Below, piece by piece: positions 1-64,000 of a stretch of 64,000 nt of DNA. A program made the position numbers and the translations under genes. This stretch comes from Tetramitus jugosus (Eukaryota; Protista; Heterolobosea). Within the stretch, counting starts at the first letter, position 1; every line of letters starts with the position of its first letter. The notes under the pieces are model-generated. The model was given only the letters and a program-made list of their open reading frames with translations. It had not been told where the DNA came from and ran no database searches. Location of the stretch: positions 310,001 to 374,000 of the forward strand of contig OW569391.1 of NCBI GenBank assembly GCA_937625935.1. The letters run 5' to 3'.

Positions 1-719
1 CACTTTTTTGAGGACCTTGTACTTGCATCCTCCTTTGAAACATTGCTCATGGATGATCTCAATATCCATATTTGAGCTGCATGTTCATATCTAATTTTCA
101 ATGATAGAAGAGTTCTTTTGAAAGTGTGAGAATGAAGTTTTCCACTGGCAGACATATTTACGATAAGAATTCGGTTTACCGAGGAGGGATATCTCGTTGC
201 CGTTACATCTCTTTTCAAAAAACTGTAAGAAAACTCCTCAACATATGTCGTCTTGTCAAGAAGATGCAGATGAAGGCTTGTTACTCAATTCAAGGGTTGA
301 ATTTTTGGATCCCAGTGCAACAATTCTTGTGTTTTGTGCACTAAGATAATTTTCTCATACAAACTATGACCAGAGAGTTGTTTTCTCAGATATCATCAGA
401 GAGCGAAGCTCTTGGGATTCATTGAGATCAACAAGGATGAAGCATTCAATGTGTTGATGCTACTTTCATGAGGAACAAAAAGGTTCATGGGAGGATTATG
501 CAACAAAGGTTGTCTCATCAGAGGCTTGGGAAGCTTTGGGCTAGCTCTACCTTTGAAGAGGAATGAAAATGAGAAGAGTCGTCGCTGTGTTCTTGGTTGC
601 GTTATGTATTCATGATGTTGTTCTTGTCAATGTCTACCGAAAGCTTTTTCGAAACCAATTTATTGTGATTCCTCATTTGGTTTACAACACAGCTACTCGC
701 CGAAAGTGACTCCACCGAA

Positions 720-3700
720 TCAAACATCATCCGAGTTGGGTGATTGTTGACTCTTAGTCGAGGTGGCTTCCAGGACGAGATCCTTGTCATTGAACTGACT
801 TCCATCAGATATGAGGAAGTGCTTGATGAAAGTAACCTTTGCCTTTTGGTCGTGAATAGATGGTGGTTGTCTCGGGTACATGTTCGTCTTTGGTGGTCTC
901 AAAATCACCCTAGAGAATATGATGGACAATTCATCCACGCCTACCAAGTGAGTATCCTTGTACTTCAATAACTCTCTCAGGAAGCTCATAATGTACTGGA
1001 ATGTATTCGCATGAACAGATTGTATCTTTGATACGATGTGATGGCAAGCATGCTCCTTGACGCTCGCTTCAATGCACACCTTGTAGAAGCGATATGGTAT
1101 GACAGGTTCGGACAATGATTCCAATAAACTCAACAACACCTCAGCAAAGCTCAGTGCTGCAGTCGAAGATGTCTCCAGTTCTGCATCAAACGGTTCACCA
1201 GTGTCCAATCGATCACGAATCAGCAACTTTTCGGCTGGTGAGCCAGATTCCTTGAAGATACCCTCGACTTGCATTCCTTTTTGATGAATGTAGTCCACCA
1301 ATCTCCAAATCTCTAAAGGAACCTTGGAAACAGGAGCTTGCATGATCGCATTATCCTTGACATTTGGAGATTCCCTCACAGGATGACCCAATGCTACCAA
1401 ACCCTCAAGTGATTCACCGAAACAGGACTTGAGATAGTTTCCTGCCAAGGACACAAAGTGATCTCTTCCGTTCTCCAAATGAATAATAAGAATATCATCG
1501 ATTGAGTCCTTGCCGCTGTTTAGATCGGAGACAGTGTTACTGTCGACTAGTACTGTCAGCCTAACTTCAATCTTCTCTCCTGGCATGAACATGCCCTCAG
1601 CTGGTTCAATTTGCAGCCATCCCTTGCATTTGTTCTCTTCCATTGGCTTCGGTATGAATTGGAACTTGCAGAGCACTTGACCCGTGTTTTCGAGCTCAAG
1701 CACCTGTACAATTGGAACTTCGTATCTGACATCATCGAACGTGAATTTCTGGGATGAGAGTTTCATCTCTGGAAGCAAGTCATTCTCTAATCGATCAAGC
1801 ATCTTGATCAAGTTACGGTAGCACATTTGATACTTCTCTTGTTGGATAACTCTGACACCAACTGTAAATCCAGCTACCACAGGTTTATGATCACTGCTCA
1901 AATATTCCATGTTGGATTCATAATACTCCTGTTTAACATGTGGTGTGTCTCTCCAGAAAATACGATCCGTGTACGATGGCACACGCTTCTTCTCAGATGT
2001 GTCGTACACTTGCGTACCAGCATCGAACTTGTATGTTGGTTGGAACCCAATTTTACCTTCCAACATACCATTCAATACACGTCCTGCTTTGTGTTCAATC
2101 TGCAACTGATCATGCTCCAAGATACGGGCATACTCCCCCTTCTTAATGAGGTCTCTCACTTCAGCGTCAGACAAATAAATACGATAGTTCAAATCACCAA
2201 TCCAAAAGAAGAAATCGTGCTTCTCAGGCGAATATTTTGCACCGGCATTAAAATTGGTTCTTCGTACAATGTCGTTATAGTTTTGATTTCTTCTGGCAAC
2301 AGCGTCCATATGAGGTGCAAGATGCGAATTAATGAAACAGAAGCTCGTTTCATAGAGATTAAATCTGATGGCAACACCACCCTTGTTACCCATCATACCC
2401 AGAACACCAACACCCTCCGTAGCGGTTCTGACATCCGAAATGTGATTCCTGTGTCTTTCATGAACATAGACAACATGATAAATACCGACCAGTTGTCTAG
2501 CTGCCACCTGATAATAATTGGACTCTGCTTGACTAAACGTTTCATCAAATCTGTTTGACCAAGCAATACCTTGCTCTGTTTCCTCTCTGAGCAACGCTCC
2601 AGCAGTCATATCAATCTCCTGCAAACCAATCACATAAATATCGGCTTCATACTTGTTCAAACGAAGCCATGCTGCCAATGATTGCTTTGGTACTTTGGAA
2701 TTGACGTTCCACGTTCCGACAACGACCCTCAATTGATGTTCCTCTGTGAATTCGTTCTCTCGGGCCTTGAGTTGCGTCTTGATCCAATCATCCTTCAACG
2801 AGTTTGCAATGACAATGACCTTTTCTGATTCTGCAAATTGAAAATGAAAAAATTTGATATACGTGAGTCACAAAGTCATACAAACTGACAAAAGAATAAT
2901 ACAAACACATAACACATAAACAATCATACCATCTCTCGAATTCAAATTATAGTCACTCGATCTCTCGATTAAACTGTCAGTAATACTGGAGAGTGAAGAT
3001 GAAACAGCACTTGATGATGATGCCAAACTGCTGCTCTCATCCACGTTAGTGGAAGATGCAGTTGATCCTATTGATGATGAACGTGTGGCACTGCTGCATT
3101 GATTCACATAGTACTGATACCATGAATGGGCATCTACATCAGTGCTGTTTCCATTGACAGTACTTGTTGCCAGTTGATTCAACTCTTTGATTGCGTTTGT
3201 GAGAGCGGACATGGCAGACCACATGGTACCAATACTCGCCGCTTCCATAATCAACGAAATGTTTTGTTGTTTAAACACGAGTTCAAATTGTAATTGTCCC
3301 AACACTGTCAATGAAAAATCAGAGCTCTTCAGAGGGAAGAAATGAGTCAATTTGAGAGAGTGATTGATACTTGATAAATCATTCGTTGTTGGTTCAGAAA
3401 GAAGTGAATCTTCGCTCAATGATGCAGATGATGTGAAAAATGCACCTCTGCTTTTTGTTGTTGTTGATGATGATGTATTGCTATTGTTGTCTTTTGTGGC
3501 AGATGAAGTGGATCGATTCCTTTGTGATGACTGCACTGATGCTTGTTGTTGTACATTGTTAATAAATAAAATTCTGTCATCATAGCAAAAAAAAACCGAG
3601 TGAGCATTCAATGTTTTTCAACATTCAAACCAAGTAGTCAAGACATACCCCATCTCATCCACTGACTTATTCACGATGAGAACAAGAAAAAGCTTTGATT

Positions 3701-3815
3701 TCGATGAATGATCATCGTTGGTTCCGCCAGGCAGATGATAAACTTCAGCTATTAATTTACATTTTTCTGTGCTGTTGATAAGTGACCCAATCAGCCGTTT
3801 GTTCGTGTTGTTCAT
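720..3815 (-). CDS. OCRL: OCRL/INPP5B-type inositol polyphosphate 5-phosphatase (5-phosphatase + ASH + RhoGAP-like); 3 exons: 3815-3649, 3573-2930, 2830-720
   Basis: 5-phosphatase motifs GTWNVN, GLQE, GNKGGV, FWIGDLNYR, PTYKFD, PSYTDRI and SDHKPV, followed by the ASH region (ENTGQV...LHLENGRDHF) and a RhoGAP-like C-terminus. GT-AG introns 3574-3648 and 2831-2929 join three ORFs in frame. Confidence 0.93.
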
Positions 3816-4012
3816 TATCTATACTACTGGTCCACAACAGATTCGCTCTTTTTTTCAGCCTGTTCGCAGAACAAGCCCAGCGGAGAAATTTCCATGTTTT
3901 TTTGCTGAATGTTCATTCGTAAAAATTATCTAGTTGACCCATTGTCGCGAAAAAACACAGCAACAACAATTACACACAAGGAGCATTTTTTTTCTTCATC
4001 TCAGTTGCAAAA

Positions 4013-5247
4013 ATGTTGATGCGCAAAGCTTTTGAACGGTCTGTCCTATCATCACTCAACAACAAGTTCTCTTCTGCATGCTGCTTGCAACAACAAGTCA
4101 GATCATTCAAAGTCCAAAAGAATGCAAAGCTTGTTGGTGTCAGAAGCTCAGAGTTTGCCATTAATAAATTGGTATGTCACACACAAATGCAATCCACGTG
4201 AACACAATCAAGAATCATTTTCTAACAACAAATTTTTTCCTTTTTCTCACTATGCTGTGATGATGACGAACACATGAACACACCGAACGAACACGATAAT
4301 GAAAATGATTCTCTCTATATTTTATGCAATGACTCATGAATAATCATTATCGAACTCGCTTAAAAATTTGCTCATGACCATAACAATAATAATCATAATA
4401 ATCATTCTCTCTCTCTCTCGTACAGATCAAGAGAAATCCAACAGCCATACCAACAAAAAATCCAGAAGAGCTCCACCGTGAAGCTCTCGAGAAGTGTCTC
4501 TCTAGCAATATTGCCATCGGTCGCAAAACAGTTGATGTGAAACTCGTGAGACCAGTGACACCATCCTTTAAATCAATTGCTCCAGAGACATGGGTCAAGA
4601 ACATGAATCAAGAGTACACTGGATTGATCAAATTGAATCCATACTTTTTCGATTGTCAACCAAGAAAGGACATTTTGCACCAAATGGTAGTTTGGCAGTT
4701 GGCCAAGCGCCGTCAAGGTACTGCAAAGACCAAGTTTAGATCCGAATTGGCCTACACAAAGAAGAAGATGTACAAACAAAAGGGTAACGGTAGTGCTAGA
4801 CACAGTGACAGAGGTGCACCACAGTTTAGAGGTGGTGGTCACGCTCATCCAAAGAGACCAAGAGACTTCTCATTCAAATTAAACAAGAAGGTGAGAAGAT
4901 TGGCACTGCGAATGGCTCTGACAACCAAGTATCAACAGGGAAGATTGATTGTTGTCGATGATTTGAATGTTGTAGACACTGATGGTCAACCTACCTTTAA
5001 GACGAAGTTTGTGAAGAAGGCTGTTGATTCGTTGAACCCTGAAGCACGCAGCTTTTTGGTCGTTGATGGAGAAGTGTTGAATCAGCACTTTGAGAAGGGA
5101 AGTATGGTATTGAACTATGTTGATGCATTGAACATTAGAGGTTTGAATGTTTATGATGTGTTGAGACGGGAGCACTTGGTTGTGTCACGACAAGCACTAG
5201 AATGGTTGGACTCAAAGTATCACGAACAAATCGAATTGAATGAATAA
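4013..5247 (+). CDS. MRPL4: Mitochondrial ribosomal protein uL4m; intron 4172-4425
   Basis: uL4 motifs RKDILHQMVVWQLAKRRQGTAKTKFRSE, KQKGNGSARH and GLNVYDVL. Exon 1 encodes a basic presequence-like N-terminus; a phase-0 GTATGT...TACAG intron restores the frame. Confidence 0.92.
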
Positions 5248-5535
5248 GGATAAAAGAAATAATGAAGGACAACAGTACTCTGCCACGATGTTGTTTGTCA
5301 CAACAAATCACACATAAAAATATGCACCATATCTAAAACGTATTGTTTTTTTCGCCATTGTCCTGAGAGTTCGTTTGGTTCCCATAGAAACCGAGAGTGG
5401 TATGTAGTTTGTTTGGTTTTATTATTTGGAATGTTAGATACAAAATGTGTGGTGATCATTCATATAGTGAGTGACCCGTGTTTGAGTGTTTGTTGCTTTG
5501 ACCCTTGTCTAGCTTGTCCCTGTTTCTCATGTCAA

Positions 5536-5970
5536 TTAACATCCGTACTTGGTTTCGGTGGTTCCATCAGCATACTCGTACACATAAACATTACCCAAAT
5601 CGTTACGCGCTCCTCTTGCGTCATTTCTTGGATCATTGTAATTGTAGGCACGTCTTGACACATTAGGTGTCAGTTTATCATAATCAACACCTGCCCAGTC
5701 TAGTGCAAAATAACCGGCTACTGGTAGGAATGGAACTAAACATTTCAACAATGCAAAAAAACAATAACGAGATGGATGTCAGTTTACTATGGAGCTTTCA
5801 AGAATGACGAACAATAAGAAAAAAAAATGAAAGTGTTTGCCCCGTTGACACGTACTGAATAGAAAACCAAGGACAGAGTAGTATGCACCAGGATCACGCT
5901 CTCTGAATCCGAAAGGAGCATTAGGTGATTTGAATCTTCTGATTTGGCCAGTTAGCTTTGCTCTTACCAT
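5536..5970 (-). CDS. Small (about 104 aa) single-pass membrane protein; intron 5736-5855
   Basis: ORFs 5970-5856 and 5735-5536 join in frame through GTACGT...TTTAG, giving a hydrophobic stretch YYSVLGFLFIPFLPVAGYFAL. Confidence 0.6.
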
Positions 5971-6325
5971 TTTGTCGTCGTCGCGTGATTGAAATTGTTT
6001 GCGTGATTTCTGCGAAAGTTTTGTTTTCCCGCCTCAAAAAATTCCGACATGCAAACAGGAATACAACGTTTCTTTTGTCTTTTCTTCTGTGGGGTGTTGT
6101 TTATTTCAATAGTAGTTTTCTTCAGAGGAGTTTCAATTCAACCTCCAACACAGCCAAACACACGAAGCTCTCGAGACATAATTCTCACTCCTTGTCAAAG
6201 ATCACCGATAGGAATCTTCTTCCACAATCTGAGGGCGCCAAATTGAACAAAATCTCCCTCCAACACGTGCAAAACTCCCCTCACCCGTGAGAAAAAAAAC
6301 ACAAACAATCAAAAAACTCTAAATT

Positions 6326-9300
6326 ATGTCTTCATCTCCCCCACCAATACATGATATCAACAACGATAACACTGACCAATCTCAACATCAATCGACAACT
6401 AACAAAGTAACGAATAATAATGATGAAACAACAATAGATGAAACCAATCAAGCACCCACACCATCCAATAAACCAGTACGTTTATTAGTCAAGAACAAGA
6501 AACAAACAATTCATTTGGATTCTTCACCTCACTATCATCATCATCAACTTCAACAACAACGAAAACAAAAGCAAGAAGAAGAAGAACAACAACAAGTCGA
6601 ACAAGAAGAAAACGAACAAGATCATCAAAACAGTAGTGATAACAACAATAGTAACAATAGTAACAATAGTAGTAGTAGTAGTGGTCACCGTCAACATCAT
6701 CATCATCACACGAATGAAAAAAAATATTTTTTACCAGTGATGCAACGATATCATTCGAATCACCCACTGAGTTATAGTTATCAACATGTTGATGCACCAC
6801 CATCATCATCAACTATTCAGTCACACCAATCATTTGTTCCACCTCTGTCATCAGTATCATCTACTCAACAACATCAGCATCAACATCACTCTTATCAACA
6901 ACAACCACCACTTTCACCAACAAGTTATCAACAACAACAACATTTTTATCATGGTCACTTTCAACAACAACAACAGCAGCAACACTCATCGTTGCCTAGT
7001 TCACCTGCTACAGTGATTGATGATTGTAATATTTTTGTAAAGTATTTACCAAGTGAGGTAAATGATGAACAATTGAGACAAATGTTTCAATCATTTGGTA
7101 TGATTGTCAGTTGTAAAGTCATGGTGGACACTAGGACGAAAACGAGTCTTGGTTATGGGTATGTTTGCTTTTTTTTGTTTCTTCACACCACCATATAAAA
7201 ATGTTGGTGTTTTTTTTGTTGTTGTTGTTGTTGTTGATAAAAATGATGATGATTGATCTCACACACATTTTTCTCAATTTGTACATTCAATGTAGATTTG
7301 TTCGATTTTCGCATGCCATTGAAGCACAAAATGCGATTCAACACATGAACGGATTCAAGACAAATCATAAGACTCTGTTATGTAAATTGTCCAACACGTC
7401 ATACAATACCAGTATGAGGTCTTCTCAACCATCGACACCATCCAGTGCAACAAGTGCAACTGCCATGAGTCAGGCTTATTCGTTTGTTGCAACTAATCCT
7501 TCTCCTCGTCATCACCAATCTCACCAATCTCATCATCAACAACAACAACAACACATGATTAGTAGTGCAATGGATCAACATTTTTCTCATTCAATGCATC
7601 ATCATGATCATCATTATGTGAATAATGAGACAAGCCATGTTGACAATCATCATACTGATGCTAATTATGCTAGTAATGATAGTGATGATCATTGTGTGAA
7701 TAATAGTATTAATGATAATAATGGTAGTAGTACTGAGGTAGAACAGGCATCATCATCAAAGAACATTCACAATAATGAAAAACAACAAAACAAACAATCA
7801 TTGAGCATCAAAATCATTCAAGACAAGAATCATCATCCGTCACAGGTCGCATCACTCTTATCCAATGACAGTAGTAGTAGTAGTCATGTTACTGAACAGT
7901 CAACGACAGATCAGTCCACAGCCATTGATGTCTCAAGTGGAGGTGGTGCCTCATCAGGTATCAATCACACAAACAACAATGTGAGCACTAATCTCTATGT
8001 CAAGAATGTACCACCTCATTTCGACAAGGATCAATTGAAGTCATTGTTTGGCTCGTTTGGTGAAATTTCAGAGTCCAGTGTCATGTATGACCGCGAAGGA
8101 GTATCTAAACAGATTGGATTCGTTCGATTTGAACAGATTGAAGATGCAATGAGAGCTGTAGAGGCCATGAATGGCACAATCATCTCAACAACAAGTGATG
8201 AACAACAATCAGAATCCAGCACAACAAATGCTGATAGTACAACTACAACTGCTAGTAACGAGAGTGATAACGCAAGTACTAGTAGCGCTGGAGGTGAAAT
8301 GATTGCACAAGAGGCTGCAAGACCATTGATTGTCTCATTTGCTGAAACAAAGACACAAAAAATGCAGAGAAAGCAAAGAAAGTTGTTAAGACAACAACAA
8401 CAACAACAGCAACAACACAATCCAATGATGATGGCACCGTACTCTCCATTGTCCAATACGATGCCATCGAATGCCTATGTGATGCCTCCTGCTCATCATC
8501 ACCACCACCCTCACCATCATCAACATCATCATCAACATTCTCATCATCATCCACAGCAACAACAACATTATCATCAAGGACCTGCATCTCCTCACATGCG
8601 TCACATGTCACCTTCTTCGGCCAACAATCAATTTAACAATCATAATGCGTTTGTGCCTGTGGGACATCATTATACTCCTTATTATCCATATGCTCCTTAT
8701 ACACAGCAGCAACAACAACAACAACCACAACAACAACAGACATCCACTGCTCATCACAACAGAGTCAAGCATCATCATCAACATCACCAACAACAACCAC
8801 AACAACCGATTGTTGCAGTTGAAAATGAGCCAGCATCTACCATCACTGAACAGCCATCGCTAACAACCAAGACACCAACAGAAGAAACACAGTCCAATCA
8901 TGCTCCTTCATCATTGGATGAAGCAGCACAAACTGTGACAACAAGTCGAACGGAAGCAGCGAATGGTAGTGATGCCAGTGATCAAGATAGTGTGACCAGT
9001 GATACATCGATTCCACATACAACTCAAGCGACAACTGATAACAACAGGAGAGGAAAGGCCTTCAGACAGCCACGTAACAAGATGCAGCACAATGCGTCAC
9101 CTGCGCTGGGCTATTATGCCAACCAGCCTCCAAACCTATCAATGCCACCACCACCTTACATGTACCATGGAAATGCACCTTTCTCTCCAGAAACCTATCC
9201 AGTTCCTTATCACTATGCCTATGTGCCACCGTCCAATCAAGCTGCTGCGACATCTGGTCCCTACAGACACTCGAGCAACAATAACCCTGTCATGATGGAG

Positions 9301-9930
9301 CCAGTATCGCCAGTTTCTCGATCCAATAGAGCAAACTACTCTCACAATCATGCCAGGGGAGCCAACAGACAGAACCGAAAGCATGCACCACAGGAAGCTG
9401 TCAACAAGTCGACTGCTGTGGCCAGTGATTCCTCCATTTCCGTCGCACCACAAAATCCAACAACACCATTGAGTGCAAGCTCCAGTGGTGCAACACCTAG
9501 CAGCAGATTCAATATTAGTGGAGAGGATCCAAACTTGTTTGTGTTCCATTTGCCAAGCGATGTAACCGATTCCACACTCTTCAGTCTGTTCTGTCCATTT
9601 GGTCAGATTGATAGCGTCAAGGTTGTCTCTGATCGTAACACTGGGGAAAGCAGAGGTTATGGATTCGTGAAGTACTTGAACATGGAGAGTGCTGTGCAGG
9701 CTGTGAGTGTGATGAATGGTCACAAGGTTGGTCGCAAGCACCTCAAAGTTTCATTCAAGACCTCTGTCAAACCAAACTCGGCAGGTCATTCATTTGGTGA
9801 AGATGATGAACTTGTTGCGTCTGATGACCATTCTTCTGATTCACATACCACCACGAGTCATGATGATACCCAAGAAGAAAGCCACATTGTCACCCAGGAG
9901 GAGGAACAACAAAACCAACAACAAGAATAA
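6326..9930 (+). CDS. Large low-complexity RNA-binding protein with three RRMs (ELAV/Sxl/CELF-like); intron 7159-7295
   Basis: RNP2/RNP1 pairs: NIFVKYLP/SLGYG|FVRF (spanning the intron), NLYVKNVP/KQIGFVRF and NLFVFHLP/RGYGFVKY. Long Q/H/N/S tracts. Confidence 0.88.
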
Positions 9931-10228
9931 CAAACAACAACAAATAAAATAGAGACTACTTTGTCATGATAACTCCGAACTGAAGTCTGTGTATGGTCCA
10001 CAGAATCGATGTCAGAGATCTCCGACTCCCCAAGAATGATGGTCTTCCTTTTTCCGTAAACAACCAGCCGCTTCCGGAACATGTGAACTCTGCCTCGCAA
10101 GGTTTCCCCAACTGCCGATTTCGTTTTCTTTACAAAGAGCGAACCACCATCATCCACACGAACAATAACGACAACGATAACAACAAAGAATTTGCTATAT
10201 AACAACAACAACAACTATCATCAACAAC

Positions 10229-10900
10229 ATGGCTACTACTACCACAACAACTGACTACAACATTGCTACGATTGATTTTGAAGGAGCAAAACAACTCGTT
10301 CATCAACAACTATCCCAGGGACTGGACAAGAATCTGTTTTATCATGGAGTACACCACACATTTGACGACGTCTTACCCAACTCTATCCTGCTCATCAACG
10401 AAATGAAACACCTGTTGACAGATGAGCAAGCTCTGATTGTGAAAACGGCGGCTCTGTTCCATGACACTGGATTTTTGGATCAGTATGACAAGAATGAACC
10501 GAGGGGATGCGACAGAGCGAGACAATATTTGCCCCCATTTGGTTACACGCAGTCTCAGATTGATGAGATTTGTGTCTGTATCATGGCGACTCAAATGCCG
10601 CAGAATCCAGGCGAAAATCTGTTGGCTCAAATGGTGTGCGATGCCGATTTGGGTCATTTGGGTACGGATTTGTATTTTTTGAGAGCGGAGGCACTGAGGA
10701 TGGAATTGACGCGTCTCAAAGGACTCAAACTGTCGCCATTGGAGTGGAATAAGAGCAATGTGCCCTTCATGGAGAAACACAGGTATTTTACAGTGGGTGC
10801 AGGCAACTTGTTTCAAAAGACAAAGGAGCAAAACATGAGGCAATTGCTAGAGTTGCTCCAAGGAGTGGCGCACAAGGAGAATGATTCAGTGAGCATGTAA
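10229..10900 (+). CDS. HD-domain metal-dependent phosphohydrolase
   Basis: Motifs YHGVHHT, AALFHDTGF and MVCDADLGHLG; intronless. Confidence 0.85.
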   Translation: MATTTTTTDYNIATIDFEGAKQLVHQQLSQGLDKNLFYHGVHHTFDDVLPNSILLINEMKHLLTDEQALIVKTAALFHDTGFLDQYDKNEPRGCDRARQYLPPFGYTQSQIDEICVCIMATQMPQNPGENLLAQMVCDADLGHLGTDLYFLRAEALRMELTRLKGLKLSPLEWNKSNVPFMEKHRYFTVGAGNLFQKTKEQNMRQLLELLQGVAHKENDSVSM

Positions 10901-11845
10901 AACGAATACAAACACGGTAAAAACAATCAATTAAAACACTATTAAGTTAATAGCAGTTGCTATTGTTGTTGCAGAGTCATTTACCTCTAACCATCTCTCT
11001 GCGAAACTTTAGCTAACTTTTGCTAACTGGGGTAATAGGGATTTTTTGGTTGACTCTCCAGTTGTGCGACAAGTTCGTTTAGGAGGTGATGGGCTTGTAT
11101 CCGAGCTGCATGCTTGTTAGAGAGTAAAAACTTTGGAAATCTACTGCAATTGTTTCCACTTGTCTTCAATTTCATGAAAACAGTGTGTGAATTCAGACAT
11201 GGAGAAGAATAGTCTGCCTGGCTAGAGATTTCTTGGCGAACTTCGCCATGCCCTCAGTAACAAGCATTGATCCTTTATTATACCAATTGACTTTCAACTT
11301 AAGTCCTGTAGTTTTGTCAAGTATAAACATAAACAATTATTCGATGGTACCGATAGTCTCGTCACCTTCTAACGAGGTGCTTGACCGGTTTCAGACGAAT
11401 GACAAGTTTGGCTCGCCATAAATTCATCACACCAATGAATGGTGTTGCGATGGCAGTCTGTTTCGTAGCTTGTAAAACACCACCACGCATGATTGAAAAT
11501 CGACATCCATCTGTTCTCAGCGGCGTCTTGTCCTATTCGAGAGATCGCGGTTCACCACCAACCGGAATTCACCATTTTTGTGCCATTTATCTCATAACCA
11601 ATATTTGACATGTAAATACCTCGCTAGATTTCCCCACTCGTCCGACGCTATTATTACCTGATGCCCGAAAACGCCTCCAACTTCGATGCCCATTGGCAAG
11701 AGCAAAAAAACGAAACTACTTTTCAACACCCCTCACAGACGTCGCAATAAATACTCTGAGGTTTTGGTTGAAGAGAAGGAAGAAGAAGAAATAATACTCA
11801 CACTCATAAAACAAACAACACAACGACCGACCCGGATCCATCATC

Positions 11846-13936
11846 ATGTCTGCCACAACGACAACTACAACAACACAGAAAACCGTACCCGATGATCACC
11901 TGTTCTCTCATTGGAAAATTACAAAGAAAGCTCCCGTTCAGTTTACAATGGTCGATGAACAGTCCATACGAAACATGTATCCCAACAACAACAACAACAA
12001 CAACAATAACAATAACAATAGTACAACAACATCCATAGCTACGTCATCATCGGCAACAACGACAATGACAAATCAATCATCACATCCTGCTCAACATCAT
12101 GTCCAACAACAACCGTCATCATTTACATTTGTAAGCTATCCATTGAATCGATCCACAAGTTCAGCTACTCCTCCGACTGTTGATTCAAACAAAAAGATGA
12201 ACAAAGCTATGAACAATAGCTTTGAAAAACAAACGTTTACATTTCATATCAATGACTATCAACAAACAAAGTCAACACCTACCAATAATAACAATAATAC
12301 CAACAATACCAATAATAGTAATAATAGTACGATTGTGAGCTCTACTGTTCAAAATGTACCATATCGTCCAGTGACTCAACCTACTCGATTCTATTTTGAT
12401 TCAACATTAGCAAATGCACCATCGTCGTCATCATCATCATCCTTGTCGTCTCAGCAGCGACAGCATCAGCATCCTTCGACGAGTAAGCCGACGCGACATC
12501 TTTTTCAACAGAGGAGAAATTCGGCGCCGGCAATGGAAAATTTTTCGTTTCCCGCGCCAAATTCCACGAGATCCATTACGGAAAATGGGGTCGATCAACC
12601 GTCGTTATCCTCATCATCGACAGTGAGAGCTTCCAAAGCTTTTCATCACGTGGTGGTGCCAAATGTTCAACAACCACAACAAGGTCATCATCATCCTAAT
12701 CAAAGACCAATACAACCACCATCTCATCATCATCATGTGAATGCTACTGTGCCCTCTACTCTATCTATTCAATCAATCAATAACAATAACGGTAGTGCAT
12801 CTGTTCCTTCCACTACTACAACTACTACTTCTGTTATTCCTCAGAGAAAACGATCCATTCATGACGTACACCAAGATGATCTCGATCTATTGAGATCAAC
12901 ATCATCAAGATATCAACAAGCACAACAAGAGGAAGAAGCAGAGTCAATAATTATTGACAATAGAGAAACCAATGATGAACCAGTAGCAGAACCACATCAT
13001 CAATGGTACTATGCACACAGTGAAAAAAACAATGAATACATGTCTACACTAACAGGTGAACAAAAGAGGTACATGATGAGTGGAAGAAGTCGATCTGTGC
13101 CTATTCATCTCATTCACAATCATTTGATGAATTCATCATTATCCAATAATTATAGTAGTGGTAGTGGTAGTGGTAATAGTAATGGAAGGCGTAGAGACAG
13201 TGGTAGTAGTAGTAGTCACTCTACACTTGTTTCATCATCTTCTTCGTCTTCTCTGTCAACGTCACCTGCATTTAACAATAATGATACGAGTCATAATGCT
13301 GCTTTTTCATCTAATAATAATAATAGTAGTAGTAGTAGTAGTAATAATCAACAGAGTTATAATAGTAGGCATCCACCGGCACATTTGGTGATTGGAACAT
13401 TGCCTGGTGTGTCACAGATTGAGTCAAGAGCGTTTGCGCGTCGTCGATCGTCCATTGACGAGTTAAGTTTTTCATTTTCTACGGCATGCAAGACAGATCA
13501 CTTGAATTATCCATTGTTGCCACCTCCTACGGCATTGGAAGGAGGAGGAATGAGTGTTTCAATGAGTAGCGATTCTCTGACGAGTGAAGATGGTGATCGA
13601 AGAAGGATTAGACGCAGAGTGAGCTACACTGAGGAGATGCATGTGGATCGGATGAATCCAAGCAATGGAAGGAGAGATTCGATTGCCACGAGTGAACACA
13701 GTTTTGCAAGCAGTAGTCGAACAAATTCGCCATTGACACCGCTGGCAGATGATTCGATTGCTGCTGCACTGCGAGCCTATTCGTTCCCACATGGTTCGAA
13801 CGATCACTTCAAGGAGCCAACAGCGGCATCCTACTTGCAGAGTGATGTTTTCCCAGGAGGATATCGCAGGAATTCAGCAACCGAGCATCCAATAACAGAA
13901 GATGTCATTCTGCCTCCTCTGCGCAACATTGACTAG
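11846..13936 (+). CDS. Low-complexity, probably disordered S/N/T/Q-rich hypothetical protein
   Basis: 696-codon ATG-initiated ORF with AATAAA after the stop. Many RRxS motifs; no recognisable folded domain. Confidence 0.65.
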   Translation: MSATTTTTTTQKTVPDDHLFSHWKITKKAPVQFTMVDEQSIRNMYPNNNNNNNNNNNNSTTTSIATSSSATTTMTNQSSHPAQHHVQQQPSSFTFVSYPLNRSTSSATPPTVDSNKKMNKAMNNSFEKQTFTFHINDYQQTKSTPTNNNNNTNNTNNSNNSTIVSSTVQNVPYRPVTQPTRFYFDSTLANAPSSSSSSSLSSQQRQHQHPSTSKPTRHLFQQRRNSAPAMENFSFPAPNSTRSITENGVDQPSLSSSSTVRASKAFHHVVVPNVQQPQQGHHHPNQRPIQPPSHHHHVNATVPSTLSIQSINNNNGSASVPSTTTTTTSVIPQRKRSIHDVHQDDLDLLRSTSSRYQQAQQEEEAESIIIDNRETNDEPVAEPHHQWYYAHSEKNNEYMSTLTGEQKRYMMSGRSRSVPIHLIHNHLMNSSLSNNYSSGSGSGNSNGRRRDSGSSSSHSTLVSSSSSSSLSTSPAFNNNDTSHNAAFSSNNNNSSSSSSNNQQSYNSRHPPAHLVIGTLPGVSQIESRAFARRRSSIDELSFSFSTACKTDHLNYPLLPPPTALEGGGMSVSMSSDSLTSEDGDRRRIRRRVSYTEEMHVDRMNPSNGRRDSIATSEHSFASSSRTNSPLTPLADDSIAAALRAYSFPHGSNDHFKEPTAASYLQSDVFPGGYRRNSATEHPITEDVILPPLRNID

Positions 13937-13980
13937 GTCTGGCAGTGAAAAAGAAATAAATATCTGAACAATAAGTTATT

Positions 13981-16900
13981 TTATTCCTCTAATCGAGTTC
14001 TCTTCTTCCCTCGGTTTGAGGCAGCAGCTGGTGCAGATCGTTTTCTTGATTTTTGAACGGGTGTTGGAGACAGCAAGAGTGCAGCACTGTGGGAATCGTC
14101 GTCCTCTTGCGTTTCGTTCTCTGTGTTTACTTGAGTTTCCACACTTGGCACAGATTCTCTTCTTTCGGGTTCCATATCAACAGCACTGCTATGTCCTGCA
14201 ATCCGATGGACAGTTGACTGACCATTCACAAACTTAGTTTTAAATAATACATTCGCGTTCTGGAACATGCCCTCTTTCAATGACACGACAATGAATTGCG
14301 AGTTGGCAAAGTGAGTTTTCAACATCCGTCCAATATTTTGTGTATGTGAGGGATCCAACGCCGCATCAATTTCATCCAGAATATACATTGGAGCAGGTTT
14401 AAAGAGCAGCAAAGCCAAGATGAGTGATAGGGCTAGCAGAGATCGCTGACCGCCACTTAGTTCGGCCAGTGATTGCTTCCACACATTACCAAACGCAACT
14501 TTCACTTCCAGTCCATCCATCACACCTTCATCTCCCTCTGTTGCTGGCTCCAGTTTGGCCGTCGTTCCTGGTAGAAGCGTGCTAAAGATGGATCCAAAGT
14601 CTTGGTTCACTTTCGTCCATGTCTTCTTGATTGCTTGCTTCTTCTTTTCATCCAGTTCTTGGATCACCTGTTCAATCTTACTCTTGTCCTTGTCGACAAT
14701 GCCTCTCTTTTTCATCAAGTTCATATAGTCCTGTTCTGCCTTCTCATACATGGTCATGACCTTTTTGTTCACAGATTTTGTAAGTTTTTGGTGTTCATTC
14801 TTCAGTGATTCGAGTCTCACCTTTAACTCTTCAGCTGATTCACGATTACTGCGGAAGTCGTACTCTGAGTTTGGCTTGTTGAAAAGATGCTCCTCGGTAG
14901 ATATCCATGTGTGAATACTGATCAAGTTCTTTGTCACGGATTCGGTTTCCTTCTGAACCTTTTGCAACCGAGTCATTTTGTGCTGAGCCTTCTTAATTTC
15001 CAAATTCAACTCTATTTCAGCTCGTTCGTGCTCCTCCTTTTGTTGCATGAGTTGGGCGAGTTCTTTGTCCGCTTTGGCCATGTCTTTTTGTCGATTCACG
15101 AGTTTGGCTTGAAGTGTGTCATACTCTTCTTTGGTGCCGAGGGCCTTTGACTCAGCTTCCTGGAGCTCTGTTTGGAATTCATTCTCGATCGCGTGTTGGA
15201 GTTGCTTCAATTGCTCTTCTAGTTGTTGAACCTCCTCTTCTTGTTCAGCAATCTGGGCAGTGAGCCTATCTCTGTCCGATTCTTTGGTGTTGAATTCATT
15301 TCTGGCTTGTTGAAGAAGTCTCTTTGCTTCCCGAGAGTTTTTCTCAATTTGTTTCAGTGTGGCTTCCTTATTCTGAGCTGTGTTTGTAAATTGCTCCAAT
15401 TGCTGTTCTACATGTGCCATTTGGTCATTATTGAGAGTTTGCTGTTCCTTGAGAGTTTCAATCTTTGATTCAAATTGAACGATGTCGGTCTCGCCTTGAC
15501 TAATCTCCTTTTGGAGTTGGGACGATCTTCCCTGTTCCATATTCTTCTGCAACAGCTTAATCTCATGCTTCTTCAAATCAATCTTTCTCAACAGCTCCGA
15601 GTACTGCTTCTTGACATTTTGATTCTGGGACAAATATTTCTTCACTTGTTGTATCTCGTTCTCGATATCATTTCTCTTAGCCTCTAGTGCATGTAACTTG
15701 TCCAGCTTTAGTAGAGGCGAGTTAGAGGCATCAGCTCTTCGCGAGCCTCCAGTCAGTGTACCGCGGGGATCAAAACTGTCTCCATCATGCGTTACCGTCT
15801 TACAGAACACTTCTCTATCAAAGGCGACCTTTTTAGCTCGCTCTAGTGTATCACACACAAGGGTTTGACCGAATGTATATTGCATGGCAGGGTCTACACT
15901 CTGGTCATATTCGACGAGGATGAGTGCCAAATCTGCTCCCATCTTCTTGGCTTTCGTGAGAACACTCTCTGGCAATGTGGAGTACTTAACCTTATTCAGT
16001 GGAATTACTGTAACACGCTTATCGAATTTGCCATGCTTGATAAGTTGCGTGGCCGTTTGCTCAGTATCAACTACCAACTGGATTAATTTGTTTCCAGCAG
16101 TAACCTCAAGTGCGATGCTTGTCTGTGGATCCCTGATCTTGAATAGGTCAGCGACTAGACCTTTTACTTTATCTGGATTCACAACCTTCTTATCATAATT
16201 TAGCGCAAACACTGTTAATTCACTTCGCAGCTCGTTGATTTGGTTTGTGACATCGTCCATCGAAGACTGCAATTGATTCATATCTTTCAGGTTTTGGTCA
16301 TATCCCTTTTGGTCAAATGAATGCGTGTTCAGTTCGTTCACGAAGCCAGCCAAAACGGACTCCAAGGAGGCAACACGATTTTTCATTTCGTCATCATTCG
16401 AGCTTGCTTTTTGCAAAGTTTGTTTCTTTTGTTCCAGAGTTTTCCTCAAGTGACTCAACTTTAAGGAGGTTTGTTCTTGCTCAGTTTTTAGTTGCGAGTC
16501 CTTGGTTTTGCAGTCAATCAACTGTTCTGTCAGAGTTCTGCCATTGGTAGCATCGCTATCAACAGCCAAACCGGCATACACTGCCTCATACTGCTTATTC
16601 AAGTTTGCGACATTAGTTGAGCATTGGTCAACTCTTTCCTTATACGTCGTTAGAATATCGTTCGCCGAACCAAGTTTGACTCTGTTGGTTTCGATTAATT
16701 GCTTTTCGTCGTCCAATTGTTTCTTCAATTTATCTCTTCTCTTTGTTTCTGTTTCGTACGATTCCTTGACGTGTTCATATTGTGAGTTGAGTTGCACCAG
16801 AGTTTTACTCAATTCGGCCACCTTCTTCTCCAATGTTGTAAAATCACTCTCAATATCCTTTTGCTTCGATTTACGCTTCTGTTCAATAGTTTTCTGAATA

Positions 16901-17727
16901 TTCTTGTGGGAAGATTGACTCTGAGAGCACTTTTGTTGAAGAGCGTCAATTTCTTGTTCCAACTGATTCACATCCTTCTTTGCCTTCTCGGATTGTGCAG
17001 CGCAGGTCGTGTATTGATATGCAGCACAGTACCGTTCCAATTTCTCAATATCAGTCTTGCCCTGAGACCATTGAATATACTTTGCTCTCTCTCCCTTCAA
17101 TTTTTCCAATGTTGGGATAATTTCTTCGTTTAACACACGGCCAATCTCCTCCAGTTTCTTATCCTTTTTCATTATCGTGTTCTGAGCTGACACCTTTTTC
17201 ATTTCGTACATTCTTGTACCGGCAGCCTCTTCAATCATGCTCAAGATCTCTGGTGGTTTCATGTTCAACACTTTTGTAATACGTCCCTGCATAATGAGAA
17301 AATGAGGATTATTCACGTTCAATTGCACGGATAGGAACAAGTTTTGAACACGATTCAATGGTGCATTCTTACCATTGATCAAATACTTGTTCCTACCGCC
17401 AATGACCACCTGTCTAGCGACTGTAATTTCAGAACAGTCTTCATAGCCGACTGGAGAGTTCTTTCGATCAGAATTATCAAATGTAATGGTCACACTTGCT
17501 TTTGTAACACCTGCTTGACCTCCCTTGAACACCAATTCCTGAAGGTTGTTCACACGCACTTGACTCAGATTGGAAATACCCAAAACGAAGCAAATGGCAT
17601 CCAAAATGTTACTCTTTCCTGAACCGTTTAGACCTGTGATGGCATTGAAGGATTGGTCAAAACCTGAGAGAACAGTTCTTGAAGCATAGGACTTGAATCC
17701 ATCGATAATTATTTTAGAAATGTGCAT
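13981..17727 (-). CDS. SMC2: Condensin subunit SMC2
   Basis: N-terminal GFKSYA and FNAITGLNGSGKSNILD, QLNVNNPHFLIMQGRITKVLNMKP, hinge region, and C-terminal LSGGQRSL and YILDEIDAALD. Confidence 0.97.
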   Translation of the reverse strand: MHISKIIIDGFKSYASRTVLSGFDQSFNAITGLNGSGKSNILDAICFVLGISNLSQVRVNNLQELVFKGGQAGVTKASVTITFDNSDRKNSPVGYEDCSEITVARQVVIGGRNKYLINGKNAPLNRVQNLFLSVQLNVNNPHFLIMQGRITKVLNMKPPEILSMIEEAAGTRMYEMKKVSAQNTIMKKDKKLEEIGRVLNEEIIPTLEKLKGERAKYIQWSQGKTDIEKLERYCAAYQYTTCAAQSEKAKKDVNQLEQEIDALQQKCSQSQSSHKNIQKTIEQKRKSKQKDIESDFTTLEKKVAELSKTLVQLNSQYEHVKESYETETKRRDKLKKQLDDEKQLIETNRVKLGSANDILTTYKERVDQCSTNVANLNKQYEAVYAGLAVDSDATNGRTLTEQLIDCKTKDSQLKTEQEQTSLKLSHLRKTLEQKKQTLQKASSNDDEMKNRVASLESVLAGFVNELNTHSFDQKGYDQNLKDMNQLQSSMDDVTNQINELRSELTVFALNYDKKVVNPDKVKGLVADLFKIRDPQTSIALEVTAGNKLIQLVVDTEQTATQLIKHGKFDKRVTVIPLNKVKYSTLPESVLTKAKKMGADLALILVEYDQSVDPAMQYTFGQTLVCDTLERAKKVAFDREVFCKTVTHDGDSFDPRGTLTGGSRRADASNSPLLKLDKLHALEAKRNDIENEIQQVKKYLSQNQNVKKQYSELLRKIDLKKHEIKLLQKNMEQGRSSQLQKEISQGETDIVQFESKIETLKEQQTLNNDQMAHVEQQLEQFTNTAQNKEATLKQIEKNSREAKRLLQQARNEFNTKESDRDRLTAQIAEQEEEVQQLEEQLKQLQHAIENEFQTELQEAESKALGTKEEYDTLQAKLVNRQKDMAKADKELAQLMQQKEEHERAEIELNLEIKKAQHKMTRLQKVQKETESVTKNLISIHTWISTEEHLFNKPNSEYDFRSNRESAEELKVRLESLKNEHQKLTKSVNKKVMTMYEKAEQDYMNLMKKRGIVDKDKSKIEQVIQELDEKKKQAIKKTWTKVNQDFGSIFSTLLPGTTAKLEPATEGDEGVMDGLEVKVAFGNVWKQSLAELSGGQRSLLALSLILALLLFKPAPMYILDEIDAALDPSHTQNIGRMLKTHFANSQFIVVSLKEGMFQNANVLFKTKFVNGQSTVHRIAGHSSAVDMEPERRESVPSVETQVNTENETQEDDDSHSAALLLSPTPVQKSRKRSAPAAASNRGKKRTRLEE

Positions 17728-17998
17728 TTGTTGTTAGCTCTGGTTTGTTGTGGGTAGGGGTGGGGAGCCAATTCTGTGCGTTGGACCAAAGGTTTGGTTT
17801 TGTCAAAGAGATAACCCTTGTTGTTGCGTGCCTCTCTGTTATACTCGTTTTTTGTTCCACAAAGTGATCGAACCCCAAACATAAAAAATTGGGCGGGAGC
17901 TTTGGAACAAACGATTTTTGGCGGCAAGTTCACTCACTTTGGTGAAAGAACCGAGCGGATAATTGAGACAAAATTTGAACAAAACCAACGCAACAATA

Positions 17999-18952
17999 AT
18001 GGCAGCAAATCAACAATTGACTGATGAGCAAGTCAAACAACAATTACGATCACTCAAAGAGCCAATCTGTCTCTTTGGAGAAGACATCAAAACACGGAGA
18101 GAACGATTGAGCCGAATTCTTGGCGCCAAAACCAATTCCTCCGCCAACAGCAAGAAAACTGCCGCCAAAAATATCCTATCTACTGCGAATTCGGATGATG
18201 ACTCTAGCTCGGATTCTGACAGCAATGAGGACAATGAAGAACAAAAACGGAGAGATCAAGAGCTACAATTGCTCAAACCAGAGCATCAAAAACGTCTAAT
18301 GGATCTGAGACGTCGCATGAACCAATGCAAAAATCAAAATTTACAAGATGTGGTCCAAGAGCATCAACTCCACCAGTTCCTAGACAAGAGAAGAAAGAGA
18401 GTGGATGAAGAGAATGCTCAGAGACGAAGAAAGGGTCAAGAACAATTGTTGTTCACTGGTGATCGATTGCCTCACTTTAAGAGCAAGAAGAGAATGAGAG
18501 AAGAGCAAGTAAGCTTAGATATCAGTGCTGAAAAGAGTCAACGGATACTTGATACTGAGAAAACAAAGGTGTTTAACCAGTTGGAGCATGAACAAGATGC
18601 CAATGTTGCAGCGTATAACAAGAGAGCCAAAAATATACCTGCTCGTCTCACGGAAGCTTATCACTTGGCTGGTGCTGTCGGTGCGAATGGTGAAACTGAG
18701 TTTAGTACCTATGGAAGCTCTTCTTCTGCTGCTGCGGCTATTCCAGAGGAGAATAAGCAATTGTTGGCCAAAGAATTGGAGAACTCTCGGATAAAGAACA
18801 GTGAGTACAGCAGAAGAAGAACGTTCGATGAAGCTGACGATGTAGATTATATCAATGAACACAACAGAATGTTCAACAAGAAGGCATCAAGAATCTATGA
18901 TCCTTATACTGTAGAGATTAAGCAAAATTTAGAAAGAGGAACTGCTCTATAA
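17999..18952 (+). CDS. SYF2: Pre-mRNA splicing factor SYF2 with an extra N-terminal PRP4/SFM motif
   Basis: C-terminal SRRRTFDEADDVDYINEHNRMFNKKASRIYDPYTVEIKQNLERGTAL is the SYF2 signature; first ATG at 17999. Confidence 0.9.
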   Translation: MAANQQLTDEQVKQQLRSLKEPICLFGEDIKTRRERLSRILGAKTNSSANSKKTAAKNILSTANSDDDSSSDSDSNEDNEEQKRRDQELQLLKPEHQKRLMDLRRRMNQCKNQNLQDVVQEHQLHQFLDKRRKRVDEENAQRRRKGQEQLLFTGDRLPHFKSKKRMREEQVSLDISAEKSQRILDTEKTKVFNQLEHEQDANVAAYNKRAKNIPARLTEAYHLAGAVGANGETEFSTYGSSSSAAAAIPEENKQLLAKELENSRIKNSEYSRRRTFDEADDVDYINEHNRMFNKKASRIYDPYTVEIKQNLERGTAL

Positions 18953-19018
18953 ACAATTCTTCATCTTGACAGTTTTCCAATTAATCAAGTTACGCGCCAA
19001 TTCTCATGTACAACAAAA

Positions 19019-19381
19019 ATGAGCAACCGGCTGCAAATTGAACAACAAACAAGCACACTAGTGCTAAACGATGACAAGGATGCTCAGTTTATGGTCAAAG
19101 TAGATCTGACAGAAGAGAGTATTTTCAAGGGAATATCGTTTCAGACTGATAGCTCCGAAAACCAACAGTACCTTGAACAAAAGCTCCTCGGTGTCTTGAT
19201 GCCATCGCTCCAGCATCTTATTCACCGGTACTATGATAAACCAAATGCGCACCTACTAGAACCGAATCCCATTAATTACTTGGCCATGGAACTGATGCGA
19301 AATCATCCCAAGTACCGACCTAGTTCTTTGAAGCATCCTTATGTACAGAAATTACTCCAAAAGTCTCCAGACTCCAAATGA
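19019..19381 (+). CDS. Small protein with a Dpy-30/RIIa-like dimerisation-docking motif
   Basis: QYLEQKLLGVLMPSLQHL...PNPINYLAMELMRNHP matches the Dpy-30/RIIa pattern. Confidence 0.6.
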   Translation: MSNRLQIEQQTSTLVLNDDKDAQFMVKVDLTEESIFKGISFQTDSSENQQYLEQKLLGVLMPSLQHLIHRYYDKPNAHLLEPNPINYLAMELMRNHPKYRPSSLKHPYVQKLLQKSPDSK

Positions 19382-19394
19382 AAACTTCAAATGA

Positions 19395-21902
19395 TCAGCT
19401 CGCCCCTCTTTCTTTGAATAAACTGAAAGAGCCATTTGTTTGTACACCTAGATATATTCCATGCTTCTTGCACGAATAAACAACTTCCCTAGAGTTGACA
19501 TTGCTCGTCAGAGCAATCTCTTGATGTTTGACACCTGTATCAACATCCCAAATATTCACTGTTGGGTAACCCTGTCTTGATTCATCAGCACTACACAGCA
19601 AGGTTCGTGGTTGACCCACCTTGTCTCCAGAATTACTTTGTTCGGCATTGAACGAGCTTTGAAATAGTATGCTCTTGCTTATTGTCGTATTCCTAAAATT
19701 ATAAATGTGTTGCTTGGGTGTAATATCGAATTGTAATCCTCTCAGGGAAAAAACAAAGTGATCACCATTGTAATTCCAAGAAGATTGATTCTTTCTGAAA
19801 GTTGCTAGACAATAGCGACTTGATCTATCATAGCATACACTGACACAGTTCGGTTCCAAGGATAGATCATAAGAATCAAATCCGTTAGTCGCTGAGAAAA
19901 AGTGAAGCCCTCCCATGCTTCCGGCTAGAACTCCAGATACTTGATTTCCCGAGGCAGAAGGAATGTATTGTAGCGAGGTCAGCGAAGTATTGCGATTTGG
20001 TTCGGCATACTGGTACTTGCTGATACATTCTTTGGGTTTTCGGGTATCAAAACAATAGAGTTCGTTGGATTGTTGACATCCGACAAAAAAGACGGTGGAT
20101 GACGAGAATTCATTCTTCCAACAGCATGACCACACTGGATGGGGCAAGTTGTATGTGATACTTGTGTTGTTGGAGCGCAAATCTGTTACCTTTGCAGTCT
20201 TATCCACACTGACACTGAGCAACAAATCATCGCGTGATGGACAGTACTGGATGTCCCGTATTGCTTCCTTATGCAACAGAAATTCACTGTGGAATGAAAT
20301 GTCAGATAATTTGATCTGTTTGATCTTGTAGCCCTCCTTGTCTTTAAATGATGTCACAACGAGGGGATTGACCGGATTGAAATCAATAACTCTTCCCTCA
20401 TTGAGCGGTATTGTTTTTATCAACTGAAACATATTTGAATCATTACCCGGCGTTTTGTTATTCATGTTTCTTGCATTGAGGATTGGTGATGTATCTTTCA
20501 TTCGTGAAATAGGAGTAAATGTTCCACTGCTGACTCTTGGAGGCGGGCTACTACTATTGCTCTGATGATCATAATTGTTTATCGCTGTTGAACTACTCAC
20601 AACACCTCTATTCTTCAATAGTACTGCTTCATGATTCAATTGAGGACTGTTCACAGAGCTTCCATTCGACAATCGAGAAGTTCCAGGACTCAACGACGAT
20701 CGACCGGTAGTGGAAGTATGGTGGAACGGAGAAGACATGGTTGCAATGCTGTCTGATCGTGTTTGAAGTTCTTGTTTTAACCGAGCAATCTCTTCGTTCT
20801 TCTCTGACAACAACTCTCTCAATCGCTTAATCTTTGATTGAAACTGGATGATTCGCCCATCATCCACAACACATATGTTGTCAATGTACAGTAATCGCAC
20901 ATCAGATAGGAAACAGGTTTTCTGACAGAGAGGACAAGTCTTGTTGCGATTGAGCCACCGTTCAATGCACTTTTTACCAAACAAATGTCCGCACGGAAGA
21001 CAACACACTTGATGCATACCAGACTTGTCCAATGCACTCGCACAGATGGAACAATCAGTAGCAGGGCTATTATTGGTATTGTACGGAGCTAAATATCGAC
21101 TCATATCGACATGATCCTCCTTTGATTCTCTCCTTAAAGAAGGCTTTCTCTTTGGTTGTTCTTCTTGTTGACTAGGCTCTGTCTGACTACTACTCTTGGT
21201 ATTCTTATCCAATCGTTCTTCCCATTGACTTGTTGTAGCTTCTTTTTGTTGACTACCTAATCTTGTGTTACTCTGCTGATGCTTGGTTGCACTACTAGCA
21301 GTAGCTACAACTGAAGCAGAAGCAGAAGAAAAAGACAATTCCGGTAGCTTCTCATCAACATTAGCTTTCTCATGATGTTCAGCCAACTGAGAAGATGACA
21401 TCCCGGGAGGAGACAATCTGAGCGTTGTTGTTCTCTTGAGAGAAATAGTTCGCACCGTATTTCGCACCTGTGAACTGATACTCTGAGATGCTTGAGTATC
21501 ATTCTGCGATAAACAAACAATATCATCATCTTCGTCATCTTCATCATTATCATACATTAACTGACTACTATGAGTAGGAGTAATCTCATTCTTCTTTTCT
21601 GCTCTTTCTTCTTCATCATGATCACTGTCATCAGACAAAATTTCAACAATGTCATTATTATCATTGTCATCATCACAGGTTGCATTTTGTGTCGGTTGTT
21701 GAGTGTGTAACATCAACATGGATTGTGATGATGACATGGTTGTTAAACGTAGCTTCTTCTTGTTTTTGTTGTGGTTGTGGTGCTGTTCATCATCTTCCTC
21801 TGAAGAGGAATCATCATTGTATTGCTGTTCATCGTCGTTGGCTCGTTTGCGATGATTCATTGCTGTTGTTGCTTGATAATCTCGTTTGCTTTGGAAACGC
21901 AT
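19395..21902 (-). CDS. RFWD3: RFWD3-like E3 ligase (disordered N-terminus, RING, coiled coil, WD40)
   Basis: RING CSIC...HQVCCLPCGHLFGKKCIERWL...CPLC, a coiled coil, and WD40 HKEAIRDI...LLLSVSVDKTAKV...VWSCCW. Confidence 0.85.
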   Translation of the reverse strand: MRFQSKRDYQATTAMNHRKRANDDEQQYNDDSSSEEDDEQHHNHNKNKKKLRLTTMSSSQSMLMLHTQQPTQNATCDDDNDNNDIVEILSDDSDHDEEERAEKKNEITPTHSSQLMYDNDEDDEDDDIVCLSQNDTQASQSISSQVRNTVRTISLKRTTTLRLSPPGMSSSQLAEHHEKANVDEKLPELSFSSASASVVATASSATKHQQSNTRLGSQQKEATTSQWEERLDKNTKSSSQTEPSQQEEQPKRKPSLRRESKEDHVDMSRYLAPYNTNNSPATDCSICASALDKSGMHQVCCLPCGHLFGKKCIERWLNRNKTCPLCQKTCFLSDVRLLYIDNICVVDDGRIIQFQSKIKRLRELLSEKNEEIARLKQELQTRSDSIATMSSPFHHTSTTGRSSLSPGTSRLSNGSSVNSPQLNHEAVLLKNRGVVSSSTAINNYDHQSNSSSPPPRVSSGTFTPISRMKDTSPILNARNMNNKTPGNDSNMFQLIKTIPLNEGRVIDFNPVNPLVVTSFKDKEGYKIKQIKLSDISFHSEFLLHKEAIRDIQYCPSRDDLLLSVSVDKTAKVTDLRSNNTSITYNLPHPVWSCCWKNEFSSSTVFFVGCQQSNELYCFDTRKPKECISKYQYAEPNRNTSLTSLQYIPSASGNQVSGVLAGSMGGLHFFSATNGFDSYDLSLEPNCVSVCYDRSSRYCLATFRKNQSSWNYNGDHFVFSLRGLQFDITPKQHIYNFRNTTISKSILFQSSFNAEQSNSGDKVGQPRTLLCSADESRQGYPTVNIWDVDTGVKHQEIALTSNVNSREVVYSCKKHGIYLGVQTNGSFSLFKERGAS

Positions 21903-22004
21903 TCATGTCATTTTTATTGGAGTTTGATTTTCTTCCACCAAAGTCTCGAAGTTCCTTTCGAGTTAACTGGATGTGACGGACACTCAGAACAAATGGGTCA
22001 ACTT

Positions 22005-24927
22005 CTACTTGTCGAATAGCTTCAATATGCTATCGAATAAAGGTTGATTCAAACGGCTCCGAAGTTCCTCTACAACCAAGTCATTCGGTTGCTCCTTCTT
22101 GAGCATGTCCACTTCTTCTCTTGCCTCTGACAGCCGATTCTGCTCAATCATATGTTTCAAGTTATCGTGTGCATAATGTAACCTCAGGTCAATATCTCTT
22201 GCCTTACGCCAATCATTAAGTGGTTGGTAGATATCAAGTGGTTGGTGCTTACCCTTGACACGTACTCGTGCGATCCATCTACAAATGTACCGTTCTTTCA
22301 CCTTCTCATAAGTTCCTGGCCCAATGATAATGCCAGTGCCATATCTCTGATTCAACAAGCCCAATCGACTAATGAAATGAACGCGAGCAATTAGTACATA
22401 ACAACAAGATTCGAAGATGGGAAAATAAAGTTTGAACATACCTGGCAACATTGACTCCATCTCCAAGTGCAGTGTAACTAACACGATCTCGACTACCAAT
22501 ATTTCCTACAAAGCACTTGGCTGTATTGATACCAGCCGTGATATACAATTTGGGATATCCTTTGCCGGCCCATATCTGATTCAACTTGACCATTTTACGC
22601 ACAATATCTCGTGCAGCAGCGACAGCACAAAGAGCGTGATCTTTCACAGGAACAGGAGCATTAAACAAAGCCATAATACAACCTTCCATCTAATAATACA
22701 AACAACGAAAACATTAGTGAGTATTTGAGAAGTGATCCAAAAAATAAGATTGAAGCATACATACATATTTGTCAACAACACCCTTTCTCTTGGATAGGAT
22801 GGCTGATATCTCGGTAAAATATAGCTGAAGGATATCAATAAGCACAACTGGTGATACTCGATCAAAGAATCCATCAATGTCCGAATGAAGATGAATGAAA
22901 ACTGTTGTGAGTTCCACTTGCGAAACACCCAGCTGAGCAGTCTTTTTCTGTTTCACCAACTCTCGTACGACATCCGAAGGCACAAACAGCTCAAAGGAGT
23001 TGAGCGACTTTTGAGTCTGTTCTACACTTTTTACAATTCGGTCCAACTCATACAATCGAGAAGACTTCACTGCCTTCTCCTTTGAAAAGTCCATATTGGC
23101 AATCAATTTCATCCTCCTTGAGACATGAGATAAGGTCCGCGATATCGTACAACCAATCAATATTGAAAACACCAGTGCTGCAAGTAACAACACAGCACTA
23201 ATACTCAGAGAAATTTGATTAGAATGAGTGACTGATCTGTACACAACTGCAGATTCAATTATCGAGACAACGATCCAATCTAATCCATAACTGTCTCTCA
23301 ATGCTTTCAAATCAGCAATAAATTCTCGTCCTCTTGAATCCGTAAACTTAAATTCGACCACATTCAAGTGATTCAACCGAAATGGCACGCCAAACTTCTG
23401 TGCTATGTGTTGAGCAGCTCCTTTCACTTCTGGACTGGAGTGATTAAGTGCCGATTGGCGCAACGTAGCAGATGGAGTCACTTGTACAGTCTCTCCAACA
23501 CTAGTCCCAATAATGTTCAATGACGGTTCAACAATAAAAATAATCGAATTACTGTTCCGTGTCAATAGAGCAAGGAACAATGATATGCTCTTCAGATTGA
23601 AATCCACTGTTAAGACACCACGTATGTTGCCATTAGCGTCCATGAATGTGGTGCTCATGGGAAATCGAATCGTTGGTGTAGAATTCGAAGCATAAGCCGG
23701 AGTCCACATGATTCGACCTGGATTGTTTCGAACAATCGAGTACCAAGACCTAGTAGTTGGAAGAAATGTTTGTCTATACTGCACATCACCGAAAGATGGC
23801 TCAAATGTCGTCCTAGGCACAGGATATATCCTCAAGGTGCTGCTGTTTACGGATGTGTCCGCAAGAACCAACGTAAAGGCATTTTCATCTCTGATGAAAC
23901 TATCTCTCAGCACAGAAGTGTACGAATTCGTTTCCGTTCCATAATAGATACCATCAATGTACGACGTGTTTAAATAGCTGGAAAAGAAGGAAATTTGCAA
24001 GTCCCTTGACCCAGGATAAGTGCTATTGCCTATTGGAAAGCCGATCACATTTTCCCACGTCTTGAACCGATACAACAAACTCTGTAACTTCATTGGACCG
24101 TCATTCAAAAAAGCAGTCATATGATTTGCTATGCGAAACACAACATTGATTCTGTCTTGACGCGACACTGTGTTCACACCGTGCTTATTGACAAGAAAAT
24201 TGACAATCCACACGGAACCTGCACTCAGTATCAACAACGTCAAACAAATGACAATTAATAGAAAGCTTAGAGACCATAGATACTGAGGAATCTTACACCA
24301 CTTGATCCTTCTCCGCCGCCGTGGTCCATTGAACCCTAAGAAGTGCCCCTTTTTTTGTTGAGTAAGTTCTTGAGTATCCCTGTTCATTGTATTCGTGTCA
24401 TCACTAATCACATCACTATCGTCATCATAATTGTCATTGTTGTCGTTAGCTTCCTGTAATATTGGCCAATTATGAAATCTTGGATAGGCTAAAGTTGTTG
24501 CCGCAACTTCCGTAGCGGAAGAAGCGGGGTAATTTGGAAGCTGTTGCTGATCGTTGGAGTCATCGTCGTTGTGATTAGTATTATGACTGTTCATCATAAT
24601 CATGCTCAGTGCGGCTGCTGTTGGAGGAGTTGATGATGGTGGAGCTCCTTCTGACGTTAGTAAGGGACTCACATGTGACGATGATGACGGTGCTGTCACA
24701 TTCGAGTCCAATGATGATTTTTGAGGCGTCGCCGTTGCCGCCGGGTCCAATATCGTCATGAGTTCAATGTTGTTCAAATTGCGATAGAATTGCTGTTCGT
24801 CGTCGTGGTTGTTGTTGGCTTCGGCTTGCAGGTCTCGGAATTCTTCACTACTGTCGCTAGTAGCATTGTTGGCCTTTATCAATCGGTAGTTACTATCGGT
24901 ATTGCTGTTCTTTCTCTCAAAATTCAT
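22005..24927 (-). CDS. Receptor-type class III adenylyl cyclase-like protein (TM, Cache-like domain, TM, HAMP, cyclase); introns 22690-22764 and 22369-22441
   Basis: Two TM helices around a Cache-like PTTRSWY...WTPAY...GVLTVD region, a HAMP-like linker, and cyclase motifs SDIDGF, VDKY|MEGCIMALFNAP, GINT...VGNIGS and YTALGDGVNVAS|RL. Confidence 0.85.
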
Positions 24928-25214
24928 TATCCTACTCTATCTACTTAAAAACTCACGCAACAATCGATTGTTGATTTGCTTTTAGTTAGTTATAAGATTT
25001 GGAAGAACGAACGAAAGCTTCGGACGGGGAAGAGTCTGTGATGTAACGTGGTTGCGTGGGTGCTCTTGTTTGCTCCAATATTCCAAACAAAAAATAGTTG
25101 CCGGAGAGTCAACAATGGTTACGCAAAGCTTTCTTACCCTCTTTTGGGTCAAATGCGCACCTTTCGTTTTAGATTCGATAGGCGAAGGGAATCCGTCAAA
25201 AATGTGAAAAGGTG

Positions 25215-25287
25215 TGGTCGTTGCAGGGATCGAACCTGCGACCAATGGCTTATTAGACCAACGCTCTACCGACTGAGCTAAACGACC
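25215..25287 (-). tRNA. tRNA-Ile(AAT)
   Basis: Cloverleaf GGTCGTT TA GCTCAGTCGGTAGAGC G TTGGT CT AAT AA GCCAT TGGTC GCAGG TTCGATC CCTGC AACGACC A. Confidence 0.93.
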
Positions 25288-25341
25288 TCTATATATAGAA
25301 TTCTCTACAATGTGAATTTATATACAATTTTCTTAGAAAAA

Positions 25342-25906
25342 TCGACCGAAAGCTGGAATGGTTCCAAGCACAGGTCCGAAGTGGCACATTGCACACAGAA
25401 GAAGTGGTACATTACCTTTACAACACATCTGGGAAGCCCAAAAAGTGTGTGTGGTGTCAGATTGAAGCTGAAAGTGTCCTTCACTGTCTGATTCGATGTC
25501 CCTCTGCAATGACAGTAGGAGACGAGTTAGTGGAGTTAGGAGTGGCACGACAGAGTTACATAGACATATGGTTTGACAACTTGCGACTGATGGAAGGCAA
25601 GTTGTCGCGAAGACCAATAAGGAAAACTAGCAAAGAATACCTTCAAGGAATGATGCCAGAAGGATTGGTGCTCAACGGGATGAAGAAGTCAATAGCCGCA
25701 AAAAAAGCAAAAACATTCGTGAACAGTGTGAAGCGGAGGTGTATCACGACCCTCCATCAACTGTTCACGTCAACCAAGGAGAAACAGAAGCAATGAGGCT
25801 CTACAATAATGTACAGATAACCAGGGCCAACGCTCTTCGAGCGCTGGCTAATGCAAACGAAAGACAATAAAAAGAGCAACTGCAATGGTTGTATTAAAAA
25901 AAAAAA
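25342..25906 (+). mobile_element. 5'-truncated non-LTR retrotransposon (L1-like ORF2 C-terminus) with poly(A) tail and 12-bp TSD
   Basis: The reading frame is open from the left junction to 25796 and contains the CCHC knuckle CVWC...ESVLHCLIRCP. AATAAA at 25866, A11 at 25896-25906, and direct repeat TTCTTAGAAAAA at 25330-25341 and 25907-25918. Confidence 0.85.
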
Positions 25907-26002
25907 TTCTTAGAAAAAGAGCAAAGAATTTCACACACCAAAAAAATTCCGTCCCGTCATTAAACAAAAGCAAACAAAATCTCCTCCTGAAATCACACAA
26001 AA

Positions 26003-26965
26003 ATGAATATCCTGAGCTTAGTTGGTGTTGCCACCGTTTTGTTCCTCGTGTACAGAATTGGTCTCTTTGTCTTCCAATCCTTTATTTACAAGTCGTCCTC
26101 TGTCAAGAAATTCCTCAACAAGCAAAGCTGGGCTGTTGTGACTGGTGCCACAGCAGGTATCGGTGAAGGATTCACCTACGAGTTGATCAAGAGAGGTGTC
26201 AACGTTCTTGCCATCTCCAGAAGTCAATCAAAGCTTGATGACCTCTCCAAGTCTGTCACCACAAAGTACGCCAGCACTGGTGCTACTGTAGAGACACTTG
26301 TCGTTGATTTTGCCAATGAGAATCCAGTAGACTATGCCAAGAAGATTAGAGATGCTGTTGCTAACAAGAAGGTGACTGTTTTGGTCAATAATGTCGGTGT
26401 CAACAACAAGGACAACAAGCCATTTTATTTCTTGGATCAAGAAGAGTCTGATTTTGATAGTCTTGTCTCTGTCAACATTAATGCTCCACTCTATGTCACA
26501 AAGGCTGTGATGCCAAGAATGGTGGAGAACAAGGGAGGTGTCGTGTTGAACTTGAGCTCCTACACTGCCAAGTTTCCTGTTGGTATGAATGCAGTCTACA
26601 GTGCAACCAAGAGCTTTGTTGATTCATGGTCTCAAGCTTTGACTGCAGAGTATGCATCCAAGGGCATTCGTGTTCTCAGTTTGTTGCCAATGTATGTTCG
26701 TAGTAACATGACTCAAATCCGTAAGACTTCCCTCACTGTTTGCGATGGTCAAAAGTTGGCCAGTGATGCATTGAACTCTGTTGATGCACCATTGTTGTCC
26801 TCCTCTTTCAGTCCATACTTTGCTCACAGAGCCATGATTGCTGTGTTGGGTCTCTTGCCAGAGAAGGTTCTCTCCTCTGTTGCTTTGAAGACCATGATTG
26901 GTGTTCGTAAAAAGATGGACGCTAGAGCCCAGAGACAATCTGCCTCCGAAGTCAAGAAGGAATAA
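26003..26965 (+). CDS. Very-long-chain 3-oxoacyl-CoA reductase (HSD17B12/KCR-type SDR)
   Basis: N-terminal TM helix, WAVVTGATAGIG, LVNNVG and catalytic YSATK; ends in KKE (possible ER-retention signal). Confidence 0.88.
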   Translation: MNILSLVGVATVLFLVYRIGLFVFQSFIYKSSSVKKFLNKQSWAVVTGATAGIGEGFTYELIKRGVNVLAISRSQSKLDDLSKSVTTKYASTGATVETLVVDFANENPVDYAKKIRDAVANKKVTVLVNNVGVNNKDNKPFYFLDQEESDFDSLVSVNINAPLYVTKAVMPRMVENKGGVVLNLSSYTAKFPVGMNAVYSATKSFVDSWSQALTAEYASKGIRVLSLLPMYVRSNMTQIRKTSLTVCDGQKLASDALNSVDAPLLSSSFSPYFAHRAMIAVLGLLPEKVLSSVALKTMIGVRKKMDARAQRQSASEVKKE

Positions 26966-27098
26966 ATTAACAATAAAATATGAGAATGGAAACATCTTGA
27001 TTCAAATTTTGAAAGAGTTGTATTGCAAGGTGGGGTGAGTGGGACTGAACAACTTCATGTTCAGATTGAATTGGTCTTTTGCTCTCATGTTGGAAAAG

Positions 27099-28703
27099 TT
27101 ATGGTTCATCTTCAAACACTGTAAATGTACATGATTCCTCCTCAGGTTTCTTCACATGAGATAGAGCAAACGAAGCTGGTTGATCCGTTGATCCCAAGTC
27201 CTGTTGTATAACACGATAGTTGGTCCATTGAGTTGGCAAGTCATGATTCTCCTTTTGACTCTCCTTTTCAGAAGGCAAATAATTCCATGAGGGAAACGAA
27301 CTGGTAGCAGCAGTTGAACTGCTGGATGGTGAAGCAGTTGGTTGCTGTGGCAAGTCAAATGGCAATATTCGTGAAAATTGATTCAAGCTGGAATTGGTGG
27401 AGGCTGCGGGAATATTCATGCATGATGGTAGCAACTTACGCTTCTTGGATGCAGGTGTCGAACTGCCATTGCTCTCATCAAACACTTGAAAGTTGCTTCC
27501 AGCATTGTTCGTGAGAGTCTTTTTACGAATGCCTCCCAGTGTGTTCACAGAAGATGCAGGTCTTCTGTTCACAATACCACTGGATATAGCAGTACGTGGC
27601 CTGGTGAATCCAGTTATTGAGGATGGGGTCGATCTCGAAGCAGAACCAACAAGTGTTGTGTTACCATTGGTACGAACATTCATTCGAATGGGAGAGAGAT
27701 GAGTGGGCGTCTGCATGGCAGTTGGTCGCATGCCACTGTTTGCCTCTCGTTGAGAGATTGGATTGAATGCAACACGACTAAATTGATTCTCAGAGAATCC
27801 ACCACCAAAACTAGCAGCACTCATACCACCACCAAACACATTGGATCCAGTATTTCTCGTGGACTGGGCAGGGCTACTATTGTCTCCATGAATAGACATA
27901 TCACTCATTGACTCCTTCATGATATTTTCCATGAATCGATGCTTGAATGACTCATGGCTCAACTCCATCTTCTTAAATGGCTCTGCCTTTCGATGATAAC
28001 CTTGCTCCAACACGGAATCTGCGGCTCTAAAATCTCTGTGATCCTCCAGAGCGGTTGCCCATGAAATATAAAATTCAGCCACGTCCAATCCAATCTGATT
28101 CGTGTGCATAAAAGTGAAGACGTCCAATGGATCTTTGCAAGTATCGGCATATCTCAACCACAACAAAACATATCTTCTGTGATTCTTGTATCGAGCATCA
28201 GAAACAAACAATCGCGTACAACGATGCAAAGTCTCTCCAAATTGACTCGATGAATCAAGTGTTGGATAATTGTCTTCAATCCAAGTGAGATAATCAATCC
28301 ATGTGGTCAATGGATCTTGTTCTGACCCCAACTCGTACACATTGTTTGGTGTTGACATGTGTGAGGTGACAGCAGCAATTTTTAGTTCCCATTCCGCTCT
28401 TTCAATTGAATTCTTCACTTTTGTGTTATGATTGGAAAAGCAAATGATGGTTGGGTCACTCAACACATTCAAATTTGTTGTTTTGTTGTTGTTGCTGCAG
28501 CAAGTAGTGTCATCATTTGAGATCGTTTCTGTAGTCGTTGTCTGATTGGTTTGCAATGGTTGCAAGGGAGCAAATGCACGCTTTAATTCAGCTGGATTTC
28601 TGCCTCGTTTCAAAGGTTTAATATTTTCTTTGCTGCCTTCCCAGTGCGCAAATTCATACACGATTGTGGGTGGTGTTTCCTCTGCTAGAACAGTGTCTTC
28701 CAT
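27099..28703 (-). CDS. MAD3: Mad3/BubR1-type spindle checkpoint protein without kinase domain
   Basis: KEN box WEGSKENIKPLKRGR, a TPR domain (DPLTTWIDYLTW...RYKNHRRYVLLWLRYAD), and an ABBA-KEN-ABBA cassette (FQVFDE / QKEN / FTVFEDE). Confidence 0.88.
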   Translation of the reverse strand: MEDTVLAEETPPTIVYEFAHWEGSKENIKPLKRGRNPAELKRAFAPLQPLQTNQTTTTETISNDDTTCCSNNNKTTNLNVLSDPTIICFSNHNTKVKNSIERAEWELKIAAVTSHMSTPNNVYELGSEQDPLTTWIDYLTWIEDNYPTLDSSSQFGETLHRCTRLFVSDARYKNHRRYVLLWLRYADTCKDPLDVFTFMHTNQIGLDVAEFYISWATALEDHRDFRAADSVLEQGYHRKAEPFKKMELSHESFKHRFMENIMKESMSDMSIHGDNSSPAQSTRNTGSNVFGGGMSAASFGGGFSENQFSRVAFNPISQREANSGMRPTAMQTPTHLSPIRMNVRTNGNTTLVGSASRSTPSSITGFTRPRTAISSGIVNRRPASSVNTLGGIRKKTLTNNAGSNFQVFDESNGSSTPASKKRKLLPSCMNIPAASTNSSLNQFSRILPFDLPQQPTASPSSSSTAATSSFPSWNYLPSEKESQKENHDLPTQWTNYRVIQQDLGSTDQPASFALSHVKKPEEESCTFTVFEDEP

Positions 28704-28953
28704 ATTGTCGTTCTGGGTGTTTTACGTATGTTGTTTCGGTTGTCATTTCCAAGGTTCAGAAAAAGGACACTTTTTTGTTGCCATGAAATTTTCTGTAACG
28801 GTCATAATTTCTCCACGGGATTATGCATTTCTCCGCTGTATGTAACAACGTTGTATTCAAGCATGTCACTTGCCACATTGTTCCTTCGGATTGTGTCAAG
28901 CCATTTATTGTGATCCATTGTCTGACCATACACATTATCAATTGAAACACTGA

Positions 28954-29304
28954 CTAAACAAGGATATTCATCTTCTTCCTCATTGAGGATGTCAGCCCAA
29001 AATAATTTATCGAATGGAACTGACAGTAGACCATCACTCCTATGATGAAAGTCTTGCTTCGCCCACTATCATACCACCTGATTTTGCGAATACCCTTCAA
29101 ATGAAATAATGCCTCTGTTTTATCCAAGCTCGAAATAAGTGTTCTCTTCTTATTGAACATCAGTGATTGATTGAATTTGAATTGGTTGATTCCTTTGCAG
29201 GTGTAGCTCAATTTCAACCATTCTGGAGTGTCACAAAACTCAACAATTTTCGACCATGTATCCTTGCACAGTGTAGAACAAATGTCAATCAATACATCCA
29301 TCAC
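28954..29304 (-). CDS. Short F-box-like protein or remnant
   Basis: LCKDTWSKIVEFCDTPEWLKLSYTCKGINQF resembles an F-box; the ORF is short and may be degenerate. Confidence 0.35.
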   Translation of the reverse strand: MMDVLIDICSTLCKDTWSKIVEFCDTPEWLKLSYTCKGINQFKFNQSLMFNKKRTLISSLDKTEALFHLKGIRKIRWYDSGRSKTFIIGVMVYCQFHSINYFGLTSSMRKKMNILV

Positions 29305-29951
29305 ATACTCATCACTTTCACTGCTTCTCTTTCACTTGATTTCTTTCTCGTTGATCTCATCTGTATCAGTACTTTCTAAACCACGCTTTTTCATTTTCCT
29401 TCTTTCTTTGTTTTTTACCCTACAAACTCCCTCACATCTCACCCCCTGAAAATTTTCAACTGCCATTCGATGGAGATCTTACAATAGAATTGAGATGACA
29501 ATACCCTGGTTCGAAAAACCTCTCATCCATCTCTAAAGCATTCACTTCCATCATTTGACCATTCTGATTTTTAGTTAATAATAGAATTAAACTCGGGTTG
29601 AGTTAACATCGTAATATTTTTGGGTCCTTGAATGAGAAATAGGAAGAACACCTTGGTGAGCACCAGCACATCAGAAACTCAAAAGTCATGACTGAAGGAG
29701 ACACCCAATTGAAGCTTGAAAATTTTTCTGTGTGACGGACATAAGAATTATATTTCACGTTCAATCTCCTCCATGATCCTTCGTAAAAACAATATTTCTC
29801 CGGGTAGTGTGTCATCCTTCCACAACTGATCCAATCAGTTTGCCCCAATGTTCTGATGAGATGAACGATCACAACAAACGCGTTGTCCTCTTCCCCTTTG
29901 TGAAAAAATTCCACAAAAAAACAACACACAATTTTACCACCAGCACATATC

Positions 29952-31708
29952 ATGTTGAACCAATCCAGCAGACAAGTCTTGAAGAAGGTTACCTCAACCA
30001 CTGCTTCTCGTCAATTCTCCACCAATGCTATCAGCCAAAAGGAAATTGTAAGTTTTTTTTTTCTTTTCAAACGCAATGGACGTTTTTTTTCCAAGTCTTT
30101 GCCCTGGTGGTTTTCGACCACTGCAAAGGCACATGTCAAAAAAAAATACCAATGAAAGCTTTCAATCATGCTCACACACTCTCACACACACACTCCTCAT
30201 ATGTAAATCTTTAGAGAAAAGTCCCAATGATCATCAATGGTGAAGTCAGACAATCCACCACTACCAAGTGGATCGATGTGACCAACCCAGCCACCAACGA
30301 AGTCATTGCTCAAGTTCCAGAGTGTACTCAAGAAGAAATGAGAGAGGCTGTCGAGTCATCTCAAGAGGCATTCTCCAAGTGGAAGGACGTTTCTGTTTCC
30401 AAGCGTGTTCGTCTCTTGTTCAACCTCCAACAATTGATTGTGAGAGACATGCAAAAAATTGCAGAGAACATTACTGAGGAACAAGGTAAGACATTGAAGG
30501 ATGCTGAAGGTGATGTTTTCCGTGGTCTCGAAGTGGTTGAGCACTCTTGCTCCACTACTACTATCCAAATGGGTGAGACTCAACAGAATGTTGCCAAGAA
30601 TATGGACATTTACTCTTTTAGAGAACCTTTGGGTGTCACTGCTGGTATCTGCCCATTCAACTTTCCTGCTATGATTCCATTGTGGATGTACCCAATGGCC
30701 ATTGCTGCAGGTAACACCATGCTTATTAAGCCATCCGAGTTGGACCCAACTGCTGGTGTCATGGTTTCTCAATTGGCTCTCGAAGCTGGTATTCCAGCTG
30801 GTGTTGTCAATGTGATTCACGGAGCTCACGACACTGTCAACTTTATGTGTGATGCACCAGAGATTAAGGCCATCTCCTTTGTTGGTGGAAACAATGCTGG
30901 TGAGTACATTTTCGCCAGAGGTACTGCCAACGGAAAGAGAGTTCAAGCCAATTTGGGTGCCAAGAATCACGCTGTCATTATGCCTGATGCCCCAAGAGAG
31001 GACACTCTTGCTGCCTTGTCTGGTGCTGGTTTCGGTGCTGCTGGTCAAAGATGTATGGCTTTGACCACTGCTGTCGTTATTGGTGACTCTAGCGCGTGGT
31101 TGAACGATTTGGTTGAACGTGCTTCCAAGCTCAAGGTCAACGTTGGTACTCACCCAGAGGCTGATGTTGGTCCAGTCATCTCTCCTCAAGCCAGAACTAG
31201 AATCTTGAACTTGATTGACTCTGCTGAAAAGGAGGGTGCAAGAATTGTTCTCGACGGTAGAAAGCACGTTGTTCCAGGTTTCGAAAAGGGTAACTTTATT
31301 GGACCAACCATTGTTGCTGGTGTCAAGCCACACATGCAAATCTACAAGGAAGAAGTCTTTGGCCCTGTCTTGTTGGTCATGGAAGAAGAATCTTTGGAGA
31401 GCGCAATCCAATTGATCAACAACAACATTTACGGTAACGGTACTGCCATCTTCACCAGAAGTGGTGCAGCTGCCAGAAAGTTCCAACAAGAGATTGATGT
31501 TGGTCAAGTCGGTATCAACGTACCAATTCCAGTTCCATTGCCATTCTTCTCCTTCACCGGATCCAGAGCCTCCATCAGAGGTGACTTGAACTTCTATGGT
31601 AAGATGGGTCACTACTTCTACACCAAGCTCAAGACTGTCACATCCAACTGGAAGTATGACGAACAAGGTGCACAAACCTTTGGTACTCATTTCCCAACCA
31701 TGAAGTAA
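29952..31708 (+). CDS. ALDH6A1: Methylmalonate-semialdehyde dehydrogenase, mitochondrial; intron 30048-30214
   Basis: Motifs [44 protein letters not shown] and EEVFGPV; exon 1 encodes a presequence. Confidence 0.96.
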
Positions 31709-31980
31709 GCGATACGCATGATTCGTGTAAAACAACAAGTATTTGTTCTTTGTAATGTGGTACTCTTTCATTGTTCTTTGTGTCTTGTGTATTCAGCTCC
31801 TCCACTCATTAACTGTCACCCGCATCGTTTCTGAGATCACAAAATTGGTCATCAAAATGCTTTCAAACAGGGTCGGCATGTCCTGCACATTTCACACACG
31901 CGGCATCTGTCGCAACCAAAAAACTCCAAAAAACAACACCAAACAAAACAAAAAGCAAACACCAAACAAACAAGGAGAAA

Positions 31981-32946
31981 ATGTCGCTCATTCTGCATCT
32001 ACTCACCTCAACTTCGCCAGTTGTCCTAGGACTAGTCTTTGGTGCCATTGGTGTCATCATTTATCTATACATGGCCAACAAATCGGACGATGATGATGAA
32101 GACAATGACAGCTCATCTGACAACAAATTTGCCAATGTGACAAAAACACGTCTCATTACAAGAGAAGAAGTGTCTGAGCATTACACAACTGATGACTTGT
32201 GGGTCGTGATTGACAACAAGGTATATGACCTCAGTAAATTCGTTCCTAATCATCCAGGAGGTGAAAAATCCATTGCCAAGCACGCTGGAGGTGACGCCAC
32301 CAAGGGATTCTACGGAATTCAACATCCTGAGCGCACCTTTTTCGAAATTGAAGATTATTTGATTGGCGCCGTTCCAGAAAATCAACGAATGAAATATTTG
32401 AGCACGGAAGAAATTAAGAAACATAACAAGAGTGATGATTTGTGGTTGATTGTAGATGAGAGAGTGTTTGATGTGACACGGTTCGTCAATCAACACCCAG
32501 GAGGTCTCGATGCTCTATTGAACAATAGCAATGGAAGAAATGCGACTGCTGCCTTTTTTGGTAAGCAACACAAGCCTCATGTCTACCCCATGATCAACGA
32601 ATATTTTGTTGGTTACGTGTTCAATGAGGGTGTCGACGAAGATTTTGTCAATTCAAACAAGAAAAAAATTGCTTGTGAAGCAAAGGTCAAGCTCTGGAGA
32701 GAACAGTACACGTTGAGTCAAGTTGCTGAACACAAGACTGAGACTGATGCATGGATTGTGATTGATGGAAGTGTGTATGATGTGACTTCCTATGTGGGTG
32801 AGCATCCTGGTGGTGATATCATTTTGGATCACGTAGGAACAGATGCGAGTGTAGCTTTCAAGGATCATCCACCCTATGTCAGAGATTTGCTCAAGGGATA
32901 CTTTATTGGTCTATTGGCAACAGAAGAAAAGAAACAACAAGAGTAA
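31981..32946 (+). CDS. Membrane-anchored protein with three tandem cytochrome b5 domains
   Basis: N-terminal TM helix and three W-x-V/I-I/V-D..VYD/VFD...HPGG units, each with a downstream second His. Confidence 0.88.
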   Translation: MSLILHLLTSTSPVVLGLVFGAIGVIIYLYMANKSDDDDEDNDSSSDNKFANVTKTRLITREEVSEHYTTDDLWVVIDNKVYDLSKFVPNHPGGEKSIAKHAGGDATKGFYGIQHPERTFFEIEDYLIGAVPENQRMKYLSTEEIKKHNKSDDLWLIVDERVFDVTRFVNQHPGGLDALLNNSNGRNATAAFFGKQHKPHVYPMINEYFVGYVFNEGVDEDFVNSNKKKIACEAKVKLWREQYTLSQVAEHKTETDAWIVIDGSVYDVTSYVGEHPGGDIILDHVGTDASVAFKDHPPYVRDLLKGYFIGLLATEEKKQQE

Positions 32947-33082
32947 AGGTAAATAAATAATCAATTTTATAAAATATCATGTGTAAAATGCATCGCCAAG
33001 CATCGCGCTTTCTCAATTCAACTAAAAACTGGAGCTGCGATCAAAAAACTTTTCTCCAACAAATAAAAAAAAACTTCACAAA

Positions 33083-34690
33083 ATGTCATCATCAACGACA
33101 ACGACAACAACGACCACAACAAGCACATCGTCATCATCATCACGTGAAGAAGAAGACAACATATTTTCCTACCTTGTCAACCTACCTCCAGACACTCTCA
33201 ATCAACTGTACACACACAGTTACACATGCATTGCACTCTTTCGTTATTTGCCACAACTCGGTAGACAATTCATTCACCAAATTGTTTTATCCAGTGGTGC
33301 CGTACCCATGAAACGACTCAGTGTAACCAAACAAAACAATCATCAACATGTCAAGGAAGTTCTCACCACACTCAACAAATTTCACTTGATTGGCATAAAG
33401 CACGGAACAGCAACGTTGAATCCCATTTTTCAAGACACGTATCTCAAGAGCTTGGTCAATGACCCGTTCGAACAAAAAAAACAATTGTATGTCATTGCTG
33501 GATCACCTGAGCACATTGCACTCAAAAATACTCAACAACAGAGTACGACTTTTGATTCGTCTGTTGATCAACAACAACAATTACAACAAAAACAACCATA
33601 TGTGATCAAGCCTGATAAGCGACCACCAAATTCGGCCGATGTTGAAAATTTTGCACGTGGTCAATGGGAGAGTGTTCTTCAATTTATGCATTCACCATCA
33701 GTCGATGGTTACAATAATCGGTTCTCTGCAGGTATAAGACAATTGTTGGAATGGTCACATTTAGTGAGAGGAAGAGAAGATGATTCAAGTAGTGGTGGAG
33801 GTGGCAGTGGTGGTGGTGGTGGATTGGATGAATCATCGACCAGGAGTCGCATCACAACAGAAGGTTTTCAATTCTTGTTGTTGGACACGAAGACTCAAGT
33901 GTGGAAACTGTTGAAGCAATATATCGATACGGCTGAGAAGAGACAAATGTCGAGAATTGAAATTTTGCAGTTCATGTTTGAGTTGAGTTTTATGCAGTGC
34001 GGTAAGGGATATCCTGTGAAACCGTTGACAAAGACACAGAGAGTGATGCTTGTTGATTTGGCTGACTTGGGATTGATTTATCAGAGAAAACAGAAATCAA
34101 AGTGGTTCTATCCTACGCCATTGTCGATTGGATTGACGAGTGCTGGATCGTCCGATGTTTCATCAATGGACGGATCAGGAAGTTCTTCAGGTTCCGTTGC
34201 AAAAGAAGGTGTTTCGATTGGTGGTCACATTATTGTAGAAACGAATTTTAGAGTGTATGCCTACACGAATTCACCTCTACAAATCTCACTCTTGTGCTTG
34301 TTCATTGTTCCAGAGTACAGACTACCAAACATGGTTGTCGGTTTGATTACTCGTGAGAGTGTGAGAGAAGCGTTGATTCATGGTATTACTGCTGAACAAA
34401 TATTATCCTATTTGACAATTTACGCTCATCCTCATATGAGGCGTAAGAAGCCTGTGCTGCCCGATGTCGTAGCGCATCAGGTTCGACTCTGGGAAATGGA
34501 GAGAAAGAGATTCAAGCTATTCCCTGCTGTGCATTATGACAAGTTCCCTTCGTTGGAAAAGTTCCGTATAGCAGAGGAGTACTCGAAACGGATTGGTGCT
34601 CACTTGTGGAGTTCTGAGACCAGTATGAAGCTCATAACAAAGAGAGAAACTCACGAAAAGATGGCTCTATTCATCAAACAAAACATGTAA
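33083..34690 (+). CDS. GTF2H4: TFIIH subunit p52/Tfb2
   Basis: Motifs QWESVLQFM, ITTEGFQFLLLDTKTQVW, IIVETNFRVYAYT, YRLPNMVVGLITRESVREAL and QVRLWEMER. Confidence 0.95.
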   Translation: MSSSTTTTTTTTTSTSSSSSREEEDNIFSYLVNLPPDTLNQLYTHSYTCIALFRYLPQLGRQFIHQIVLSSGAVPMKRLSVTKQNNHQHVKEVLTTLNKFHLIGIKHGTATLNPIFQDTYLKSLVNDPFEQKKQLYVIAGSPEHIALKNTQQQSTTFDSSVDQQQQLQQKQPYVIKPDKRPPNSADVENFARGQWESVLQFMHSPSVDGYNNRFSAGIRQLLEWSHLVRGREDDSSSGGGGSGGGGGLDESSTRSRITTEGFQFLLLDTKTQVWKLLKQYIDTAEKRQMSRIEILQFMFELSFMQCGKGYPVKPLTKTQRVMLVDLADLGLIYQRKQKSKWFYPTPLSIGLTSAGSSDVSSMDGSGSSSGSVAKEGVSIGGHIIVETNFRVYAYTNSPLQISLLCLFIVPEYRLPNMVVGLITRESVREALIHGITAEQILSYLTIYAHPHMRRKKPVLPDVVAHQVRLWEMERKRFKLFPAVHYDKFPSLEKFRIAEEYSKRIGAHLWSSETSMKLITKRETHEKMALFIKQNM

Positions 34691-34834
34691 AGGTAAACTA
34701 GTTCAAGGTCCTTGTTGTTTTGAAGACATCTTTCGCACTCTTGTGCTGCGACAGCATCTCCCGCTCTTTAGTGCGAACTACAGAAAATTGAGCGAATCGC
34801 AAAAATATTTGTCCAGAGAGGGTGATAAAGGAAG

Positions 34835-37800
34835 ATGAATTCAAGCGTAGGTAGTGGAGTAACTTTTGAAAGCTATCAAGCAAAGAGTACTTTCAAATCA
34901 AGGACTATATCAGCTTCCTGGCACAATGATTACCCACTGTATGCGGTATCCACAACCAACGGTGTTGTTTCATGCTACAACGAAGAGGGCGATCGATTGG
35001 ATGAGGTGAATTTGTCTCGTTCATGTGCTAGTACCACTGTCACGTGGCATCCTATTGAGCGAATATTGTGCACAGGATGGAAGGATGGAGAAATTCATGT
35101 GTATAATGATGCAGATCATTCTCATAAGCAAGTTTCACAGGGCAATAGCGATGTTTCACATTTGGGAAATGCTATAACCGCCATGAAGTGGACTCCTGAT
35201 GGGAGGCGGATGATGACTGCAGATTCAAGCGGTGTGTTTGGTATATGGGAGTTGAACAGTAGAGGAAAAATCGTTCCCATTGCCTTCCATATTACTAACA
35301 AACGAGTTACTCAATTGACCAACGATCAGATTACATTTAAGAAGACAGAATTTTCTTTGAATAGTAATCAAAACCCAAACGATGTTGATCGCAGTGCGAG
35401 AGAGGTAGACAGTTGGGTGTTTTTCTTCACGGGAGATGATGGAAAGTTGTACATGGCAGATGATTCTGGTATGTTGGCTCAATGTATTGCTAATAGTCTT
35501 ATTTTGCGTACTAATATCTCATTGAATGCTCGCTGATGTTGTTGTTAGATGATTATAAGCAAACAGCTATCGATTTGAGAGCTCCAGTTGCTTCTCTTCT
35601 CTTTCATGAGAGAAGATCAGCTTTGGTTGGTATTACACTAGAATCGGTGCTTGTGATACTGGACGTTTCTTTGGATCTAAGAATCACACAGCGATCTCGA
35701 ACAAAAATCAACTTGAGTAGCAAGAGTCCTTCTTCTGATGAGTCTCATTCGTCCTCAAAGAAACCAACGATTCAAGTGCTGTGGGTAGGAAAGAATTTAA
35801 TTGCTACAATATCGAATGAAAGGCATGTTAGGGTATGGAACTTGGAGACGGACGAGCACTGTATCCTATCGAATCATAAGATCAACGAACCGTTGTCGTA
35901 TTTTTCATTCAACTCGACAAAGAGAGTATTGGCCGCTGGAACTCTTTCTGGTTCCTTCTTCTTCTGGCAATTTGTAGGAAATGCGTCCTCTCATCAAGTC
36001 ACTGCAGCTGATAGACCAGATGAAAGAGGATCTGAAGAATGGGAGGTGTATGCTGAATACACGATTGACTCACCTGTATCCAGCATTAGTTGGGGTCCTG
36101 GAGAAGAGTTATTAGCCGTCTGTTTTGAGGATTATGTTTGTATATTACATGAATGTATTCTGAAGAAAAAGATGAGAGGAAAGTTGATTGTAGTTCAAAA
36201 TTCGGTCGACTCTGTAAGTATTGTCGATCATCAGATGGCAAAAGATTCATCTGAGATTGAGAACAAACAGAACGAGTTCATACCAAAACATGTGAAATGT
36301 AGGATAAAGATTCGACATCTGGACGTCACAGACAACTATCTAGCAATTTCAAGTGGAAGATCCATTGAGTTGTACGAAATGAGAGAAGGGATTATACGAG
36401 TTAAATCTTCGATAGAACAGTCCTCTCAATGTATGGCTTTGCACGAAGAAGGAGTATTCATTGGAAATGGCTCAAGAATTGAGATATTTAATTTATCGGG
36501 AACAAAGAAACAGACGATTCCATTCTCCGAGACTGAAGGACTTCCAACCCATATCGATATTCAAAGTGATTATATTGCTGTGGCAACCAAATACAACCGA
36601 GTTAAACTGTTTCAGGCGTCAGGTAGAGAGGCTAAACAAGTGAGTGCAGAAAAACGAATATTCTCTGATGTGATATCAGGTACAGGAATTCCATCACCCG
36701 TACGTGTAATTTCATCCGTGAGAGTGAACTGCAATGGCACGAAGATTGCCATTTTGAGCAGAATTATACAAAACTATGGTATCCAGGAGCCAAACACAGA
36801 ACTGCATATCTACGATCTAGAACAGGATAAGATTGATATATATGACTTTGCTAAGAGTATGAAGTATCCCACAGCCGTTTTTTGGGACCAAATAGAGCCT
36901 AAATTGTTCGCGGTTGAAGCAAAGAGTTTCGGAGAGTCAGATAGTGCTACCGTGCAAGGGGAATACCTACCGACTGGAATTATTTCAACGAGTACTTTGT
37001 TTGCTACGCCAGATAATGGTATCTTGTTACAGGATTCGTTTCCGTTAGACCGCAATTTTAATGGCTTAGTTGGAATAGCAGTTCCTTCTTTATACTTCTC
37101 TGTGAGAGACCAAAAGGAGGTTAAGAGTGCGAATGCTGAGAGGCGTGTAATTGTATCAAAAAAGACTGATGGGACTCCAAATAGTAACTCTCCTGTCACT
37201 CCATCATCTCCAAGCGCATCCGTTAGTTCAGGTGCTTTGATTGAACGACGAGCACTTCGAGATTTTGAAGGAATCAATATCCGTGACAACAAGACCCGTG
37301 ATGCGCTTTTACTTTTCAGCTACTATCTAACCATTGATAACATGGAGGAAGCTTACAAATCTGTGAAAACGATCAAAGATACTAACGTATGGAGCAACAT
37401 GGCTCAAATGTGTGTAAAGACGAAGAAGATGGATGTTGCTGAAATTTGTTTAGGAAATATGCTTGATGCAACAGCTGCTCGTGCTCTCAGGGAGGCCAAA
37501 GAATCTGAACCCGAGATCGAAGCACAGATTGCTACACTGGCTATTCATCTCGGATTGCTTCCTCAAGCAGAGCAGTTATACATCTCGTGTAAAAGATACG
37601 ATTTGTTGAATAAGATGTATCAGTCTGTGGGACAATGGGATAAGGCTCTACAAGTTGTGGCAATACACGATCGAATTCATCTAAAAGCTACTCATTATCA
37701 GTATGCACGTTATTTGGAGAGTATGGGAGACTTTAAAGGTGCTATAGAGCATTATGAAATATCGAACAACCATGCCTACGAAGTACCACGTATGTTGTTT

Positions 37801-39516
37801 GACTCAAATCAATTGACTGAATTGGAGAGGTATATCGCAAATAAGGTTCAACAAGACGATGAAGATATGGAAAATGGAACATATCACAAACCAATACCTA
37901 TGAACACATTCCTTACCAATAGTAAGGATGATACTACACAACTCGTAAATTGGTGGGCCCAGTATTGTGAAGGAAATTCGAATTTTGAAGAAGCTATCCA
38001 ATACTACACGAGATCGAATGATGTTCTCTCACAGGTTCGTCTTTATTGCTTCAGCGGAAATCTGAAGAAAGCAGCAGATATCGTGAAACGCTCCGGAGAT
38101 AAATCTGCGGCATATCACTTGGCTCGCCAATTGGAGATTAGTAGAAGGTATGATTACGCTATCAAGTTCTATAAACAAGCTGATGCATTCCATCATGCCA
38201 TCAGACTGGCGAAGGATCAAGATTTACCATTGGAAGTTATGAATCTTGCCCTTCAATCAACATCAAAGGTTATGATCGATGCTGCACAGTATTTCGAGGA
38301 AAGAGGGATGATGGATAAAGCAGTGATGTTGTATCAAAAAGGAGGTCGAGTTTCGCTCGCCATCGACTTATGCTTCAGAGGTCAGTTGTTTGATGTTCTG
38401 TCAGATATTGCTGATGAACTTTCGAACGAATCTAGTGAAGGAGTCATCAAGATGGACAATCCTGCCGATGCACAAGTGTTGGAGAGATGTGGTGACTTCT
38501 TTGTGCAACATGGCAAATATGAGCGAGCAGTCAATATGTTCACAAAAGCAAGACAATACGTAAAAGCATTAGAGTTATGTGCTACTAGGAATGTTCAACT
38601 GACAGAAGAGCTTGCAGAGAGTCTAACTCCACCAAAGCCTGAGGAAAAGTCGAGTTTGGAATACAAGAAGAGAAGAATAGCAATTCTGAAGAAGATAGCC
38701 AAACTAGCTGCACAGCAAGGAAATTTCAAAACATCAACAAAGAAGTATGTTCAGGCAGGAGATAAGGTGAAAGCCATGAGAGTGTTAATCAAATCTGGTG
38801 ACACAGAAAGGATTGCTTTCTTTGCTAATGTGTCTCGCCAGCGGGAATTGTACATTCTGGCGGCCAACTACATGCAAAATTTGGACTGGCAGAAGGACTC
38901 AGATATTCTCAAACAAATTATATCATTCTATACCAAGGCTAAAGCTTGGCTTAATCTGAGCAATTTTTATGAAGTGTGTTCTCAGATGGAAATTGATGAA
39001 TTTAGAAATTATGAGAAGGCCTTGGATGCTCTCAAAGACTCTTTAAAGTATTTAATGAAAGAACAAAAGCAAGGTCAAGCAAACAACTCCTCTGCTTCCA
39101 TCATGTCAGAACTGGCAGAAAGGGTATCCCAGTTGCAAACAAGGATATTCTTGGTCGAAAAGTTCATTCTTGCTCGCTCACTGTCAAACTCCAATGATAC
39201 AAAGGGTACCACAAGCGAGATTGTAACTCTATGTGAAGATTTGCTCGGAGAACCGAATATCCAGAACGCTATTCGTGTAGGGGATATATATGCTTTATTG
39301 GTTGAATGGAACTGGACAAGAAAGAAGAATGCCACTGATGCGTACAAGACTATTCGAAAGATGCTCAACGAAGAAATCGAGCTACATTACTACTTGGAGC
39401 AATTAACTGTGCAAGATATTTGCGCTGCAGCTAGTATGCCAATGGTTGAATGGGGCTATGATCAAGATGAAGTTCAGCAAGAAGAGGAGATTGAGGAAGA
39501 GATTGACGACTATTGA
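34835..39516 (+). CDS. IFT140: Intraflagellar transport protein IFT140; intron 35469-35548
   Basis: N-terminal WD40 repeats, then VWSNMAQMCVKTKKMDVAEICLGNM, DRIHLKATH, AMRVLIKSGDTERI and EIDEFRNYEKAL. The intron joins the two ORFs in frame. Confidence 0.95.
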
Positions 39517-39574
39517 AATAAACCAATATCGATTGAAACAGATGAATTGAATATTGACATTGACACGAGAACTT

Positions 39575-41239
39575 TTACTTTAGCTCTTGTTTCTGCTTCT
39601 TTGGTGCAGGTAACTGCGGTTCCTTGAAGAAGGACATTGTGGAGAAGTACCGCTTCTTAGGTTCTGGTTGGGAGAGATTTCTCTTCTGTGCATTGAGAGG
39701 ATTTTCAAGTTCGATGCCTTGAACTGGAGTGAAAGCCAAGCTGGATGCTAAACCTGTTCGAAGTTGTGTTGCTGTTCCGGATGACATGGTACTAGATGCA
39801 CTTAAACCAGGAGTTTTGCTGCCAGCAACGTTTGCACCTCTCAGAGTCTTCTTTGTCAGTGCATTCATTCTCAGTGTTCCCGATCCTTCAACACCCAACA
39901 AACCCATTCCGCTGCTCGATCCATACTGTTGATCGCCTTCTTCCTCTGCATTTGTTCCGAATGCCAATCGATTCTTCTTCTTTTGAATCTCAGATAATTT
40001 AGTCATCTCCTTCATTCTCTTGGTTTTCTTTCCTCCTCTAGTCTTCTTCTTCTTTGAATCGGGTGCAGGCAGTGGTTTGATTTGCTTGCCTTGTGATGGT
40101 TCCTGTAGTTTGAGTATGGCCGATTCAATCTGATGTCTAAAATCCTTACCGGTCGACCCATCGGGCGACGACCGACAGAGATCAACTCTCGCAGCAAGTG
40201 CACACTTGGAACCAATCATTCGACCAACTTTTTTCCTCAAATGAGGCGGCGTATCATGCAACAAATCACACTCTGCAATACAGCCAACATACTTTAAATC
40301 TGCTTGTCCGTTTGTCGTTGCAGTCATCGTTCCCAAGAACTGATTTCTCTTTTCCTTGCCCAACAATTGTAAATCAGCAGACGGAATCTTTGACAGTGCT
40401 GTTAATCCACCAGCGACACCCACCAACTGTGCAGCAATCTCCGTTCCCACAATTGCACTCAAATTCGGTGCCAAAAAGCTCATGCAAGAACTGACAAAAC
40501 TCAAAATGACTCTTCTCATCTCATCCAACTTTAGTACTTGTTGACATGCTCTCATGACTCGATCCACCAATTTTTTGACTTGATCGGAATCACTCTGTCG
40601 AAATGAACTCGTCGAAGAAGTCACACGAATAATCATGACGACAGAACTAGGTAAAATATCACTCATATCAATTGTTGATAGATCCGTTTCATGTCCAATA
40701 CGCAAAACCACACGTGCATAATCCAATGCATTCAAAACATGACTTTCCAATTCGGGAAATTTACAACTGTAGAGAGAACGAATCGTTTGGAACAAGTCTT
40801 GAATTTCATCATTGATTCGAATGATCCATTGATTACTGTGAACAATGTGTGTGTGAACATTTTGTTCTTTTATTGATTGTTCCATGGATTGGTCAGGTAG
40901 ATGTGATGATGATGATAATGAAGATGATAGAGAGGATGATATTGGTGAAGATGATGATGATGGAGGGATGAATTGATGAATTTGGTGCAAGTGATTTTGT
41001 AGTTGTTGTTGTGATGGATGGTTTGGATCGAATAGAGTTGAAAAATTGGTATCATTAATATTAGTACTATCATTATTACTGTTGTTAGTGTTGTTGTTGT
41101 TGTTGAATTTGTCTTGAACAATGGTTGAAGAAGGAGATGGTGTGTTGTGGAGAGTGGGAGAGGTGGTGTTGGTATGGATCAGTTCATCTCCTCCGGTACT
41201 ACTCTCGAAATCGGCCAAGAATTCATCTGCGAGTGACAT
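39575..41239 (-). CDS. PRPF31: U4/U6 snRNP protein Prp31
   Basis: MSLADEFLADF start, YSCKFPELES, Nop domain APNLSAIVG...KCALAARVD, and GLASSLAFTPVQGIELENP. Confidence 0.95.
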   Translation of the reverse strand: MSLADEFLADFESSTGGDELIHTNTTSPTLHNTPSPSSTIVQDKFNNNNNTNNSNNDSTNINDTNFSTLFDPNHPSQQQLQNHLHQIHQFIPPSSSSSPISSSLSSSLSSSSHLPDQSMEQSIKEQNVHTHIVHSNQWIIRINDEIQDLFQTIRSLYSCKFPELESHVLNALDYARVVLRIGHETDLSTIDMSDILPSSVVMIIRVTSSTSSFRQSDSDQVKKLVDRVMRACQQVLKLDEMRRVILSFVSSCMSFLAPNLSAIVGTEIAAQLVGVAGGLTALSKIPSADLQLLGKEKRNQFLGTMTATTNGQADLKYVGCIAECDLLHDTPPHLRKKVGRMIGSKCALAARVDLCRSSPDGSTGKDFRHQIESAILKLQEPSQGKQIKPLPAPDSKKKKTRGGKKTKRMKEMTKLSEIQKKKNRLAFGTNAEEEGDQQYGSSSGMGLLGVEGSGTLRMNALTKKTLRGANVAGSKTPGLSASSTMSSGTATQLRTGLASSLAFTPVQGIELENPLNAQKRNLSQPEPKKRYFSTMSFFKEPQLPAPKKQKQELK

Positions 41240-42713
41240 GATTGTTTTTGTGTTTGTTTGCCTTGTTGTTCAAGTTGTGTTTGATGCACAATTCAATTCA
41301 TTGGTTGAACTTTTTGTTCCGACTATGGAACTCCGAGGCAACGACCAACTACGGCAGCGATGTGACGGTTGAAACAACTGTACAAAAGATCTTGCATTTT
41401 TTTTAATGTTCCTTTGTGTGTGGAGTAGAACAACGAGCATGCACTCCAAGACTTGTTGTAGATCTCTGTAAAGGTGAGGCTATTCGGGATGTGGAAAAAT
41501 GGTGGACGGAATTTTTTTCCTCCACACGCATTTTTTTTAGATTCTCTTGCTGACGAAGCGCTTCCTCATCATCAAAAAAACGAACACACTTGCTCCAACC
41601 AACAACTCACCAAGGCTTTTTTTTCAGACGTTGAGTCATCAACCGCCAATCGCTTGCAAGACCCATCTCACATTGTCATTCATCAACGATTGACTCAAGT
41701 GAATGACTTGTCAAGCTACTTGGTAGTTGGTGACATCAAAAACGACGGTTGGTCAAAAAAGCATTGGTTGAGTTGTTGTTTATTGGGATAAGGTAAGGCT
41801 TTGGTTCAAGTCTTCGTTTTTTTTGCATTGTTGATGTAATGTTTTGTGTAGTTGGCTCCAATGGCTGACGACAAGCATTCATCATCATCACAACGACATC
41901 ATTTTTTTTTCACACAGGTAAACCATCATCATCGTGACCCAGTTTTTCACAAGTAACATTTCACTGGTTGCTAAATATCCAACAAGTATTTAGCTTTTAT
42001 CCATTCTCAAAGGATCCATTGGGAGATGTTGCTTTTCATTTTTGTGTGTGTTTGATAGTTCTTCCTACATCAACACGATAAAACTACTCAACTGCACGCA
42101 CCGATTTGTGTGAGTGCATTTGATTCCACAATCAATCTGTTGCTCGTTCTAGACAGCTTTGATGATCTCAACTACCAATCATCAACACTTTCTCTCACCT
42201 CATTATCATTTTTTTTTCATTGTGTAATGGCTCTAGCTCATTCTGAGAATGGTAGTTGTTCATGTCTCTCATCGCGATGGTTGTCAAACAGTGTTTTGAA
42301 CAACCATCGAATGCATACCTGACCTACCATCCAAGTCACTCTCCAGTAAAAACTCCAACCGCTGCGACCACTTTGGAATCGAAGGATCCAATGTGGACTG
42401 TTCTATTCTTGTCCTTGTTCTATCGTAGTGAACATTCAACGACTCAAAATCCGCTGTCACAACACAAAATCCGTGTTTCGTTTTGTAAGGCAAAGTCAAC
42501 CAGGATGCTTTTTTTGTCCGTCCGTTTCGTTGAAAAAAAACAAACACACACCATCATATCCCCATAGCGTACTTTTTATTTGAAGTCCAACCGTTGTACA
42601 TACTATCCAGCATAGCGTTCTTACCAACTTAAAGGATACTCGTTTCCTTGTCACATACCTTTCCCCCATTTTAAAATCCTTATTTCCATACGTCCCTCCC
42701 CCTGTTAACGACT

Positions 42714-44420
42714 ATGAACAACCTGTTGTCAGAGACAATATCCGGTGCGAAGAAGCTCGCAGCCGAAGAAAAAAATGATACACTGTTATCCTCTCCAGTC
42801 TCTGAAGATTCGGATGATGATTACATGGACTGTCCTGAGGACGACGAAGAGGGAGCACTTACAGTAATCGCTTCCTCTACAACAAACACAAACAGCTCCA
42901 AGAAAAAGAAGAAGAGCACTAAAAAGAAGACTTCTCGGTCCAGTGGTTCCAGAAGGACTGACCCATCTCATGTCAAGGGAGCCTGGAGTGATGCAGAAGA
43001 CCAAAAGCTGAGAGACCTTGTTGAGTTGTATGGCCCCAAGAGATGGTCACTCATTTCTCAGCAACTCCCAGGTAGAATTGGCAAGCAATGTAGAGAGAGA
43101 TGGTACAATCATTTGGACCCATCCGTGAAGAAGGATTGGTGGACACCTGAGGAGGACCGAATCATTATAGAGTACCATGAGAAGAATGGGAATCAATGGG
43201 CACAAATTGCAAAGCTTTTGCCTGGCCGACCTGCCAATGCCATTAAAAATCACTGGAATTCCACCTTGAGAAGAGTGATTGAGAAGAGCAAGGATGAAGC
43301 GATTGAAGGTGGTCATCAAACATACAAGGTTTTGCTTCCTTCTTGTCCAAAGAGAAGAAAGATGGATCCTGATGTGTCTGTTGAGGTGAGTCTCAACATG
43401 GATGGTGACTCACATCAAGAAGACACTCCTAGCTCTTCACTGTCTTCTTCGTCCAATAAGCATAAGAAGCAAAAGAGCAAGTCATCTCGATCATGTTCCA
43501 CCAAGTCCGAGATTGCCACTTCCAGCACCTCGAGAAAAAAGTCACCCAAGGCAAGTACTTCCCAAAAGAACAAGTCCAACAAGCGCAAACGATCCACATA
43601 TTCTGATGATGAAGAAGAGTATGACAGCGAGGATGAGGAGTATGATGAAACAGAAGAGGAGGAGGAAGATGATGATGATGATGAAGATGCAGAGTACAAG
43701 GCAGATGATCAAAGTGAGGAGGAAGAAGGTGATGACAATGTCGATGATGAGGAAGAGCACCAGTTGATGAAGAGAGAAGCAGCCAGCAGCACAGAATCAT
43801 CTCAACCAAAAAAGAGACAAAAGAGAACAAAGTCAGCAGAGTTGCCAACAATCACGAGTCATACCACTGATTCAGCTGAAACTACGGTTGCTCTTCACTC
43901 TGTCGATGGAATCATGTCACCTCAGGTGCCATCCACTGCCACTTATCACTCCCCTGCCAATGTACCTCACTATCCTTCCCAACATCCACTCAACAACCAA
44001 AGTCCAACATCCACTCCCTCTTCTGTACATAGTTATCCATCAAGCTCCAACAACTCTAGAACCGATTTTCCAACCATCTCCCTTCCAGTTCAGTATCCTG
44101 CTGATGGAATTCAGCCATCATCACAACCACTCTTTGTTTCTTCTCTCCCTCGAATCAGTGAGGAGCAGAAGCAAAAGATGCGGCAGTCATATTTGGAGGA
44201 CTTGTGGCGCACAACAGATGAGAGTGACAGGTCTCTGATGGCCACTCTTAAAAAGATTGCCATTCTCCGGGATCAAGAGACTACCAATAACTCGAATGGT
44301 TCGTCATCAAGGCGGTCAACTTCCAACGATGATTATGATTTGCCTTTTGATCAGTCCTTGTTCTCTGGTTTCTTTCACTTTGGCTCCCAGTCATCAAACG
44401 TGAACAGTTTTTACTTGTAG
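42714..44420 (+). CDS. R2R3-type Myb transcription factor
   Basis: [12 protein letters not shown]...[17 protein letters not shown] and WTPEEDRII...NAIKNHWNS repeats; acidic C-terminal tracts. Confidence 0.93.
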
Positions 44421-44770
44421 CTTGTTTGGACACGAACAATCGCTGTGTGTAACATCCATCTAGGTGTTTTAGGTAATCACCATTCCCATAGGGCCTCTGT
44501 GAGTCTAAGAAGAAGAACAGTAGCAGTGTAAATTATTATAGGAGATATTTTCCATTACAAAACGTGAACTTGCAAACTTACTCTTGTGACTTACATTCCC
44601 AGTAGCTAAGCATCCTTGTTGAACAAGTCATTCCTATCAACAATAAAAAAAGCCAATTGGCAAAACGAAAAGGTGAGTGTGATTGGAGTTGTTTGATGGC
44701 ATGGTTGCGGTTTTTTCTTCTGTCCAAAAGTGCGCTGTCCCACTTCTCGAAGGCAGTTGTATTCACAAAA

Positions 44771-44841
44771 TGCATTGACCGGGAATCGAACCCGGGTCCT
44801 CAGCTTGGAAGGCTGAGATGCTGCCTCTACACCATCAATGC
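44771..44841 (-). tRNA. tRNA-Gly(TCC)
   Basis: GCATTGA TG GTGTAGAGGCAGCAT CTCAGC CT TCC AA GCTGAG GA CCCGGG TTCGATT CCCGG TCAATGC A. Confidence 0.93.
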
Positions 44842-44865
44842 TCATTGTATTCAATGAATTTTAGG

Positions 44866-45224
44866 CATTTGTCCCCGTTTTTGTCCCCGTTCCGGGGAAG
44901 GGCTGCGGGCGTAGTTGATTGAACCAAGAAAGAGTGTATTAGAGAGTTGCAAGTTGTTCACCACGTCCAAGGAGCCCAGACAAAGAATGGACACAAACAA
45001 GAACCGTCTTCCAAAACTCGCCTCGTTAACCCGGTGCTGCACAAAGGGAAGAACCCGGTTGGGTTAACAAAATTAGCGGGCCATACCACTATCTGAAGGC
45101 GAGGAAAGCTGAAGGCGAACAAGGGCTAGTCGTCAAGAATCAATCAAGTGCGGCAAGCAACAGAGAACGAACATCCCCAAAAAGCCGCACAACTCCCAGA
45201 GAAAAGAAATAAAAACTGACGAGA
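44866..45224. mobile_element. Putative about 360-bp non-coding insertion upstream of tRNA-Gly
   Basis: Relatively GC-rich block flanked by direct repeat GAATTTTAGG (44856-44865 and 45225-45234), with internal repeats TGTCCCCGTT x2 and CTGAAGGCGA x2. Confidence 0.45.
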
Positions 45225-45387
45225 GAATTTTAGGTCACAAATAATTGCCAAAATAACATATCGCGTGAATTGATATTTCCTGGAACCGACTTCAGTACTT
45301 AATTGGTACCACATGGGTCCATTTTTGTTGCCCAGCCATTCCTTGGGACGTTATCCAAGATCTAACTAACGATTGTGTACCCTTCAG

Positions 45388-48300
45388 ATGCCAACAGAGA
45401 AAAAAATGGTTCGTTTGGTGGATGCCTCTGCTGATGGCAATGTGTCTGAAGTGTCTAGAATTCTGCGAGCAAAGACAGTTGATATAAACAATGAACGTTT
45501 GGGTGTATGTCACACATTTGAACATCTAATCACAAAAGAGCCATGTGGTAACATTTTGCTTTGATTAGGGAAAAAATTCGCTGCATTTCGCGTCAGAGAA
45601 TGGCCATGCAGCTATTGTTGAGCTGCTATTGCACGGTGGCGCCGATGTGAATGCTAAAGCAACAGTGAGTATTGAAAATATTCTGTAGTGCTCTTGTTCT
45701 ATTGTTTGACACGTTTGTGATATAATATAGAATGTATGTCGTTGATTGCTTGCTGTATTGTGGTTGGTTTAATGTATTGGTAACACATCGAATTAGGATT
45801 GCCATGCTTTGCATTTTGCAGCAAAGGATGGTCATACATCTATTGTTGAGTTGCTGCTGCAGAGTGGTGCTGATGTGAATGCTAAAACAACAGTAAGTAT
45901 AGAAGTCGTTTTCATTTTGCTCTTGTTCATTGTTTTGACACATTTGTGGTATAATAGAATGTAAGTAGTTGGATTTGAGGACTGTCGACTTTATATTAAA
46001 TTGACACTTTCTATGGAATAGAATGTAAGTTGATTGTTTGATGAATTTTTGTTGATTTTGCACTGATTAACCAATTGATAATTTAGGATTGCACTGCTCT
46101 GCATTTTGCAGTGGAGAGTGGACATTTAACTATTGTTGAGTTGTTACTACAGAGTAACTCTGTTGTGAATGCCAAAACTAAAGTTAGTATTGAATATATT
46201 TGCTGATTCACTCTTGTTCGATTGTTTGACACATTTATGTAATAGGCAGTAAGTTTTTATTGGTTGATGAATTGTTATCATTTGGCACTTTTTGACGCAT
46301 TCTATTAGGGTTGCACTGCTCTGCATTTCGCAGCAGGGTATGGCCACACAGCTATTTTTAAGTTATTGTTGCAGCATGGCGCTGATGTTAATGCCAAACC
46401 AAATGTTAGTATTGAATTTTTTTGCTCCTTCAGTATTGTCCAGTTGTTCAATTGTTAACATTTCGATATGATAGGATGTAAGTTGTAAATAGGTTAGTGT
46501 ATCGCTTTTGTTTTTACACTTGTTGACCCATCGAATTAGGAGTGGACTGCTTTACATTTTGCTTCGCAGAATGGTCATGCAGATATAGTCGAATTTTTAT
46601 TGCAGAGTGGTGCTGATGTGAATGCCAAAACAATAGTGAGTATTGAATATGTTATTCATTTTTGTTCGATTGTTCGATTTTTGACACATTTCCTATCTAA
46701 TAGAATGTAAGTCGTTGCTTATTGGGTGAATTATTGTTGATTCTCATTTGACACATTGAATTAGGGTTGCACCGCTTTGTATTTCGCGCTACAATTTGGA
46801 CACAGGAGAATTGTTGAGTTGTTAATTTTATATGGTTCTCTCGTCGATCAAGTTTTAGTAAGTATTTATTCCTCTTCGTCACCGTGCTATTTTCAATTCT
46901 AACATTTTCCTTAAGGACGAGCTCTCTATCTATCCCGAGGTGCTAGAGATGCTGGAGGACAACTGCGTATACATCTACCACAAGATGCAGGAGAGCAAGA
47001 TTCAGGCCATACACGATGTTCATCGTCAAAACTTGATAGATTGGCAGAGAGATCATGCGGCTGGACAGCAAAGAGCAGAATCTGAAATTGAAAATCTAAA
47101 GCTTCAAATAAGACAGGTGCCAAAGGAATTGAGACATATAATACAAAAAGAAACTGATTGGATTCAGAATAACAAGTTTGATACTTTTAAGTACTTGCTC
47201 AATCTCGAGGAATTTGTGGGTGCCAGGCCTGTACTAAATGATAGAGACGAACATCGATTGATGAATGAGATTGAAGAAGGCAGAAAGAAGCACTTGGAGT
47301 TGAACGACAGGATTCAGATCAAAGAAGTTACGATGAGGGAGAGAAAGGAGCTCATTCGAGCAAGGACAAACAATTTGAAAGACTTATTAACAAAGTTAGA
47401 TGATTCAATAGAAATGCGAGGTCGAAAAATAGAGAACTTGTCATGTCAACTAAGATCTGGTGATTTAGCATCAACTGAAACTAAAAACACTGAGAGGAAT
47501 AAGCAGTTCGATGAATTAATGAGGCAAAGGGAAGAATTTCACTCCTCCCTGTCTGTTCTTATTGAAAAATCGCGCTCTTATTTGGATTGTTTGAGTCAAA
47601 GTGAAAATGAGCTTAATCGATTACACACTGGCGAACTGATAGAAAAGAAAAGCAGAATTATGAAGGATGCCAAAGAGGAAATCGAGAGTGTTCGTGTATT
47701 GCAAGATTCATGTAATGGCTTGAAGCAACAAATGCAAGTCTTTGACAAAAATTCAGACGAAGCCCAACACTTGATTGAACAATTCGCAAGTAATAACAAA
47801 CAGAAGAACCAACTTTTAGTCGATTCTATAAAAATTGATTTGGAGATTGCACGGCTACTTGCAGATTCTGATGAGGATGAATCAGAAAGTAATGATGATC
47901 GAATCTCTGAACTAACCAGAGAAAAAGAGGACAAGAAACGAGAGATTGACCAGAATGAGAAAGAGAAGCGAGATTTAGAAAAGAACTTGTCCAAACACGC
48001 ACACTATGGTGAAATCAAGATGTTACTACCAAAATATCAATCAACTGATAGACGAATTAAAGATTTCACATACGTTAGAGATGCTGATGGAAGACATGGC
48101 CCAGTGAAATTGTATGAAAATATCAAAGGAGAGTTAGTGGTGTTAACGAAATTTTTACACGATGGTCAACACTGTTCATTTGAAAGAGAAGCAGCAATTC
48201 AGAAGTTGAGGCATCCCTTAATCCTTCCAATCAATACTATTTTTTATGAAGGTGATGTTGCCTATGTTGAAGCTCCATTTGTTGAAGGTAGAAGTATGAG

Positions 48301-49999
48301 AGACTGGATGAAAAATGGTAAAGAAAAAACAGGAGTTGAAATACAAAGTATGATTCGTCTTGTTGCCCAAGGCATCCAATATTTGCATAACAAGGGTGTG
48401 ATTCATGGTGATTTAACACCAGAGAGTATCTTGATGAAACAGAATGCCCATGACGAGACATGTATTCCAATCATTTGTGATTTAGAATTGATCAACAACA
48501 AAAATGTTGTATGTAAATCAACCCTTCGCGCAGGAGCCATGAAATACACCAGTCCTGAGCGTACTCTACATAACGAACAACCAAGTACAAAAGCTGATGT
48601 TTGGTCTTTGGGCATTATCATACTGGAATTACTATCATTCCCAAGAGAGATCACAGCCCACATCGCAACTGATCTGAACGAAGTTTCATCCTCATTGAAC
48701 ATCCAACAATGGAATGAGAATCTTCAAGCTGTTACTTCACTATATGAATTGTTAGTTTGTATGCTAAAGGAGGAAGTTGATGAGCGTTTTGAGATTTCGG
48801 ATGTTTTGAATCATGCGTTCTTGAACAGCACAATTGAAAAGCAAAAAGCAGCTACAACTAACACAGAGGGGAGACTGAGTCGAATGAAGCAACGCATATC
48901 AAATAAGATTCTCACGGCAGATCAGAGCACACATGTCGTGAGATTGAGCGAGACCAATCATTTGATGGAGCAATTACTCGATACTTTCTATTCGATGACG
49001 AACGACGAAATAGTTAAGAAGTTAATTGTGAGTTTTGACAGTGAAGAGGCAATTGGTTCTAGTACCCTAACGACATCACTCTACTCAACGCTATTCAATG
49101 AGGTAGCAGGAACCTTGCTCGAGAAAGTGGACAATGGTAACTTGTTCATTCCTATGTGTGACGATAGTGAAGATCAAACCAAGCAAATGGTAAATGAAGA
49201 GAAGTTCGAAGCAATGGGAAAAGCATTGATCAAGATAATATTGGATCAAAAGACTATACCATTGTGTCTCGCTCCATATTTTATGAGATACTTACTCTGT
49301 AGTGATGAGAAGGAATGTGATTTCGAAAACTCCATGATATTCATGAGAGATGTCGATATGATTGATTCAGAGTTTGGAAGAACTATGAGGCACATAATGG
49401 CCGTGAATGACTTTGATAGTTTATGTCTTAATTTTACCGTAATTGATGCGAATGACAACAGAATTGTTGACAAGTCCAACAAGAAGGAATTCATCAAGAA
49501 GAGAATACAAAAGAAACTTTTTGGTGATCGAATGAGGAATATGAAGGCTGTTAGAAAGGGTTTTAGAAGTCTTGTTGAGTTACAGCCATATCTTGACGAG
49601 ATGAATGAAAGAGATTTAGCGATACTAATTGCAGAACAACAATTTGTTGACAAGGAGTTTTTGTTGGAGAATTGTATTGATTGTAGAGGCGATGCCAATG
49701 ATTGTTCCAATTTGATTCATGTACTGCAATCATTGAACAATGAACAATTGCAATTGCTGTTATTTTTTGCAACAGGTCAAGCTGGAATGTTCAATGGAGG
49801 ATCTAATGAAGCATTGTGGAATTCCAATGATACCACACCATACAGAAGAGATTGCATTACATTCAGATTCTATGATCCATCAGAGAATGAAGATAGTTTA
49901 CCCGTAGCACACTTATGCTTCTATTGTATCGATATGCCAAAGTGTGATTCAGTTGAAATGATGAAAACGAAGCTGATTCGAGCGATAGAAGCGTTATAA
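45388..49999 (+). CDS. Ankyrin-repeat / coiled-coil / kinase-like / HECT E3 ligase, about 1263 aa. Exons: 45388-45504, 45569-45664, 45731-45733, 45797-45892, 45958-45960, 46022-46024, 46087-46182, 46246-46248, 46309-46404, 46475-46477, 46540-46635, 46704-46706, 46765-46857, 46916-49999
   Basis: Ankyrin exons such as GKNSLHFASENGHAAIVELLLHGGADVNAKAT are bounded by AG/GT and all phase 0. The last exon has a coiled coil, a kinase fold (IHGDLTPESIL, YTSPE, ADVWSLG) and a HECT C-lobe LPVAHLCFYCIDMP. Confidence 0.85.
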
Positions 50000-50180
50000 T
50001 GAGGATAAGGGAAGGGTTTCAAGATGATCAATAAAGGTTTCGTTTTTTCTGTTTTTGTCTACTGCATGAACTTGAATCATCTTGAGATGAGACGACGAGG
50101 CGGAAGAAAGCGAACTCTTTTCAGGAACTTGTGTTTCCAATAAAAGTCAAAAAAACAGAAACAAACAACAAACACAAAGA

Positions 50181-51185
50181 ATGACAAAGCACAAGCAAAA
50201 GCAATCTCGCCGAGACAAAACCAATGATGATATTTTCACTGACACACAAAAATGGAGTGTGGATAGTTTGAAACAGTTTGCACGAAAGACGTTTCGTGAT
50301 GAAACTTGGTACATACAGGACTACTTTATTACTTATTCTTTTGGTTCTGGAATGCACGTTCAATCCTTTAGGTTCTTTGATTTGTATAATCAGGATATTG
50401 ACAAATTGTTGCAGACACTTGTGACAACTCAAACATTGCTGGTTCATCCATATCCAAAGAAATGTGAAGTATTTGATAAGACCGATGTCAGATTGCCATT
50501 GGTTATTACCTATGATCAACATGTTGATAAGATTGGAAGATTTGAATGGAGACATAGGCGTGTTGTCGAAAGTACTTGGAAAGACTTTGTATTGGATGTA
50601 TGGGACATTCAATGCAGATCAGCAGAAGAGACAAAAGATCATTATGTATTGTTGGATAATTTGTATCAATTGTTCCAGCAAATATACAAGAAAGCAAATA
50701 TGCAACTAGAGAATCAAGCAGTTAAGCCAAATACTCAAGCAGATAGCAAGTCAGTACTGTATGTTCGTAAACTCATTAATGAGGCAAGTACAACTCAAGT
50801 AAGAGAATTATGTGAGCAATATGGCACTGTGAATGCAGTGGAACCAATCTGGGAGAGAGTGTCACCATTTAGTGGTAAACATATGTTGGTCACATTTGAA
50901 AAGGAAGCAGACGCTCGCACAACACAACTAAAATTGAATAGAGCTAATTCTCATCTGGCCAGAACAGACGCCTACACTCCAAAACAATTACTGGTTGAAT
51001 TTGCAGAAGCCAATCTAATCAATGGCATGGATGATCTGATACAATTTGCGCCTGCTCCAAAAAATGTTAAAGTGTTCGTGGAACATGGTTTTTGCACTGG
51101 ATTCCAAGGAGGCTTTAGATATTTTGTTGTGATGCCTGAAACACACTATGTGTACTGTTTCACTGGATACAATGAAGCCAGATGA
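50181..51185 (+). CDS. Hypothetical protein with one internal RRM-like domain
   Basis: VLYVRKL...VRELCEQYGTV...HMLVTFEKEADA...LLVEFAE. Confidence 0.6.
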   Translation: MTKHKQKQSRRDKTNDDIFTDTQKWSVDSLKQFARKTFRDETWYIQDYFITYSFGSGMHVQSFRFFDLYNQDIDKLLQTLVTTQTLLVHPYPKKCEVFDKTDVRLPLVITYDQHVDKIGRFEWRHRRVVESTWKDFVLDVWDIQCRSAEETKDHYVLLDNLYQLFQQIYKKANMQLENQAVKPNTQADSKSVLYVRKLINEASTTQVRELCEQYGTVNAVEPIWERVSPFSGKHMLVTFEKEADARTTQLKLNRANSHLARTDAYTPKQLLVEFAEANLINGMDDLIQFAPAPKNVKVFVEHGFCTGFQGGFRYFVVMPETHYVYCFTGYNEAR

Positions 51186-51324
51186 ATCTTCGTTGTCCAT
51201 GATAAAAAGAACTTGCGGGGTTTTGTTTTCATGTCGGTGCATTTTGTTCCGTCTTGGAACAAAGAGCTCCGGACTCGTTTCTTCGACCTAAAAGCTGCAA
51301 AACTAACAATTCATACCACACCAA

Positions 51325-52164
51325 ATGAACGATCCAATCATCCATAAGGACAATCCTGGGTTTTCTTTTTGGATTGATCTCTGCTCTATCCTCAAACCGG
51401 ACACTCACTTGCACAATCTCAATCTCAGAAAACTCGATCCAATGACCAAGTTACCCAATGAAGAAAAGGAGGTGATTCTCACTGAGTTCAAGAATGCACA
51501 AGAGAGAACAAAGAGCAGTTGTTGCCAAGTCCATCACATCTTGCTAAAGTTGGGAAGTCACATTCTCAGTGATGTCCACCAACAAGAGGTCTCGTTACTG
51601 ACCGATATATTGGCGCAGCTCGAACATTTGGGAATGAGCAGTAGCAAGTTGGTTGCATTTGTCCACACATGTCGAGCTATGCTCTATTATCGCCATAAAC
51701 GCTTCATGGATGCAGTCGACGACCTGAATATTGCCATTTCGATTGATTCCCAACATTCAGGTGCTTATTGTAATCGTGCGTTGAGTAGGTTGGACAGTAT
51801 CAACGAATTGGGATTAATTTCGACAATTTCGACAAATCTGTCCATTTGGAACGATATATCAGAATCAATTCGCCTTGACTCCACTTATACACGACCCTAC
51901 TGTGTCAGAGCAAAGATTCATGTGTTGTGTAGCGACCATCATCGGGCACTGAAAGAAGTTGCGGTAGCTTTTTCTTTTGATCCATCCTGCCGGAGGGTAA
52001 ATGACTGGATGGCATTTCTTTATGGCCGAGTTGGCAAGTATGTGTGTTCGTATTGGCATAACTCGTTCATCCTTGATAGTGTAGATAGTGCAGCTACCGA
52101 TCGCCGGCGACTAATGTTGAAGAACAAAATGTATCAGGCGAGCAAAGATCCATTGTTCTCTTGA
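51325..52164 (+). CDS. TPR-repeat protein
   Basis: TPR-like RAMLYYRHKRFMDAVDDLNIAISIDSQHSGAYCNRA and SESIRLDSTYTRPYCVRAKI. Confidence 0.65.
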   Translation: MNDPIIHKDNPGFSFWIDLCSILKPDTHLHNLNLRKLDPMTKLPNEEKEVILTEFKNAQERTKSSCCQVHHILLKLGSHILSDVHQQEVSLLTDILAQLEHLGMSSSKLVAFVHTCRAMLYYRHKRFMDAVDDLNIAISIDSQHSGAYCNRALSRLDSINELGLISTISTNLSIWNDISESIRLDSTYTRPYCVRAKIHVLCSDHHRALKEVAVAFSFDPSCRRVNDWMAFLYGRVGKYVCSYWHNSFILDSVDSAATDRRRLMLKNKMYQASKDPLFS

Positions 52165-53120
52165 GAAGCTTTCCTTAGAGCTTTTTCATCATGAAATGCT
52201 GCTTCGCTCCACACATGACCAAAGGTAAGAATCACGCATGGATGCAATATGAATTGCGAAAACAATGGTTGACCGAGCGTTAATTCCTTCAAACTGGTTT
52301 CATCTTAACCAAAAAAATTGTTTACACTCACCATCATTTTCATAACTTTGGCCATACAATAAGATCCAAATTTGTTGACATTTCGCCTCGTTCACTTGTT
52401 GTATTATTGTGTTTAGATGACTTTGCTGTGTTTTCACTCTTCCTCTCGTTTTCGTCGTTGATTCTACTATGGTTTTTTGGAGGAGAAGTTGCGCCAGTTG
52501 TAGATGAGTCAGACACATTGCCCGACGTTCACAAGTCCCCGCTCTCGTTGCTGAGCGAGAACTGGCGAGCCTCTCCACGGACACCCCAGATGGCGATGCG
52601 AAAAAGAACATGTGAGTCTTGGTCTCCGGGCGAACCTTGTGGAATTTTAAGAAGAACGATAATGAACCAAGGATGAGGTCACTGGGAGCCGGGCATCGAT
52701 TAACTGCAAAGAAACGGTTATCATCTACACCTACAAGACTGGCGGAAGATCGAACTAGGTTCATGGGGTTCGTTTGATCAAAAAGGATAATGAAAGGAAG
52801 CTACTACTATCCGAGAAACATGGATCCTTTATCGATCTCACAATTTGGCTTTCCCCAATACAAAATAAATAGACTGGCATGATTGTTCTCTTCAAAGCAG
52901 AGCCAACGAAAATGATCTATGTAGAGCTTGAGTCACAGGCATGACCACAGTACTCGCACCCTTTACACAACGAGCATTCTCCACGAAAACACAAGATTCC
53001 ATGCGAGGCGATTTGATGTTCTGATGTGCCTCGACCCTTGACGAACCGCCAAGCAATGATGACTTGTTCAGGCGCGGAATAAAAACGACTTGTTCAACAA
53101 AAAAAACGAAAAGAACAACG

Positions 53121-54524
53121 ATGAGTCAGCAGTGCAACGAAGGCAATCAAGAAACTACGACCACTGCGACTGTTGTACAACCAGTGATTCCAACAGGAAT
53201 CAGGTTTCATCACAATGGTCGGGTCGTTGCCAAGGGGATATTAGAGTACATTGACAAGATTTATTCTGTGGTGACACTCAAAACGATAAAGGCTGAATTG
53301 AACGATCTTCCTGTGCCATTTCGGGAACTCAAAGCAGGACAACAATTTTCAAAGGTGCATGAAATTTTGGAAAAGTTGTACCCAAAGACGAACAAGAATC
53401 CTGTGACGACTTGGGTTGCGAGAGTATCGGTTAAAGTTGGTGAAGAATGGAAATTGATTGAAAATGGAAACAGAGATAAGCCATCGAAGAATGGTGTTGA
53501 TCTGAATGAGTCTGTTGCGAAAAAGAGAAGGTTCTCAAGAAAGGAACTTGCAGAGCATGCAGTCAATAAGAGAAAAAGAGAAGAGTTTTATCACATGTTT
53601 CGGAGCGATTCTAGCAACTCAAAGAATGTATCTCGGGTATCTGATGAGAATAGCGATAGTGACATTGAAGAAAGCAACACGACTGGCGCTTCTTCAACTT
53701 GTCCTGTGGAAATCACTGAAGATGTATCTGATGATCCAGTAAACCCAAGACTACCCTCAACCATTCCAATTCCCACTGGCATTAGATTTCTCAAGGATCG
53801 CAGCATGGTTGCACAAGGTGAACTCCTTTTTGTTGACAGTCAATACTCTGTTGTGCATCTAGACAATGTGGTTGACCGCAAAGACATTGTTCCACAAGTC
53901 AAGAAGTTGAAAGGAGTCACTTTTTCAAGAATTGGCCTCTTTTTGGATCTTCTCTATCCCAAGAAGGGCAAAGCTTCGAATCGTTGGGCAGGAAGAGTTG
54001 AAATCATGGTTCGTGGCAAGTGGGAGATTTTCAAGTACAAAGACCCTAGTCAAACGACAGAGTGTCTCACAAGAGAGTACTTGATAAGTCATTGTGTGAA
54101 TAGGAACAAAAGAGAGCAATTCAATCATCTTACAATGGATATCCTTCCAAAGAAGCGAAATCGTGAAGATGATGATGATGATGATGACGATGAGAATGAC
54201 TCTGACAATACTACTTTTATTAAACCAACATCAAAGAAAAGCAGACTTACAGAGACTCCGCATTCACCCTCGACTACAGAAAGAACCAACTCAACAACGA
54301 TAGAATCATCTGAACAAGAATCATCGCTCCAAACACCAGTATCACGGTCATTGAGTGACGCTGACCCACTTGCTGATCACATAAGGTTAGTGCTTGATAA
54401 ACTGATTCAGATTGATGATGAAATCAAACGAAAACGGGATGCGATCATTCAATTGCAAGAAGAAATGAAAAAGTTAGAGGAGGAAAAAGCAACATTTAGG
54501 CGGTTGTTCACTCCTTACCTCTAA
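53121..54524 (+). CDS. Unknown family, member A: two copies of an about 110-aa domain, acidic/NLS linker, C-terminal coiled coil
   Basis: First ATG at 53121. The repeated pattern IPTGIRF...VAxG.L..D..YSVV.L...LYPK...W..RV....G.W occurs twice. Confidence 0.8.
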   Translation: MSQQCNEGNQETTTTATVVQPVIPTGIRFHHNGRVVAKGILEYIDKIYSVVTLKTIKAELNDLPVPFRELKAGQQFSKVHEILEKLYPKTNKNPVTTWVARVSVKVGEEWKLIENGNRDKPSKNGVDLNESVAKKRRFSRKELAEHAVNKRKREEFYHMFRSDSSNSKNVSRVSDENSDSDIEESNTTGASSTCPVEITEDVSDDPVNPRLPSTIPIPTGIRFLKDRSMVAQGELLFVDSQYSVVHLDNVVDRKDIVPQVKKLKGVTFSRIGLFLDLLYPKKGKASNRWAGRVEIMVRGKWEIFKYKDPSQTTECLTREYLISHCVNRNKREQFNHLTMDILPKKRNREDDDDDDDDENDSDNTTFIKPTSKKSRLTETPHSPSTTERTNSTTIESSEQESSLQTPVSRSLSDADPLADHIRLVLDKLIQIDDEIKRKRDAIIQLQEEMKKLEEEKATFRRLFTPYL

Positions 54525-54756
54525 CCACCACAAGTTACTTCTAAACTAGGGTTGATTCATCAATTTTGCACTTATCAAATAAGGACACGACTTTGCGAGT
54601 CATGGGAGAACTACTTCGGCTTTGATGATCAAGTGTACAACATTGAGTGGACTTGCCCAGAGCGTCTGGACGCACTGGAAAAAAGTGTCGGCTCGCCAAA
54701 AAAAAGGAAAGCAACAAAAGAAAGCACACAACAAAAAAAAAGCACACATCTAGACC

Positions 54757-55563
54757 ATGTCCCAAGCTCCTCTACCAAAACCACTTCCACCATCCATCTC
54801 AATTCCCTGTGATATCAGATTTCATAGGGATAATAAGGTTGTTGCCAGTGGTGAATTACTATTTCTTGATAGTAAAATGTCTGTTGTGAACATCAAGAGT
54901 GTGGCAGATCGTAAAGATATTCCCAAAGAAATCAAGGATATGAAAGGAGTGACTATTCCAAAAATTGGTCAATTACTTGATTTACTTTATCCTAGATTGA
55001 CCAAAGCTACTAATCATTGGGCAGGAAGAGTTTCAATAAAGTTGGGTGCAGAATGGGAGTTGTTCAAGTACAATGATCCTACTGGGGAGAGAACCAATTT
55101 GACCAAAGATTATTTGGTACTTCATTGTAAGAACAAGAACCAAAAACGCCAGTACAGGCACCTGCTATCTATCAACTCTTCAAAGAAGCCAGCACGTCAA
55201 CATGAAACTAAAAAGCATATTGAAGATGATTCTGACGATTCCGATCTGGATCAGAGCTATTTGGAACCAACATCAAAGAAAAGCAAAGTTACGGAGGCAT
55301 CTGATTCGCCCTCGACTACTGAAAGAAGAGCAACAAGAAATAGCCCAACAACACCAGAATCCAAGCCACAATCATCCACCTCTTCTATCACAAATGCCCT
55401 TGACGAACAAGCTCGTTCTATGATGTCCGTAATTGATAATCAAATTGCAGAAGAAACTGAGAAAATGGAAGAAGCAAAAGTTAAATACCATAAATTGCGA
55501 GATAATGTTAATGTACTGAAGAGGAAAAGAGAAGCCTTAGATCAGTTCTATCAAACAAAGTGA
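54757..55563 (+). CDS. Unknown family, member B: one domain plus coiled-coil tail shared with member F
   Basis: IPCDIRFHRDNKVVASGELLFLD...LLYPR...NHWAGRVSIKLGAEWELFKY; the tail is nearly identical to that of 59789-61180. Confidence 0.8.
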   Translation: MSQAPLPKPLPPSISIPCDIRFHRDNKVVASGELLFLDSKMSVVNIKSVADRKDIPKEIKDMKGVTIPKIGQLLDLLYPRLTKATNHWAGRVSIKLGAEWELFKYNDPTGERTNLTKDYLVLHCKNKNQKRQYRHLLSINSSKKPARQHETKKHIEDDSDDSDLDQSYLEPTSKKSKVTEASDSPSTTERRATRNSPTTPESKPQSSTSSITNALDEQARSMMSVIDNQIAEETEKMEEAKVKYHKLRDNVNVLKRKREALDQFYQTK

Positions 55564-55622
55564 GAACTGGAACTGATCTCGAGTAAAGAGCAATAAACTG
55601 TGTACATTAACTCATTCTTGGT
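55346..55622. repeat. Left arm of a 277-bp near-perfect inverted repeat (partner 59730-60006)
   Basis: Reverse-complement match with about 3 mismatches by eye, covering the 3' CDS end and 3'UTR of members B and F. Confidence 0.9.
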
Positions 55623-55894
55623 CAGTCTCAAAGTTCGGCCTATGCTGGATACTCTGGTGTCTGTATCTTGCCTGTAACTAGCTCGACCAGATTTCTTTCC
55701 TTGTGTCAGAACCTGAATTGGTCACAACCGACCCATACAGTTGACTGTAGAATATTTCGAACCAGGGCATCAACAAGAACACTAATTGACACGCATGGAG
55801 TGATAGATAAATAATGTTGACACCAACCTTGATCAATGTTAAACCAATGAAAGGATATTGGCTTGCCATTTTCTGCGCGGTTGCGCGGCGCACA

Positions 55895-55950
55895 CCGCGG
55901 TTTTCAACGGCACACTCACTGGTTGCAGAATGTGCCTTTGAAAACCGCGG
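55895..55950. repeat. GC-rich palindrome/hairpin
   Basis: CCGCGGTTTTCAACGGCACACTC - 10-nt loop - GAATGTGCCTTTGAAAACCGCGG: a 23-bp stem with 2 mismatches. Confidence 0.8.
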
Positions 55951-56292
55951 ATTGACATCTTGGCACCGCGGCGACACCATAACACGACCATCCAGATGAT
56001 ACAAGTCGGCAAGTCCTGTAGATGCTGACCAACACCAGCGTTAAGCATGTGCAGAACGCACACGATGCGTAGGTTGCGCAATGCACATCTGCGGTGACTC
56101 GCTGTTCGTTGAATGTTCGTATTTTTTTAGCATGATGTGTGATGCTTTTGATGGAGCCACAATTTCTCCCATTGGCCACTGTTTTTCTTACAACAAGATT
56201 TGGGTCACCTCAAACCACTATTTAAAGGTGGTACCAACTTTCTCTGAAGAGAAAAACAACAAACTTAAATCATACCAACCATCTTTTCTGTA

Positions 56293-56979
56293 ATGACTAG
56301 TACTAGTTCTAATGATCTCCAAGCAAAGGGGCCACTCCTTCTTCCGCTTGCTATCAAGTTTACTGAGCAGGGTACTCCTGGCCACCTTTGCCAATTGATC
56401 GAGTTGTGCAAGAGGAGCAACACTTTCAAGGTAGAGTTAGGATCAAGTCTTCGTAAGAGAATGGGTGAACGCAAGGCCAAGGTCAATGAGGTTTTGAGCC
56501 ACTTGCATAAGGGAGTTAACAAGTGGGCCGATCGAGTGTGGATCCGCGATGGTGAGGAATGGAAGCTGATCGAAAAAGAAGGCTTCACAAGAGAGGTACT
56601 TGTCCAGAGGGTGAGACTTGGGCTTTTGGACCCTAGAACAAACTTGACTCGTAGTGACATTGTGAATGACTCAAGTGATGAAGATAACAACTGTATCCAG
56701 GATACAAATGATGAAAGTTACTCCTCGGAGGACGACGAGAACGAATCTGTGGAACATGAGAGTGAGTCTGAGGACGATCAAGAACCACCACGAAAGAAAA
56801 GGAGAATAGCTGTCTCCTTCCTACGTGTGATCAATGACTTGAGTCAAATCAATCAGGTCGTCCAACAACAAGAGAAGAAGATCAGTCGACAAGAGAAGAG
56901 GATCAGTTTGTTAATTAATGAGATCACTCACTTAAAGAAGCGCTTTAAAGATATGGTTCAAGAAATTCATGAAGAGTAA
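56293..56979 (+). CDS. Unknown family, divergent member C
   Basis: LPLAIKF...NKWADRVWIRDGEEWKLIEK resembles the family core; acidic tract, PRKKRR NLS and C-terminal coiled coil. Confidence 0.75.
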   Translation: MTSTSSNDLQAKGPLLLPLAIKFTEQGTPGHLCQLIELCKRSNTFKVELGSSLRKRMGERKAKVNEVLSHLHKGVNKWADRVWIRDGEEWKLIEKEGFTREVLVQRVRLGLLDPRTNLTRSDIVNDSSDEDNNCIQDTNDESYSSEDDENESVEHESESEDDQEPPRKKRRIAVSFLRVINDLSQINQVVQQQEKKISRQEKRISLLINEITHLKKRFKDMVQEIHEE

Positions 56980-57719
56980 CACAATAAAACCTTTTGTACA
57001 ATGTCAATCTCATCAAATGCGCAACTGTCAGTGGTCCTATAGAGCTACCTTCACTCCAATCAAGTTTCAATCGAAACATTGCAGTTCCATCATGACAAAA
57101 GACATGGCGTTTTGAGTACTTTTCTCATTAAAATTTCATTAGGTTGCTTCTCGTGGCATTCTTTCGTTGTAGGTAACAAGCAATTTAATAGGATAGTAAT
57201 GTGATGAATTTCTGTAAGGACAATGTCAAATACTTCTATCTTTTGAGTGAAAAAAGAGAGTTGTTAATAAAACCTTCTGTTCTGATTGTCATCCAGCTGA
57301 GTATCTGATGGTCAGTTGGATGGTGGTGTGATCGCACAATAAATGCTCACTGCCCAGCATGCTCACAAATGGTGCGGATATCGGCGTGTACGAGATAACT
57401 AGCTGTCGTAGTCATATGACGCAGATATCTGCTTGGGACATCCTGGCCGTTCTGCGCTGTGACGATGCGTAAGTGCAGTCGACCGCGGTTTTTGCAACGA
57501 CGGGACAGCGCCGTGATGCGAGTGCAATTCTAGATTCGTATGCAATTTTACCGCGTTGGATGTGTGATGCTTTCGATGATGGCACACGATTTCTCCCCTT
57601 GCCACTTTTTTCTTTACAATGGAACCCAAGTGACCCGGCAGTGGCCTTAAGTAGTCCTTCCCCACTCATAATTTCTTTGGGCAAACCAAACCACAACTAA
57701 CCAATCAATCACACCAAGT

Positions 57720-58433
57720 ATGAGTAATCAGCAAACCAAAATTCCCCTTCCAGCAAACATCAAGCTCCATATTAATGGTAAAGATGTTGATGCAACATTG
57801 GTGTACATGGAGAAGACTACCAAGCTTGCACCAATTATCTTGTTGAGTGGACTTGTTTCAGGTATTGATTTTCAAACAGAAACACTCATCACACTTCAGG
57901 ACTTGATTGCCAAGGTGTCACCAAACTCAGGATCATCATGGAAAGGTAGGTTCTCTATTCTAGATCGAAGTGGACGATTGAGAAAGATGGGAAGTCCAGG
58001 ATTAGAAACAACTAGAGACTTTTCTAAACTTGTTAAAAATGGTGATAAGAGCATTGAGGTCAAGTCCTTCTTGAAGCGTCTTACTAAGGACAATTCCAAG
58101 GCACTGGGCTCTGTGCAAAGACAGAATCAACAAGCTAAAAGAACCAAGCGCAGCCACTCGGACTCCAGTGTCGAAGGTCCATCAAAGAAAAGAAGAACCA
58201 ATGTGGCTTCATCTGGGTTGAGAACAGACAAAGAAGGGGCTAAATTGCAGCAAAATATTCGTTCTTTCTTGGCTTCCCGTGCAAAAGCCATGATGTTCAA
58301 ACAGCGAGCTTCAGACCAGATAGACGCTTTGAGTGAAACACTTGAATTGGGGTCGTTGATTGAAAAAACTGCAAGACGCCAAAGAAGAGGACCTAAATGG
58401 GCGACTTTCTCTGTTGAAACAGCATGCGAATAA
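57720..58433 (+). CDS. Unknown family, very divergent member D
   Basis: IPLPANIKLHINGKDVDATLVY...SSWKGRFSI and PSKKRR NLS; shares an upstream motif with member C. Confidence 0.65.
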   Translation: MSNQQTKIPLPANIKLHINGKDVDATLVYMEKTTKLAPIILLSGLVSGIDFQTETLITLQDLIAKVSPNSGSSWKGRFSILDRSGRLRKMGSPGLETTRDFSKLVKNGDKSIEVKSFLKRLTKDNSKALGSVQRQNQQAKRTKRSHSDSSVEGPSKKRRTNVASSGLRTDKEGAKLQQNIRSFLASRAKAMMFKQRASDQIDALSETLELGSLIEKTARRQRRGPKWATFSVETACE

Positions 58434-58964
58434 TAAACATCATCATTGCACTCAATCATACCAGAATAAAATCATCGGTCCTTTGTTTCAAAACTACCTC
58501 TTCTATTACAAGTGGCAGTCTGCAACCCCAGTGAGTTCCAACATGTCCATAATTTCATCAAATCCCTTCCCAAAACAGGCTCCCAGTTTCAGAGTGAGCT
58601 CCATGGAACAATGGCACGGAGGAGCCGAAGACTCAAGGCACGCCGGCGACACCATAGCACTACCATCGAAATGTAGTTTCTCGAGATGACAGCGGGCCGG
58701 CAAGTCTTGCGGCTCGTTGATAAGCGTACCAGTACTAAGCAAATTTGTCCAGCATGTCCAGACCGCACGTGATGCAGGGTGCGCAAAAGGTGACTCGCGG
58801 TGATGCATTCTGTCGTTGAAGGTGTGATTGGTCTTTTTTTAGCATCACACTTGTAAAAAGCGCCAGTTGACCAAAATTCGTTTTCTGCTGGGATTCTGGC
58901 ATATTTTTAGGCGTTCTCTTAGAAAAGCAACACCACTTAAACCTTAGTATCCATTATTACTTTC

Positions 58965-59417
58965 ATGAGTTCTCGCTATAATGATCTCCAAGCCAAGTTG
59001 GAGCCACTCCTTCTTCCACTTGCTTTCGAGTTTCAATCACATGATGGTCTTTGTGAGAGAATAGGCCAAGGAAAAAAGGGTCATGAGGTTTTGAGGAAAT
59101 TGCATGAAGCAAACAAATTGGTAAAAAGAGTTTGGTTTCGCGATGGTGAGAAATGGAAGATGATTGAAAAAGAAGATGGCGTCAAAAGAGATACACTTGT
59201 ACATAGGGTGAGACTTGGGAGTCCAAACTTGACTCGTAGTGACACTAGTGATGAGGATGACAAATGTATCCAGGAAAGTTTCTCTGAGGACTACGAGAGT
59301 GAATCGGGTGAATCTGAGGAGCATGGGAATGACTCTGAGGACGATCAGAAACCACCACGAAAGAAAAGAAAAGTAGATGTCTCTATCAAATCTATCAACC
59401 AAAAACAAGCCGCATAA
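58965..59417 (+). pseudogene. Truncated paralogue (E) of member C
   Basis: NDLQAK..PLLLPLA and RVWFRDGEKWKMIEK align to C with internal deletions. A remnant of C's coiled coil (EIIHLKNRLK) lies out of frame after the stop, at about 59443-59472. Confidence 0.65.
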
Positions 59418-59729
59418 TGGTGGACTGTCGGAAAAGGACACTGAGATCATTCACTTAAAGAACCGCCTTAAACATGGCCCAACAAATGTGAAGAGCTTCA
59501 GTAACATTATAAATAGAACTCGTTTTCACTGTTGTTTTTGATGCCGTCTTGTAGACAGGTACTTAACGACGAGGCAATGAACTGCTTTCGTATCTGCGAA
59601 CTTGTAAACTGCTCCATGAATCGAGTTGACTGCTTCTCTGATCTGGTGGTTGAGGGTCCACAAACAAAGACTGAGTTCCAGACAAAACAAAACGTGAACT
59701 AATTTCCCTCTCAGCTCACAATAAGCCAC

Positions 59730-60006
59730 ACCAAGAATGAGTTAATGTACACAGTTTATTGCTCTTTACTCGAGATCAGTTCCAGTGCTCACTTTGTTTG
59801 ATAGAACTGATCTAAGGCTTCTCTTTTCCTCTTCAGTGCATTAACATTATCTCGCAATTTATGGTATTCAACTTTTGCTTCTTCCATTTTCTCAGTTTCT
59901 TCTGCAATTTGATTATCAATTACGGACATCATAGAACGAGCTTGTTCGTCAAGGGCATTTGTGATAGAAGAGGTGGATGATTGTGGCTTGGATTCTGGTG
60001 TTGTTG
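59730..60006. repeat. Right arm of the 277-bp inverted repeat
   Basis: Reverse complement of 55346-55622. Confidence 0.9.
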
Positions 60007-61180
60007 CATTGTTTCTTGTAGCTCTTGTTTCTACTGTGGAGGGCGAATCAGATGCCTCTCCAATTCTACTTTTCTTTGGTGTTGGTTCCACGTAACTCTT
60101 ATCTGTGTTATCAGATTCATTGCCATCGTCATCTTCATTATCTTGACGATTTCGCTTCTTCGAAATACTGTCCAGTTTAAGATGATTGAATTGCTCTCTT
60201 TTGCCTGTATTCACACAATGACTTATCAAGTACTCTCTTGTGAGACACTCTGTCGTCTGACCAGGATCTTTGTACTTGAGCATCTCCCACTTGTCATCAA
60301 TCTTGATTTCAACTTTTCCTGCCCAACGATTCGAAGCTTTGCCCTTCTTGGGATAGACAAGATCCAAAAACAGACCAATTCTTGATAAAGTGACTCCTTT
60401 CAACTTCTTAACTTGTGGGGCAATGTCTTTGCGGTCAACCACATTGCTCAGGAGCACAACAGAGTATTGACTGTCAACAAAAAGGAGTTCACCTTCTGCA
60501 ACCATGGTACGATCCTTGAGAAACCTAATGCCAGTGGGAATTGGAATGGTTGATGGCGGTGCTGTTGTGCCGTCATGATCACCAGATGAAGAAGAAGGAC
60601 CAATTGCAAATCTTTCTTCACTGTCACTGTCACCTTCATCACTATTCTCATCACGAGAAACATTCTTTGACAGGTTGTTATTTGTTTGAGTGTCCTTTCG
60701 AAGCAAGTCACTAAAATCTTCTTTTGATTTCTCATTAAATGCAGTCAGTGCGAGTTCCTTTCTTGAGAACCTCTTCTTTGTCACAACAGCAGGCTCATTC
60801 AGATCAATATCATCACCACTCTTTTTCTTTGGCTTTCTGTTTCCATTTTCAATCATTTTCCATTGACCACCAACCTTGACAGAAACTCTTCCAGCCCAAG
60901 TAGTCACAGGATTCTTATTCTTCTTTGGATACAACTTTTCCAATATTTCATGAGCCTTGGAAAATTGTTGTCCTGCTTTGAGTTCTCTAAACGATTCTGG
61001 AAGATTAGTCAAATCCTGACTGACTACTTTCAATGTGACAATCGAGTACACATTATCAATATACTCCAATACTCCTTTGGCAACAACGATACCATTGTGA
61101 TGGAACCTGATACTTGCTGGGATTGCTGGCTTTTTCATCCTTGCTTCTTGTTGTTGATTGGTTGAAGTACTTGTACTCAT
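59789..61180 (-). CDS. Unknown family, member F: A-type N-terminal domains with a B-type tail
   Basis: Likely ATG at 61180 (MSTSTSTNQQQ), by homology to A. Both domains closely match A; the tail TTPESKPQ...ALDQFYQTK matches B. Confidence 0.8.
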   Translation of the reverse strand: MSTSTSTNQQQEARMKKPAIPASIRFHHNGIVVAKGVLEYIDNVYSIVTLKVVSQDLTNLPESFRELKAGQQFSKAHEILEKLYPKKNKNPVTTWAGRVSVKVGGQWKMIENGNRKPKKKSGDDIDLNEPAVVTKKRFSRKELALTAFNEKSKEDFSDLLRKDTQTNNNLSKNVSRDENSDEGDSDSEERFAIGPSSSSGDHDGTTAPPSTIPIPTGIRFLKDRTMVAEGELLFVDSQYSVVLLSNVVDRKDIAPQVKKLKGVTLSRIGLFLDLVYPKKGKASNRWAGKVEIKIDDKWEMLKYKDPGQTTECLTREYLISHCVNTGKREQFNHLKLDSISKKRNRQDNEDDDGNESDNTDKSYVEPTPKKSRIGEASDSPSTVETRATRNNATTPESKPQSSTSSITNALDEQARSMMSVIDNQIAEETEKMEEAKVEYHKLRDNVNALKRKREALDQFYQTK

Positions 61181-61523
61181 CTCCTTGTGTGTTTGCGTGT
61201 ATGCGGTTGTTGCTTTTTTTTTCGGTTCGCGCAGTCGCAGACAATTGATTGCGCCGTCTCCCTCCCCGCTTGCGCAGACTGGCGTTTTTTCTTCTTCACA
61301 AGCGCATGCAGACGTCGGCATAAACATCAAGAAAAAAAAAGCTTCCCAAGTCCAATCACAACACCATGCCCAATAAAACAAGAGTGCGAGATTTGGGCAG
61401 GCTTGAGACGAGTTGTGGCAGGTTAGAAAAGCCATCATTGCATGATGAGTTCCTACAATGATAATGATGGTGCACCACCACTCTTCATTGGTGTTTTTTC
61501 TGAGTGGCAATTAGTTCTTGTAA

Positions 61524-61900
61524 CGTGGAGTCACTTTGGGTGGCACTGGCAAGGAATTTGGAAAGAGACACCCTACTTTGGGAAATTTTGTAAAGATTGG
61601 TGCAGGAGCCAAGGTGTTGGGCATTATTTTGTGGGTAATGGGTCAAGGATTGGAGCAGAATCAGTCGTTGTCAAGGATGTGCCAGAAAACAGGACTGTAG
61701 TGGGTATTCCTGGTCGCTGCATTAGCAATAGCAAAAAGTTGCATACGAATGATCCTGTTCATGTGAGTACAAGCGATAAGGTACCATTGTTGGCAGCGTC
61801 GGATGAAGTGAACAACACTGCTTCCGCTCCTGCAATCACTGAAAAGAAAAGAGCGGTGCACATGCCTGATACGGATGCCGAGGCAATCACTTTACCGTAG
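61524..61900 (+). pseudogene. cysE: Serine O-acetyltransferase (CysE) C-terminal fragment, frameshifted
   Basis: [32 protein letters not shown], frameshift at about 61630, then [29 protein letters not shown]. Confidence 0.85.
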
Positions 61901-62149
61901 AGAGGTGCGCCTCGAAACAGAGCTGAAACTGATGGCTCAGAGGTTAAGGATACTGGAGGAGCGCGCTACAGGAGAGAAACCATTGGTGTAGCGACTAGAG
62001 CGGAACGATTTTTGAACAATGGGAGACAAAAGGGATGGTCTGGGAGGTGTCATGACAGAAGAGCTGTGTTTTCTCTGTTCAGAGGTGCGTAAGAGTGCTT
62101 TCGAGTGCACAAGCAACAGGGAAATATTTGGAGTGGAGGCTTTGGAGCC

Positions 62150-62325
62150 AATAGGATGGCAGCACCAGAACTGATAGCAATCTTGAGTCCCTCCATGAGT
62201 ACAACTTCTCTTGCTGTATCGGTTGCTTGTTGACTGTTGACCTTGAAGATTTCATCGGCCAAATCAAGTTTCATCACTTCAGGGACGAATCCAGCACCGA
62301 TACCTTGAATCTTGTGAGGTCCATA
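62150..62325 (-). pseudogene. cysK: Cysteine synthase (CysK) C-terminal fragment
   Basis: GPHKIQGIGAGFVPEVM...ARE...EGL...ISSGAA; the N-terminal PLP-lysine region is absent. Confidence 0.85.
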
Positions 62326-62789
62326 CTGCAATAGAAGGTAATCTTCTCAGAGAAGGTAACCACTCTTCAATTTCTGATTGCCATCAGGTCTGCTTCTCCT
62401 ATTTTTGAGCTCCAGGTTGGAGCTCCTTTTGATGCTGCATGTAGTATTTGGAATAACCTGTGTTTCCTCTCCCTCTATACTTGTTCACAAAGGTTCCCAT
62501 CCCTGATCTGTTCTTTGATATACATTTATTGAATGATTGTGTTAGTTGAACAGAACAAAACAGTGAGTGTTGCAGCAACCATGCAACGTACCGTGGTACC
62601 TCCACAGTGAGCTTCCAAGGCAATTACATCTTTCCCTCAATCAGATAAGATATCCTATTGCTACTGAACAATGACAGAAGAGTGAGACTACAAAAGAACA
62701 CAAAAAACAAAGTGGCCAGAACTCAGCTTTTAAATTATTTTGAGAGGTTCTTATTTGGGTTTATCAACACCTGGGAAAGTGATCTTGAG

Positions 62790-63520
62790 TACTCTGTAGC
62801 ATCCATATGTTGTCAATGATTCTGCAGCAGAGACCATGAATGCATCGCATTTCAGTGGTGGAGGACTGAATGATGCATCGGTATTACTCAGGCCAACAGT
62901 ACACACCTCACAGTTGGAGCAAATTCAAATTCCAGTACTCCATTCTGGTACAAATACCAGCTGTTCATGCGAGAATGGTCATGGAGCAGAACAACAACCA
63001 TCGCTTCTCTGGCAGGACTGATGCTGATGGACAGCATCAAGAATGCATCGAATTCAAGGAGACTGCAAGAAAAGTAAAGCAACCAGTCACCATCACATGT
63101 GAGGCGTCTGTTCAAGACATTAACAGACAAGCAATCAATTCCTCTGCTTCGTCCATTATTCATCCATCGAGTTTGTATGTCGGTGTGAGAACCAAGAAGC
63201 AATTTGTGAAGCCCAATGTGAATTATGATCTGGATCTGATTGTGATCATTGACGGAAAACCAAAACCCGATGTAATAGTCTTGACAGCCACTACTATCGA
63301 GAGAGTGAGACATGGATACTCGTACATGGAGAATGAAGTGTTCCGATCGATCATTGCATCTCATTACAATCCGTATCTTACAATGTTCAATTCAACAAGG
63401 GAAGGCACCTATACCCTCACATTCCAAATTGAGGATCAAAAACTTCGTTGCATGTACTATGGACAATGCTCTGAATCAATCTGAAGAACTAGTTGTTCAG
63501 GTACCGTTCGAAGGACTAGA
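62790..63520 (+). pseudogene. Internal fragment of a bacterial-type alpha-2-macroglobulin-like gene, frameshifted
   Basis: Pieces spread over three frames: ASHFSGGGLNDA / FSGRTDADGQH...EASVQDINRQA...IHPSSLYVGVRT...DGKP...EGTYTLTFQIED / ELVVQVPF. Recognised from memory of the family only. Confidence 0.55.
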
Positions 63521-63585
63521 CGAATGATGGGTTGGATGTGGTGATCGTTTGAGATTGGACATGACTACAGCTGACTCACAAACAG

Positions 63586-64000
63586 TGAATGGAATTGTAA
63601 CGTTTGTGACGCCAACAGGAAGCATTGAGTACAGCGCACCAGCGGGTAATATCAGTATTGTTCTTAAGAATACAGCTCTAACCAGAAGAATTGATTCAAT
63701 GATGGAGATTATCTGTTGAGATTGGGGCCTACTATTGGTTCAATGGTTGAGAGAATGAGAATTGCTTCCAGTGATGGCTCTGTTACACTATCTTCCCTTA
63801 CTGCCAACAACGCGCTCGTCACTAATTCAAGCAAAAAACGTGTGTCCAGTGCAACAACAGATGTCCAGAATGGTTACCTCAGCACAACGACATCCAATTT
63901 TCAGGTTCAGTTAGACGGAAAAGTTGGTAAAACTGGCAATCAAACAATGGATGGTCCATTAACTATCACTTGGACTGCACTTACAGGCAGTGTTGAGTTG
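63586..64000 (+). pseudogene. Phage/virus tail-fibre-like fragment, runs off the window
   Basis: Frame from about 63695: ERMRIASSDGSV...SLTANNALVTNSSKKRVSSATTDVQNGYLSTTTSNFQVQLDGKVGKTGNQTMDGPLTI. The upstream part (63586-63719) is in another frame. Confidence 0.55.

Follow-up and report, generated by a model that had tools for sequence, protein, structure and literature searches.

Can a single codon form an exon of its own, can a protein repeat be multiplied together with such an exon, and would exons of this kind serve to vary a binding surface? These questions are raised by a gene on the forward strand of a 64,000-nucleotide stretch of Tetramitus jugosus DNA (the window), where ankyrin repeats had been predicted to be assembled from 96-nt exons and 3-nt microexons as part of a diversification system. 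The assembly comprises 26.3 Mb in 55 scaffolds with 41.3% G+C and is of soil origin (PMC11106597). The window itself is 41% G+C, eukaryotic, gene-dense and intron-poor; it includes genes for IFT140, an SMC protein, Prp31 and a Myb protein, and among named relatives the best match to its Prp31 comes from the heterolobosean Acrasis kona. On its reverse strand it also carries a tRNA-Ile(AAT) gene (25214-25287) and an open reading frame of 737 residues (22714-24927) with weak matches, at or below the cut-off, to Cache and PDC sensor domains, a bacterial-type sensor fold in a eukaryote.

The transcript opens with exon 1 (45223..45504), delimited by the contig start and the first joint and comprising the 5' UTR and an N-cap ankyrin-like segment; a tRNA-Gly(TCC) gene lies ~380 nt upstream of the transcript start on the reverse strand (44771-44841). 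After intron B0 (45505..45568, 64 nt), which is inserted in phase 0 before repeat position 4, come five ankyrin exons of 96 nt, namely E1 (45569..45664, covering repeat positions 4-33 and 1-2), E2 (45797..45892), E3 (46087..46182), E4 (46309..46404) and E5 (46540..46635), and a divergent one of 93 nt, E6 (46765..46857). Their starts are spaced 228, 290, 222, 231 and 225 nt apart and they are 66-77% identical to one another. Between them lie the single-codon exons: microexon 1 (AAT, Asn, 45731..45733, repeat position 3), the tandem microexons 2a (AAT, Asn, 45958..45960) and 2b (AAT, Asn, 46022..46024), microexon 3 (GCA, Ala, 46246..46248), microexon 4 (GAT, Asp, 46475..46477) and microexon 5 (AAT, Asn, 46704..46706). 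The last coding exon (46916..49999) encodes a coiled-coil-like region, a degenerate kinase domain and a HECT domain with its catalytic Cys motif, and ends at the stop codon. The exons and triplets thus lie exactly where they had been predicted.

Each microexon has AG and GT at its flanks and a separate intron on each side. We call the upstream introns A1 (45665..45730, 66 nt), A2 (45893..45957, 65 nt), A3 (46183..46245, 63 nt), A4 (46405..46474, 70 nt) and A5 (46636..46703, 68 nt), and the downstream introns B1 (45734..45796, 63 nt), B2 (46025..46086, 62 nt), B3 (46249..46308, 60 nt), B4 (46478..46539, 62 nt) and B5 (46707..46764, 58 nt), while M2 (45961..46021, 61 nt) separates the two tandem 3-nt exons. 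The expectation of two introns per gap, and once three, held between the repeat exons; B0 and the last intron (46858..46915, 58 nt) are single and have no microexon. In the spliced model all 13 introns of the gene are GT..AG, 58-70 nt long and of phase 0, and each has a TRAC branch-like motif with its A 14-22 nt before the AG, which agrees with the earlier view that every sub-intron has a branch-like motif and acceptor of its own and that all junctions are in phase 0. With all six triplets included, the model reads as one open frame that begins at 45388 and reaches its stop codon at 49999. A donor-like GTTAGT at 46493 would define an 18-nt exon ending in a stop (46475-46497, forward strand), and this form is absent from the RNA contigs.

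The motif TAGNNNGTAWGT has 6 matches in the 64-kb window, all inside this gene, as against 0.30 +/- 0.52 (maximum 2) in shuffled sequence. Scanning both strands of the whole window for a tiny exon between two introns returned the six microexons as the only 3-nt candidates, with 0.03 expected from simulated sequence. Outside this collection of 13 introns within 1.4 kb, most genes of the window are long uninterrupted open reading frames.

Four public runs were aligned to positions 45100-47500 of the window, as assembled contigs and not as reads: X12, from the genome's own study; X1 and X2, soil metatranscriptomes of two other studies which are ~2% diverged; and X13. X12 yielded one contig of 4017 nt with zero letter differences from the genome and no coverage of the introns, and it is therefore taken as cDNA. 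Its length equals the predicted 165 + 3792 + 60 nt of UTR, coding sequence and UTR, and it ends shortly after AATAAA. In the contigs of X12, X1 and X2 the introns are skipped at their GT..AG ends, including B0 and the last intron, whose joints are seen in all three. Between the 96-nt exons, X12 reads AAT; AATAAT; GCA; GAT; AAT and X1 reads AAT; AATAAC; GCC; GAT; AAT, and X2 has AAT and AATAAC at the first two junctions with gap lengths that agree at the last three. At microexon 3 the aligner had put the G on the left exon. The triplets predicted between the exons are present in RNA, and the six microexons are real and spliced in.

The inserted letters have exactly one AG-triplet-GT source per gap, and two for the 6-mer. 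As AATAAT has no single 6-nt source, both tandem microexons are needed to produce it, and their mutually exclusive use is rejected for the major isoform, both being present in the RNA contigs. Sliding of a donor or acceptor was also ruled out as the origin of the extra letters, since shifted splice sites cannot yield them. X13, a run of the genome's own study, is DNA-like and contains several haplotypes, in which the introns are covered, exon joints are absent and the microexon letters stand unjoined. Its indels are confined to introns and the 5' UTR, many of its variants are common to the soil strains, and one of its haplotypes is close to X1 and X2, which are also close to each other. With its introns covered, its coding exons free of indels and no joints, X13 gave no sign of a processed copy or of a haplotype that differs in repeat number.

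The earlier calculation that 96 + 3 = 99 nt restores a 33-residue repeat applies to four of the five junctions; at junction 2, where both tandem microexons are used, the repeat has 102 nt and 34 residues. A 33-residue period with G-x-T-P-L-H and G-A-D-V-N motifs is the hallmark of ankyrin repeats, and the exons qualify as such: E5 aligns with DARPins and ankyrin-1/2 at a spacing of 33 residues, with T-A-L-H instead of T-P-L-H. The microexon residue had been placed at the last x of the D-x-x-G turn. By register it does fall at repeat position 3, but the canonical turn is mostly replaced, position 1 being A/T/T/P/T and position 4 G/D/D/G/E/G, so that the assignment to position 3 is derived from the register of the T-x-L-H motif. 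In designed ankyrin libraries that position is randomised (PMC4308713), and the microexon residue maps to it as had been anticipated. As the D and G of the turn are mostly replaced, the role of this residue in target contact is putative.

In the last exon, profile searches in Pfam matched PF00069 (E 5.5e-28) and PF00632 (E 3.7e-32). The HECT domain scores above the cut-off and has the conserved Cys in an LPVAHxC motif. The kinase-like domain belongs to the kinase fold family by its PF00069 match, but the features of an active kinase (VAIK lysine, H-x-D-x-K-x-x-N loop and DFG-type motif) are not all intact: its catalytic loop is without the Lys and Asn that are kept in relatives, and it has D-L-E where relatives have D-F-E. 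Given the loss of the catalytic-loop Lys and Asn, it is probably a pseudokinase. The predicted product would be one protein of ~1257 residues arranged as ankyrin adaptor, coiled coil, probable pseudokinase and HECT domain, a putative ubiquitin ligase in which the ankyrin stack probably picks the substrate. Two in-frame ATGs are available, at 45388 and 45406; the soil strains X1 and X2 have a 1-nt insertion behind 45399 which breaks the frame from 45388, and the start at 45406 is therefore likelier.

The coiled coil - pseudokinase - HECT tail (46916-49999, forward strand) is that of a widespread family with interchangeable front modules. Databases hold many kinase-HECT proteins, fronted by ankyrin repeats, TPR or no repeats, and one ankyrin version was found in the amoeba Soliformovum irregulare. 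Our searches, which took the spliced model exon by exon, returned no close homologue of the coiled-coil part, and a literature search short of most subscription journals found no paper on the kinase-HECT family. The ankyrin-kinase-HECT gene itself was found in the soil metatranscriptomes.

How such small exons may be joined can be considered from the introns around them. A 3-nt exon leaves no room for spliceosomes on its two sides simultaneously, so the flanking introns have to be removed in turn, as a study of plant microexons states (PMC8831610); the same study describes a tendency for the downstream intron to go first (PMC8831610). Here, a perfect GTAAGT donor follows five of the six microexons and only one of the five exons upstream of A introns, the microexon donors being closer to consensus, and these stronger donors fit a removal of B first. 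We propose splicing by intron definition, in which each 58-70-nt intron, with its own donor, branch motif and acceptor, would be removed separately, and the downstream intron probably first. Skipping of a microexon would require an intron of 126-194 nt, at least twice the local norm as the introns of this gene have 58-70 nt, and under intron definition the narrow range of intron size may well enforce inclusion.

The introns also carry information on the history of the repeats. Mean alignment scores are 22 between A introns and 16 between B introns, as against 2.7 between A and B, with a null of -2.7 +/- 4.5. The A introns are thus mutually homologous and so are the B introns, which means that the block of exon, A, codon and B was tandemly duplicated; duplication of the repeat unit as a genomic block, one part of the original prediction, is thereby borne out. 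The sequence of B0 has no homology to B1-B5.

Two paralogous genes of another species, a related protist with 34% G+C, encode the same order of ankyrin, coiled coil, kinase and HECT domains (L009 3503-7370 and L013 2322-6324). They come from the same sample as the closest Prp31; the Prp31 neighbourhood of the related species is not syntenic with the window. L009 has 32% identity over the coiled coil and kinase. Their ankyrin exons, overlooked by gene callers, are 96-102 nt long and start at position 3, with only one phase-0 intron of 44-62 nt between neighbours and no microexon, as predicted from sequence. In a third gene, L001, the last ankyrin intron is placed as in L009 and L013. At L001 20-152, an AG immediately precedes the G of G-N-T-P-L-H and an in-frame stop lies upstream, a configuration that points to an acceptor at the B position and an exon of 96 nt; this candidate acceptor has no pyrimidine tract, and the contig begins 56 nt earlier. 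The DNA examined of the homologues L005-L008, L011 and L012 contained no ankyrin exons.

The one-repeat exons of 96-102 nt in L009 and L013 together with the intron place in L001 make it the simplest history that B was gained and the repeats then expanded. The ancestor would have carried each ankyrin repeat on a 99-nt exon of its own, the phase-0 intron A lying between positions 2 and 3. A second phase-0 intron, B, would have been gained one codon downstream, isolating position 3 as a 3-nt exon, and the block of 96-nt exon, intron A, codon and intron B, of 222-231 nt, would then have been tandemly copied to five units, most likely via unequal crossing over. An out-of-register crossover would have deleted a 96-nt exon or doubled a microexon, and one such event may have left the two consecutive microexons, the intron M2 between them and one extra Asn in the loop. 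The 5' part of M2 is weakly B-like and its 3' part A-like, which hints, if faintly, at a hybrid of the start of B and the end of A. The gain of B in this lineage, as opposed to its loss in relatives, is a parsimony reading of two or three outgroup genes without a rooted tree. As B0 has no A partner and L001 may have a B acceptor, the B site may be older, or may have been gained more than once. On this evidence it is probable that the microexons are constitutive, share a single origin and owe their number to the expansion of the repeats, as a fixed quirk of gene structure.

Other readings have to be weighed against this one. The AG-NNN-GT motifs might be recursive or decoy sites within single introns of 126-194 nt, or chance motifs, and would then leave nothing in the mRNA. 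An AG closely preceding a GT is indeed the signature of recursive splice sites; however, the triplets are found in the spliced contigs of three samples, with all three nucleotides kept in the mRNA, so that recursive sites are refuted, and only 0.3 motifs are expected by chance. We give this reading practically no credence. A second reading is that selection maintains the double introns because they serve regulation, with the protein unchanged, delayed removal of the upstream intron for example holding the transcript back or slowing output of a potent ligase. Detained upstream introns are described for plant microexons (PMC8831610), most introns of this gene introduce an in-frame stop or shift the frame when retained, and 13 introns in 1.4 kb are conspicuous in an otherwise intron-poor window. 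That density, however, is accounted for by unit duplication, the homologues manage without intron B, and X12, X1 and X2 contain no retained-intron contig, which leaves such a role very unlikely.

In the reading from which this work started, the binding surface of an E3 ligase for recognition is varied by skipping, duplicating or swapping microexons and repeat exons, as has been proposed for LRR-ROCO genes of brown algae. Its attractions are evident: every junction is in phase 0, so that any skip keeps the frame; position 3 is a surface position randomised in designed ankyrins; one junction has gained a residue through microexon doubling; and the family swaps its N-terminal modules (ankyrin, TPR or none), with repeat number varying between paralogues. 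Between repeats, pN is also higher at putative contact positions than in the framework (0.37 against 0.18), although such variability is ordinary for any ankyrin protein, and the contact-position values (pN 0.37, pS 0.11; overall pN 0.21, pS 0.52) come from very few sites and non-independent pairs. Against it, the contigs of X12, X1 and X2, in a form of assembly that drops rare variants and minor isoforms, show one isoform, with only single-codon inclusion and with the same repeat number, repeat order and microexon residues, so that the strain variation expected under diversification was not seen, and the DNA of X13 is without joints. Two strain differences fall within microexons, AAC in 2b of the soil strains and GCC in microexon 3 of X1, and both are synonymous; with 8 of 54 possible microexon changes silent, two of two silent has a chance of ~0.02 under a flat model. 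Among the differences listed, silent and replacement changes number 9 : 1 in the ankyrin region as against 7 : 6 in the coiled coil (Fisher p 0.09), a count that leaves out ten differences, one each in E1 and E3 among them. Four of the six microexons have the same Asn codon, and a six-frame scan for spare, dead or inverted repeat exons inside the introns yielded only the six used exons. The original prediction had named a single invariant isoform without paralogue or strain variation as the outcome that would refute diversification, and this is largely what was observed. Unit duplication with one microexon doubling is ordinary repeat turnover, and we regard diversification by splicing or shuffling as unlikely.

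A broader proposal would be that in Tetramitus a family of ankyrin modules for substrate recognition is tuned through the single-codon exons at the tip of the hairpin. Skipping or doubling of these exons in some life stage or under bacterial challenge, or changes in them between paralogues, would alter the length of the loop and the targets chosen by kinase-HECT and other ligases. This is improbable as well, but if true it would be a mechanism of diversity at one-residue resolution in a predatory amoeba, and skipping, if later demonstrated, would be a new route to binding-site diversity.

Constitutive microexons multiplied by repeat expansion, the preferred reading, are of interest in their own right. 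Six RNA-verified 3-nt exons occur in one gene of a unicellular eukaryote remote from animals and plants, two of them consecutive and 61 nt apart, so that a spliceosome accustomed to short introns can reliably join single codons and a repeat protein can expand when a cassette with two introns is copied. Together with homologues without the second intron, these six paralogous cassettes provide a natural series on how minimal exons are included, as regards removal order and the limit on intron length, and on how a new intron comes to lie a single codon away from an existing one. There is also a practical consequence, as standard gene prediction would lose the microexon residues and cut four repeats to 32 residues.

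In comparison with known systems, exons of 1-3 nt have precedents, and so, separately, do exons that encode one repeat. Animal ankyrin genes have one-repeat 99-nt exons, and L009 and L013 likewise have such exons, with a phase-0 intron before the residue preceding the G of G-x-T-P-L-H; the difference here is the extra intron one codon downstream, which creates the microexon. The MEGs of Schistosoma consist mostly of microexons, several very short and symmetric, and gain variety through skipping, whereas in this gene single codons stand between long exons and the contigs give no sign of skipping. Searches that covered few subscription journals turned up neither a repeat unit equipped with a single-codon exon nor two 3-nt exons in succession, nor any exon of this kind from Heterolobosea, and no relevant paper on microexons with ankyrin, micro-exons with exon shuffling, protist 3-nt exons or ankyrin intron positions. 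A search of DNA collections with the pattern of microexon and ankyrin exon gave one match only, in a JGI metagenome (L004 5030-5113), which lies between two bacterial sugar-synthesis genes and is due to chance; a second DNA pattern had no match in viral and prokaryotic collections.

Brown algal LRR-ROCO and NB-ARC-TPR genes, to which the locus had been likened, have one repeat per exon (PMC3341825, PMC11378527). They too place repeat exons of equal phase ahead of a signalling enzyme and grow by exon duplication, and same-phase units of equal length are found here, the unit being two exons. However, the algal genes are without microexons; they contain inverted as well as spare exons, vary in repeat number, are under positive selection and produce as many as nine splice forms. 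Here no spare or inverted exons lie in the introns, repeat number is constant in X12, X1 and X2, the contigs show a single splice form and the differences between strains are mostly silent; on the features tested, the Tetramitus gene is not a member of that class.

Among animals, the glycine exon of cytohesin-1/2 has 3 nt, lies in a ligand-binding domain and is alternative, with an inclusion of 45-93% (PMC6314551), and 3-nt exons are also known from mouse Ncam and Drosophila troponin T (cited in PMC8042270). These cases likewise place one codon in its own exon, but they are single alternative cassettes, whereas the six in Tetramitus all occur in the sole isoform observed, recur with a protein repeat and include two that are adjacent. 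The host, moreover, is a unicellular discoban, and its introns have 60 nt. Plant microexons of 1-15 nt include the 1-nt exons of APC11 and VPS55 and adjacent exons of 5 and 12 nt in rice (PMC8831610). The accessible text of that study has 0 mentions of ankyrin and describes neither a tandem series within repeat units nor a consecutive 3-nt pair. As described there, though, plant microexons are likewise tiny, mostly included, missed by annotation and flanked by introns that are removed successively, and by this analogy the Tetramitus case works like a constitutive microexon of the plant type.
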